This document shows, piece by piece, positions 1-64,000 of a DNA stretch of 64,000 nucleotides. The first letter of the stretch is position 1. Every line of letters begins with the position of its first letter. The DNA is from an uncultured Methanosarcinaceae archaeon (GTDB lineage Archaea > Halobacteriota > Methanosarcinia > Methanosarcinales > Methanosarcinaceae). Under the pieces are notes generated by a model, which searched no databases, had not been told where the DNA came from, and saw only the letters and a list, made by a program, of their open reading frames with translations. The position numbers and the translations under genes were made by a program. The stretch lies in assembly GCA_963733675.1 (NCBI GenBank), contig CAVTET010000001.1, positions 128,001-192,000 on the forward strand. Direction: 5' to 3'.

Positions 1-130
1 TGTTATATTTTTATTTTCATACTCTATATTTATCAAAAAGTATGTTTATTGTTTAAATATATTAAGTATTATATGATGAAAGCATTCAAGTTTAGGCTAT
101 ATCCAACAATTGATCAATCCAACCAACTTA

Positions 131-1002
131 TAGGCTATCCGAAAAGTCCTGCTGATCTGAATGTTATCAATGCGCACGCTAAATGTAGCATAGCAAGGTA
201 ATTTTCAATTTTCTTTTCCCATCTTATAAGGAGTCTTCTGAATCTATTAAGCCAAGAATGTGTCCTTTCTACAACCCATCTTCTTGCCCTAAAACCAGGT
301 ATGTCTCTTCTTATGTTTTCTTCTCCACGACTTTTGATATGCGCAGTATAACCATAGTTTTCAACCAATTTTCTGATATCGGTGAAATCATAACCCTTAT
401 CCATGCATATATTCTGAATTATGTCTTCTGGAGAAGGTCTTTCAAAGAATATGGCGTCTAAAGTCCTTTTTACAAGCTTTTTATCGTGACGATTGGCTCC
501 ATCAACGACAACAGAAAGTGGTATGCCTTTACCATCATTTAAAACACTCCTTTTTGTACCTTTTTTGCCACGATCAGTAGGATTGGCTCCTGTTCCAGCT
601 CCACCTAATGGTGCTTTTGTCATAGCACCATCAATTGATTATCATTCCCATTCTAATCCTTTTTCGAAATCATACTCAACAAGACCAGCCAGCCACATGC
701 TCTCAAATAAGCCTGATAGTTGCCATTCCTGAAATCGATCATGTACAGTGCTTGGAGCTCCATAAAATCGGGGCAATGCTTTCCATTGGCAAACAGTAAA
801 AAGGAGATAGAAAATGCCACTCATTATTTTCCTATCACTCTTTCTAGGTCTTCCAGACTTCTTTTTTGGCTTAGGTACAGGTAGTAAAGGTTCTATTTTT
901 TTCCAATAATCTTCAGAAATTTCGTAGTCCTGAACAATTTTCCGTTTTGTCATTACCACACATGATCTTAAATTGAAAGTAGATTATTTTTCGGATAGGC
1001 TC
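131..1002 (-). mobile_element. IS5-family insertion sequence
   Basis: Imperfect terminal inverted repeats TAGGCTATCCGAAAA (131-145) and TTTTCGGATAGGCTC (988-1002), flanked by TA on both sides, enclose a DDE transposase. Confidence 0.9.
135..959 (-). pseudogene. IS5-family transposase with two adjacent in-frame stops (TGA TAA at 644-639)
   Basis: ORFs 642-959 and 135-623 share a frame. Motifs: CQWKALP..GAPSTVHDRFQEW, SIDG..KAPLGG, DKGYD, RWVVERTHSWLNRFRRL. Confidence 0.9.
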
Positions 1003-1460
1003 TAAGTCGAAAACAGGAAGGTTCTAAAAACAGAGAAAAAGCCAAACAAAAACTTGCTGTACTTCATGAGAAAATAAAAAATCAAAGAAATGATTTTCAA
1101 CACAAACTATCTTTTAAACTTGTTAGCGAGAAACAAGCAATAGCTGTTGAAACTCTGAATGTTAAAGGCATGATTAAGAAGCACCATTTAGCATAGGCTA
1201 TAGATGATTTGGCGTGAAGAGTTTTGTAACAAAATTAGAATATCAATCAGAATGGTTAGGAAAAACCATTCTGATTGATAGGTAAATTTGAAACATCATC
1301 TAAGATCTATCATGTTTGTGGATACCATAACTTTGAGATAACACTAAAAGATAGAGAATGGAAATGTCCTGATTGTAAGACTAAACATGAAAGAGACATT
1401 AATGCTGCAATTAACATCAAAAAATTCGCTCTCATTGATCAAAATCTAATTGGAATCTAA

Positions 1461-1560
1461 AACCTGTGGAATGCGGGGTATATGGGCTTGGGAACTTGTT
1501 CTCAAAAGAGAACGGAATGAACCAAGAAGCTACTTAGTCTTCAGCTGATTGGTGGTTCAC
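1461..1560 (+). ncRNA. IS200/IS605 right end, putative omegaRNA scaffold region ending in TTCAC
   Basis: Directly follows the tnpB stop, contains a hairpin (GTTCTC-AAAA-GAGAAC) and ends GGTGGTTCAC, like the second tnpB relic that ends in TTCAC at 11605. Confidence 0.55.
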
Positions 1561-2447
1561 TTTGTTATAACTTCACAGCCGTTCTGAGTTATCACTATTG
1601 TATGCTCAGCCTGGGCTACAAGCCCACCTTCAATTTCAAGAAGTACAGGATAAGATTGAAGGATTCCTGCGTTTGCAAGCTGGATTAATGCAAACTCCAA
1701 CTTGTCGGATTCAAGCCAGCGTTTTGCAAAAGGTAGGCCTCTGTATTCTTCTACCTGTTTCAAGATATTTCGGACTGCAGGCATACGGACCGGTTTTTTC
1801 CTTATGAGGCTATATATCTCGGCCCATCTTCCGTCGTGAATGACCCCTGCTCCATTCGTTGCAAATGGTTCTATCGCAAACACATCCCCTTCCCTGAGAA
1901 TTACCCCCCCATCAACACGCTTGTTGGGAACAGAAGGTTCATCGTGGGCATCATATTGGGAAAGCCCGTGGCCTGTCAAGTTTATTATTGGGTTTAAGCC
2001 ATAGCTTCGAATACTGTCATCTATTGTAGCTCCAATTTTCCCTGTAGTGATCCCTGGTCTTGCAAGATTAATGGCTGCAGAAAGGGCCTCTTCAGCTGCT
2101 TTTAATATATCAGAGTTCCCTGATAGGTCAATAGTAACGGCTGAATCTGCAATGTATCCATCTATATGGACACCAAGGTCCAGTTTCACCATATCTTTTC
2201 CGAAAACGTCGGTGTCTCCAGCTGTTGGAGTTGCATGCGCTGCTTCCTCATTTCTCGAAATATTGCAGGGAAAAGCTGGTCTGCCTCCCAACTCGGTAGT
2301 TCTATTTTCCACAAATTCTGCAACTCTTAGCAAGCTATTTCCAACTCCTACCATTTCTACGGCCTCGTCTCTGACAACCTTTAGGATCTTTCCTGCTTCT
2401 CTATATTTCTCGAGAATTTCTTGCTTATTGTTCACATTATCAGTCAT
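1557..2447 (-). CDS. map: Methionine aminopeptidase, type II
   Basis: AFPCNIS, AAH, KLDLGVHIDGYIADSA, NLTGH, AIEPFAT and AQAEHT motifs. Confidence 0.97.
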   Translation of the reverse strand: MTDNVNNKQEILEKYREAGKILKVVRDEAVEMVGVGNSLLRVAEFVENRTTELGGRPAFPCNISRNEEAAHATPTAGDTDVFGKDMVKLDLGVHIDGYIADSAVTIDLSGNSDILKAAEEALSAAINLARPGITTGKIGATIDDSIRSYGLNPIINLTGHGLSQYDAHDEPSVPNKRVDGGVILREGDVFAIEPFATNGAGVIHDGRWAEIYSLIRKKPVRMPAVRNILKQVEEYRGLPFAKRWLESDKLEFALIQLANAGILQSYPVLLEIEGGLVAQAEHTIVITQNGCEVITK

Positions 2448-2601
2448 GTTAATCCCGTTAATCTCTTATTGAATGTAATAGGTTTCTAGCCTGAATGAAA
2501 TAATAAGGGATGCGTATCTGATCCTTACAATCGTATCGCTAATTTTCTGTTAAAGCGGGGTCATATTCCAGATATAGACAGAGTTTTCAAATTGTAAAAT
2601 G

Positions 2602-3771
2602 TTATAATGCAAATCTCTTTTCTAGTCCTGTAAGGTTCTCACACCCATTTTCTGTGACAAGTACCATATCCTCAAGTCTGATTCCTCCAGTCTTAGGGTA
2701 GTATAGGCCAGGTTCTATAGTGATTAAGTTACCTTTTTCAAGAACATATCCATTTTCTCCTACTGCTGGAAGTTCATGTACGTCCAGTCCAACGCCATGC
2801 CCTGTGGAATGAATAAATCCAAATTTTGAACCGTTTCTGTAGGTTTCATAACCCTTTTTCTCGAATATGTCACAGACTGCATTATGCACATCAGCTGTAG
2901 ATACACCTGGCTTAATCATTTCAATCCCTTTTTCTTGGGCTGCAAGTACAGCTTGGTACATTTCTTTTAACTCTTTTGAAGCCTCTCCGTGAAGTATCGT
3001 TCGCGTCATATCCGCAAAATAGCGTTCCCTCTTGCTCCTCGGGAAAATATCCAAGATAATTGGCGAATTTGCCCAGAGAGGACCATCTGTAGTGCCATGC
3101 GGATTTACTGTATCTTTACCACATGAAACGATAATTTCTTCGGCTTCACACCCAAAATCAAGCAATGTATGGTCAATGACTGCTTTTACTTTAGTGCCGG
3201 TAAGTATCTGCCCTTCATGATACAAGTTTCCTTTTCTTTCTTCTGCTTTTGCGATCAGGAAGATCGCTGCTTTCATAGCTTTTTCTCCTGCCATTTGAGC
3301 ATACTTTATAGACTTAATTTCTTCCGGTTTTTTCAGGCCCCTTATTTTCCTGAAAGGGCTTTTCACAGGTACTATGGAAAAACCTGATTTTTCAAAGTAA
3401 TTTGAGTAAAATATCGGAAAATCGTAAGGCACTGCAACTTTTTTTGCTCCTTCTCTAAGGAGCAACTCTGATATACAAGCTGCATAGGCAACATACATAT
3501 CTTTTTTCTCCTTGATCTTCTCCCTGTAGCCAAAGTCCTGAGTCGTTATTATAACTGAAATCCTTGATTCGATTTCTGCCCTTCCCTTTTCCATTTCCGA
3601 AATAAAAAGTATTTCTTCTCCTGCTCTTGTTTGCAGATAAACAAACTCATCCGAAGATAGGAAATGGGTTACATAGTAAATATCAGAATTATGGATATTT
3701 CCTATCATAAGATAAGCATCAGTTCCTGCTTCCTCAAGGGTCTTCTTTATGCTGAATTCTGGCTCTTTCAT
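2602..3771 (-). CDS. Xaa-Pro dipeptidase/aminopeptidase (M24B)
   Basis: YFADMTRT, HSTGHGVGLDVHE, TIEPGLY and GGIRLED motifs. Confidence 0.95.
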   Translation of the reverse strand: MKEPEFSIKKTLEEAGTDAYLMIGNIHNSDIYYVTHFLSSDEFVYLQTRAGEEILFISEMEKGRAEIESRISVIITTQDFGYREKIKEKKDMYVAYAACISELLLREGAKKVAVPYDFPIFYSNYFEKSGFSIVPVKSPFRKIRGLKKPEEIKSIKYAQMAGEKAMKAAIFLIAKAEERKGNLYHEGQILTGTKVKAVIDHTLLDFGCEAEEIIVSCGKDTVNPHGTTDGPLWANSPIILDIFPRSKRERYFADMTRTILHGEASKELKEMYQAVLAAQEKGIEMIKPGVSTADVHNAVCDIFEKKGYETYRNGSKFGFIHSTGHGVGLDVHELPAVGENGYVLEKGNLITIEPGLYYPKTGGIRLEDMVLVTENGCENLTGLEKRFAL

Positions 3772-4301
3772 GCAAGATCATTTTGCTTTATGTGGATAAA
3801 ATTCTTATCGTCAGATTTTTTTTTCCGACTATACTTAACATTTTCTTTCTTTATTCCAGTCGAATAACCTGCATCTTGCTATGGGATGGAAACTTCTCCG
3901 AGAATCAGTATCCCCTTTTCCATAGATGTATACAAGAGTGCCATCTATTCTAATAGTAGCTAAATAGGCAAACAAATTCTACATTTGTGTATATTTGCAA
4001 AATGTGGTTCCTAAGAGCTATCCAGTAAATTTTCACAATTTAAACCGGGCTTTCAAGAAAAACTAGCTTCTAGAATTCTCCTAATTTTCTGGAAACAACT
4101 TCCTGCAGAGGTTTTAAATTGTATTCAAACTCAAAAAAGTTTTGGACATTTAGATTCTAACTTAATTATTTCTAAACGTATACAATATACATACAAATTA
4201 TGGGATTTATATAAAAACTCAAATGAGATTGAACAAATTTTAAGATAAATACTTATGTAAAGAAAAGGGGTATGCACCTTAAAAGGTGCTTTAATTTATT
4301 T

Positions 4302-4766
4302 TTAGAACCTAACATCTTTGTTGATGATGAGCTGATTTGTCTTCAAATCGATGATTTTAATGTTGACAATATCACCAGATATTGGCCCTGTCCCAAAAAC
4401 ATTCATATCATCGGTATTAGCCAGCGAGAGTATTTTCATATCACCAACACTCAAGTTATCGAGACTAGAAGTGTTAACTGCAACAGATTTAGTTCCAAGA
4501 GATGCAGTAACTTTCGTTATTGAGTCTCGAAAGTAAATTTGATCTCCGCCAAGGTGTTCAAGTTTTACAGATGCTATGCCAGTAGCATTAGAAGTATCAT
4601 TTGCTTTAATATCGATGTTCGCCTGTGGTGCAGATTTGGTAGATCCCTGGCTGAAGACGGTAGAACCGATTGCAGCAGCGAGAATGACAGTTATTGCAAC
4701 CATCAGGATGACACCGATTACAGGGGACACTGCATCTGTATTCCTAAATAATTTCTTGAGATCCAT
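4302..4766 (-). CDS. Archaeal type IV pilin (DUF1628/Pilin_N)
   Basis: Class III signal DA|VSPVIGVILMVAITVILAA and the LEHLGGD motif. Confidence 0.92.
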   Translation of the reverse strand: MDLKKLFRNTDAVSPVIGVILMVAITVILAAAIGSTVFSQGSTKSAPQANIDIKANDTSNATGIASVKLEHLGGDQIYFRDSITKVTASLGTKSVAVNTSSLDNLSVGDMKILSLANTDDMNVFGTGPISGDIVNIKIIDLKTNQLIINKDVRF

Positions 4767-5083
4767 CTGTTTCTCCCTCCGGGTTAAAGTTACTCAGACA
4801 GTATACACGCCTGAAACTTCTAACAATTATTATACACAGATAAACTATATACAGTTAACAATATATAGCTTTTTATAGTGTGATACCCCATATTCTTCAT
4901 TCTTATATGCATTTTTGTTGATCACATTATTATATTATTTACATAATCTATAGTGGCTAAGTATCATTATTCTTTATTAATCATTTTTAAGTAATATATT
5001 ATTATTTACAGACAGTCAAGTTAATATCCAATTAATAGCTATGTAACATGGGTAATATAAAATATTGATAATGTGGTTTTAAC

Positions 5084-5575
5084 TTGGAGGGCAAAAAATA
5101 TAGGGCACTTGGCGAGAACTGTCAGGCAGTTTCAGAAGTCTTAGGACAGGTGCTCATGATAGCTATAATCGTATTATCTTTATCTTCATTAGCAACTACG
5201 ATATTTTCGGATGTTGTAGTCATAAATCCTCCTCATAAGCAGCATACCTACATCTCTGAAAGAATTGACACTAATGCCGATACTATTCAGATATTGCATA
5301 GTGGTGGAGAAGTCATTAATCTAAAAACGCTCAAGATCATACTCAGTGTCAATGGAAAGTTGGCTAAGTTTAACATGTCCGATCCTAGTGTTAAGGTTTT
5401 GAATTCGAGAGGTTCAGTGCTTGATAATGGTTTTCTGATGCTAGGCGACTGTATAGAAATCAATGTGAGACAACTGGGGATTTACCTGAAGGATAAAGAC
5501 ACTGTTGATATGTATCTTGTGAACACTAAATCTGGTCAGGTGATCCAGAGGGTTGCACTCCATGGGGGAGAATGA
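5084..5575 (+). CDS. Type IV pilin-like protein
   Basis: QA|VSEVLGQVLMIAIIV and ILHSGGE motifs; TTG start. Confidence 0.88.
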   Translation: MEGKKYRALGENCQAVSEVLGQVLMIAIIVLSLSSLATTIFSDVVVINPPHKQHTYISERIDTNADTIQILHSGGEVINLKTLKIILSVNGKLAKFNMSDPSVKVLNSRGSVLDNGFLMLGDCIEINVRQLGIYLKDKDTVDMYLVNTKSGQVIQRVALHGGE

Positions 5576-5626
5576 AAAAAGAAAAACAAGAGGATATTCT
5601 ATTTCAGAATCACACGATGTCCTGTT

Positions 5627-6577
5627 ATGAAAATCAGAATGAGTAGAAGCTTCGGAGAGGTCATTAAAAGCTTATCAAAATCGGAATTAGCAGCATCCAC
5701 AGTCATTGCCGCAGTACTACTGCTAAGCATCCTATTTACAATATTTGCAGTGGTAAGGATTGCGTATGTTCCGGAATGGAAAACTGATGCTGAACAATCA
5801 CATATGAGTGAAGTCCAGAGGGATATGACAGGATTAAAATCAACAGTAGACATGATTATTTTTCTTATGGCTACAAACACAAGTTATTCAGCACGACCTC
5901 CCTTAACGGTTCCATTTAGCATGGGTGGAGGAGAAATATCTATTCTGGAACCCTCAAAATCAAGCGGGACACTGTCAATAAATACACGATCATACAAAAT
6001 GACCATAATCCCAACATTGGGTAATGAAACATCAATTAACTCTAACATAATTACTTATCATTCGAACAACAGGCAATATGTGGATCAGGTTTTCAGGTAT
6101 GAAAACGGAGCTGTTATTCTTGTCCAAGACGACAGATCATTAATGACACAGTTTCCCACATTAATCAGTATAAATCAAATTAGTGAACATAACTATAATG
6201 TTTTGATCCAAGCAATCAACTTATCAGGAAATTCAGACTCTATTTCTTCGGAGACATATACTTACTTGAGATTGACTGGAAGTAAATCTAATGATATAGA
6301 CTTAGGGAATATTAATTCATTTGACTGTATAATTTCCACTAAATATCCGGATGCTTGGGAGTCTTATTTCAAAGAAAATCTCAATGAAATCTCTAAAGAA
6401 GCAGGTCTTAAATATGGCACAGATTTCATATTTGATCCAAAAGACTACTCAGACAAGGTACATTTAAAATTTCTTGCTGGCAACAAAAACCAAAACCATT
6501 ACAGACTTTCGATAAGAGAATATGTTATCATGGCAGAAATTGGAGCAAGGAATAGTTTTAATCAATACAAATCATAA
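5627..6577 (+). CDS. Large pilin-like protein
   Basis: AASTVIAAVLLL hydrophobic N-terminus, YVPEW..DAE..HM and YENGAVI motifs; directly downstream of a pilin. Confidence 0.8.
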   Translation: MKIRMSRSFGEVIKSLSKSELAASTVIAAVLLLSILFTIFAVVRIAYVPEWKTDAEQSHMSEVQRDMTGLKSTVDMIIFLMATNTSYSARPPLTVPFSMGGGEISILEPSKSSGTLSINTRSYKMTIIPTLGNETSINSNIITYHSNNRQYVDQVFRYENGAVILVQDDRSLMTQFPTLISINQISEHNYNVLIQAINLSGNSDSISSETYTYLRLTGSKSNDIDLGNINSFDCIISTKYPDAWESYFKENLNEISKEAGLKYGTDFIFDPKDYSDKVHLKFLAGNKNQNHYRLSIREYVIMAEIGARNSFNQYKS

Positions 6578-6609
6578 ACTTCCTTTTGCAAACTTTAGTA
6601 GCAAAGTAG

Positions 6610-7060
6610 AGTTATGCTCACTTCTCTTTTATAGTCTACAGATCCACCAAAAAGCATAGAAGAATGGGACTAGATCTTTGGAGATGGGGTTTACTCAACT
6701 GAGCAAAATCCAATGCACATATATTCAGCAGCAAGAAATAATACAATATAACTTAATGTAAACAATGCAAATGGTAAAAATTCAAAGGTGAGCAATATGA
6801 ATGTAACAATGTCTCTAGAAAAATCAGTTATAGGCTTTTTCAGTAAAGCTATTTGAAACATGTACATTTGCTTGTTGTCTTTACTGACCCAAATCTATGA
6901 ATGTCTACTTCATGAACATGGAATTTTTAGAGATGGGACACAAATTCTCCTGCCACGAAATCTGTACATGCATGCAATAAAGCTGGAAAAATACAGTTAG
7001 CTTAAAAGTAAGTCAAGAGGTCAGAAAAATAAGCAACACTGAATTATTTATACACATCAG
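6610..7060 (+). pseudogene. Eroded tandem PKD-domain surface-protein fragment
   Basis: Broken frames give W.FGDG..STEQNPMHIYSAA and a second FTD..W.F.DGT...VH..NKAG unit. Confidence 0.65.
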
Positions 7061-7349
7061 TCTATATTTAGTGAAAGCCTTAAATTCAACATTTAACTAA
7101 CTGGTTCAGATATTCATCAAAATTCCCCCCCATTTTCATGATCTTTGCAGAAAAGTAATACCGAGCATTTATTATTTATGGAGCGCTGAGAGTCATGAAT
7201 TCCTTGCCGTTTAGGCAGTGGATGATGTGAACACTAACATTTTTTTGTTTCCGTTTAAACTTTTAAATTATTGTTTTGCTGTAAAACAGTTTTTTTGTCA
7301 CTACGGTCATAGATGATACTATTCACATCTGAAAGGGCTTTGATATGCA

Positions 7350-7760
7350 TTGTAATTAAATAGCTTTAGCAATGCTATTGTCGGATCATCTATTACAAGC
7401 ATTGGTGCCTTATTATCGATACAATATATTCTCCAACAAGCGAATTAAAAGGAATTACATGTCTATCTTTACCTCGATTTTTGTTGAACAAGGCTACTAA
7501 TTCATGCTATGTAAGTGGTAGAATCTCGCATTCACTCATTCCTGGAATCCCATTCAAACGGCTTTCTATTAGAGGCTGTTTAATACTTTAAAGGAGGGAA
7601 TTCTTAAAGATTTTCCAAAGTTCATCCTAATTGAAAAATTATATCGTAATGGGGATCGTATAGTCAAATGATAAGTTCTATAGATTCGTTTGAGCGGTGG
7701 CAGCTGATACAATAAACAATACATTCCGGAATCTTAGAGAGAACCTAAAGCAGAGTTTTA
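7350..7760 (+). pseudogene. tnpA: IS200-type Y1 transposase relic
   Basis: Across frameshifts and stops it reads SFS..Y..I.Y..LVP.YRYNIFSNKRIK...IHAM.VVE..IH.FLE....Y.KGG.S...K.HP...KFYR...ADTI. A left-end-like hairpin lies at ~7197-7225. Confidence 0.75.
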
Positions 7761-7962
7761 ATCATCTAGATTAAAGGAATAGGATAAAACAAGAATCGAT
7801 GATTTTTGAATTTCGACTAATTGACTGGTTGGTCTAAACGTATATCCCATCATTTCGTTCGTAGTAGACACAAATAATCATAATTTGAGCGTTTTATTCA
7901 ACGAATTTCATATTGGTTTCAATTAATTCCTCTGAGCAAAGCACATTTCTAAGCTATAAGTT

Positions 7963-8030
7963 AGTCCGCTTGAGCCTAGCGAAACGAACATCTTGCTGCT
8001 GAAGCAAAATTCGGATGGCTCAACTCGACT
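7963..8030. repeat. 68-bp imperfect palindrome right after the hisB stop
   Basis: AGTCCGCTTGAGCC pairs with GGCTCAACTCGACT; inner stem TTGCT/AGCAA. Confidence 0.6.
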
Positions 8031-8031
8031 T

Positions 8032-8607
8032 CTAGAGAGTACCCTTCGTACTTTTTATATTTTTTCCTTCTATTTTTACTGCTCGTTTCATGGCGTAGGC
8101 AAAAGCCTTGAAGAGAGCTTCGATTTTGTGATGGTCGTTATCTCCATAGACGCTTGCATGTATCGTAATTTTTGCATTTGAGGCAAGAGTATCGAAGAAG
8201 TGCCTCACCAGCTGGGTATTGAACTGTCCCACATTGGGTGCAGCAAAGTCTGCTTTCAGGACAAGATATCTGCGCCCACTAATATCCAAAGCAACGTCTG
8301 CAAGAGCCTCATCCATTGGAATTCTGGCTTCCCCAAAACGAGCGATTCCTATCATGTTTCCAAGCGCTTCTGCAATAGCCTTTCCGAGAACTATCCCTGT
8401 ATCTTCCACTAGGTGATGCTCGTCTACGTAAAGGTCGCCCTCGGAACGAATCTTAATGTCAAATTCTGCATGTCGCGCAAAGGAAGTAAGCATATGGTCC
8501 AAAAATCCGATTCCTATGCTGATATCTGCAATTCCTGTACCATCGAGGTTCAGTTCAAGTTGGATATCAGTTTCTTTTGTCTTGCGGGATATTTTGCTTG
8601 TTCTCAT
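8032..8607 (-). CDS. hisB: Imidazoleglycerol-phosphate dehydratase
   Basis: [17 protein letters not shown] and [14 protein letters not shown] motifs. Confidence 0.98.
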
Positions 8608-8738
8608 AGAGCATCACATTCTCTTAAATTAAATAAATGCCTCGCATTTAGCAGCTTTTTGAATCCTGATAGTTTATTCCAGAAAATCAAGTGTACTTAT
8701 CTAATCGCTCTGCTGTAAGAAAAAGACAGGGCACCCCA

Positions 8739-9485
8739 TCAGTCATACTTTGTGGACTCAATAGCTTCCTCAAGAGAAAATCTGCCTGTGTAAAGAGCAC
8801 TGCCGATCACCACCCCTATTGCTCCAGTTTTCTTCAGAATTTGCAGGTCGTGCAAAGAACCCACTCCCCCAGATGCAATTACAGGGATAGTGACTGATTC
8901 AACAAGTTCCTTTGTAGGACCAGGATCCACTCCTTGCATAAGACCTTCAGTATCTATATTCGTAAAAAGCAAACTTCCTGCACCTAGCTCCTCAAACTTT
9001 TTGCCCATTTCTACAGAAGTTTGCGTGCACTCCTCAGTCCAGCCTTTGATTGAGACTTTTCCGTTCTTAGCATCCAGAGCAACAGTTATGTATACGCTTC
9101 CAAAGGAATTGACAAGCAGTTTTACCAGTTCCGGATTTTGGATGGCAGCAGTTCCAAGAATTACTCTTGAAACTCCTAGTTTAAGGAGAGCAGCTGCATT
9201 TTCAAAATTTCTAATTCCTCCTCCTACTTGAATACAAACTCCTTTTTCCTTACAGACCTCTACTATCTTTTCAATAATTTGAGTATTTTTGCGTTCTCCT
9301 TCTATTGCACCATCGAGATCTACAAGGTGCAGACACTCTGCACCTTTGTTAATCCAGTCCAAGGCAACTGAAAGAGGATTGTCTAGGGATATAATTTCAC
9401 TACCAGGTACTCCCTGCACAAGCTGAACACACTTTCCACCCCTCATATCCACCGCAGGAATCACTACAAAAACCAAGAACACCAC
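8739..9485 (-). CDS. hisA: ProFAR isomerase
   Basis: VIPAVDMRGGKCVQL, HLVDLDGA, QVGGGIR and VIASGG motifs. Confidence 0.97.
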   Translation of the reverse strand: MVFLVFVVIPAVDMRGGKCVQLVQGVPGSEIISLDNPLSVALDWINKGAECLHLVDLDGAIEGERKNTQIIEKIVEVCKEKGVCIQVGGGIRNFENAAALLKLGVSRVILGTAAIQNPELVKLLVNSFGSVYITVALDAKNGKVSIKGWTEECTQTSVEMGKKFEELGAGSLLFTNIDTEGLMQGVDPGPTKELVESVTIPVIASGGVGSLHDLQILKKTGAIGVVIGSALYTGRFSLEEAIESTKYD

Positions 9486-9545
9486 TTCTCCACTAAACTT
9501 ATAAAATAATATTTCAATGTTCCCATGATTGTAGGTCTTTTCCTT

Positions 9546-10415
9546 TCAGGGCATGATTCTTTCAATCGGTACAACAAGGATGTCTCTTGCACCTATTTTT
9601 TTCAGTTTATTTACAATGGTAAATATTAGGTTTGCATCAACAACTGCATGAACTGCAAGAATTGACTCTTCAGGATGTTTGCTAGATTCAACCTTCATAA
9701 CAGTAGGCCCTGACATTCCAGGTAGCACTTCTTTTATTGCCTTTAAAGAGGTTTCAGGAACATTCATCATGAGATATCGCCGTTCTTTTGCATTAAGCAC
9801 ACTTTCGAGCGCAGTTTTGATATCAAGGATTTTATCTTTTGTCTGTAGGCTCTCTTTGTTAGCTATTAGATAAACTGTTGAGGAAAATACTTTGTCAATA
9901 GCTTTCATGTGGTTGATCATCAGAGTTGTTCCGGAACTTGAAATATCTACAATAGCATCCGCAATTCCTACATGTGGGGTAACCTCGCAAGCACCGCTAA
10001 CCTTTATGATGTTAATGTCAACTCCCAGCCCTTTGAAGTACTGGCCAGTAATCCTCGGAAATTCAGTTGCAACTTTTTTGCCTTCAAGATCCTGAGCTTT
10101 CTCAAAATTAGAGTCTTCGAGCACAGCTAGTACAAGGTTTGATTTTCCGAATTTAAGGTCTAAAAGAGTTTCAACATCTGCTTCTCTTTCCGTAATTAGG
10201 TCTATACCTGTGATACCAACGTCAGCAGCTCCATCTTGTACATACTCAGGAATATCACTAGCCCTGGCAAAGAGGATGCTGATCTCTGGATCTATGGTCT
10301 TTTCAAACAGTTTTCGGCTTTCGGCTCCCCCGCTTATTGGGAAGCCTGCATCGCGGAAAATAGATATTGTGGGTTCGTGAAGGCGTCCTTTATTTGGTAT
10401 TACAATGCGAATCAT
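9546..10415 (-). CDS. hisG: ATP phosphoribosyltransferase (long form)
   Basis: PNKGRL, DIPEYV, ADAIVDISSSGTTL and LPGMSGPTV motifs. Confidence 0.98.
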   Translation of the reverse strand: MIRIVIPNKGRLHEPTISIFRDAGFPISGGAESRKLFEKTIDPEISILFARASDIPEYVQDGAADVGITGIDLITEREADVETLLDLKFGKSNLVLAVLEDSNFEKAQDLEGKKVATEFPRITGQYFKGLGVDINIIKVSGACEVTPHVGIADAIVDISSSGTTLMINHMKAIDKVFSSTVYLIANKESLQTKDKILDIKTALESVLNAKERRYLMMNVPETSLKAIKEVLPGMSGPTVMKVESSKHPEESILAVHAVVDANLIFTIVNKLKKIGARDILVVPIERIMP

Positions 10416-10739
10416 CTACTCTGCCCTCGAATAGTTATTTACCTTGGATTTTTTCCCCGAGTGTGTTCATTCTAACAGAATGTTTATCCAAAGTACTCTT
10501 TTACAATATAGACTTCACGGTAGATTTCACGGAAAATTTATGTGCTAAAGATTAGGCGTAAAAAAAATCTTTTTTAAGTAGTTGTAGTTTAATGAGATCA
10601 ATTTCCCGTAATCCTTAAATATTTACACTTCATTTGAGTCAAATTTTGGTCTGCTTATATACTGTTTCTCCAACTCTATATAATTTTGTTTTACTTTTAA
10701 AACAAAAAAAATCACTTTTGATTTTAGAGATAAATTATG

Positions 10740-11605
10740 AAAATATCAAGCAAATCGAAATCTATAATAGTGAACCTTTTCATTCTAAAGGGAATTTTTA
10801 AGTTTCTGTTGTGTATGAAGTAACTAAAACTCAATATATTGATGATGGGATTTATCGAGCTGTTGATGCTGGTATTATAACGATAGTACTGCTGTCAATA
10901 CCAGAGGTAAATCTTTGAAATAAGAACTCTTAGATTAGATCAATATTGGCAACCAAAATTAGATTCTCTAAAGTCTCGAAAAGATCATTTGAAGGACAAA
11001 AGAAATATTCTAAAAAAAATAAAAGATACCTTATACACAAAAGACTTATAAAATGATGAAATAATAAATCCAATCAGTTTAAGGATTTTCAACATAAACT
11101 TTTCCGAAATAATAATTGGTAATACCAAAGCCAATACTCTGATTATAAGATATTTGAAAAGCAAAACATGGCTGAATCTAAAAAATAGAATGGAAAGAGA
11201 ATACATTTTCAAAATAAATCCACTAAGAATCAAGGTTATCTTTTCACGTTCATCATTTTTTAGCTTATAAGTATGAACTTATAGGTAAATATTTGATATA
11301 AATCGATGAAATCTGTACTTTCAGAGAGTTTTATGTTTGTGGGACTAGGAAAGAAATACCTCTTTGGAAAATAACCCTAAATTTAGATTGTGGAAATGTT
11401 ATTAATTTAGATAGGAATAGTTCAATTCATTCATGAAACTTTTCCTACCACAAAGTTCTTTGTAGACAAGCTATCACTATTTTGTGGATAGTCTTCGACA
11501 AATGGTCTTGTTGGTGGTTATAAATCGCATTATTCCTGATAAAATGACTTAAGTACTTGAAGAGCGCTCCTTCCTCGATGCATCAGGGTTGGAGGGAGAG
11601 TTCAC
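10740..11605 (+). pseudogene. tnpB: Second, highly degraded TnpB element with right end
   Basis: Fragments YRAVDAG, IIIGN, Y..E..GK...IDE..T and CG....LDRNSSI; ends CCTTCCTCG..GGAGGGAGAGTTCAC. Confidence 0.7.
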
Positions 11606-11930
11606 TAAATATAGATTCTGGAGTTATATATCCACGTACTGTAGATGTACACAAGAATACCAACCATTTTTTTTCAACATGACAGTAGTTTAAAATTGAT
11701 CTAACTTTCAATGAATAATAGTGGATAGAGAGGTAAACAAATTCCAAATATATGTACATATGCAGAATGTCGGATGTATAATATCATTGATATGTTTTTT
11801 AGTAATATGTTCGTGTAATAATAAGTGCAAAAAAGCAGACTTTTAATATTAACTGACTGAAAAATAGTAAAAAAACAACACCATCAGTACTAATTAAACT
11901 ACTGTTAATTTTAAAAAAAGAGGATCCAAA

Positions 11931-13127
11931 ATGGCCCGAAATATAAAAGTAGAAGAGCTCTTGCAAACTCCGATTGAGAAACAACAAATAGAGCTTGTAG
12001 AACGCAAAGGGATAGGGCATCCTGACAGCATATCAGATGGATTGGCTGAAGCCGTAAGCCGCGCTCTATGCAGGGAATACATCAGCAAATGTGGAGCTGT
12101 ACTTCACCACAACACCGATGAAACTCAGATTGTAGCTGGAAGGTCATGTCCAAGATTCGGAGGTGGGGAAGTACTGCAACCAATATATATTTTACTGGTG
12201 GGCAGAGCCACAAAAGAGTTCGAAAGTATCGAACTTGCTACCGAGTCTGTAGCTCTTCAAGCTGCAAGGAAATATCTTAGGAATACTCTTGTAAACATGG
12301 ACCTTGATAGAGATGTAATCATGGACTGCAAACTCGGAACAGGTTCTTCAGATCTAAGGGATGTATTCAAAAGAGATAGGGTTCCTATTGCAAATGATAC
12401 TTCCTTCGGCGTTGGCCATGCTCCTTTTTCTGAGCTTGAAAGTCTTGTCTACAATACAGAAAGGCAACTTCTCACAGACCTGAAATCACGTATTCCTGGC
12501 ATCGGAGAGGATATGAAGGTCATGGGATTGAGGGATGGGGAAGATATAACCCTTACAATATGTAGTGGCATGATTGGAAAATATATCGACGACTTGAACA
12601 GTTATATAAGTATAACTGAAGAGATGAAAAATTATGTAGGGGAACTTGCAACTCGTTACACTGAACGAGATGTGAAAGTCTTCATTAACGCAGGAGATAG
12701 CCTGGAAACATGTAGTGTTTTCCTCACAGTAACCGGAACTTCAGCTGAAATGGGAGATGACGGTTCCGTTGGGCGCGGAAACCGCTGTAATGGGTTGATA
12801 ACACCAAACAGGCCTATGAGTATGGAAGCTACAAGCGGAAAGAATCCGATCAACCATATAGGGAAAATTTACAACCTTCTAGCGACTCAGATCTCCCGTG
12901 ACATCGTGAAAAAAGTGTCAGGTGTAGAGGAAGTCTATGTTAGATTGCTTTCCCAGATAGGAAAACCAATTGACAAGCCACTTGTGGCAAGTGCTCAGAT
13001 TATCCCAAAAGAAGATACCTCCTTTGAAAAGGTTAAAGCGGAAACTGAAGTTGTGATTGATGACTGGTTTTCCAATGTGACAAAGATTACAGAAATGGTG
13101 ATTAAGGGTGAATTGAATACTTTCTAG
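11931..13127 (+). CDS. mat: Archaeal S-adenosylmethionine synthetase
   Basis: [39 protein letters not shown] and [13 protein letters not shown] motifs. Confidence 0.98.
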
Positions 13128-13350
13128 ATACGATTTCTCAGTCGAGTATCCAACTACTTTCTGTGGGGGGTAACAACTTCTCAAATAACTGTTATTAACT
13201 AACTTATTTAGATTTTAAGCTATATTTGTTCCATAAAATGAAAATATTTCATGCAAACATTGTGTCCATAAAATAAGATATCAGATATCTTTTTTGTATG
13301 AAATATAGTCAAAAATTTATTTTGGGCAATGAAATCATCAACTATTTTAA

Positions 13351-13441
13351 GAATATTTCGATAAACCGTTTAATTTTATCATATCCTTTTATGTAGGGTA
13401 TATATGTGACTCATGAAATTCAGAGATTTATCAAAATTCTC
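13351..13441. repeat. ~90-bp inverted-end element, copy A
   Basis: GAATATTTCGATAAACC ... GAGATTTATCAAAATTCTC. Confidence 0.6.
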
Positions 13442-14375
13442 TGTAATGTTTGTAATCAATGCTTGTTGTTTTGATAAAATTTTTCTGCCTTTTTTGATTT
13501 ATGCCATGGAGGTCTTTCCAGTAGAAGAAATATCTTTGCTCCTATAGCTTATCTTAAAAGCAGTTATGTTTTGGGATAGAGTCTATATTTTGTGTAATTC
13601 CTAAATCATATCCGTATAACTCTTCTTCAGCAAAATATCACTTAATATAGATTTTGGCTTTTGAATCACTAGTAAATTTAATCGATTTTTAGCCTTTAAT
13701 TGCCAAACATTCTGATTTATTTTAATCCATAAAAAGCTACTCTTGTCGCGAATAACGAACAGATGATTAGGGTTCATGAATCTTTTTTAAAATTCAGCTA
13801 TAAATTCATTGTAAGTTCCTAATTTCTCCTTTTTGATCTAGATTTATATATTATGTCCCGAAACCCTAAATTTTTACTAAGTAGTCAAGTCTTTATTTTG
13901 AAAAAGATATTCTTAATTTCTCTTTGACGAATCGAAGTACGTCTTTTGTTTGTCAAGCCAGATAATCATCTTTACCTGTTGGTCTTGGCTCTGAAAGTAC
14001 GTTCTTAACTCAAAAAGTTGTTCTGCTGTTAAAAGAGGCTTTACCCTTTAACCATGTTTACATTTAATACTGGATAAAGATTTTTTTGTCAGCATGTTTT
14101 ATTCAACGATAAATCTTTAGTAGATAGACTAAAAAATCTTATGCAACTATAGCTGGACTCAAACCATTTTTAGCCAACAATAATGCTTGAGGCTCCACCT
14201 ACTATTTTTTTGTTGCAGGAACTAATTGTTGCCTTGCAATATCATACATAGTGAATATATCAAAGCTCATAATTAATAATTTACCTATCTTATATCTAAG
14301 AAATATAGCATTATATTAAGAATTGACCATAGATCAATTGCAATGTGAAACAGCAATTTCGAATTAAAAACTAAA

Positions 14376-14467
14376 GAGAATTTAGATAAATCCTTGATTT
14401 TTTTAAGTGTAATTTATATTCAATTTATAATTATATGATAAAATTTAGGGGTTTATCGAGAATTTCT
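14376..14467. repeat. ~90-bp inverted-end element, copy B
   Basis: GAGAATTTAGATAAATCC ... GGGGTTTATCGAGAATTTC. Confidence 0.65.
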
Positions 14468-14701
14468 AAATTATTACACAAGGTTGTACACGTGTGGTTT
14501 TTTGATGGAATTATCGGTTTGAATCTATTGCGAAGTCAATAAGAATATTCTATTCAGAATCTTCGTTTACACATCTTTGGGATTTTTTTAGTTTCTAAAT
14601 TAAGACTATCAACCGAAAAAGCGTGAATTTTTAGCCTTTTTTGTTTTTCTCACCTTTCAAGCATTGGAGACTTTCAATATCTTAACATTAATTTTATACT
14701 C

Positions 14702-15010
14702 ATGGAGAATTTTGCTGATTTTACTCGCAAGAAAGAATACAAACGTCTTCATTCAGTTGGAGACAAACTTGTTGAAATTGATTCCTTAAGGATTGGAAAT
14801 CTTATCATATCATTTTTGAGTTTATATTTTTTTACAAAACAAGTTATTGCGACAGATTTGGAGCTGATGCCATCTTCATGTTTTAAATACTTTTTACATC
14901 AATGATATGGTCTTTCGACTTCAAGCTTAAGAAACAAATTGTTGATCGAATTTCTTTCAGAAAATTTCTTGGTTTTCCTGAGTACTCCAGACAGTACCCC
15001 AGTCTGATAA
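14702..15010 (+). pseudogene. IS5-family transposase N-terminal relic
   Basis: MENFADF...EYKRL.SVGDKL.EIDSL, then LSD...KQIVDRISFRKFLGFPE.PDST across frameshifts. Confidence 0.75.
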
Positions 15011-15555
15011 TTAAGAAAAATAATTATTGTATCACTTCAATGGAGATATTTAGGATTCGATAAAACCCATATTTTTCGAATTTATATTATTGTATAATTT
15101 ATTTGTTTATTTGCACAATATATAACATTAAAGACGATGTATAAATGTAAATTTTTCTCATATTGAATTAGAGTGTTATATTTTAGGTATGTTCTCATAA
15201 AAATGTCAAAAATCTATGAAACATATGACATCAAGGTGAATATAAATTAACCTAAACCATATAATCTCATTTTTCAGTCAAAATTTGTTTCTAGTAAATA
15301 TTAGTTTCTTACTTATATTTCGCTATACATTATATTCTCTGAATAATAATACTCTGATGGTACAATTTAAAAACGATTAAACCGGCAAATAATATAGCAC
15401 ATAACTTAACAAATAAACTTCTCTTAAAAAAAGAAAATGGGTAATGTATTGGCAGATTGCTGCTTACTCAGTGAACTTGCTGGTGGAAGTAAATTGGAAC
15501 TCAACAGTCTAAAAAATTGTACAAAACGGAACAAAAGTTCGGAGTGTATACAAAT

Positions 15556-15864
15556 ATGGGGAAACAAAAATTTGACAGAATGAAAAAGACAATTGCCATT
15601 CTACTGGCAGTACTATTTGTAACATCTTTGTCAGCAGTTGCAGCTGTTGCTGACCACGGCGGTCACGGCGGTCACGGCGGCTTTGGCGGCTTTGATGGCG
15701 GCTGGGGAGGACCTGGTTTTGGATGGGGAGGGCCGTTCGGATTTTACCCACCTGCGCCCTATGGCACAGCACCTGGGTCTTGCGCCTGTGGACCTTATGG
15801 ATGCTTCTGTGCTCCTGACTACACATACCTTGTGCAGGCTATCATAGCCGAGAATGGATGGTAA
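15556..15864 (+). CDS. Small secreted Gly/aromatic/Cys-rich protein
   Basis: Signal peptide MGKQKFDRMKKTIAILLAVLFVTSLSAVA; GC-rich coding island in AT-rich DNA; paralogous leader at 37221. Confidence 0.8.
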   Translation: MGKQKFDRMKKTIAILLAVLFVTSLSAVAAVADHGGHGGHGGFGGFDGGWGGPGFGWGGPFGFYPPAPYGTAPGSCACGPYGCFCAPDYTYLVQAIIAENGW

Positions 15865-17428
15865 AAAGTAAGTGGTTGTTTCGGCAATGATCTCGTTAGC
15901 TTATTGCTAGCTAGCCGAACCATGAACTGACCTGTCTAGATGGGTCTAAATTGGCTACGAAATAGGGCTTATGCATTTGAGATACAAAATTCAGTATAAA
16001 TATACGTTGTGATTTGAACTTATATTTTAGACAATCTGATTTTTAATGCTACTGATTTCTTATTTCAACCGCGTAAGTCCTATAAACTATAAAATCGATG
16101 ATAATGCATTACGCATAATCATGAATCGGATTATGGAAATAGAAATCACTTAATATTTTAAGTATCTATCATATATTTTTTCTGGCAGGACCTATTTACT
16201 TGAAGGGAATAATAGAGCACAAGCAAATTGTCATAAATATTATGATTTAGATCGTTGAATATTACGATTTTGATAGTTCATTTAGTTTTTTTGGTCTCAG
16301 CGATTTGTTTCTCAGTTTTAGCTGTGTGAGTACTGCTTTGTTACTAGTTGTTAATCATTTAAGCGATTTGTCAATATATTTCAGATTTATATTTTTAGGT
16401 TTATAGCTTTATTGGATTGAATTACTAGATTTTTAGAGCTCTTGATCCACTATTCTTCTCCAATTCACAAAATAATCTTAATGCCTTCAAATTTCCACTT
16501 TACAAATGAAGATTTGTATTAAAACTATTCTTTCATTTTTTTAATGCTTATTTTAGCTACTTGGTGTTTTTCCGTGAATGTTGACTTTCTTTAGGTCTAT
16601 TTCCCTAGGTTTGCTGCGAGGCTGGAAACTTCCTTTATAAAAATTATTGTTTCACTTCCTTTAAATATACTCCAGGATGCTAGCCATTTTCTCAATATGG
16701 CGGTAGCTTAAAAATGAATCAAATTTTCAATGAATAATTGTGAGCAAATATGCGAACAAATTATTCAAATGTGTACATTTGCAAAATTCCAATTATTAGC
16801 TAACCGACTTATATTTTAAGATACCTTTGCACTATAAATAAACAGATCACTTCCTGATCCCATTATGTCGATAAAGTAATAAACGTCATCTAGTTTTCTT
16901 GTATGAAACATCGTGCCAATTTTTTTGTTATAGTAATCTCATCAACTATTTGAAGCAAATATGCTTTGAAATTGGTAAATGATACTGTTTTGAGTCTAGC
17001 ACAATAGGTAATGATAGTGGTCATATATACCTATTCTTTTTGGGGAACAATAATATTTTCTTGAGATTGATGCTGATTATAAAAATATTACAACAGATTA
17101 AAAATATTACAACACATCACTCTTCAAAGAATACTTTAATTTAAAAACAGTTACTTTGTGGAAAACTGTGAAGTAGTGGAATTTACACTGGAACTGTGAA
17201 CGATGTCCAAACTTCATATTTTATAATAAACTGTGTGAATATCGGGGAACCCAGAAAAAAGAATCATATATCCAAATGAAAATATTTGATTCTAAAAAAT
17301 TCCTCTGCATCCAGAGTAGTTACATACCACGTTGCTTGCTGTGGGTGCGACACCATAACTTTGATTGCATTTTTCTTATCTTATGGTCATTCATTTTTTG
17401 ATCCGTTTGATGTTTTAATAGCATTTCA

Positions 17429-17517
17429 AAGAATTTCGATAAACCTATGATCTTCACTAGTCATTTATATATTAGTTATATACAGATGACAAAATATTGG
17501 GATTTATCAAAATTCTC
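17429..17517. repeat. ~90-bp inverted-end element, copy C
   Basis: AAGAATTTCGATAAACC ... GGGATTTATCAAAATTCTC. Confidence 0.7.
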
Positions 17518-19170
17518 TTCAATGCCGTTAGATCCTTTAATGTCCACTTTGAATCCATAATTTCTGCTTATCTTCCAGATATATTTTTATATTTCATGCT
17601 TCTTCCATCTTCATATACTAATCCACCATGCTATCTGAATAAATTGAAAAAAACATAATGGAGAATCATTCGAATTATCAAACACTCTATTTTCTTAAAA
17701 ACGAGCATTAAAGTTATCAATATAGCAGGCACAAATGATCTAAAAGTACTTTTCAATTTACTTTTTTCTGATTATTGATCTCATCATTAGTTTGAGCAGT
17801 AAGGTTTCCATTGATTTGGTTTTTAAAAACCGTTCCAAAACTAATCAATGAATTGCCATCGAAGGCTCAAATGTAACTTTGATCGCGGAAGCCAAATTGC
17901 CTTTGAGTAATTTCACTGACCAAACAAATTTGGTGGTATAAATTGTCAGAAATATTGAATAACTTTTGTAGTTTTGACGTTCATAAGCGTTTTTTATTGT
18001 TGTATCTTGAGTATAAATATGGTGAATGAAACAACAGAGTTTCCATAGATATGATGACAAAATTTTAAATTTTAAAAGTGTGTTTATATAAAAAAGTGGC
18101 GTTGTTGCATTTGAATCAACAAATGACATTTTGTTTCTGTTTATGATTTGTTGATGCATCATCTTTTTGTTGTCATTGAAAGTGCGCGATATGTGAAGGT
18201 ATTTATACATAGATAAACGCAAATAAATATAGATTACAAAATTATTGCAAAAATTGCATTGAATCAAAGTTTTGGTGTTGAATCCTGCTGCAAGCAATGA
18301 GGTATGTTATCGCCACCACTTTGGTGTGAAAAATACGAATAACTACTCCTAAATAATAATATAATTTTGATCATATATATTTTCTATATTTTTTCTGTGA
18401 TCTTCAACATTTTTTGTAATGACATCGAAGTTGTACCACTATCAACAGTTCCGATATAACCTTCATCATCCACATTTCACCATTTCATAATTGTTTTCAA
18501 TCGCAGGTTGCTATGTGAAAATTTTTCTTGTGTTGACATTTACTAGAGATAATTTATCTCCCCTTCTATTTTCACGAGTTTTTTATATATCATTTTATCA
18601 GAAGATGACTAAATTTAGGTTATTATTGAAGTTCTCTTTGGATTAACATTTACAATGTGTTCACAATATCTTGTCCGGGTTGTAATTGTTTAATTTATTC
18701 ATTTTTTTCTCACTTTTCATTGATTCGTTTCTTCTTTCTGTTATAGTCTTCCACAAAGGATTTATATATTAGATATGCCATCTACAGGCAACGTGCATCA
18801 AAGATTTAGATTTTAAGCATTTTTGTGCTTGAAGTTATTAAGCAAAATCAATGTGTTACTCAATGCTAAGTTCCTGGAAGCTTATGGGAAATTGGATTTT
18901 TGCCGTTGATTATGTGAAATTTTCTGTATTTGAAGATAAATCCAGTGAGAAAAGTTGGATCAACATGAGTGTCAAAGGGCCAATGCTTTGAAACGCCCGC
19001 TTTTGGCGCTATATGCGCCTAAAATCGCACGAAACTGTTTAGGTTTTCGATGAGTCGCGGTTGCAGTTGCTGAATACTGAAGTTTCAAGTAATATTACTG
19101 GTTACTGAGTATGAGATCAGGTTACTGAATGCTGAAGTTTCGAATAAATTGCTATATGTTTCAAATCAGG

Positions 19171-19379
19171 GCTGGATACCTGGATTAGGGTCTGCCAGGG
19201 ATCGTAAATTCGGTCCTTTAAGCGTATGCTTCCTCAGAGACTGGGAGAAAGGGCCGTATGCAGATGCCTGAAGGAATTAGGGTACCGGAAGTGTAAAGCT
19301 CTGGTCTGCTCGAGGCTTTTTTGGCCAGGCAGGTCTGAAAGACATCCCTCCTAATCTGGTAGCGTTTGGGGAATCCAGT
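19171..19379 (+). promoter_or_regulatory. Putative structured RNA in the rpl3 operon leader
   Basis: Non-coding, GC-enriched, with multiple nested complementary stems (see findings). Confidence 0.55.
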
Positions 19380-19454
19380 GCGTTTTTCTTTTGTCACTTT
19401 AGTTGAAGCGACCGGAGGGACTGGTATCTAAATTAAAATTTACGGAGTAGAAAT

Positions 19455-20468
19455 ATGGCAAGCATACACCGACCAAAACGAGGTTCACTCGCATTCAGTC
19501 CGCGAAAAAGGGCAAAAGGCCACATTCCACGGTTCAGGGCCTGGCCGGAGGCTATCGGTGAACCAAGGTTACAGAGTTTTGCAGGGTATAAGGTTGGAAT
19601 GACCCACGTAATCATGGTTGATGATACAAAGAACAGCCTTACACAGGGTATGGAAATCTCTGCAGCGGCGACTGTAATCGAAACTCCTGCAATCAGGGTT
19701 GCAGCCATCCGGGTTTATACAGAAGACAGTATTGGAGAGAGGGCAATCGCTGAAGTGTGGGCCGCAGATCTAGATCCTGAACTTAAGCGTAGGATCAATA
19801 TCCCAGCAGCTGAAAATTTGATTGAAACCCTTGAAACCATTGGGAAAATGATTGAAGAAGGTCATGTGAGCGATATCAGAGCAGTTACCTATACTCTGCC
19901 AAAGAGCCTGACAGGCATTCCCAAGAAAACGCCCGATATCATGGAATCCGGAATCAGTGCAAGGGATCTCAATACTAAATTCGAATACTCAAAGTCAATT
20001 CTTGGCACCCTCATAAGAATTACCGATGTTTTCAAAACTGGAATATTTGTTGATACAGCCGCGATCACCATCGGAAAGGGCACCCAGGGCCCTGTCAAGC
20101 GTTGGGGTATCCAATTGATGAAGGGCAAGCACTCAAGACAGGGTAGCCTGAGGCAGATAGGTACGCTTGGTCCATGGCATCCAGCTCACGTTTCCTGGAG
20201 AGTCCCACAGATGGGTCAGACGGGATATCATCAGAGGACCGAGTTCAACAAGCGCATACTTAAAATCGGATCAAATGGCGCAGAAGTTACTCCTGATGGT
20301 GGTTTCCTCAACTACGGCCTGATCCGAGGAGATTATGTGCTGATCAAGGGTAGTGTTCCCGGACCTTCCAAGAGACTTATCAGACTCCGAGATCCGATTA
20401 GGGCAAAGAAAGTCGACCTTGGAGAACCAAATATCGTTCACATAAGCAGGGAATCCAAACAGGGGTGA
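19455..20468 (+). CDS. rpl3: 50S ribosomal protein L3
   Basis: [25 protein letters not shown] and [10 protein letters not shown] motifs. Confidence 0.99.
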
Positions 20469-20474
20469 AGTAAA

Positions 20475-21236
20475 ATGGCTAAGGCAAAAACTATAGATCT
20501 TACAGGAAGGGTTATCAGGGAAATTAAACTCCCATCCGTGTTTGATACTGACTATCGCCCTGACTTGATCAAAAAGGCAGTGCTTGCAGCACAAGCAAAT
20601 AGGCTCCAACCCTATGGTCCCCGTCTCTATGCAGGAATGGAAACTTCTGCAAGGTCCTGGGGTTCTGGAAGAGGCGTTGCTCAAATTCCAAGACTTATAA
20701 ACAGCAGTAAAGCTGCAAGAGTCCCGCAAGCAAAAGGCGGAAGAAGGGCCCACCCGCCAAAACCTCAAGCTGACAGGAGAGAGAAGGTCAACACCAAGGA
20801 ACGCCGCTATGCAATCCGCTCTGCAATCGCAGCAACTCGGGATCCTACTCTTGTAAACCTGAGAGGCCATGTATTTGAAGCTGAGCTCCCTATTGTTGCT
20901 GAAAAAACGCTTGAAGATCTGGTTAAAACAAAGCAGGTAATAGACTTCCTGCGAGTTGTTGGAGTCTACGAAGACGTAATAAGGGCAAAATATGGAAGAC
21001 ATATCAGAGCTGGTCGCGGGAAGCTCAGAGGCCGGAAATACAAACATAAAAAGAGCATCCTGATTGTTGCAGGGGAATCTTCCCCTATACTGAAGGCTGC
21101 GAGAAACTTATCTGGGGTAGACGTCACAACAGTAAATTCACTGAATGCCGAACTTCTTGCACCTGGCACTCATGCGGGACGCCTTACTATCTGGACAGAA
21201 TCTGCAATTGAGAAACTGGAGGCCGTATTCGAATGA
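20475..21236 (+). CDS. rpl4: 50S ribosomal protein L4
   Basis: [17 protein letters not shown] and [12 protein letters not shown] motifs. Confidence 0.99.
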
Positions 21237-21481
21237 GTTCCATTGACTATCCTTTTGTTACTGAAAAAGCGATGATGTTGCTTGATGAAAACAAGCTCCA
21301 GTTTGTTGTTAACACCAGGTCAAACAAAAAGCAGATCGTAGAGGATGTTGAAAAGCTGTATGGATTCAAGGTAAAGTCCATACGTACAATGACCACCATG
21401 AAGGGGACGAAAAAAGCAATCTTGGCATTCGAAGAGCCTGAGTCAGCACACGAGATTGCAACCCGGATAGGACTCTTGTGA
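21233..21481 (+). CDS. rpl23: 50S ribosomal protein L23
   Basis: [15 protein letters not shown]; operon position. Confidence 0.98.
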
Positions 21482-21488
21482 GGTGTGA

Positions 21489-22208
<720 letters not shown>

Positions 22209-22211
22209 TGA

Positions 22212-22634
<423 letters not shown>

Positions 22635-22639
22635 GGTGA

Positions 22640-23100
<461 letters not shown>

Positions 23101-23101
<1 letters not shown>

Positions 23102-24039
23102 TGGCAATAGAAAAAAAGTTCGTTAATGATGGGTATGTCAAGGCTTCCATGGGCGAGTATTTTGCAGAGCAGCTGAACAGGGCTGGATACGGTGGTATGG
23201 AGCTTAACAGGACCCCAATGGGCACCCAGATTATTATTTATTCCGAAAAGCCGGGGATGGTAATCGGAAAGGCCGGAAAGGTTATTCGAAAGCTTACTCG
23301 GGACGTTGCAATCAAATACAACCTTGAAAATCCGCAGATTGATGCCCAAGAAGTCAAGAGACCTGAACTTAATGCCCAGATGATGGCTTCAAGACTCGCA
23401 GCTTCAATTGAGAGAGGTTGGTACTTCAGGAAAGCTGGGCACAACACTCTCCGTGCAGTTATGAATGCAGGTGCTCTTGGATGTGAAGTTGTAATCTCAG
23501 GAAAGCTTACAGGTGCTAGGTCCAGAGTTGAAAAATTCATTAATGGATACATAAAGCACTCCGGAAACCCTGTTGAAGAGGTAGTAGACGAAGGGTTTGC
23601 AGTAGCAATCAAAAAGCTCGGGACTCTTGGCTGCAAAGTCCGGATCATTCAGCCAGGTGTTGTCCTGCCTGATTCATACAGGATCAAGGAGTTAAATGAA
23701 ATTGTCACTGAGCAGCCAGCCAAAATACCCGTCGAAAAACCGGCTGAGAAATCCGCTGAGGCTCCTAAAAAAGAACGCGCAGCAAAACCCAAAGCTCCTG
23801 CAGCAGCATCCGAAAAAGCAGTCGAAAAAGTAGTAGAGGAAATTGAAGTTGCAGAGCTTGAAGAAGCTGAAGAAGAACCCCAGGTTGAGGCGTCCGAAGA
23901 CTCTGAAGAAGCTGAACTTATTTATGTAGAGGGCTCGGAAGAAGTCCGCAGACAAGTCAATGGTGTCTGGCAGCATAAGCATGAGAGCTATGATTATTGG
24001 CATCCTATGGCACGGGTTCACAAGGAGGCTAAGGAATAA
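23101..24039 (+). CDS. rps3: 30S ribosomal protein S3 with long C-terminal extension
   Basis: [12 protein letters not shown] motif and [10 protein letters not shown]. Confidence 0.99.
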
Positions 24040-24243
24040 ATGGCAATTCTTAAAATCAACGAAATCCGGGCCATGACAATTGACGAAAGGGCTGACGAAT
24101 TTGAGACCCTTAAAAACGAGCTCGTCAGGGAACGTGCCCTTACTTCTGCAGGAGGGTCTCCAGATAATCCAGGCCGAATCGGAGAGATTAGAAGAACGAT
24201 TGCTCGGATAAAGACAATTCAGCATGAGCTACATGAAATCTAA
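24040..24243 (+). CDS. rpl29: 50S ribosomal protein L29
   Basis: [17 protein letters not shown]. Confidence 0.97.
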
Positions 24244-24565
24244 AGTGGAAATTATACCTTCGACCCTCATCTACCACGAATTGATAGGGCTTGAGATTAA
24301 GTTGATTCATTCCACTAATCCAGTACTAACAGGAATCCATGGACGAGTAATAAATGAAACAAAGAATATGTTGATCATAGAAAACTCAAAGTCCAGGGAA
24401 CTGAAAATTCCAAAGGCGGATTCGGAATTTCTCTTTCGAATCCCTGCCGAGCTCTCAGAAAAAGGCCGTAGATTCGATGAATTCGTCAAAATTCAGGGAA
24501 ACCTGTTGCTATCACAACCCGAAAATCGGATCAAGAACATCAAAAAATTACGTAAATGGGGCTAA
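24233..24565 (+). CDS. rnp1: Ribonuclease P protein component 1 (Rpp29)
   Basis: [17 protein letters not shown] and PENRI motifs; canonical position between rpl29 and rps17. Confidence 0.95.
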
Positions 24566-24569
24566 ACTC

Positions 24570-25294
<725 letters not shown>

Positions 25295-25304
25295 GGTAGC
25301 GACT

Positions 25305-25664
25305 ATGGTGTCTAAACAGCCCAGAAAACAGAGAAAGGCAAGATACAGCGCGTCTCTCCACGTCAGGCAGAGATTAATGGGTGCGAGGTTAAGTGAAGAA
25401 CTTTCTAAGGAGTATGGTACAAGAAGCGCTGCAGTCATTAAAGGAGACACTGTAAAGGTCATGCGTGGAAACTTCAAGAACACTGAAGGAAAAGTCCAGG
25501 TTGTTTCCCTTAAGGACGGCACTATTTGTGTGGACAGGGTAATTTCCACCAAGGTGGATGGCACTGAAGTCCCAAGACCTATCTCCCCCTCCAACGTTAG
25601 GATCACAAAACTGGAAATGAAGGACGGGCGCAGAGCATCAAGCATTAAGAAGCGGGACAGGTGA
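25305..25664 (+). CDS. rpl24: 50S ribosomal protein L24
   Basis: SKQPRKQRK and [10 protein letters not shown] motifs. Confidence 0.98.
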
Positions 25665-25668
25665 TTTT

Positions 25669-26376
25669 GTGACACACCAGAAAAGATTGTCAGTTCCAAG
25701 AAGTTGGAAGATTGGGAGAAAAGGGTATAAGTGGGTTTCTACCACCCGTTCGGGGCCTCACAGCAAGGCACGTAGTCTTCCGCTCGGAATCATAATTCGT
25801 AATGTTCTCAATCTTGTGGATAATAGCAGAGAAGGTAAAAGGATCCTCTCGGAAGGTAAGGTTCTTGTGGATGGAGTTTCCAGGAAAGACCTTATGTTTC
25901 CGGTCGGGCTCTTTGATGTAATTACTCTCCCACTCATAAATGAATCATATAGGATGCTTCAGGATGATAAGGGACGTCTGACACTCCACAAACTGAATGA
26001 GACAAACGTTAACAAGCTATGCAGGATCGACAATAAGACCACACTTAAAGGAGGTAAGGTACAGCTTAATCTGAGTGACGGAACTAATATCCTTGGCTCT
26101 AACGAGTATGGGACTAAAGATTCCCTGATTCTTTCGGTTCCTGATAAAAAGGTGGTAAAACACCTCCAATTCAAAATTGGTAACCTTGCAATGGTGGTAG
26201 GTGGGCAGCACTCAGGTGTAATCGGAAAGATCAAGGAGATCAAGGAAGTTAAGAGTTCTAGACACAACACGGTTACTATTTCCGGTGAAATAGATTTCGA
26301 AACGATCGAAGAATATGTAATTGTGATCGGTGAGGACAAGCCTGAGATTAGGCTGGGTGGTGATATAAATGAGTAA
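25669..26376 (+). CDS. rps4e: 30S ribosomal protein S4e
   Basis: [12 protein letters not shown] and FPVGLFDVI motifs; GTG start. Confidence 0.98.
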
Positions 26377-26878
26377 CACTATGCGTACTCCAGTCATTGA
26401 CAAGGTTATTGTCCACATGGGTGTTGGAGAAAGCGGCCAACATCTCGTGAACGCCGAAGAAATCCTTCGGACTATCACAGGTCAGACAGTCGTAAGGTGC
26501 TTTGCCAAGAGAACTTTGCCAGCTTTTGCGATCAAGAAGAAAGAACCCATAGGTTGCAAGGTAACTTTGAGAGGTCAGAAAGCTCAGGAGTTTCTTGAAA
26601 TCGCATTAGGTATCGTTGAAAAATCTCTAGTCAAATCCCAGTTCGATTCCCTCGGAAATGTCTCTTTCGGAATTGAAGAGCACACAGACTTTCCAGGCAT
26701 GAGATATGACCCAAATATAGGGGTTTTCGGAATGGATGTAACAGTTGTGATCAAGCGCCCTGGAGAAAGAATCTGCAAGAGAAGAATCGCAACAAGGAAG
26801 ATTCCTACTAACCATAGAGTCACGGTTGAGGATGCAATTGTCTTTCTTAACGAGAGCTATGGCGTGGAGGTCATTTAA
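26369..26878 (+). CDS. rpl5: 50S ribosomal protein L5
   Basis: [18 protein letters not shown] and [11 protein letters not shown] motifs. Confidence 0.99.
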
Positions 26879-27434
<556 letters not shown>

Positions 27435-27448
27435 GGAGAGAATGAAGA

Positions 27449-27979
27449 ATGGTTAAGGAGATTGCAAGAACAATTATAATTCCTGAAGGAGTTTCCACCT
27501 CTCTCTCACAGGATGTTTTTACGGCAAGAGGGCCGAAGGGAACTGTTGAAAGAAAGTTTTGGTTTCCTGGAATTAAAATCGAAGTCAGGGGAAGAGAAGT
27601 ACTGATTGATGCCGAATCCGTAAGAATCGAACAGAAAGCGATGGTTGGAACTTTTGCCTCCCATATCAAAAATTTAGTCAAAGGTGTAAGTGAGGGATTT
27701 GAGTGCAAGATGACAATTGTGTATGCTCACTTCCCAATGCAGGTAAAAGTTGAAGGTAAAACTCTCGTAATTGGAAACTTCCTTGGTGAAAAAAAACCAA
27801 GAGTTGCAAGAATTCTTGGCGATACTTATGTTAAGGTAAGTGGAAATGAGGTAGTTATTTCCGGAATTAACAAGGAAGACGTAGGACAGACTGCTGCAAA
27901 CATTGAACAGAAAACAAAGATCAGAAGGTTTGATCCGAGGGTTTTCCAGGATGGAATCTACATTGTTCAAAAGGCCTGA
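27449..27979 (+). CDS. rpl6: 50S ribosomal protein L6
   Basis: YAHFPM, NFLGEK and [11 protein letters not shown] motifs. Confidence 0.99.
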
Positions 27980-27985
27980 GGTGGC

Positions 27986-28429
27986 ATGATGGCAAAAGAA
28001 TTTAGTGAGGTAAAAGGTACTTCAGTTTCTACCCTTGACATGGATCCTGAATCAAAGCGATTATTTAATGTGAGAAAGATCCAAAAAGGAACGAAGCCCC
28101 AATTCAAGAGAACGTGTAGTCATAAGTTCAAGAGACTTGATACTAACTGGAGGCGTCCGAGGGGTTCTCAGGGCAAACAGCGCAGAAAATATGTGTCAAA
28201 AGGAGCTCTTGCCCAGGTAGGATATGGAAGTCCTGTTGCAGTAAAAGGTCTGCATCCATCAGGTTATTCTGATGTGCTTATTTCCAACACTTCGGAACTT
28301 GAGCTTGTTGATCCATCTTATGAGGCTATCAGAGTAGCAGCTGCAGTAGGCGCAAAAAAGAAAACAGTTATTCTCGCAAAAGCGGAAGAATTAGGAATTA
28401 GAGTGCTGAACCCTGGAAAAGGTGACTAA
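27986..28429 (+). CDS. rpl32e: 50S ribosomal protein L32e
   Basis: WRRPRG, GYGSP and GLHPSG motifs. Confidence 0.98.
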
Positions 28430-28431
28430 AA

Positions 28432-30962
<2,531 letters not shown>

Positions 30963-31105
30963 GTAGTGTCATTCTGGCATTACTTACTTTCGTTCTTTGA
31001 TAATTTTTTTATATTACATATGCTCTATATAAGTATCTTATTGCTGAATATAGTTCAATACTTCAAGCAGTATAATCTTAATGTATGGTTTGAATGGTGT
31101 AATCG

Positions 31106-32587
31106 ATGACTCTCAGGGATACATTAGAACCGTTTTTTAACAAGTTACCTGCAGTAGCAAGTCCGGAAAAACATGTCCACTTTAAGACTAAACTCTGGTG
31201 GACTCTGGGAGTTCTGGTGCTATACTTTGCTTTGGCAAATGTGCCGCTCTTCGGGATGTCCAAGAATTCTGTTGACCTTTTTGAAACTTACCGTGCCGTT
31301 ATAGCAGGTGCTTCAGGGTCTTTGATTCTTCTCGGAATTGGGCCGATTGTCACTGCGTCGATTGTCCTGCAACTTCTTGTTGGAGCAGATATTATCAAAA
31401 TGGACCTGTCAGACCCAAAGGATCAGGCATTCTTCCAGGGAGCTCAAAAATTTCTTGTCTTAGTCATGATCATACTAGAAGCTCTGCCGCAGTTACTTGG
31501 TGGTTATCTTCAACCGGATCCAGTACTTGCTTCTGCTCTCGGTGTAGGCCTGGGAGTGATCACCCTAATACTCCTTGTTCAAATTTTCATTGGAGGTACA
31601 CTTGTTCTTTTAATGGATGAAGTAGTTTCCAAATGGGGTATTGGGTCAGGGGTCGGGCTCTTCATAGTTGCGGGGATTTCACAGCAGATCGTTACAGGGA
31701 TAGTTAACTGGCAGCCTGATCAGTCAGGGCTTCCAATAGGGTTAATTCCGAAATGGATCTACATAGCCCAAAATACTGGGGCAGATTATCTTTTTTCAGG
31801 TAGTGGCCTTGGTTATCTGCTTATCAATGGAGGAATTCTTGCACTCCTGAGCACAGTTCTTATTTTCCTGCTTGTAGTGCTTGTGGAAAGTACGAGAATA
31901 GAAATACCTCTTGCTCACAGTGGTGTAAGAGGAGCAAGGGGCCGTTTTCCTGTGAAGCTAATATACTCCTCGGTTCTGCCAATGATTCTTGTCAGGGCGC
32001 TTCAGGCTAACATTCAGATGATTGGAATTATCCTTGCCAACCGGGGAATTACATTCCTTGGAGAGTTTAGGGGATCACAGCCTATTAACGGAATCATGTA
32101 TTATCTTTCCCCAATAAACGGTCCACATAATTGGATTCCATCTCTTGTGAAGGATTCTTTTGCGAGTGTAGGTGCTGCAACCACTCCTGCTATCTGGCAG
32201 ATAGTAATTCACGTCTTTACAGATGCATCCTTGCTTATAGTAGGCGGAATTATTTTTGCTCTCTTCTGGATAGAGACTACAGGCATGGGTGCTAAACCTA
32301 CAGCTCAGAAGATTTTCGATTCAGGCATGCAGATTCCTGGTTTCAGGCGGAATATTAGTAGCATTGAAAAAGTCATGGAGCGCTATATTCCGAAAGTTAC
32401 AGTGATCGGTGGAGCTTTCATAGGGATCCTTACCCTTATTGCAAGTCTTCTTGGTACCCTTGGAAGTGCTGGTGGTACAGGGCTGTTGTTGACTGTGAGT
32501 ATCGTGTATCGTCTTTATGAGGATATAGCCTCTGAGCAGATTATGGAAATGCATCCGATGATTCGCTCCTTCTTCGGGGAGGAGTAA
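31106..32587 (+). CDS. secY: Preprotein translocase subunit SecY
   Basis: LGIGPIVTASIVLQLL, KWGIGSG and QIPGFR motifs; multiple TM segments. Confidence 0.99.
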   Translation: MTLRDTLEPFFNKLPAVASPEKHVHFKTKLWWTLGVLVLYFALANVPLFGMSKNSVDLFETYRAVIAGASGSLILLGIGPIVTASIVLQLLVGADIIKMDLSDPKDQAFFQGAQKFLVLVMIILEALPQLLGGYLQPDPVLASALGVGLGVITLILLVQIFIGGTLVLLMDEVVSKWGIGSGVGLFIVAGISQQIVTGIVNWQPDQSGLPIGLIPKWIYIAQNTGADYLFSGSGLGYLLINGGILALLSTVLIFLLVVLVESTRIEIPLAHSGVRGARGRFPVKLIYSSVLPMILVRALQANIQMIGIILANRGITFLGEFRGSQPINGIMYYLSPINGPHNWIPSLVKDSFASVGAATTPAIWQIVIHVFTDASLLIVGGIIFALFWIETTGMGAKPTAQKIFDSGMQIPGFRRNISSIEKVMERYIPKVTVIGGAFIGILTLIASLLGTLGSAGGTGLLLTVSIVYRLYEDIASEQIMEMHPMIRSFFGEE

Positions 32588-32667
32588 GGTTATTTTTGAT
32601 TTCAGGAAGTAATCCAATCTAAATATAACTGCAACAATTTACAAAGATATAAGAACGTGATCTTCTA

Positions 32668-33318
32668 ATGAATATAATACTATTTGGGCCTCCTGGTGCT
32701 GGAAAAGGCACCCAGGCCAAAAAACTGGTTGATTTCTATGGAATCCCGCAGATCTCCACAGGGGATATCCTGCGGGTAAATGTCGGGAAAGGCACTGAAT
32801 TGGGTTTTGCAGCTAAGGTGTATATGGACAAAGGGGAGCTTGTTCCTGATGAAGTGCTTATAGGGATCATTAAGAACCGCTTGAAAGAACCTGACTGCAA
32901 AAGAGGTTTTATCCTTGATGGTTATCCAAGGACGGTCTCTCAAGCAGATGCTCTTGCAGTCATTCTGGATGAAATCGACAAGCCTTTAGATATTGTTCTT
33001 AATCTTGAAGTGCCTAACAAGAAGCTGATCGAAAGAATAAGCGGTAGGCTGATTTGCAGAAACTGTGGAGCAAGTTATCACATAATTTTTAACCAACCGA
33101 AAAAAGAAGGTATATGTGATATATGCGGAGATGAAATTTACCAGAGGTCCGACGACAAAGAAGAGTCAGTCCAAAATCGTTTGAACGTTTATAAAATGCA
33201 GACTCAGTCTCTTATAAATTACTATTTAAAAAAGGGTATCTTGGTAACTCTCGGAGGTAATAAGGATATTGGCGAGGTTTCAGAAGATATCAAGGCAGTT
33301 CTTGCAAAATTTGTCTGA
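32668..33318 (+). CDS. adk: Adenylate kinase (bacterial type, Zn lid)
   Basis: GPPGAGKGTQA, ISTGDILR, LDGYPRT and CxxC..CxxC lid. Confidence 0.98.
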   Translation: MNIILFGPPGAGKGTQAKKLVDFYGIPQISTGDILRVNVGKGTELGFAAKVYMDKGELVPDEVLIGIIKNRLKEPDCKRGFILDGYPRTVSQADALAVILDEIDKPLDIVLNLEVPNKKLIERISGRLICRNCGASYHIIFNQPKKEGICDICGDEIYQRSDDKEESVQNRLNVYKMQTQSLINYYLKKGILVTLGGNKDIGEVSEDIKAVLAKFV

Positions 33319-34086
33319 AATTTTTATTGTTTCTTTACTTTCATATTTTTTTCCATGAATTTTTGAGAACCGCGAACAAAAGATCATTTCCAAATTTTCA
33401 CAAAAATAGGATGTTTATTCTTTTTTCAGATTTGATCAATGCCTCTAGGAAACTATATCTTTTCCTTTGTTGCCTTTTTGCTTCGCCGAATACCCTGTAG
33501 TTTGCTTATAAATTGGAAACTTCCCCAGGAATTGCTATTGACTAAATGATTTATGTTTCAAGCTACCTTTGTACTATAAAATGGAAATACGACATTCAAA
33601 TTATTGTATCTATAAAACTGAAGTGTTAATAAATTTGTTATAAATTCGATCTATTTTTTATAAAAAGGGGTGTGAATCTCAAATCTCCCTTAATCATTTA
33701 GTAGTTAAGTGTAATTTTCATGATAATTTAATCCAAATTCATATTCAGATCTAAAATTAAATCTTCAGCCAAGAATTATGCTCCTGCTAAATTTGACTGG
33801 ATTACAAAAAAAATAATGCTATCGATTTAAAGATCAGAATTCATTTTAATAGTTTAGGAACATGAGGGGATCAACCTATTGCAAAGTACAGGCTTTATGA
33901 AAAGTCCATGATTTATTATTTCCACTGAGTTAGTGGAAGCCTTAGAGCACTGAGAAACTAGCTGTAAAAGGCTTATAATCGGTCTTTGAGGAAAGCATTT
34001 ATTGAATCTTTCTAAATGTGAAAAAATGTAAATCTAGCCTCCTTATTTTTCTAAGATTCTTCATAGTAAATTGCTCATCTCCCTAA

Positions 34087-34210
34087 GAGCATCTCCGAAA
34101 AGACAATAATGGCACTTATTGAAGTTATAATTAGTCTATGAATTTTCGGTATTACGGTTGTGCATGACAAATTTTAAAAATGACTTGATCATAACTTTTT
34201 CAGATAAACT
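34087..34210. mobile_element. Degenerate IS5-type MITE
   Basis: GAGCATCTCCGAAAA ... TTTTTCAGATAAACT resemble the IS5 ends at 131/1002. Confidence 0.4.
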
Positions 34211-34228
34211 AATGCAATCTTTTTTGGA

Positions 34229-35083
34229 TTATATCTTTACTCGTTCATTTAAATTTTCATTTACTATTTCCAGTGTATTTTTAATAAAGTCCAGGTCGAT
34301 GTCATCATAATCTTTTTTATAGTTATTTATTAATCCCAAGATTTTTTCAGCTAAATCATAGGGGCTACTATATTCATTCTCTTTGAGATTTATTTCTGGA
34401 TACTCTTCAATTTCATCAAAAATTACTTCATCTTCAATTTTTTTCAGCGCAGTTTTAATATTTGGAATCTCTTTTTTCTCAACCTTTTCAATTATTTCTT
34501 TTTGTAGTTCGGCGGGCTTTTGTGACAATTCAAGTATATCTTTTCTAGTACCTTTAATTTCTCTACCAAGAATTTTGTAAGGATTTATATTCGCATTATT
34601 CGCAACTTCATCTATGGCATTAGCAAATTTCTCCGCTTTTCGTACAGCATTAGGACTTACTTGGTATTTCTTTGCTATTTTTTGTTCAACTATACTATCA
34701 AGAGGTCTCATGGTGATCAAAGAAACTAGATCTTCTTTTATTTTTGGTCTACATTCTTCTTTTTTTTCTTCCTTATACCTCTTTCCAATCAAATAGTTTC
34801 TCTGTTCATTTGTCATACTTCTTCGATTCAGTTGATTATTAATAATCCAATTTATCACTTCGACACGATTGTCAAACTCTTTTTCAGATACAGAATAATC
34901 AATATTGAGCTCTTTGCAAATTAAATATCTATTATGACCGTCAATAATAATATTATTCCAAATAACAATGGGATATAAATCATCATACCCATATTTCGTA
35001 ATACTCTCGATTAAGCCCTGAAATTCTTCTGGTTTCATCGGTGGTATTAAATTTTTAAATTCGGGATCAATTATTAGTTCCAT
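34229..35083 (-). CDS. ParB-like N-terminal domain protein (phage/plasmid type)
   Basis: IDPEF..LIPP...EE...L..SI, PIVIW..IIIDGHNRY.IC and NQL.RR; HTH-like segment IAKKYQVSPNAV. Confidence 0.85.
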   Translation of the reverse strand: MELIIDPEFKNLIPPMKPEEFQGLIESITKYGYDDLYPIVIWNNIIIDGHNRYLICKELNIDYSVSEKEFDNRVEVINWIINNQLNRRSMTNEQRNYLIGKRYKEEKKEECRPKIKEDLVSLITMRPLDSIVEQKIAKKYQVSPNAVRKAEKFANAIDEVANNANINPYKILGREIKGTRKDILELSQKPAELQKEIIEKVEKKEIPNIKTALKKIEDEVIFDEIEEYPEINLKENEYSSPYDLAEKILGLINNYKKDYDDIDLDFIKNTLEIVNENLNERVKI

Positions 35084-35241
35084 TCTATTATTCTCCTTTA
35101 TTCAGCATCTTTGAACCCATCGATTAAATTAGATTTTTGGTATTTTCTCTATCCCTGTCTATTTCCTTTCATAAAGGATTATATATAATAATTGTTTTTT
35201 AACTTCATGATAAATTTTCAAGTACAAAAGTAAGATCATGA

Positions 35242-35371
35242 AGCCCTATCCGAAAATGTTGTGACTCTATGTAGCTTTCACTTTTGGGAATACACTCAAT
35301 TTTAAAGGATACTAGTATTGTAGACCTGTGTAACTTTTGCAATAGCCACGATTGATTTTTTGGATAGGCTC
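35242..35371. mobile_element. 130-bp MITE with the ends of the IS5 element at 131-1002
   Basis: AGCCCTATCCGAAAA ... TTTTTGGATAGGCTC followed by TAAG; non-coding interior. Confidence 0.75.
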
Positions 35372-35845
35372 TAAGTTCTGAAGAACCAAGTAAAAAGTAT
35401 AATAAGCTATTAAACAATGTTTATTACTCGGATATGTATGGGTGAAATATATTTCGTATTTGCAAATATAGGTAGTGTTAATTCTAAAAATTTTAATGAA
35501 GATTTCGTAGAGTCACCATCAATAATTATTTGGTATTCACCATAGCAGTTGAATGAAGTGCTTTAATGAGCTGAAAATTATTCCTAAAAGATGAAAATTA
35601 TAGTCTCACTTAATCAAGAAAAGCCGACGTGAACTTTTTCGTTTTTTGAATCGATTTCATTCAGGATTTCCGATCTAACCTCTCTAATATTTTGAACGTT
35701 TGCCATTCCACCCCCCTTTTTTGAAATGAATCCTCGAGTAGTTTTTTGCCCTGAAATTTATTAAAATATACAAATAAAAAAATGAATACATATTTTGATG
35801 CTTAAATATATAACTTTATAATGCAATCATTTGTAGTTGATTACT

Positions 35846-36248
35846 ATAGTAAAATTGAGTTAAGATATGAAAACTGTCTTTTCAAAGGTAAATATCTTTC
35901 CTGTGGCTGCTGCTTCAAAGGATGAAATTTCGAATGTAGTACCTATTGGGTTCTGCCAGATTGTGGATAATGAATCAATTTGGCTTGAAGACAATTTCAT
36001 GGTTAAATCCCTGAAAAACCTTGGGAAAAATTAAAATTTGCAGTCCATTTATGGGGGACTGAGACCGGCTGCTGTCTCTAGATAAAGGGCAAAGTAGGAC
36101 TTGTCAGTTCAGGAGAAAAGTTCGATAAAATGAAGGCAGGTGTGCAGTAGCAAAGCCTGACTTCCTGTAAAATACCCTTGTAGAGGTTAAAATTAGCGAG
36201 GGCTTCCATTGTGCTACCGTCCCGGGCGCAGGAAGAAATCGCTATGAT
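35846..36248 (+). pseudogene. Pyridoxamine-phosphate-oxidase-like (flavin-binding) pseudogene
   Basis: VKLS*DMKTVFSKVNIFPVAAASKD.ISNVVPIGFC.IVD.ESIW..DNFM.KSL.NL followed by further stops. Confidence 0.75.
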
Positions 36249-36332
36249 TGAAGCTAAGATTATAGCTATATCAAGAGTACTTTATCCAGAAAGGTAGCTA
36301 GGGAGCATCCAAATCAAAATAATCTATGGAGC

Positions 36333-36560
36333 ATGAGTGTGATAATGACTGAAACGAAGGCTAATCCCCCTACTTTTTGTGAAAAGTTTTGTATAGTTTG
36401 CAAGGGTGCTAGGGCAGGGAATACAATTTGCAAGTATATCCAGGATATTGAACTGAAAATTTTCGGGAAAAATGGTTGCATTTGGGGAGCTGCAAGGACA
36501 AGATATTACGGAGTTACTCCTGATCAAAAACTACCTAGAATCCAAAAACGAAAAAAATAA
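36333..36560 (+). CDS. Small Cys-rich hypothetical protein
   Basis: GGAG RBS; FCEKFCIVCKGAR...C...GCIWGAARTRYYGV. Confidence 0.6.
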   Translation: MSVIMTETKANPPTFCEKFCIVCKGARAGNTICKYIQDIELKIFGKNGCIWGAARTRYYGVTPDQKLPRIQKRKK

Positions 36561-37220
36561 CTAATTCAAATTGCGTGTGGCTATCCAAATCTAAACATAT
36601 TGTCAGACGAACGATGACTCAATAAAAGCATGTGACAAAGTAATTTGAATTAATTCACAACTACTGAAGCTTGGCACAATAAAAGTAGTTTATCAAATGA
36701 AATAAATCTGGTAATAGATGCTTCGTACAATTTCGATTAAATAAATCCGATTTGTAGGTATACGGTATATATTTTTTATGCTCAAAGAATTTTAAAAAAG
36801 AAGTATCTTTCTGATTTGATTATCCTTATTTTATATTTTCAGGTAGTCACTAGTACTGAGAGAACTGACAAGTTAAGTTCGAATAACTTCACCCCTGATT
36901 CATGGTCAGGCTTGAGTAAAATTGCAGAATCAATGACTTTGATTGTACTCTCTGCCACCGTATGCATGCATAGATTTTCTATAATATATATGCATTAATG
37001 AGAAATAATAAAAAAATCATTATTAATATCTAATTGTTTTTATGACCGTGAAATATTTTATATGGCATTATTTTTCGTTTAGAAACTATTTTTCGTAGCA
37101 TTAATTTGAAATAACGAGGATGATAAATAATCATCTCTAGGTATGTACATCAGTATATAATGAAAGAATAAAATTTAAAGTATCATAATCTTATAAAAAT
37201 AAATTGGAAGTGCATATTTT

Positions 37221-37649
37221 ATGGGAAAACAAATATTTAATAGAATAAAAAAGGTATTGGTTATTTTGTTGGCAGTACTTTTTGTAGTATCCTTGACAGA
37301 AGTGGCAGTTGTTGCTGCTCCACACGATGGTCATGGCGGACATGGTGGACATGGACACGGGCATGGACATCACCACGGCCACTATCACCATGGGCACTGG
37401 GTGGATGATTATTATGGTGGTTATGGTGGTTCTTATATAGAACCAGTCGCAGTAGAACCAATTTCGGTGGAACCTATTGCAGTAGAACCAGTTGTAGCAG
37501 AGGGATACGGATACGATGGAGATGGATACTGGGATAGCTATCATCATTGGCACCGCCACGGTGGACACCACGATGGTCATGGCGGACACGGCGATCATGG
37601 CGGACACGGCGATCATGGCGGACACGGTGATCATGGCGGGCACCACTAA
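37221..37649 (+). CDS. Secreted His/Gly-rich repeat protein
   Basis: Signal peptide, HGGHG repeats, four EP(V/I)xx pentapeptide units and 18-bp DHGGHG-coding tandem repeats. Confidence 0.85.
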   Translation: MGKQIFNRIKKVLVILLAVLFVVSLTEVAVVAAPHDGHGGHGGHGHGHGHHHGHYHHGHWVDDYYGGYGGSYIEPVAVEPISVEPIAVEPVVAEGYGYDGDGYWDSYHHWHRHGGHHDGHGGHGDHGGHGDHGGHGDHGGHH

Positions 37650-38074
37650 TCCATAAGACTATATGGTGACGCTCATGCGTCACAATAAATTAAATTTTTT
37701 TATTTAATTGGATTTTTCCCGATGCTAATTTCTTTTTAGGACTGCTATCATTGACTGATTTAATAAGAATAGTCACTGAGTCTGGAGCTAGTGAGTATGA
37801 AATGAAATAAGCATCATAGCCATTTTTTCAAGCATAATGAATAAACTTCTAATAAAATGCTTGAATTGATGGATATATTTTATTACCGTTTAAGCTTAGG
37901 TCCTTATGAAATAAGAATCGAATTCACTTCTAAATCAAAACTGTACAATAGAAGAAACATGAGTAGTGCATCTTTTTCTCCGATTCTTTAAGTATGCTTT
38001 TTTACCATCTGCATTTTAGAATAGAGAGTCTTAGCAAAAAATAGTGTTAAAGTATTTTAAACAAAAGTGAAAAT

Positions 38075-38650
38075 ATGACTAAACGGGATCAGAACCTCAA
38101 TTTTTCAATATTGTAAAAAGATTTGAGAAATAACCAGAGAAAGCATTTTTGATAATCTTTTCTATACATATTTTTTTTGTGATAAAATCTATGTATAATC
38201 GAAAATAATAGATATATAAGCTTTGTCAATAAAATTATTTGCTTTGCATCCAGCTTTTTGCAGTGAAAGAAAAGGATAAAGAACCAGTTATAGTTTACAG
38301 AACTTTTGGTACAATACCAAAAAACTTAATTGAAAAGGGCAATAACCACCTTCCAAGTATGTTTGGCTACATAATGAAGGACTTCTTCTCCGCAAAAAAA
38401 CCGCATGCTGAAACAAATTGGAACAAAGATTTAAGAAAATGGGCATTGTCAGCAGGTTTTCATCCTGTGGATTCTCTGCAAAGGTCACAAGGAAAACTAT
38501 AGAGAGTTGATGCATTAAGGCGGGTATGCTTAAATTTACTATATATCTAAAGCAAGGGCATGACAGTTTAACTATTATGAAACACTATCAACGACTTGTC
38601 TTAATGATAACGAGATTAGTGACATCAAGAAGCAATTAACGGCATTGATA
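38075..38650 (+). pseudogene. Tyrosine recombinase/integrase pseudogene
   Basis: An alternate frame near 38490 reads RKTIES*CIKAGM...IYLKQGHDSLTIMKHYQ, matching the catalytic R..GH..Y pattern; upstream W..DL..WA..AG. Confidence 0.75.
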
Positions 38651-39875
38651 TGATAAAATGATAAATGTGGACATGTCATAAAACGAAAGTGATGTACGAT
38701 ATGTTTATCTGTTCATATTATGAAATCTAAAAAAACGGAAACTATTTCTGTGAAAGATGTAATTTTGTTTTTACAACTCCGTCACTGCGAGGGTATCAAA
38801 TCATGAACTTTGTACCCTGCCGTTTGAAAGTAATAATGAAAAAGCAGGAAGATAAGGTCGAAAAGGAGGAAATCAAGATTAAAACTTAACTTAATGTTCT
38901 TATTGTGACGCAAATTAGAACCCATTGGTGAGATTTTCTTTGTTCTTGCCTACAAAATTTAGGACTTCCTTTTATCCTAGTCTATAGGAAAGGCTGTAAC
39001 AAAATATGTAAGGTTTGTCACTAAATTTTAGTGAGAATCTGAAAACGTTAGAAAAGTAAAAGTTATAAGAAGAACAAAAGTAATGAATGTTTTATTTAAA
39101 TAGCCTTAGCAAAATTAGCAGAATAGTCTGTTTTTATGATCGATTTAACCTTTTTTTCTGCATTAATGTCATCTACTTCAGGTGAGACTTTAAAATCTAG
39201 TTTTCCCATAATATATGACTCCTTATACTTTTTTATATTTAATACATGTTTGTTCGTAGTAATTGATTGTACAATATAGATTGATTGCAGCCCATAAGTA
39301 CTAGTGTTTTTTTTAATTTTTTTATAGAATCTGAATCTCAGAATTAAAAATAAGGTCACAAATATATGGAAGTTTTAATTGTGTCTATGAGCCTGTCTTA
39401 AAATTAGACCCATTTATATAATTGGATATGACAGTGTACCGAAAGTGCTGGTCGGTAAATTTTGAATGACTCTGTACTCTTTCTGTCTTCACCACAAAAA
39501 AACAGGATTTATCGTTTTTTTCTTATGCATAGTTTTTAAAGTAAAAAATATGCATGAAAAAAGATCGAAAGGTTTCCGGCTTTACTGGCTTCCTGGCGTG
39601 GTTTTTTAATTTGTTATAATTTATCTGGGTATTTTCTATCGAATTTCTTTCCCTCTCAGCTGCAATCTCAATAACTATGAAAAGCTCGGAGGATGCTATG
39701 ATATATACCCACAGAATATTATCAAAATAAAAGATGCAGAGCTGGGATCAAATGGATGCGAGAAGTGTCTGAAAATAATGCTCATGATCCACTTTTAAAT
39801 CTAATTTCATGTAAAATAAGGTATTCCTTCTAGATTCTTCGTAATAGCTAAGTCTATTGATAAAACGTTGCTCTC

Positions 39876-40615
39876 TCACTGATTATCGGAATCTGGTTTT
39901 TTAAAAAGAGCAGGATACATCTCTTTTAATGGTATGAGGAGCTCTTCATCTAATTTTGTATCATAAAGTGTTTTCAATTTAGAAAGCTGATCAATTGTTA
40001 AATGGTGAGTTCCCTTAAGGTTCGCTCCTTGAAGGTTAGCCTGTTTAAAGTTAACTTCTTGAAGGTTAGCCCCTTGAAGGTGAATCTCTATAAGGTAAGC
40101 TCCTTCAAGTTTAGCCCTTCCAAGTTTAGTTCCTTGAAGGTTAGCCCCTTGAAAATTAGTCTCTTGAAGATCAGCTCCATAAAAATCAACATCTTGAAGA
40201 TTAGACTCTTGCAAATTAGCTCCATAAAGATCAGCACCTTGAAGGTTAGCCCCTGAAAGTTAGCCAAATGAAGTTTAGCCGATTTTAAGTTAGCCTTTTC
40301 AAGGTTAGCTCCTTGAAGATTAGCCTCTTGAAGGTTAGCTCCTTGAAGGTTAGCTCCTTTAAAGTTTGCTCCTTTAAGGATAGCTTCTTGAAGGTTAACT
40401 CCTCGAAGATTAGCCTCAGTGAGATTAGCATAAAAAAGATTAGCTCCTCGAAGATTAGCTTCTTGAAGGTTCGCTCCTTGAAGGTTAGCTCCCGCAAAGT
40501 CAGCCTGTTCAAAATTAGCTCCTTGGAAGTTAGTCCCTATAAGATGAGCACTTCGGAGGTCTTTTTTCTCTGGAATATTCATGCACGTTAATTGGTTCGA
40601 AACTAAAATAAACAT
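39876..40615 (-). pseudogene. Pentapeptide-repeat protein, frameshifted near 40255 and apparently 5'-truncated
   Basis: A(N/D)LQ(G/E) repeats continue across two frames; typical C-terminus LTIDQLSK.KTLY..KLD. Confidence 0.85.
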
Positions 40616-41159
40616 TACTGAGTTCGGGAGATATCTTCTATTCTTCAGGATTTATTTTTTAACAGATTATATACTATATATTTTGGGTTTATCTGGCCTA
40701 AATAAATCACGGCTACGTTTTAATGCAAAATAATTAACTCACCCATTTTCTGAAGATCTCTTTTTGGTTTTTTGATCCATGCAAAAAACACCATTAATAT
40801 CATGCTATTATTCAAGGTTAAAACATTTTATGTGAACACAATTTTTATTCTGAAATTATTTTTCACATAATTAATTAAAAATAACTAAGAGATTATCTAA
40901 TATCTCAACGAAAACGACCGGTTAAAAAACTGGAAAATAATAAGTAGACATGTGAACAAAAATTGCATGGAAGGCATTGATCCTGTTATAATTCAAATAA
41001 TAATCTATCAACAACAAATAAAGAAAAACAATTTCAAATTTGTATTGAAATTAATTTATTAAAGAAATCTCTTAAATGAGAACATAATTTTTCAGGTTTG
41101 AAGTGGTGAAATTACCATCAAAATTAAATCAATGTGAATCGATATGATATGGTTTAATT

Positions 41160-42278
41160 ATGGATGAAAAGGTTGAAATTTTGCTTTTTGAGGATAATCC
41201 TGGGGATGCAAGTCTGATTGAAGAGCTGCTTGATGGATTAGCCGACTTCCCATATGTACTCAAAAATGTTGAAACCCTTAACGAAGGTTTGAGTCTTCTT
41301 AAAGAACGTCCATTTGATGTAATATTGTCAGATCTAGGCTTGCCGGATAGCGATGGAATAGACACTTTTTTTGATATTTATACAAGGAATTCACGAATCC
41401 CGATAATAATATTTACAGGGTCAAATGATGACAAAATTGGGATTAATGCTGTGAAAAAAGGTGCTCAGGACTATTTAGTCAAAGGGCAAGTAGATGGTAG
41501 GTTATTGAAACGTTCTATCCAATATTCTATTGAGCGCAAAAAAATAGATGAAGTACTAGCAAATATTGAAATTATTCGTAAAAAGGAAATTCATCACAGG
41601 ATTAAGAATAACTTACAGGTAATATCCTCACTTCTTGCTCTTCAAGCTGATAAATTCAAAAGCAAGATGGAAGTGATGAGTTCAGAAGTCTTAGATGCTT
41701 TTAGGGAAAGTCAGGATAGAATAACATGTATGGCTATTATTCATGAAGAATTATACAAAGGTGAAAAACTCGAAGATCTAGATTTTGCATTATACCTTGA
41801 GAAGCTCACTCAAAATTTATTTAAGATTTATAGGTTTATGAATACCAATATAAGCTTAAGCATAGATATCGAAAATAACCTTTTCTTTGATATGGATACT
41901 GCAATTCTATTAGGAATGATTATTAATGAACTTATTTCGAATTCCCTTAAACATGCATTTTCAGAAAGGGCTAACGGAAAAATTTATATCAAACTACGTA
42001 GGGCAGAGGACGGAGAATTCAGAAATAGCAGAGAAGAAAGCAAATATAAAGGCTTTAAGAGTACTAGTTTCACTTTGACAGTTTCAGATGATGGAGTCGG
42101 TGTACCTGAAAACCTTGTGATTGAAGATATTGAAAGTCTAGGTCTCCAGCTGGTAAATTCCCTTGTAGACCAATTAGATGGGGAATTTGAACTTGAAAGG
42201 AACCATGGAACTGAATTTACTCTAAAGTTTACAGTAGCCGAAAAAAGTCAGTACCGACTAATTGGGGCTTGCAGTTAA
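41160..42278 (+). CDS. Receiver-domain/HisKA_2 histidine kinase
   Basis: EDNPGD, DLGLPDSDG, GAQDYLVK, EIHHRIKNNLQ, NELISNSLKHAF, DDGVG and SLGLQLV motifs. Confidence 0.95.
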   Translation: MDEKVEILLFEDNPGDASLIEELLDGLADFPYVLKNVETLNEGLSLLKERPFDVILSDLGLPDSDGIDTFFDIYTRNSRIPIIIFTGSNDDKIGINAVKKGAQDYLVKGQVDGRLLKRSIQYSIERKKIDEVLANIEIIRKKEIHHRIKNNLQVISSLLALQADKFKSKMEVMSSEVLDAFRESQDRITCMAIIHEELYKGEKLEDLDFALYLEKLTQNLFKIYRFMNTNISLSIDIENNLFFDMDTAILLGMIINELISNSLKHAFSERANGKIYIKLRRAEDGEFRNSREESKYKGFKSTSFTLTVSDDGVGVPENLVIEDIESLGLQLVNSLVDQLDGEFELERNHGTEFTLKFTVAEKSQYRLIGACS

Positions 42279-42717
42279 ACTGAACAATTAACTGTATTTG
42301 TCTGTAAATGTTTAATAATATCGGTTGTCCACAACGCCTTTTATATTTATTTTAATTCATCAAGTGCGTAAGATCCAATCAATAAATTTGTGATCAATCT
42401 TGAGAATCCTTTTAACACAACTTATCTATATTACTGTAAGAGGTATGTTACTACTTGGAAATGCATATCATGGAAATTGGATATAGAGGGTGTTTCGATA
42501 TCTGTATCATGGGACACTAAAATTGTTACCTTTCTCTAATGATAGCATATATGTCTAATCCTCATGAACGCGACACTAAGAGTTATGATAGCCTCATGAA
42601 AGCCTTTGATGAATATGGACACTCTCAGATCAGGAGCTTACGGGAAAAAATTTAAAAAGTTTATGCTATGATAGTTTAAAGGTATCTATAATAAGCAGAT
42701 CTTCATATGTGAAGAAT

Positions 42718-43110
42718 TCATATATATCCTGTAATACTCTGCCCAACTGGAGTGCTTTTTCTGATACAATCCTCTCCATAATTGATTATGTTCTCAATCG
42801 CAGTTTTCAAAATGGAAGGATATATTTCACCGACCTGTTCCCATATAGATTTTCCATGACAGAAAGACTTAAACGTTGGTGTACTATGAACACTATACCT
42901 TTCTGAAGTCCAAGTATTTATTACAATATTTATGCGGGCAAAAACTGCCAAGTTCTTGAATTCATGTGCATAGTTCTCAAAATGAGATTCCATGGCCTCA
43001 CAAAAAGGACATTCTGGGCTGTAAAACATTACAATAACTGGCTTTGAAGACTGTTCCACTATCTGTTCCCAGATCGTATCATCAATTTCAATCACATTGG
43101 ATTCGTTCAA
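42718..43110 (-). CDS. Thioredoxin-family protein
   Basis: VMFYSPECPFC and TPTF; TTG start with GGGGG RBS. Confidence 0.9.
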   Translation of the reverse strand: MNESNVIEIDDTIWEQIVEQSSKPVIVMFYSPECPFCEAMESHFENYAHEFKNLAVFARINIVINTWTSERYSVHSTPTFKSFCHGKSIWEQVGEIYPSILKTAIENIINYGEDCIRKSTPVGQSITGYI

Positions 43111-43304
43111 TCGTTTACCCCCATGTATTAAATGAATGGATAAAATATTATGATTGACAAATAAGTATCTATTGCTTGAGTTGTTATCTTTAATTGAAAA
43201 CTGGCCATAAAAATTTATTTCTTAGTTTAGCTGAGTAATCCAAGATTGATCCCCAGATTCTCTAATGAACATTTAAGATATGTCTAGACTAATTATAGAA
43301 TACA

Positions 43305-43393
43305 GAGAATGTCGGTAAACATCTGATTTTTAAGAATCATTTATCTGCTGTTTATAGGCATATGATAAAAGTTAGGGATTTCTCGAAATCCTC
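43305..43393. repeat. ~90-bp inverted-end element, copy D
   Basis: GAGAATGTCGGTAAAC ... GGGATTTCTCGAAATCCTC. Confidence 0.6.
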
Positions 43394-43693
43394 TCTAGTC
43401 AACTCATTAATGAATTATATTTTTAAAAATAAATTATAGTTGTAAACATAATTTTTGACGCTTAAATCACTAGAAAATTCTATAATTACGAGAAAAAATC
43501 CATTTGATGCTTTATTTTATACACAAAATGGTTTACATGCTTCAGTTCCATTTACATTACATAAGTAGCTAAAAACATAAATCAGTTAGTTAATAATGGT
43601 TCTCATGGAAATTTTCATCCCCGCAGCAATCTGCCGGGTATTGAATAAATGAACTTCCTATTGCATCGAAAAGTACCTATCATTTCTCGAAGA

Positions 43694-44155
43694 TCATTCG
43701 AGTTGTATTTTTTTTGCTGGCTCTTCAAGCTCCATTTTTGGGAGTGTTATAGTCAGGACACCATTTTCAATTTTTGCAGTGCTCCCCTCCTCTTTAACTC
43801 TTGTAGGCAGGCGAACAGCTCGGTAAAAGTGGGTATATTCTCTTTCCTTACGAATATATCCTTCCTCTTCGGTTTCTTTTTCCTTTCCGCTCTTTGCACT
43901 TATCTCAAGCATGTCTTCTTTAAGGTTTAGCTCAATATCCTCTTTATTTATTCCTGGAAGGTCGGTAGTTACCAAAAGCTTGTTTCCTTCGTCCTTGATG
44001 TCAATGGCAGGAGTAAATACATTTCCTCCCCCCCATTTTTTCATTGGCATGAAGTCTTCAAACAGCAGGTTCAGGCGTTCCTGCGTTTTCCTAATCTCTT
44101 CAAAAGGATCCCAGCGTGTGGGTTCTGAAATTGTTCTCTTAGCAGGCCAGTTCAT
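43694..44155 (-). CDS. Small heat-shock protein Hsp20
   Basis: WDPFEE, DLPGINKEDI and A..ENGVLTITLPK motifs. Confidence 0.96.
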   Translation of the reverse strand: MNWPAKRTISEPTRWDPFEEIRKTQERLNLLFEDFMPMKKWGGGNVFTPAIDIKDEGNKLLVTTDLPGINKEDIELNLKEDMLEISAKSGKEKETEEEGYIRKEREYTHFYRAVRLPTRVKEEGSTAKIENGVLTITLPKMELEEPAKKIQLE

Positions 44156-44472
44156 ATCAAATATCTCCGTAAAATAAAGTTATAACACGATAGTTGTGTT
44201 ATTTTGAATATATTGAAGAAGGATATATAACATTTTCTTTAACAATTTCACTGAAATGGGGGTATTAATCATTTTCAAATTTGTTCAATTACCCAAGGAC
44301 AATCCCTCAAATCTAAAAATTTTTATTTTAATTATAAAGTGTTTGTAATAGCTCTCCTCGGTCTTTTTAAGTTTATAATTTGATCTAAGGTTAATATGCA
44401 TTGCTTTTTTAGGGAAAAAAATCTTAATGTTAAATTTGTGAGTATTTTCCTCAAATAATAACAACATAATTA

Positions 44473-44788
44473 ATATAAAATTATTTGTTGATTTTAAAAC
44501 ATTTTATGGGAAAGTAATTTTTATTAATAAACTATTTTTTGTATAATTAATTTAAAATAATCAAATGATTAATTGTACATTGGAGCTTAAAGCGAACAGA
44601 TAGATAGTAAAAGAGTGAAAAAGTGAGAGAATATAAAATTATTTGTTGATTTTAAAACATTTTATGGGAAAGTAATTTTTATTAATAAACTATTTTTTGT
44701 ATAATTAATTTAAAATAATCAAATGATTAATTGTACATTGGAGCTTAAAGCGAACAGATAGATAGTAAAAGAGTGAAAAAGTGAGAGA
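44473..44788. repeat. Tandem duplication, 2 x 158 bp
   Basis: 44473-44630 is repeated at 44631-44788 and appears identical by eye. Confidence 0.92.
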
Positions 44789-44797
44789 TGACCGGTA

Positions 44798-44839
44798 GTA
44801 TGTGTGAGTGTATGGGGTGTATGTGTGAGTGTATGGGGT
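44798..44839. repeat. Tandem repeat, 2 x 21 bp
   Basis: GTATGTGTGAGTGTATGGGGT occurs twice. Confidence 0.92.
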
Positions 44840-44846
44840 AATTGTA

Positions 44847-44936
44847 GAGAATTTCGATAAAACCTCATTTTTAGCAAATTGCTTATTATGGATTGTATAA
44901 ACATTTGAATAAAAATTGAAGTTTATCGAAAGTCTC
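44847..44936. repeat. ~90-bp inverted-end element, copy E
   Basis: GAGAATTTCGATAAAACC ... AGTTTATCGAAAGTCTC. Confidence 0.7.
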
Positions 44937-45906
44937 TAAATATAATGACACTACAAAGCTACATTTATTTTACAATGATATCTCAATAACAAAAATTAGT
45001 GGTTATGATACAGAATTATTCGTGTTTATGTTTGTTGAAAATCGTAAACACAATATTCTCTCTACATTTTCCCAAAATAGTAGACATAATTATTTTCCAT
45101 ATTTGATCAACGATTCAAAAACATAATATGAAGTTTTATTTTGTGAATATATATTGTCGACTTTTGTTGGTATACAAAGTATTTTCTAAGTTCTTTGCAA
45201 TATCCTCAATCAAGAAGTACAAAATTGGCAAATCGAGGCATTTTTTATATTAATATAGTTCTAGAGGAGGCCTTTTTCGAGGATTCCCTTATAACCACCT
45301 TTTTATTTAGTCATGAGAACATAAAATTTTGTGCTATCTGATATTGACTATGTTGACAAAAAAAATGATTAAGTAGCAGAATTAATGAAAAAAAAATAGA
45401 TTTATAAGCTAATAATTTTGATTTGGGAGCTGGCTAAAAGAAATTTTGTACGATCTTTTATACAAAAAATCCCTATTATATCTTTTTTTAGAGATAAATT
45501 GATTGGGTAACATAGTTCCCATTTAATAGTGCAGAGGCAGCTTAAACCATAAATCAGTTGGTTAATAACGGCTCTCTAGGATATCTTCATTACGCTGTAA
45601 ATTTCGGAGTATTCTACAGGAATAAACTCAAAAATATGATCCTTCTCCGCAAAAATCTCCAAATCATTTCGGGAGAATATTACTCATTTTTACTTCAGAA
45701 CTCTACAATATTGAATTTTCTAGAAGTGATTACAAAATATGTGATTAAGATGTATGGATGAAGTTTTTCCTGCTAATTATTGAGTATAATCACTAAATAA
45801 ATAAAAAAAGTAATTTGGAATTACAGCAAATCAGAACTACTGATTCATACAAAAAGTTTTTATCTTAAAACGCATAATTCGTATTCCTCAATAGGAAAAG
45901 CAAATT

Positions 45907-45981
45907 GGGCTCGTGGCTTAGCCTGGATATAGCACTGGGCTTCTAACCCAGACGTCGGGGGTTCAAATCCCTTCGAGCCCG
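45907..45981 (+). tRNA. tRNA-Arg(TCT)
   Basis: Acceptor stem GGGCTCG/CGAGCCC; anticodon arm CTGGG-CTTCTAA-CCCAG; T-loop GGTTCAAATCC. Confidence 0.95.
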
Positions 45982-46650
45982 CTCATTCCTTATGATAATT
46001 TCTAATACCATTCAAATCAGCAATTAATTACATTTTTTATTCGTTATCAAATATTTTGATCCAATTCTTAACACGTACTTTAGATTTAGCTAATTTTGTA
46101 TATTTATGCTTGATAGACTCTCGGTGTCTTATAACAAACTTGGTTAATTATATTTAAATTTCTTTTAAATTTTTTTTATATAATCTAAAGTAAATTTAGG
46201 TAAGGTGAATAGAATGACAAGAATACTATATAATATTAATATCCAATTTTTTTGCCTTTTTGACCATAATGCATGAACGATGTTTTTTGGGTTATTTAGT
46301 ACAACTATAATATCAAATTATTTTTGTAACATTTAAGATATAGTTCTCTTTGCTTTCTTGAGCTGGGGTATAATATAGTCTCTAACCGGCAAACCATCCT
46401 TTTTGATCTTAGTAGTGATTTTCGGGACTTGTAAGGTTCGGAACGACTGCTTTTTATAAAAAAATTTATAAAATATCGATTTCATAACTCACAATAATTT
46501 TTAAAAAAATTAAAGGGCAGAATATTAAAACTCGATATTAATTTATTTCAGGATTAAGGATTTTGGAACTCGCTCTCAAACCACAAAACCAGGATTCAGG
46601 ATCAATTTCAGAATGGAAAAAATAAAATGTGGGAATAAAATGTGGGATAT

Positions 46651-48585
46651 GATATGGAACAGATAGCAGATGAACAAATCAATGAATCCGATAGCATGTC
46701 CATGCTACAGGAAATTAATGAAAAAAGCATTGATCCTGCCAGTCAGACCATGCTTCATAAAGCTGAGCAGGAAGGTATAGAGACTGCTTGGGATCGATAT
46801 GAGAAACAAATCCCCCAGTGCAGTTTCGGACAACTTGGAATTTGCTGCCGGAATTGCAATATGGGCCCATGCAGGATAGATCCCTTCGGTGAAGCTGTCG
46901 AGAAGGGAATTTGTGGCGCTACTGCAGATATTATAGTTGCAAGAAATCTTCTGAGGACCATTGCTGCAGGTGCAGCCGCTCATTCAGATCACGCAAGGGA
47001 CGCAGTGCTAACCTTTAAGAAAATGAGTGAAGGAGAAGCTGGAAATTACACTATCAAAGACAAAGCAAAGCTACTATCTATTGCCTCTGAATATGGGATT
47101 CTTACGAAGATGAAAAGCTGTGAGGAAATGGCATCCGAACTCGCAGATGCGCTACTTCTTGAGTTTGGAAAACAAAATGGTCCCCTCCTGTGTACAAGGC
47201 GGGCTCCTGAGCCGCGGCTTAAATTATGGACTGAACTTGGAATAGAGCCTAGGGGGATTGATAGGGAGATTGTTGAATGTATGCACAGAACTAATATGGG
47301 TGTGGACAATAATGCAACTCACATTCTGCTACATGGACTGCGTACAGGACTGTCGGATGGCTGGGGAGGATCGATGATTGCAACAGATGTTCAGGACATA
47401 CTTTTCGGAACCCCACAACCGCGAAGGAGCACTGTTAATCTTGGGGTACTTTCTATGGATAAAGTAAACGTGATAATCCATGGGCATGAACCCATTCTTT
47501 CGGAGATGATCGTGGAAGCCTCTGAAGACCCCGAGCTCCTTAAACTTGCAAAGAAAACAGGGGCAGCAGGCATAAATGTTGCAGGGATCTGCTGTACTGG
47601 GAACGAAAACCTGATGCGTCATGGGACTCCAATAGTAGGAACCTTCCTTCAGCAGGAACTGGCAGTAATCACTGGAGCCGTGGAAGCTATGGTCGTAGAT
47701 GTCCAGTGCATTATGCCCTCACTAGGCGACCTTGCAGGCTGCTACCACACAAAATTCATATCCACGTCACCAAAGGCCGACTTTCCTGGGACTGTGAGAA
47801 TGGAATTCTATGAAGATAGAGCTTATGAAACCGCAAAAAAAATAGTAAGGATAGCCGTCGAAAACTTTTCTTCCCGAAATCCCGAGAAGATAAATATCCC
47901 GAAAGAAAAGCAGGAATGTATGGTTGGTTTCAGCGCTGAAGCCATACTTAGTGCGCTTGGTGGAAGCCCTGACCCTCTCATTGAGGCAATAAAAAACGGG
48001 ACCGTTTGGGGAGTAGGTGCGGTCGTGGGCTGCAATAATGTAAAAATAAAGCATAACTATGGGCATGTCAATCTTGTTAAGGAACTTATAAAAAACAACG
48101 TTCTTGTGGTTACAACCGGTTGTAATGCAATTGCCTGTGCAGAAGCAGGGCTTCTTGTTCCGGGAGCCTCCGAACTTGCCGGTGACGGGCTAAAAGTAGT
48201 ATGTGAGGCGCTTGGTATACCTCCTGTACTGCATATGGGTTCCTGCGTTGACATCAGTCGCATTCTGCTACTTTCATCAATCCTTGCAAGCCGACTGGGT
48301 GTAGATATAAGCGACCTTCCAGCAGCAGCAGCTGCTCCTGAATGGATGAGTGAAAAAGCAGTCAGTATCGGGGCCTATGTAGTCGCCTCAGGAGTTCTCG
48401 TTGTTCTAGGCACTGTTCCGCCTGTTCTCGGAAGCCAGGCAGTTACAGCCCTTCTGACAAACGGTTTAAACAATGTTGTCGGAGCAAGCTTTGCGGTTGA
48501 GCCTGATCCCATTAAAGCCGCATACCTGATGCTGGCACATATTGACGGGAAAAGAAGGTCATTGGGCTTGAACTCAGTCAGGTGA
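46651..48585 (+). CDS. cooS: Monofunctional Ni-CO dehydrogenase catalytic subunit
   Basis: C.FG..GICCRNC.MGPC, AAHSDH, HGHEP, GICCTGNE, DVQC, GCNN, GSCVD and WMSEKA motifs. Confidence 0.97.
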   Translation, partial: DMEQIADEQINESDSMSMLQEINEKSIDPASQTMLHKAEQEGIETAWDRYEKQIPQCSFGQLGICCRNCNMGPCRIDPFGEAVEKGICGATADIIVARNLLRTIAAGAAAHSDHARDAVLTFKKMSEGEAGNYTIKDKAKLLSIASEYGILTKMKSCEEMASELADALLLEFGKQNGPLLCTRRAPEPRLKLWTELGIEPRGIDREIVECMHRTNMGVDNNATHILLHGLRTGLSDGWGGSMIATDVQDILFGTPQPRRSTVNLGVLSMDKVNVIIHGHEPILSEMIVEASEDPELLKLAKKTGAAGINVAGICCTGNENLMRHGTPIVGTFLQQELAVITGAVEAMVVDVQCIMPSLGDLAGCYHTKFISTSPKADFPGTVRMEFYEDRAYETAKKIVRIAVENFSSRNPEKINIPKEKQECMVGFSAEAILSALGGSPDPLIEAIKNGTVWGVGAVVGCNNVKIKHNYGHVNLVKELIKNNVLVVTTGCNAIACAEAGLLVPGASELAGDGLKVVCEALGIPPVLHMGSCVDISRILLLSSILASRLGVDISDLPAAAAAPEWMSEKAVSIGAYVVASGVLVVLGTVPPVLGSQAVTALLTNGLNNVVGASFAVEPDPIKAAYLMLAHIDGKRRSLGLNSVR

Positions 48586-48591
48586 TTTGCA

Positions 48592-49107
48592 ATGAAAGAT
48601 TTAATGATACGGCCCGAACGCTGCCTAGGATGTCGCTCCTGCGAGATTGCCTGTGCTATTGCCCATTCAAAGAGTAAAAGCCTTTTTTCAGCTTTGGGAG
48701 AACAGCCGGCTCCAAAAAAATGCATAAATGTGGATTGTTCACCTAATCTTGAAATTTCCATTCCGATAACCTGCCGTCACTGTGAGAACGCACCTTGTGT
48801 ATCGGTTTGTCCCACAAAAGCTCTTTCCCAGAATATAATCACCAACATTGTAAACTACAATCCTGAGCTCTGCGTAGACTGCTGGACCTGTTCCATGGTT
48901 TGCCCTCGATTTTTGCTCCTATACAGGTTGATTCTTGTCATCGGCTGTTGGACCAGTTCCATGGCCTACAATCGTCGAGTGATCAGCAGACAAACTGAAG
49001 TGGGGGTAAAATGTGATCTCTGCAATGGTAGGGAGTTGCCTGCCTGCGTCGAGGCCTGCCCTACTCATGCTCTCGTATTTGCCGAGGTAAAAGATATTTT
49101 GGGATAA
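48592..49107 (+). CDS. cooF: CooF-like multi-4Fe-4S protein
   Basis: CLGCRSCEIAC, CRHCENAPCVSVCP, CVDCWTCSMVCP and KCDLC..PACVEACP motifs. Confidence 0.9.
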   Translation: MKDLMIRPERCLGCRSCEIACAIAHSKSKSLFSALGEQPAPKKCINVDCSPNLEISIPITCRHCENAPCVSVCPTKALSQNIITNIVNYNPELCVDCWTCSMVCPRFLLLYRLILVIGCWTSSMAYNRRVISRQTEVGVKCDLCNGRELPACVEACPTHALVFAEVKDILG

Positions 49108-50282
49108 AACGCATCGAAACTGACCTGAATATCTCACCGTTGATGCAGGAAGAGTCCTTATGATGACTTTCAGCTTCCCTGAAAACATTATGGAAATATG
49201 ATATTTGTGCCTTTAGATGTCTGAAAAGAAACAAGATTTTGTTTTCTAACATAGAAGGGGAATCAAAATTTAGCGTTGATTCCTAGCAATTAACAAACAT
49301 CAATAAAAAAACCCAAAAAGCAACAATAAGTCTCATATTTCTCTTAGATATAACTTTAGTTCTTGTTCGTGAATCATTATCAAATCTGAAAAAACGATTA
49401 TCTCCATCTTTTTGGGGGAAATACAAGACATGATTTTGCTTCTGTTTTCAGTAACTCATGGATACTACCCCTAAACGGTAATATCATTTTAAGAACCTCA
49501 TTTTTACTTCATAACAGTTGTGATCAAATATTTAGGTTCTCTATTTATTACGGATCATTTAATAGTGGTAGTTGTACTTGATAGAATACTTCTCCATTGT
49601 AAGAAGATAGGCATAAAGGGAAAATTAAAGGCTTAAAGAGAGAAAGAGACCGGAATAAAAATTGGAGTTCCATATTTCTAATTTTATAGAAATCCGTGAA
49701 AATTGGTGAATATTATATCCAAATGTGTGAATTTTTAAACGGTTAAATTGGGGAAAAATGAACAAGTCCTAACACCCTGCAGGGTCTTTCTGAGTCTCTA
49801 GCTGCAGATAAGGGGTATGCAGATTTTAATGGACCATTTTTTTCCATGACCGTAAAGATCAGATCATTTCCCTTATTAATTTCCTTAACCACTATTCAAA
49901 AAACATTTCCCTAAGAGCGTCTTCAAGAATAATTTGGGAATAAGACGACATTGGTACACCGAGATTTAAATCATAATATAAAAAAAGTGTTCAGGAAAGA
50001 GGATATTATGCTTAACCGATGACGCATGAATTAAAATATTTAATTTTTGACTAACTTTGGAATCGCAGTCTAGCTGCAAATAAGATTTTTTTAGGCACTT
50101 TTTGCCGCAAAATATGGGTTTTAATATTAACAATGCTTATCGTATGTCGTCAGTTCACATATGTGATGATATTTTCGGGGTGGTGGAAGGTTCTGCAATG
50201 AACTGCATATCCATTATACCTAGAGCAGATAGAAATGTGAATTTAAAACTAGTAAGAACACATGAATCTAAAAGGTTAAAGT

Positions 50283-50756
50283 ATGAAGGGAGAGATATTT
50301 GAAAGAACGAAGCATATTGTCCTAGACATTGATGAGCATGCAGTTGAAATAGCCTCTGAAGTTCTTGATGACGAGCTTGCCATTGAAATAGCCTGGGAAG
50401 CTATTAATTTAGTTGAACTGTATATTATTATGCGTATAGTAGAACATATGCTCATGATAGCTGAGTATATGCTTCTGGAAGTTAAAACTAGTCCTATTCA
50501 CCTGATTGAACCAAGACATGGTCAAAATATGGAGTTAATAGTTGATTTCTTTGAAAAAGGAGAATCCCAGCTACGGCAAATATTCAGAGCATATAGCGTT
50601 TTAGAGGCAGAAATCAATGTGCTTAAATCTTTAATGACTGGTTCTATGAATGAGATATTGCAGTATAACAATTTATTCATGGAACCTGGTAGAGCATCAG
50701 CTTATCCTTCGGTTTCGCATTTAATCGAAGCCTTGCCCTACACCTATTGTTGTTGA
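50283..50756 (+). CDS. Hypothetical acidic protein
   Basis: 157-codon ORF in AT-rich DNA with protein-like composition; no clear motif. Confidence 0.5.
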   Translation: MKGEIFERTKHIVLDIDEHAVEIASEVLDDELAIEIAWEAINLVELYIIMRIVEHMLMIAEYMLLEVKTSPIHLIEPRHGQNMELIVDFFEKGESQLRQIFRAYSVLEAEINVLKSLMTGSMNEILQYNNLFMEPGRASAYPSVSHLIEALPYTYCC

Positions 50757-51109
50757 TTGAATTCATCTTCAACATTACTAACTTCATTTTTTTTGTTGTT
50801 ATATAAATTACTATCAACACAATGATTTCAAGGAATAAGACCTATTTTTGGTGCCGAATATTTTCAAGCTGACCTTACCTTTGTTTTCTCTCATTTCCCC
50901 TTTTTTTGATAGATGGTGGCAAAAAGAATTTAATGAATCTTCTTTGTTTATCGAGTTCTTTTACTTGGATTGATGTTCTCACACAAAAAATGACATAAGT
51001 AGTATTTATGCATTTGAACCAGCTCAATGCAGAAAGCATCTGTATTTGAGGTTATTTTTCCCCTCTAAATAGGTTTACGTGTTTGAACACTATACTAGTA
51101 TACTATACG

Positions 51110-51123
51110 GTCACAATTGTGAC
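51110..51123. promoter_or_regulatory. Perfect palindrome GTCACAATTGTGAC (candidate operator 1)
   Basis: 14-bp perfect inverted repeat just upstream of the tRNA-Cys relic; core repeated at 51300. Confidence 0.55.
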
Positions 51124-51132
51124 TAAATTGTT

Positions 51133-51204
51133 ACCAGGGCCGCTGTGAGGCTACGCAATGGACTGCAGATCCATCTAATCAAGGTTCGATTCCAGGATCT
51201 TATT
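51133..51204 (+). pseudogene. Degenerate tRNA-Cys copy
   Basis: 51148-51174 is identical to 51719-51745 (anticodon arm, GCA) and GGTTCGATTCC is kept, but the acceptor stem no longer pairs. Confidence 0.85.
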
Positions 51205-51297
51205 TGAAAGGTTTTCATAGATACTAGAAAATCTTTGAGGTGATATTTGCCTCATAAAGAAGGTTCAAATATAAGTAAAGGTTAATAATAAGTATAG

Positions 51298-51313
51298 ATT
51301 CACAATTGTGAAT
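51298..51313. promoter_or_regulatory. Perfect palindrome ATTCACAATTGTGAAT (candidate operator 2)
   Basis: 16-bp perfect inverted repeat with the same TCACAATTGTGA core. Confidence 0.55.
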
Positions 51314-51551
51314 TAAGTGTTGCAGATTCCTAGTGATTTCACTCGTTAGGTATGTACTTAACTCGCTGGGTAAGGTGATCAACTCAAAGATGTGAAAGCT
51401 CTAGTCGTAGATGAACAGACCCTATAATTATTCTCAACCCCCACTTCTTGCAGAAGTCCACAATATGCCACCATCTTCTCAATGTGGCGATATCCAAAAA
51501 TTAATGCCGCTTTAAAAGGGATTCATTGGGAGAATTGGCAACTAAATTAGA

Positions 51552-51639
51552 GAGGATTTAGATAACTCCCTAAATTTCGTCATATGCTTCTAAAATCAAT
51601 ATAAATTATTTTTGAAAATAGGGATTTATCGAAATCCTC
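51552..51639. repeat. ~90-bp inverted-end element, copy F
   Basis: GAGGATTTAGATAACTCCCTA ... TAGGGATTTATCGAAATCCTC. Confidence 0.75.
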
Positions 51640-51703
51640 TATAAGATTGTGTATATCCGCGAGATATAAGGCACAAAATCTATGGTTCAAAACTAAAACG
51701 GAT

Positions 51704-51775
51704 GCTGAGATGGCGGAAAGGCTACGCAATGGACTGCAGATCCATTTTACTCCGGTTCGATTCCGGGTCTCAGCT
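51704..51775 (+). tRNA. tRNA-Cys(GCA)
   Basis: Acceptor stem GCTGAGA/TCTCAGC, discriminator U; anticodon arm ATGGA-CTGCAGA-TCCAT; T arm TCCGG-TTCGATT-CCGGG. Confidence 0.95.
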
Positions 51776-51788
51776 TAGAGGTAATCTC

Positions 51789-53176
51789 ATGGATCTAAGA
51801 ACACAAAAGACTTTTGAGGCGCTTTTTGCCCTTGAAGATATTCGGGAGGTCCTCAGACAATCACTTCCAAATGTCACAAATCCTGAAGAAGAACATTCCA
51901 TTAAGGAAGGTGTAGACAAAGTCAGAAAGATCCTGGATGAGATAGAGAACGGTACTGGAACTCCACAAGTTAGGAAGATAGCAGATACTATTGATATCCG
52001 ATCCAGAGAAGAAACATGCATCAACATACAGCCAATTCAAGCGGCTGGGAGGCTTACTCCTGAAGCACGAAAAGCGCTTATAGCGTATGGAGATGGCTAT
52101 TCCACCTGTGATGCCTGCCGCAAACCTTTCAGGCTGGACAAAATTAGAACTCCGCCTATCGCACCGTTTCATGAACAACTTGCTAGCTTCCTTAATATGG
52201 ATGTTGCACGCGTAGTGCCAGGTGCAAGGCGTGGTTTCCAGGTAGTGACTTCCACTCTTATCAATAAAGGTGATTCAGTGATAGTCTCATCTCTGGCTCA
52301 CTATACTGAGTTTCTCGCTGTAGAAGAGGCAGAAGGAACAGTAAGAGAAGTACCTGTGAACGAGTACAATGTTGTGACTGCAGATGCAACTGCTGAGAAG
52401 ATTGAGGCGGTAAAGCAGGAAACAGGCAAACTGCCTGTACTGATAATGATTGATCACTTTGATTATCAGTATGCCAATGAACATGATGTAAAAGGCATAG
52501 CAAAAGTTGCACATCAGTATGATATTCCTTTCCTATATAACGGCGCATACACTGTTGGCGTCATGTCAGTGAATGGAAAGAAAATTGGCGCGGATTTTGT
52601 CGTAGGCTCAGGCCACAAAAGCATGGCATCACCTGCACCGTCAGGAGTGCTGGCAACAACCGATGAATGGGCTCCCAAGATATTCCGAACTACGCAGATG
52701 GTTGGTGATGTCACAAACGTAAGTTTGGCATCAAAGAAGTCGAGATGCTTGGATGCACACTAATGGGTTCGACATTGATAGGTATGATGGCTTCTTTCCC
52801 TACTGTCAAGAGTAGAGTACAGAATTGGGAAGAAGAAGTAAAGAAGTCAAACTATCTGATTGATGGTCTACTTGCTGTAGAAGGTGGTAAGGTTCTCTCA
52901 GAATACCCACGCAAACATACCCTGTCAAAAATTGACACAAGTAGAAACTTTGATATCATTGCACAGGGTCATAAACGCAAAGGGTTCTTCCTTTCAGACG
53001 AGCTTTCAAGCAAGGGCATTGTTGGAGAATTTGCAGGAGCTACGCGGGTTTGGAAATTAAACACATACGGGCTTTCCTGGGAGACAGTCCGCTATGTAGT
53101 AGATACATTCCAAGGAATTACTGAGAAATACAAACTTCAAGTAAACAGGGAGAATGATTCCAATGGTAGTAAATAA
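51789..53176 (+). pseudogene. pscS: O-phosphoseryl-tRNA:Cys-tRNA synthase with N-terminal extension; single frameshift near 52715
   Basis: PIQAAGRLT.EA.KAL..YGDGYSTCDAC, GARRGF, AHYT, NGAYTVG and PLP-lysine motif GSGHKS. RKFGIKEVEMLGCT resumes in another frame. Confidence 0.9.
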
Positions 53177-54458
53177 CTATAAACTAGGAACTCTTGCCCT
53201 TCATGCTGGACAGATTCCAGATCCAGCTACAGGAGCACGAGCAGTACCGATATATCAAACTACGTCTTATGTCTTCCGAGACACTGATCATGCAGCTAAT
53301 CTTTTTGCCCTCAACGAGCTTGGTAATATCTACACCCGTATAATGAACCCAACTACTGACGTTTTCGAACAGCGTATAGCTGCTATTGAAGGTGGCACAG
53401 GAGCACTTGGAGTTGCGTCCGGTTCAGCTGCAATAACCTATGCTCTGTTAGCGATTACTAGGCTTGGGGATGAAATTGTCTCTGGGAACAACCTCTACGG
53501 CGGAATCTATGAACTTTTTAATTACACTTTCCCTAAGTTAGGAAGAAAAATTATATTTGTTGATTCAACTAATCTGGAAGCTTATCAACATGCTATTACT
53601 GAAAAAACGCGGGCGATTTATATTGAATCAATAGGTAATCCAAAATTGGATATTCCGGATTTTCAGGCGCTTGCAAATATTGCCCATAGAGCTGAAATCC
53701 CACTTGTTGTAGATAACACGAGTGCTGTCGGGCTTGTTAGGCCTATTGATCATGGAGCAGATATCATTGTGCATTCAGCAACCAAATTTATCGGTGGGCA
53801 TGGGAATTCAATCGGTGGTTCTATAGTCGATTCCGGAAAATTCTCCTGGAACAATGGCAAGTTCCCAGAATTGACAGATCCTGATCCCAGCTATCATGGT
53901 TTGAAATACTGGGATACGTTTTCAGAATTTCCGGGTCTTGGTAATGTAGCATTTATCTTTAAAGTAAGGCTGCAACTTCTTAGGGATACAGGTGCTGCTC
54001 TTTCACCTTTTAATGCTTTTCTATTGCTTCAGGGACTTGAAACACTGCATCTGAGGATACAGCGGCACTCTAAAAACGCCCTCAAGGTAGCAAAATATCT
54101 TTCAAGTCATCCAAAAGTCTCATGGATTAATTATCCAGGTTTACCTGATCATCCAAGTCATGAGCGTGCATCTAGATACCTAATAGGTGGTTATGGTGCA
54201 TTGATAGGTTTTGGGGTGAAGGGCGGTATAGAAGCAGGTAAAACCTTTATAAACAATCTAAAGCTGTTTTCACATGTTGCCAACATAGGAGATTCCAAAA
54301 GTCTTGTCATTCATCCTTCAACTACCACACACCAGCAGCTAACCTCAACTGAGCAGGAGGCAACAGGCGTTACGCCAGATTACATACGCCTTTCCATTGG
54401 TATTGAGGATGTCGAAGATATAATCTCAGATCTGGAACAAGCTCTTGAAAAAGTGTAA
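53163..54458 (+). CDS. O-acetylhomoserine/O-acetylserine sulfhydrylase (MetY type)
   Basis: [38 protein letters not shown] and IRLSIGIE motifs. Confidence 0.96.
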
Positions 54459-54577
54459 CTATGAGTTCTAGTTAAAATAATATGAGAAGATCATTTTATT
54501 TTAGGTGAGCAATGTTTAGTCACTTTATTTTGATGAGATTTACTTCATCAATCTATTTTTCACAAATTTGGACTCTG

Positions 54578-55822
54578 TTACAGCGGTTCCATCATTTTCG
54601 TTGGTATGAATTTATGATCTTGAATACGATTTTTAAGAACCATACATAGCTTTTCTGCCCTGGCTCTATCTGATTGTCTTAGCGAAATAGGGACAGATCC
54701 TTCAGCCAAATTTATGGATCCCAGTCTTGCACGGAATACCCCTCCAGGACATTGTAGGGTACAAGTACCGCAGTTGATACAGAGATGTCTGTTGATGACA
54801 AAACGATCTGAAATTGCTTCTGTAGGACACGTGTGCATTGCAGGACAATCGGGATGGTTCAGACACCTGTCCTTGTCGACCCGGATAACTTTATCTGTGC
54901 CTTCCCAGATATGTCCGTAGTTTACTTTTGTGTGAGCAGTACGCCCGTTTATGTCTGATACAGGCAATGGAACATCACGGTCAGTAATTTTTAATCCCAA
55001 TAGAATCTCTTCATCCAAAACAGGTATTGGAACTGCAAGTGAGGTTAGACATTCAGGACCATGTGAAGTTTTCATTCCGCCCATCATGTCAGGGTCCATG
55101 CCCTTCATATCTGCAAAAGCCGAGACATTCGGTTTATCTGGGCTGGATCTGGTTCCTTTTCCCATAATATATCCCGGAGCTCCATTTAAGAGGACTCTTG
55201 TACCTATACCTATTATCCTATGGGATGGATCGTTCTGTAAAGGGTTTATTTCACCACATCCAGAGACGGACGTTTCTGTGAAAGGACCTGTTAGACCTGT
55301 CACAGAGAATATAGTGCTTATCGTAGTTGCAGTGGGATTTATCAGTGCATGATAATTTTTAAATGCAAGTCTAGTGGTAATTATTCTGGCAAAGTCAATA
55401 TCATCAAGTGTAACCCTATTTTCATAAGTTCTGCCGTGTGCTTCAACAAAAATGTCGATCTCTTTTCCTTTTACAAGATCTCTAAAAAGATGTCCTCCGC
55501 CATATCGGTCATCTGCATGCGATGTCCCGTGAATGACAAGGTCCACAACTCCAAGACGTTCGTTTGGACAGGGGCCAGGCTGAGCAGGCACACCATTTAG
55601 CCAAATGGAATCCGCTTTTTCAAAACTACATTTTTCCGCAACAGGTACCATCATAACTGCCATAGTACCGGACATCACGCCAAATGTTCCTGTCGTAACT
55701 ACATCCACATCTCTAGCAGTTATCTTTTGACCATCACGTACAATGGATTTGAGCTCTGCAGCTGTTAGAATAATTGCTTCTTTGCGGGCAATTTTCTCAT
55801 TTATTTCGTCAATAGTCTTCAT
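54578..55822 (-). CDS. Methanogenesis marker 16 metalloprotein (DUF39/MA1821-like homocysteine synthase family) with C-terminal ferredoxin
   Basis: VDVVTTGTFGVMSGT, PCPNERLG, YGGGHL, SGCGEINPLQND and CINCGTC..CP motifs. Confidence 0.9.
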   Translation of the reverse strand: MKTIDEINEKIARKEAIILTAAELKSIVRDGQKITARDVDVVTTGTFGVMSGTMAVMMVPVAEKCSFEKADSIWLNGVPAQPGPCPNERLGVVDLVIHGTSHADDRYGGGHLFRDLVKGKEIDIFVEAHGRTYENRVTLDDIDFARIITTRLAFKNYHALINPTATTISTIFSVTGLTGPFTETSVSGCGEINPLQNDPSHRIIGIGTRVLLNGAPGYIMGKGTRSSPDKPNVSAFADMKGMDPDMMGGMKTSHGPECLTSLAVPIPVLDEEILLGLKITDRDVPLPVSDINGRTAHTKVNYGHIWEGTDKVIRVDKDRCLNHPDCPAMHTCPTEAISDRFVINRHLCINCGTCTLQCPGGVFRARLGSINLAEGSVPISLRQSDRARAEKLCMVLKNRIQDHKFIPTKMMEPL

Positions 55823-55846
55823 AGTATCCCGATCTATTCAATATTC

Positions 55847-56504
55847 TCATAATATCCTTAAATCTTCAAGCCGGACGTGAGTTCCAAAGGGTTTCTGAAA
55901 TATAGTGTTCACAAGAGCAGTATGTGCCAGATCAATCATACAGTTGCCAGGCAGAAAATATTGGCGAGTTCCAAGGACGGGAGGATTTGTTATGATACTT
56001 GCAACTCCTTCGAAAGCATGGATGTGGTATGCTTGGACATCATGGCAGTCTTCTTTTCTTGCGGCCATTGGACCTACAGTATGACACTCAAGTATACCTG
56101 TTACAGGGTTTGCGCTCAAAACCCTTAAAGCATGATAAAGAGGGCAGCCTGGTCCTGCTGGACGACCAATTACTAGGTTCCTTTTTAATCCCCCACAATT
56201 CGACAAGTTCTGCCCTAAAAGGTACTATAAATTTGCGTGCCGATGGTTCACCGGGGAAAGGAAGAAGGACAAAGTCATATTCTTTCCCAGCCACATATAT
56301 GCCGGAATAAGTGGCATTTCTTACTCGAATCGCGGGATTTTCCTGGATCCCGATATTATCCTGGTCCATTATATTCTCTTTGCTGTAGAATGGGCATAGT
56401 TCTAGCTCTGCTGACCTTTTTCCAAGACGTTCAATAAAATCAAAACATGTATGTGAGCTACAAGCCCCACAATTTTCCCCTGGTGGACTCCATTTATTAA
56501 CCAT
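55847..56504 (-). pseudogene. Fe-S-binding protein, frameshifted near 56180
   Basis: PG.NCGAC...C...CPF and PGEPSARK in one frame; GRPAGPGCP..H and LPG.CM...HT in another. Confidence 0.85.
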
Positions 56505-57212
56505 CAGTCACCTCAGTATATAGGATCTGGCATATCCAGTGACCTGATGACTCCAAAGTGATTTTTCCATCCGATCTCTTTTACCTATAAATCTCGTGCA
56601 TACGCCGAGTGGGGGTGAACCTCTGAGCACTATAGGTTCTGACCCCATATCCGGCTGGTTGGTAATCCGTCTCATCAGATATCTTAACCCGGTTCCCTAA
56701 ATTGCATTTGTCTCTACAATGTCAATATCAATATCTGGGACAACTTTTTTGATACCTCCCCTGAATACTTCTTTTTCCGCTTGTGACACAAGGTCGGTTT
56801 TGGTAACAACTGCGACATCTGCAAGAGCAAGCAAAGGTGCCATTTTGAGTGGTGAATTTGTTCCTGATATCGCGCTGATAACTGCAATTCCAAGAGATTG
56901 CGTTGTATAAGGGGTACACCTTAGACAGAGTCCTGCACTTTCGATTATCAGAAGATTTCTGGATAGGCTTTTGGCCCAGTTTAATGCGTCATCAAGTACC
57001 AGAATTCCCATGTGATCAGGACAAACATCTCCGGAATATACCTTTTTAACAGGAATATAAAATTCTTCTGCAAGTTCCTGATCTTCAGTTGCATGTACAA
57101 CATCAATTTTCAGAAAGGAGGGAAGTGTATCTTCAGGAAGATTTTTTATAATCTGGCGAATCACAGCAGTTTTTTCCCCACTTGGAGGACCTGCAATTAT
57201 GAGAAGCTTCAT
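56504..57212 (-). pseudogene. CobW/HypB/UreG-type GTPase with internal TAG (56697), a frameshift and a further stop
   Basis: GPPSGEKT (altered P-loop), CPDH, ESAGLCLRC and TKTD. Homologous sequence continues past the TAG: GTGLRYL..LRGSPPLGVCT..EIGWKNHFGVIR. Confidence 0.85.
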
Positions 57213-58036
57213 TTAGAAGCCATACTCTGTACAACTGCAATCGTCAAAGCTTCCGAAGGACCAGAAGAGAAAACAGTTCCCAGCCTTATTTTCTCTCTTA
57301 TTTGATTGAGTTTTGTTTCAATTAATGTAAGATCTTCTATAATATCTTGCTCCTGTCCGATAGGTTCTATCACAGAGTGAACTCCTCCATTTCTCATCAC
57401 TATGCGCCTATCTGCTGTAAGAGCGAGATATGGATCGTGTGTTACAAGAACTACAGCCTTATTTCCTCCCTGAATAGCCTGCATAACACGGTTTTTGAAG
57501 ATGCCTGCATTTTCGATCTCATCGAGAAGAAGTATTGGAGTATCACCGATTATAAGTGCATCTGCGATCATAAGAGACCTAGTTTGGCCTCCGGATAAAC
57601 CGCTCATTCGACTCTTAAGACTGATTACTTCGCCCGTGAATGTATTTGCAAGATTTATTGTCTCACCAAGCAAATCTTCCTTACCAGGTCTCCGCGCTCT
57701 TATATGCATTAATAGGAATGCTTCGACTGTGAGGTCTGCCAAACAACGTGTGTTTTGGGTTATCATGGCAATCGGTTTGAAAGCAGGCTCCCGTATAAAG
57801 GACTCTGGAGGCACTTCCCCATTGATAAAAATCAATCTGCCCGTTACTGTATCTCCCTGTGCAAGGGTTTCAATATCATTAATAAAGGCTGATTTTCCTG
57901 AGCCTGTAGGACCCACTATTGATAGGGTATCCCCTGGTCTTATCTCTATACTGTCAAATCCTTCCTGCTCTCTAAACCTGTTTTTTCCAGATTGAATTGT
58001 AAGAGTGAATTGCTGTGTCCCAAATTGTTGTGTCAT
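57209..58036 (-). CDS. Stand-alone ABC-type ATPase
   Basis: GPTGSGKS, LSGGQ, LLLDE and VTHD motifs; no adjacent permease. Confidence 0.92.
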   Translation of the reverse strand: MTQQFGTQQFTLTIQSGKNRFREQEGFDSIEIRPGDTLSIVGPTGSGKSAFINDIETLAQGDTVTGRLIFINGEVPPESFIREPAFKPIAMITQNTRCLADLTVEAFLLMHIRARRPGKEDLLGETINLANTFTGEVISLKSRMSGLSGGQTRSLMIADALIIGDTPILLLDEIENAGIFKNRVMQAIQGGNKAVVLVTHDPYLALTADRRIVMRNGGVHSVIEPIGQEQDIIEDLTLIETKLNQIREKIRLGTVFSSGPSEALTIAVVQSMASK

Positions 58037-58338
58037 GTACTCAATTATCTATATCTGGATTTTATAAAGATTTCCTCAAATACTCAAAAATTAACCCTTA
58101 AAGGATATGATATCAAAAAAATTATCCTTTTTTTATTAAAATTTAATGGAAAATGGGAAAACGACAAATTAAAAATTGTCATTTTCTTCAATAATTGCCT
58201 GAAAGATTATCATTGCAACCGTAGATTCCGAAAAAAGGTTAACTGTTTAAAGACCAATCTGAGATTAATCACATGGAATCGAATGAATCAAATATCCCTA
58301 TGGGGCGTCAGGTCGCAGCCAGTGCAGAGCAAGCACAT

Positions 58339-59193
58339 GGTTCCGTTGCAAAAACTTCAACAAAATATGTAAATCTATAAGTGATTAATAAAAATCAAAA
58401 CATTCAAGGAAAATGTACTAACATTATAAAACTATACCAAATAATTGATTAATGTATTTGACTTCATTAAGAACAGAGTAATTTAAATCGATTACTTGTC
58501 CTTTTTTGATCATATTTATAGCTTCAATTCCTTTTAAAGTCTTATTAGCAGATCGAAAAGACTGAAATCCTAACATTGGATTAACGATTCTCTTTATAGA
58601 TCTGTGATCTTGTTCTATAATGTTATTCAAATACTTGATTTGTCGAATGCCTACGTTTTTAGGTAGTATTTTATCAATTTTTAGTTTATCTATAGCAGGT
58701 GGATAAGCTGAATTCTTATCAACGGTTATTAATCTTGGAATTTGATTATGATTAGAACTTAAAGCTTTCTTAAAGAATCTCTTTGCTGCTTTTCTATCTC
58801 GTTTTGAACTTAACATGAAATCAATTGTATCTCCATTTGAGTCAACTGCTCGGTAAAAATATTTCCATTTACCTTTTACTTTGATATAGGTTTCGTCAAC
58901 TCTCCATGAATAGTTTGTTAGTCTTAAATGTCTTCTTATCTTCTTTTCGATTTCAGGAGAATATTGATGTACCCATCTCATTATAGTACTGTGATCAACT
59001 TGAATTCCCCTTTCTATCATCATTTCCTTTAAATTTCTATAACTTAATGCATATTTTAAGTACCATCTTACATTCAATAAGATAATTTCCCCTTCATAAT
59101 GCTTCCATTTAAAGGAATTAGATAGCATGTTACTATCTTTGGTTTTCTTTTTATTCTATTGTATCATTAGAAAGGATTTTTTGCAACGGAACC
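58339..59193 (-). mobile_element. IS6-family insertion sequence (855 bp)
   Basis: Perfect terminal inverted repeats GGTTCCGTTGCAAAAA / TTTTTGCAACGGAACC. Confidence 0.95.
58424..59128 (-). CDS. IS6-family transposase (intact ORF)
   Basis: FKWKHY..EII, WRVDETYIKVKG, VDK..AY and YLNNIIEQDHR motifs. Confidence 0.97.
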   Translation of the reverse strand: MLSNSFKWKHYEGEIILLNVRWYLKYALSYRNLKEMMIERGIQVDHSTIMRWVHQYSPEIEKKIRRHLRLTNYSWRVDETYIKVKGKWKYFYRAVDSNGDTIDFMLSSKRDRKAAKRFFKKALSSNHNQIPRLITVDKNSAYPPAIDKLKIDKILPKNVGIRQIKYLNNIIEQDHRSIKRIVNPMLGFQSFRSANKTLKGIEAINMIKKGQVIDLNYSVLNEVKYINQLFGIVL

Positions 59194-59314
59194 ATCTAAG
59201 CTAATTAAAATCTTAGGTCTCTTATTTGATCTTTATGCAAGCTAGGATATTAAGAGTTCAAATATAGTTTACCTAAACTTAAATATCTTAACTGTAATCT
59301 CCTCAAGGATTGGC

Positions 59315-60334
59315 GTGATTTCAAAAAAATTAATCGATCTTGGAGTGCTGGTGCTCAGGCAACATAACTCTCGTGGAAATTTCAAACCTCATATTTCAGT
59401 TAGGTTCAGGGATAATGAGGGGGATTTACGCATGTTTTCCATAGACACTACCAGGACTACAGGGAAACATTCATGTCCTGATGCTTATCTGATTACACAT
59501 GCTCATTCAGATCATCATGGAAAATCAGCTATGATATCCTCCAATTCGGTTTGTTCGGAAAAAACAGCGATCGCCCTTGAAATCAGGTACGATAGAAGAT
59601 ATGCTGGCAGTATTTTCAGGCTTGGAGATGAAATTGATTTAGGAAGGGTAAGGGTCAAGACTTTTCCTACTGAGCATACCGCCGGAGCGACCGCTTTTTA
59701 CTGGGAAAACGACGTAGGATCAAGGATTCTGGTTACTGGAGATATCAAAGATGCAAGTGACCTCCCTCCTTGTGATGTGCTTATCACTGAGGCTAACTAT
59801 GGGGACCCAGAAGATCCCAGCTGTCATTTTGAAGATGACTTTGAAGGCATGCAGTCTGCTCTTTTTGAACACGGATCAGTTGCTTTTGGAGCATATGAAT
59901 TTGGGAAAGCCCAGCGGGCAGTCAAACTCATCAGAGAATTTGGATATGAGGGAGCTATCCATATGGATGCAAGGACAAGAGCCCTTACAAAGAGCATGCT
60001 TGAAGATGCCGGGGAACTTGAAGGGCTTAGGTCCGGAGGAAATGATGGGGTTTTCATAGTAGCACCCTGGAACCTTAACAAGCTTCCGTTGAATATGAAT
60101 AAGTACGTTCTAAGCTGCCGAATGGATTATCCTTACCCTATTATAAGGATAAGTGATCATCTTGATGCCTGCGGACTTGAAAATATGGTCAAGAAACTTA
60201 ACCCTGAAGTTACTCTTACTTACCATCCAGGAGGTTATAGACCCTCCAAATTTTCAAAACATTTAAATTCAATCGGAATCGATTCGATATCCATAGATCA
60301 GATAGGTAATGTTTTAAGTAATGAATTTATTTAA
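59315..60334 (+). CDS. MBL-fold metallo-hydrolase (beta-CASP-like)
   Basis: THAHSDH, H..GA, TGD, EANYG, GKAQ and SDH motifs. Confidence 0.9.
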   Translation: MISKKLIDLGVLVLRQHNSRGNFKPHISVRFRDNEGDLRMFSIDTTRTTGKHSCPDAYLITHAHSDHHGKSAMISSNSVCSEKTAIALEIRYDRRYAGSIFRLGDEIDLGRVRVKTFPTEHTAGATAFYWENDVGSRILVTGDIKDASDLPPCDVLITEANYGDPEDPSCHFEDDFEGMQSALFEHGSVAFGAYEFGKAQRAVKLIREFGYEGAIHMDARTRALTKSMLEDAGELEGLRSGGNDGVFIVAPWNLNKLPLNMNKYVLSCRMDYPYPIIRISDHLDACGLENMVKKLNPEVTLTYHPGGYRPSKFSKHLNSIGIDSISIDQIGNVLSNEFI

Positions 60335-60646
60335 AGCTGTGAGATTCAATTTTAATAATTAAATATCGATAACTTCGATATAAATATTAAATTCTTATAA
60401 TTTTAATACAGTAATTGGATTCAAAGAATTCAAATATAATAATTTTATTCAAACAACTTAGGTAATAATTTAGTTCCATTGACTTAAATATAATAATTCA
60501 AGTCCAATAAGTTAAATATGATGATAAATTGGAATAATTATAGAATACAAATATAATGAGCAAAATATATAATCCAAATTTGATATTTAAGTATAGTTCT
60601 TGCAAATTAAATCCCAGAATAATTGCCGTTCAGGAGTGTATATCGA

Positions 60647-61060
60647 TTGAGTAAGCAAAGTCCAAAATCAAAACCCATATCTGAACCAGCAAAAACTGCA
60701 GAAATTCTTACAAAAAATTCTGTCGTAAGCGCTGATACCTCAGAAAGGAAGAATCTTATCAAGGAAATTACACCTGAAGAGAAGCAAAAAGCCCATCGAG
60801 AGGGAATCATAAAGACATTAGTAGCTTCAGCACTTGGGATAATCGCAGGACTTATAGCATCCAGCTTGTATGGAACAGGAGAAAATAAGGCCTGGTATGC
60901 TATACTTATGATAGTTATAGGTTTTACATATTTTCTGCAGAAGCTTATCTATTCTCAGCTTAATATCGATACCATTGAATTCAAGTTTAAGGACTGGTTT
61001 TACGTTGAGTTCATAGTCATTGATTTCTTCCTTGTTACCTGGACTCTCCTCCTTAATTAA
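60647..61060 (+). CDS. EMC6-like membrane protein
   Basis: Three hydrophobic segments and KDWFYV.F.....LVTWTLLLN; located upstream of ABCE1. Start codon uncertain. Confidence 0.75.
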   Translation: MSKQSPKSKPISEPAKTAEILTKNSVVSADTSERKNLIKEITPEEKQKAHREGIIKTLVASALGIIAGLIASSLYGTGENKAWYAILMIVIGFTYFLQKLIYSQLNIDTIEFKFKDWFYVEFIVIDFFLVTWTLLLN

Positions 61061-61317
61061 ATTATTTTCCCCCTGAACTGCAAAGAGGTTTTCCTAGTTT
61101 GAAAACCTTTTTACATTATATATTTTCTATCAGCTTTTTACAGTTTAGCTTCCATTCGCGCAGCTTTTACATGATTTATTCATTGAGCTCTTGCATGATT
61201 GGTGCTTCATACTTGTAAAAAGTCCAACAGTTCATATACCAGAGCAAGCATTTCATAACCGATGATCGCCTCATAAGCGTAATCTGCCAATCCGTATTAT
61301 ACCCACTCTATATTGTG

Positions 61318-61405
61318 AAGGATTTCTATAAATCCCTATATTTTGATATATATTAATATTTATATATATACATCATGTGAAAATGATATATCTATCAAAA
61401 TACCC
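61318..61405. repeat. ~90-bp inverted-end element, copy G
   Basis: AAGGATTTCTATAAATCCCTA ... degenerate ATATCTATCAAAATACCC. Confidence 0.5.
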
Positions 61406-61580
61406 TATATTATTTTGCTGTGATAACTGCTCTCTAACATAGCAGAGATTTGCATTGTTAAGCTTGATTATGCCTTAAATCGCAGCGGGCAATTCATTTC
61501 ATTATGTATCTGTTAATAAATAAAAACAGCTCAAAGAAAAGATATACTTCAAACGAAAAAATGTGATTTATGGGGCCATT

Positions 61581-63347
61581 ATGAGAATAGCTATACTTAA
61601 TAAAGATGGATGTCAGCCCAGAAGGTGCAGCAAAGAATGCGAAAAGTACTGCCCCGGGGTCAGAACTGGGGACGAAACAATTATTTTTGGAGATGGTGGA
61701 AAACCCCTTATCTCTGAGGAGCTTTGTGTGGGCTGCGGGATCTGCATAAACAAATGTCCCTTTAAAGCCATCATGATCATAGGACTTCCTGAAATTCTTC
61801 AAGAATCCACCCACAGATATGGATCAAATGGTTTTGTCCTCTTTGGGCTGCCTGTACCAAGAGTAGGGAAAGTAACCGGAATCCTTGGTCCTAATGGAAT
61901 AGGAAAAAGCACCTGTGTACAGATACTTTCAGGATCTTTAATTCCTAACTTTGGACAGGAAAAGGGTGATTGGGACACTGTGCTTGAAAATTATGCTGGC
62001 ACTGCTCTTTATGACTACTTCCAGGCTGTCGTGGATGGGAAAGTCCGTGTTTCCCAAAAGCCTCAGTATGTGGATCAGATTCCAAAAGTTTTCAAAGGTA
62101 AAACCTCAGAACTGCTCGAAAAGACAGATGAAAGAAAAGTTATGGATGAACTTATAAACTACCTTGATTTGAAAGGTGTAATCGACAGGAAGATATCTGA
62201 ATTGAGCGGGGGGGAGCTTCAAAGAGTAGCAATTGCGGCCTGTGCAGCAAGAGATGCCCAGTTCTATTTCTTTGACGAAATTAGCCCTTACCTTGATATA
62301 TATCAAAGAATCAATGTTGCTCGCCTGATCCAGAAGATCTCAAAAGACAGAGCCATACTTGTGATCGAGCACGACCTTGCGATTCTTGACATGCTCGCAG
62401 ACGTAATTCATATCGCCTATGGAAAACCTACCGGTTTCGGTGTAGTCACTCTCCCGAAGAGCGTACGTGTGGGAATTAACCAGTATCTTAAAGGCTATCT
62501 CCCTGAAGAAAACATTCGGATTCGACCTGAAGCCATTAAGTTTGAGATCCATCCTCCAAGAGAAGATTCACAGTTTAAATCTATGATAACCTTCAAAGGC
62601 TTTTCAAAGAAATATGGAGATGGCTTCTCCCTGGAAGTTGCAGGCGGCAACCTTCGGGAAGGGGAAGTGTTGGGAATAGTGGGTCCTAATGGAATCGGAA
62701 AGTCAACTTTCGTGAAAGTTCTTGCAGGGGAAATAAAGCCTGAAGAAAGAGACACAGAGATCGAAGTCAAGATATCCTACAAACCTCAGTATATCAAAGC
62801 CGATACACCAGTGCAGGTACAAGATTTCCTGCGTGGCATCACAAAACGGTTCGGAACTAGCTATTATGAGGTTGAGATATCAAGTCCTCTCCAACTTGAA
62901 GAGGTCTATGATAGCCTGCTGACTGACCTTAGTGGTGGAGAACTACAGAGGGTTGCTATTGCCGCCTGCCTATCCCAAGAGGCTGAGATCTACATTCTGG
63001 ACGAGCCAAGCGCACATCTGGATGTTGAGCAGCGTTCTATGGTTACTAAGGTCCTGAATCGTTTTGCAGAAAACAACCAGAAAACAGCCCTAGTTGTGGA
63101 TCATGATATATATATGATCGATATGTTGAGCCAGCGACTGATGGTCTTCGAAGGCAAACCCTCGGTATATGGTGAAGCTCTTGGACCGTTCAACATGGAA
63201 ACTGGTATGAACAAATTTTTGAAAAATCTAGGCATAACCTTCCGTAGAGATGAGGAAACTAAACGTCCTCGTGTGAACAATCTCGGCTCAAGGCTTGACA
63301 GGGAACAGAAGGAAAATGGAAATTACTATTATTCAGCAAGTAATTGA
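61581..63347 (+). CDS. Ribosome recycling ATPase ABCE1/RLI
   Basis: MRIAI..C.P..C..EC..YCP Fe-S domain and two GPNGIGKST/LSGGELQR cassettes. Confidence 0.98.
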   Translation: MRIAILNKDGCQPRRCSKECEKYCPGVRTGDETIIFGDGGKPLISEELCVGCGICINKCPFKAIMIIGLPEILQESTHRYGSNGFVLFGLPVPRVGKVTGILGPNGIGKSTCVQILSGSLIPNFGQEKGDWDTVLENYAGTALYDYFQAVVDGKVRVSQKPQYVDQIPKVFKGKTSELLEKTDERKVMDELINYLDLKGVIDRKISELSGGELQRVAIAACAARDAQFYFFDEISPYLDIYQRINVARLIQKISKDRAILVIEHDLAILDMLADVIHIAYGKPTGFGVVTLPKSVRVGINQYLKGYLPEENIRIRPEAIKFEIHPPREDSQFKSMITFKGFSKKYGDGFSLEVAGGNLREGEVLGIVGPNGIGKSTFVKVLAGEIKPEERDTEIEVKISYKPQYIKADTPVQVQDFLRGITKRFGTSYYEVEISSPLQLEEVYDSLLTDLSGGELQRVAIAACLSQEAEIYILDEPSAHLDVEQRSMVTKVLNRFAENNQKTALVVDHDIYMIDMLSQRLMVFEGKPSVYGEALGPFNMETGMNKFLKNLGITFRRDEETKRPRVNNLGSRLDREQKENGNYYYSASN

Positions 63348-63827
63348 GGATTTTTTGAAAACTTCGACAAAATCGGAGTTACTTTTACCCCATATTTCGC
63401 AGACATGCACAAGAATGCCATCTATGGTCTTAATCATGACAGTAGCTTAAAAATTAATCTAACTTTCAATGAATAATAGGTGGCAAATCGAAGAACAAAT
63501 GATATATCTATGTAAATCAGCAGAATGTCAGTTTTATAAAGAGAAGTCCGCTTTTTTTTCAGTATAGTAAATTTTCGATACTGCCATGAGGGTGGTCTTT
63601 TGTAATTAAGTGATTGATGTTTTCAGAATTATGTTTCCAGTGTAACAAATGTTTATGTTTTCATGCACTTAGGACGATTTTTTTCTGACCAACTTCACTG
63701 AAGTGCAGAACAAAAACACTGGGAAATGACAACAAGTACATTTTGAAAATAAAGTTAACCAAATAATAGTGGAAGACCTAAGAGTTCAAAATAGCTTTTT
63801 ATCTTATGTTTGAGTCTTTGGTTTTCA

Positions 63828-64000
63828 ATGAAGATAGAAAGCCTCAATATACCAGACGAAGTAAAACGTTATTATCAGGACTCCAACATTCTGGACCTTT
63901 ATCCCCCTCAAGCGGAAGCAGTGGAAAAAGGGCTGCTTCAAGGAAAAAATCTACTTGCTGCAATCCCAACTGCCTCAGGAAAAACTCTTCTTGCTGAACT
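63828..64000 (+). CDS. hel308: Ski2-like DNA helicase Hel308, 5' part (truncated by window end)
   Basis: MKIESLNIP...[31 protein letters not shown]. Confidence 0.92.

Follow-up and report, generated by a model that had tools for sequence, protein, structure and literature searches.

Linkage of tRNA-Cys to SepCysS genes has been reported before: Mukai et al. (2017, mBio, PMC5424206) describe clade VII SepCysS loci that carry tRNA-Cys and sulfur-metabolism genes, an N-terminally fused 'SepCysSN' form included. A second association, of genes for an ATPase, a 'Ni2+-binding GTPase' and a COG2000 Fe-S protein with coenzyme M (CoM) biosynthesis genes, is described by Chadwick et al. (2025, PLoS Genet, PMC12068725, Fig. 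2B legend), with the role of the three genes left unknown. The same paper identifies marker 16 as ComF, the coenzyme M synthase, and gives the native CoM cluster of Methanosarcina as cs-comDE-MMP16 (MA3297-MA3299). The tRNA-SepCysS and the ATPase-CoM linkages have thus both been published before. New here are the recurring linkage of two such modules, a marker 16 that groups with Methanomicrobiales-type copies, a second copy of every gene, and native marker 16, core SepCysS and CysRS genes that were not found in a 92% complete assembly. Both kinds of module being known, what sets this case apart appears to be replacement of host genes together with complementary decay across two copies.

The locus lies in a window of 64,000 nucleotides from an uncultured Methanosarcinaceae archaeon (contig CAVTET010000001.1, positions 128,001 to 192,000). 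Module A runs from tRNA-Cys(GCA) through an N-extended SepCysS (pscS) to MetY; module B comprises a soluble ABC ATPase, a G3E GTPase and a COG2000 Fe-S protein, together called the trio, and marker 16. We consider it likely that two transferable sulfur-insertion modules have been joined here, that an operon of the Methanomicrobiales kind was gained by a subset of Methanosarcina, that the set, present twice in this genome, has been split so that one copy or more of each gene is still intact and the system works in trans, and that the native ComF and core SepCysS were apparently displaced. The features of the locus are as follows.

50222..50756, plus strand: upstream ORF, 157 aa, travelling with the pscS module (match near another genome's pscS)
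About 51148..51216, plus strand: degenerate tRNA-Cys relic, remnant of a tandem tRNA-Cys array (~83-86% identity to intact tRNA-Cys genes on contigs C1 and C3)
51543..51650, no strand: MITE-like hairpin repeat, ~100 nt, between relic and tRNA
51704..51775, plus strand: intact tRNA-Cys (GCA, G37, U73), island type (ARAGORN; Rfam tRNA 56.7 bits)
51789..53176, plus strand: pscS pseudogene, SepCysS of the N-extended type disrupted by a -1 frameshift (NF006810 in two frames, 406.9 and 188.6 bits, model positions 5-262 and 265-396)
53154..54458, plus strand: metY, O-acetylhomoserine sulfhydrylase, intact (TIGR01326 655.5 bits, cut-off 495.1; PF01053 444.7 bits)
54578..55822, minus strand: marker 16/ComF (COG1900 plus ferredoxin domain), intact (TIGR03287 505.3 bits, cut-off 363.95; PF01837 336.3 bits)
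55847..56504, minus strand: COG2000-type Fe-S protein pseudogene (PF04060 on the N-terminal piece)
56560..57212, minus strand: G3E GTPase pseudogene (PF02492 39.6 bits)
57209..58036, minus strand: soluble ABC-type ATPase, 275 aa, open (PF00005 50.4 bits)
58338..59194, minus strand: IS6-family insertion sequence (NF033587 278.8 bits)

The gene identities given in an earlier first-pass annotation (tRNA-Cys, pscS and MetY on the plus strand; ATPase, GTPase, Fe-S protein and marker 16 on the minus strand) agree with ours, but three of the genes are broken, marker 16 is not of the MA1821 type, and the bounding by IS6 holds on one side and fails on the other. The IS6-family element has more than 200 copies genome-wide and is therefore no mark of an island.

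The layout of module A, with tRNA-Cys 13 nt upstream of SepCysS and MetY, a sulfur-metabolism gene, directly downstream, is that of the loci of Mukai et al. (PMC5424206), and as in those loci a second, patchily distributed SepCysS type stands beside the core one in relatives; the likeness to clade VII is one of layout and N-extension. Unlike the loci described there, the window locus has no tRNA-Thr-ED gene that we could see, its SepCysS is frameshifted, and the N-extended type (copy on contig C4) is apparently the only SepCysS of this genome. Among N-extended pscS loci in other genomes, tRNA-Cys is directly upstream in 8 of 11 and MetY directly downstream in 9 of 11, and the 18 core-type pscS loci all lack both neighbours. 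Relatives carry two to four tandem tRNA-Cys genes at the corresponding place, which the supplement of Mukai et al. may also show. The earlier view of the tRNA-Cys as dedicated to SepCysS is thus borne out by conservation. Of its 72 positions, the gene itself shares 64-67 with island tRNAs from other genera, compared with 59 for the tRNA-Cys at C4:418162 in its own genome. The stretch first described starts at 51110, with the relic and not with this intact gene; neither ARAGORN nor Rfam called the relic. The MITE-like repeat has dozens of copies genome-wide at 72-83% identity and is not present in the paralogous region upstream on C4. In module A, SepRS, encoded elsewhere, would charge the tRNA-Cys with phosphoserine, SepCysS would turn the phosphoserine into Cys-tRNA, and MetY would form homocysteine from O-acetylhomoserine and sulfide; SepRS was found in the genome and MetX on C4.

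In module B, the ABC ATPase overlaps the GTPase start by 4 nt, and its translation shows both Walker motifs (A and B), the LSGGQ signature and the H-loop; it has no permease gene beside it. The GTPase shares the PF02492 domain with HypB and UreG, and its best PDB sequence matches are UreG (E 5e-5), but it scores under both equivalog cut-offs (HypB 46 vs 121.2; UreG 19.6 vs 204.2), carries an additional C-terminal tail that contains Cys and is invariably accompanied by a soluble ABC ATPase. It also contains a Cys-Pro-x-His stretch, which presumably resembles the Cys-Pro-His motif of UreG. The four-Cys N-terminal motif of the Fe-S protein is like that of the corrinoid/iron-sulfur protein large subunit and RnfB (PF04060; PDB 4djd_C, E 2.8e-7; RnfB, 1e-3); unlike either, the protein has a beta-rich C-terminal domain of ~150 aa with invariant Cys143, His147, Cys211 and His217, for which no convincing solved relative was found (best Foldseek E 0.09; best VIA Z 4.0). 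Marker 16 had been read as an MA1821-type homocysteine enzyme; this is wrong, because marker 16 is ComF and makes CoM (PMC12068725), with sulfoacetaldehyde as its substrate.

The same three genes, in the same order and adjoining marker 16, occur in the clusters of Chadwick et al. (PMC12068725). Unlike those clusters, the window operon is without cs, comDE and comABC, which lie 545 kb off on the same contig; it is of foreign type, the trio being absent from the native CoM cluster of the genus; and it is duplicated and half decayed. With the native Methanosarcina cluster of that paper it shares the final enzyme, ComF (TIGR03287), but the window ComF is 46-48% identical to nine native same-genus copies, is not beside cs-comDE and has the trio upstream.

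We surveyed the neighbourhoods of 80 trio loci, among them 38 bacteria-labelled, 30 other-archaeal and 12 Methanosarcina loci. The ABC-GTPase-Fe-S order is preserved wherever flanks allow, and the neighbours are CoM and sulfonate genes, in bacteria sometimes MetY or ComA; in other genomes the trio is embedded in cs/comDE/comABC/marker 16 clusters. No COG1900 gene lies within 9 kb of the bacterial loci save in L175, the one bacteria-labelled locus with marker 16, which looks misbinned. The trio may be an NTP-driven helper giving a metal centre, low-potential electrons or sulfur to enzymes that form C-S bonds; the bacterial loci without a COG1900 gene, and the same-genus genomes sampled, which carry cs-comDE-marker 16 but lack the trio, speak against this. 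One could instead suppose that the trio acts at the step where sulfonate synthesis begins and sulfite is used (by cysteate synthase or ComA), for instance in sulfite supply or handling, and that adjacency to marker 16 is secondary. Of the 30 other-archaeal loci, 27 have cs, 26 have comDE and 15 have marker 16; each of the 13 Methanoregula loci (L137-L148, L193) combines the trio with cs, and the flanks fetched for them showed no marker 16; and ComA is near the trio in 9 of the 38 bacteria-labelled loci. However, neither cs nor comA is beside the trio in any of the 12 Methanosarcina island-type loci, eight of which have marker 16. Genes of the island marker 16 clade always run in the same direction as the trio, cs-comDE occurs without the trio in the same-genus genomes sampled, and a set made up of ATPase, GTPase and small Fe-S protein is, in our judgement, unlike a six-electron sulfide oxidase. 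We regard a sulfite-related role as improbable and retain the putative helper of C-S bond formation.

Do the two halves belong together? The first-pass annotation asked whether they co-occur elsewhere, and they do: pscS lies 1-5 kb from the module B operon in L130, L133 and L205, three of the seven further Methanosarcina island loci for which 6 kb or more of upstream sequence was available, and it immediately follows trio-cs-comDE in the Methanoregula MAG locus L147. Their adjacency in the window could be an accident of IS6-driven scrambling without functional meaning, as the abundance of IS6 copies, the dispersal of gene copies over C4 and C12 and the convergent orientation here (divergent in L130, L133 and L205) would allow; the left and right flanks of the window also map to different chromosomal regions in four of four same-genus genomes. 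But the linkage recurs, in differing arrangements, in three other Methanosarcina genomes and the Methanoregula MAG, and a partial metY copy and a second operon copy lie 12 kb apart on C12, and we hold an accident to be rather unlikely. The opposite extreme is a single, integrated accessory island: the trio would supply both SepCysS and marker 16 with sulfur or a metal cluster, and the island's own tRNA would be the carrier for extra Cys synthesis. It would fit the recurring proximity of the halves, the tRNA-Cys arrays that accompany the island and the insertion of reduced sulfur by all of SepCysS, MetY and ComF. We find it doubtful at best, however: just 4 of the 80 loci, and none of the 38 bacteria-labelled ones, have SepCysS close to the trio, in six Methanosarcinaceae genomes N-extended pscS and marker 16 share a contig at a distance of 0.67 Mb or more, and the genes here are sole apparent copies, not extras. 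The trio tracks CoM and sulfonate genes, and its proposed role as a delivery system for SepCysS is unsupported. Of the earlier interpretation, an accessory, patchy region with recurring halves and a dedicated tRNA-Cys remains; the homocysteine role, service of the trio to SepCysS and genes as extras do not.

Three window genes carry lesions. SepCysS has a 1-nt deletion at 52714/5, with one A fewer than the C4 paralogue, and the Fe-S gene a 2-nt deletion at ~56181; in the GTPase, codon 171 is followed by a TAG stop, 2 nt are deleted at ~56582 and Walker A has a G to E change (GPPSGEKT, GPPSGGKT in the paralogue). Sequencing errors in a fully intact set of genes would be conceivable in that each of the three indels falls within or next to a short run of A. 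Yet Logan contigs, checked over the lesions of the window copies, cover 51000-56507 with 0 gaps and 0 mismatches in run X1, which may be the source sample, and 52555-53104, 55920-56302 and 56553-57126 with 0 gaps in X4, from another study. In X9 and X15, contigs of related strains include the missing bases and show the intact state, so the contig method is able to detect the difference. With the stop and the Walker A substitution in addition, errors are a most remote explanation, and we treat the lesions as real.

A blastn search against the window's own genome found a second copy of every island gene at ~84-90% DNA identity, spread over C4 and C12. Intact in the window are tRNA-Cys, metY, comF and the ABC ATPase. 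As assembled, C4 has a decayed tRNA-Cys followed by a SepCysS of 462 aa that is intact, and C12 has an intact GTPase (234 aa), Fe-S protein (241 aa; C12:128375-129100) and ABC ATPase, with marker 16 broken. Since the intact copies are split among window, C4 and C12, a working system would have to operate in trans. The two ABC ATPases are 92% identical (dN/dS 0.20), and dN/dS is 0.12-0.23 in all six pairs tested, which suggests that the copies diverged under selection and that the lesions came late. Two copies from another MAG join those of the window and C12 in one polytomy, so that the window and C12 copies are at most candidate sisters. The set, present twice in this IS6-laden genome, has probably been split up.

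A TIGR03287 search of the genome returned the two island copies only, the window copy being the only intact one. Marker 16 is not beside cs-comDE (C1:725447-727985), where G063 and G090 have it, and own-genome searches of the 92% complete assembly found no remnants of native marker 16 or core SepCysS and no CysRS match above cut-off. Native ComF and core SepCysS have apparently given way to the acquired genes, although at 92% completeness these and CysRS could sit in unassembled DNA. The island ComF and SepCysS, earlier called extras, look like the genome's only working copies.

The operon would be of a Methanomicrobiales kind acquired by a subset of Methanosarcina. The window marker 16 is 52-53% identical to its best order-sample matches (G053 and G013) and 56% to Methanolinea-type copies (L150 and L151). 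In the tree it falls inside a 21-row Methanomicrobiales/Methanomassiliicoccales clade (SH-aLRT 95), separate from a 25-row native clade (SH-aLRT 99). The claim that the region is accessory and horizontally acquired is favoured by this placement and by patchiness, the COG2000 Fe-S gene being found in 0 of 9 same-genus genomes sampled and N-extended SepCysS in only some Methanosarcinaceae; it is not settled by the AU test, in which a single Methanosarcinaceae clade for marker 16 is not rejected (p 0.076), so that the case for horizontal origin is made by clade support, gene order and patchiness.

Contigs from RNA libraries of related strains span parts of the region, which is no proof of transcription. 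Seven of the 12 Methanosarcina loci have a radical-SAM gene upstream of the one for the ABC ATPase, and IS6 occupies that place in the window. At the other end, family profile searches gave no assignment for the ORF at 50222-50756; its stretch 50222-50621 matches G015:C95:362-757, just upstream of the tRNA-Cys array and pscS of that genome.

The genome is a Methanosarcina-like MAG of 3.92 Mb in 15 contigs (36% GC, 92% complete), and the closest named relatives of its operon are Methanosarcina spp. Profile matches and gene calls bear out the layout proposed in the first-pass annotation, in which plus-strand genes for tRNA-Cys, SepCysS and MetY (module A) converge with minus-strand genes for an ABC ATPase, a GTPase, an Fe-S protein (together, the trio) and marker 16 (module B).

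Features of the locus, in window positions
~51148-51216, plus strand: tRNA-Cys relic, decayed
51543-51650: MITE-like hairpin repeat
51704-51775, plus strand: tRNA-Cys(GCA), intact
51789 (start), plus strand: SepCysS gene (pscS), beginning 13 nt past the tRNA-Cys end
53154-54458, plus strand: metY, overlapping the end of the SepCysS gene
54578-55822, minus strand: marker 16, converging on metY
55847-56504, minus strand: Fe-S protein gene (PF04060)
56697-57212, minus strand: G3E GTPase
57209-58036, minus strand: ABC ATPase, permease-less
58338-59194, minus strand: IS6 element (NF033587 278.8, cut-off 125)

The IS6 unit is 857 bp long and encodes a transposase above the family cut-off. More than 200 copies of it, complete or partial and 80-100% identical, are spread over nearly all contigs of this methanogen genome, which is unusually laden with IS. 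Four of four same-genus genomes show synteny with the right flank (59.3-64 kb), and all four have the counterpart of the left flank (46.7-49.1 kb) in another part of the chromosome, so the locus lies at a rearrangement junction. IS6 occupies the place of a radical-SAM gene seen in other Methanosarcina islands. In 7 of 12 island loci of Methanosarcina (L128-L133, L205) that gene (~330-350 aa) comes immediately ahead of the ABC gene, radical-SAM genes also precede the trio in two further genomes (G013, locus L049; G044, locus L061), and it may be a fourth accessory gene; its nearest homologue in our genome is only 53% identical (C1:532272-533249). The hairpin-forming repeat upstream is ~100 nt long and recurs genome-wide in dozens of copies at 72-83% identity; Rfam returned a spurious weak miRNA match to it and nothing else.

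Across 46 Methanosarcinaceae genomes, SepCysS falls into two types: a core type of ~390-405 aa in nearly all genomes, and an N-extended type of ~455-462 aa in a patchy subset. A tRNA-Cys gene lies directly upstream of N-extended pscS in 8 of 11 other-genome loci (three in tandem in G015) and MetY directly downstream in 9 of the 11; core pscS had either neighbour in 0 of 18 loci. The window SepCysS, which has ~60-70 extra residues before its NF006810 match, lies next to tRNA-Cys as in the linked module of Mukai et al. (2017, PMC5424206). That paper already describes module A and its tRNA-SepCysS linkage, together with a SepCysE-like N-domain fused to some SepCysS and two SepCysS copies in some archaea. 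The linkage named in the first-pass annotation is recovered in these loci; the SepCysE likeness of the extension is not: a phmmer search of PDB with the first 80 aa of the copy on contig C4 gave no match to SepCysE up to E 10, but short helical domains can be missed at the sequence level. MetY, a 434-aa open frame, belongs to TIGR01326 (655.5, cut-off 495.1) and falls slightly under the NF006096 equivalog cut-off (690.1 vs 726). By homology and published work, SepRS and SepCysS would make Cys on tRNA-Cys and MetY would sulfhydrylate O-acetylhomoserine; operon-encoded tRNA-Cys may raise the carrier supply.

Marker 16 had been taken for an MA1821-type homocysteine enzyme. The protein instead belongs to ComF (TIGR03287 505.3, cut-off 363.95; PF01837 336.3 bits; Fer4 at residues 342-362), the marker 16 that Chadwick et al. 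(2025, PMC12068725) report as the primary coenzyme M (CoM) synthase of M. acetivorans, with activity and phenotype known for the M. jannaschii and M. acetivorans homologues. It has all 47 invariant columns of a 38-sequence alignment, by construction, being its first row. By homology to these enzymes, ComF would make CoM from sulfoacetaldehyde. Module B and the linkage of the trio with CoM genes are likewise already in print (PMC12068725). In the window the trio has the order ABC-GTPase-Fe-S, which recurs in loci of other genomes, without a permease and tightly coupled (the ABC and GTPase genes overlap by 4 nt), with marker 16 directly downstream; cs (cysteate synthase), comDE and comA are not adjacent. 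The GTPase scores below the equivalog cut-offs of HypB (TIGR00073, 46.0 vs 121.2) and UreG (TIGR00101, 19.6 vs 204.2) and above that of PF02492 (39.6 vs 20.7), and is best classed as a G3E superfamily member only. The N-terminal four-Cys domain of the Fe-S protein resembles the one in RnfB and in the large subunit of the corrinoid Fe-S protein, and its C-terminal domain is beta-rich with invariant Cys143, His147, Cys211 and His217. Its predicted structure (mean pLDDT 78.9) gave no usable match, either in Foldseek against PDB (best E 0.09) or in a wide VIA-align search (best Z 4.0, phage baseplate domains). Prediction of a complex between marker 16 (alignment A3) and the Fe-S protein (A2), made without controls, gave scores of 0.01 and 0.00 where the mark was 0.32; it ended in 'no answer' and is evidence neither way.

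Several of the window genes are broken. SepCysS lacks one A at 52714/5 (a -1 frameshift), and its NF006810 match is split between two frames (406.9 bits, positions 5-262; 188.6 bits, 265-396), with no full-length single-frame match above the TIGR02539/NF006810 cut-offs; it descends from this family but is broken. In the Fe-S gene 2 nt are missing at ~56181, and the GTPase has a TAG after codon 171 (56697-56699), lacks 2 nt at ~56582 and has its second Walker A glycine changed to Glu. Because the indels of all three genes lie within short A runs, they were compared with Logan contigs from public sequencing runs X1, X4, X9 and X15 (the last an RNA library). Contigs of X1, which may be the source sample, cover 51000-56507 with no gap and no mismatch, and those of X4, a separate study, cover all three indel sites gap-free. 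The related strains in X9 and X15 both have an extra A in pscS, and in X9 the Fe-S and GTPase sites, too, have the additional bases. The lesions are thus genuine and particular to the strain, and homopolymer errors are rejected as the cause of the frameshifts. Contigs of X15 reach into pscS, metY, marker 16 and the GTPase/ABC genes, covering them in part at 93-96% likeness; this is not taken to prove transcription.

Second copies were found when the region was searched by blastn against its own genome. Window 51702-53179 matches C4:736247-734770 at 84% identity; the 3' 743 nt of metY match C12:113556-114289 at 89%, and 54560-58271 matches C12:130384-126679 at 90%. Contig C4 has an intact SepCysS of 462 aa with the same N-extension (TIGR02539 404.4 bits, above cut-off) behind a decayed tRNA-Cys. 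Contig C12 has open frames for the ABC ATPase (275 aa), GTPase (234 aa) and Fe-S protein (241 aa), and a marker 16 with two 1-nt indels and a TAG. Across the copies every gene thus has at least one open version, and the ABC ATPase alone has two. Since dN/dS between copies is 0.12-0.23 in all six comparisons, the copies appear to have diverged as working genes and to have broken recently, and the broken window genes may be complemented in trans from C4 and C12. This complementary decay is new; a decaying duplicate pair that keeps an intact copy of every gene, including three of unknown function, argues for selection on them.

The premature stops in both operon copies (56697-56699 in the window; marker 16 on C12) are TAG, a codon that can be read through at some level in pyrrolysine-decoding Methanosarcina. 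Frameshifts accompany the stops, so rescue by read-through is unlikely. The idea that the window and C12 operons were acquired independently finds no support: in a DNA tree the two sit together in a clade of four rows (SH-aLRT 100), where they form a polytomy with two copies from a single other MAG of the Methanosarcinaceae. One Methanosarcinaceae MAG also carries two near-identical operon copies (L135 and L136), whose ABC and Fe-S genes match in pieces by tblastn, which points to comparable duplication and decay in a sister lineage. MetX (homoserine O-acetyltransferase), too, has a second copy, badly decayed, at C12:142630-143558, on the contig of the partial metY and second operon; the intact gene is at C4:288572-289606. 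A third island-type tRNA-Cys at C3:561988-562059 shares 65 of 72 positions with the window tRNA; it is flanked by sequence similar to window 50099-50166 and to the nucleotides that come first past the window tRNA, no pscS follows, and it is probably another module A remnant.

The first-pass annotation had proposed horizontal acquisition. The Fe-S gene is absent from all nine same-genus genomes of the order sample, and their marker 16 is 46-48% identical to the window copy; the best non-self matches to the latter in that sample are 52% (G053) and 53% (G013), and Methanolinea-type copies from a wider survey (L150 and L151) reach 56%. In the protein tree, the window marker 16 and eight other Methanosarcina 'island' copies group together (SH-aLRT 100) inside a 21-row Methanomicrobiales/Methanomassiliicoccales clade (SH-aLRT 95), whose sampled members (L150-L202) lie co-directionally downstream of a trio, and native Methanosarcinaceae marker 16 forms a separate 25-row clade (SH-aLRT 99). 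The tree grouping and the patchy Fe-S gene favour acquisition; an AU test leaves a single Methanosarcinaceae clade unrejected (p 0.076), a value that reads as suggestive against it, not decisive. G063, a complete same-genus genome, retains of an island-type marker 16 only the C-terminal 130 aa (76% aa identity; ~9085-9500 of L096, G063:C1:1497000-1515000), in addition to its native cs-comDE-marker 16 locus. The cassette was thus gained and later lost there.

Native marker 16 lies beside cs-comDE in G063 and G090, as in M. acetivorans. In our genome cs-comDE is at C1:725447-727985, with no marker 16 beside it and no native remnant elsewhere in the 92%-complete assembly. Core-type SepCysS was not found in the same assembly, where the flanks of relatives' core genes map to assembled, rearranged DNA on contig C15; no CysRS score exceeded the cut-off, SepRS is present, and MetX is on C4. 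The acquired genes had been regarded as accessory extras; given the completeness, they look like the only ComF (in the window) and the only SepCysS (on C4) of this genome. This apparent displacement of native genes is new, as is a Methanomicrobiales-like trio-ComF cassette in Methanosarcina. Such a cassette is apparently passed as a whole from one methanogen order to another and may take the place of a trio-less native ComF.

Whether the two halves form one island is answered in part. In six Methanosarcinaceae genomes with native-type CoM clusters, the N-extended pscS module and marker 16 share a contig but are 0.67 Mb or more apart. Among 12 Methanosarcina island-type operon loci, seven have at least 6 kb of upstream sequence, and in three of these (L130, L133, L205) pscS or pscS plus metY, with two to four tRNA-Cys genes, lies 1-5 kb from the operon, divergent from the radical-SAM gene preceding the ABC gene; in our genome the halves are convergent. 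In a Methanoregula MAG (L147), two tRNA-Cys genes, pscS (71% identical), metY (74%) and a MetX-CBS gene come after trio-cs-comDE, and in M. hadiensis the operon is flanked by tRNA-Cys genes. The halves therefore do occur together elsewhere, the cassette and module A travelling as a pair in several Methanosarcina and in one Methanoregula. This recurrent pairing is new; among PMC open-access papers and bioRxiv we found none mentioning SepCysS together with MMP16.

The trio is an established, though as yet unexplained, component of CoM gene clusters. Marker 16 lies within 3.5 kb of it in 10 of 11 same-family loci. Two Methanosarcinaceae genera (g5 and g6) have cs-ABC-GTPase-FeS-comD-comE with marker 16 convergent (annotated in G093, G079 and G030), G013 has ABC-GTPase-FeS-marker 16-comA-comB-comC-comDE, and G044 has trio-cs-comDE. 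In a wide survey of species-representative genomes, the best 80 of 309 Fe-S relatives had the ABC gene in 77 loci and the GTPase in 79; the 30 other-archaeal loci among these 80 had cs in 27, comDE in 26 and marker 16 in 15, and the 38 bacteria-labelled loci had comA in 9, MetY in 6 and marker 16 in one, probably a misbinned contig. Clustering of open reading frames around 30 bacterial trio loci gave no conserved fourth gene (top, MetY, 6/30), and Pfam assignments of the sampled neighbours were heterogeneous. We favour, speculatively, the trio as a helper for C-S bond-forming enzymes, matured or driven by its GTPase and ATPase, to which it would pass metal, electrons or sulfur. A rival idea, that the trio serves the sulfite-using step, fits the archaeal counts (cs 27/30 vs marker 16 15/30) but misfits both the Methanosarcina island, with marker 16 in 8 of 12 loci and cs in none of the 12, and the native cs pathway of the genus, which is trio-less.

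Methanogen sulfur delivery to Cys, homocysteine (Hcy) and CoM is only partly known. The island could be a portable kit for reduced-sulfur insertion, in which a tRNA-Cys array with SepCysS would supply Cys, MetY Hcy and ComF CoM, and the NTP-driven Fe-S/metal trio would be their shared donor of activated sulfur or low-potential electrons when sulfide is scarce. In this reading, which as a whole we consider improbable, the kit would perform well enough to displace native ComF and SepCysS; if it is true, the retention of a working copy of every gene would be a natural complementation experiment showing the need for all seven parts.

Trio-ComF operons of Methanosarcina or Methanomassiliicoccales type also occur on contigs labelled Nitrospirae bacterium (L129, with marker 16 87% identical to the window copy), Dialister hominis (L175) and Nanohalarchaeota (L149), all probably misbinned. 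The island tRNA-Cys genes are alike at 64-67 of 72 positions across genera, against 59 of 72 to the tRNA-Cys at C4:418162, and some, in L099 (G015), L205 and L133, have A rather than G at position 37 (GCA then A). Because G37 counts among the reported identity elements of methanogen SepRS, charging of these copies may differ.
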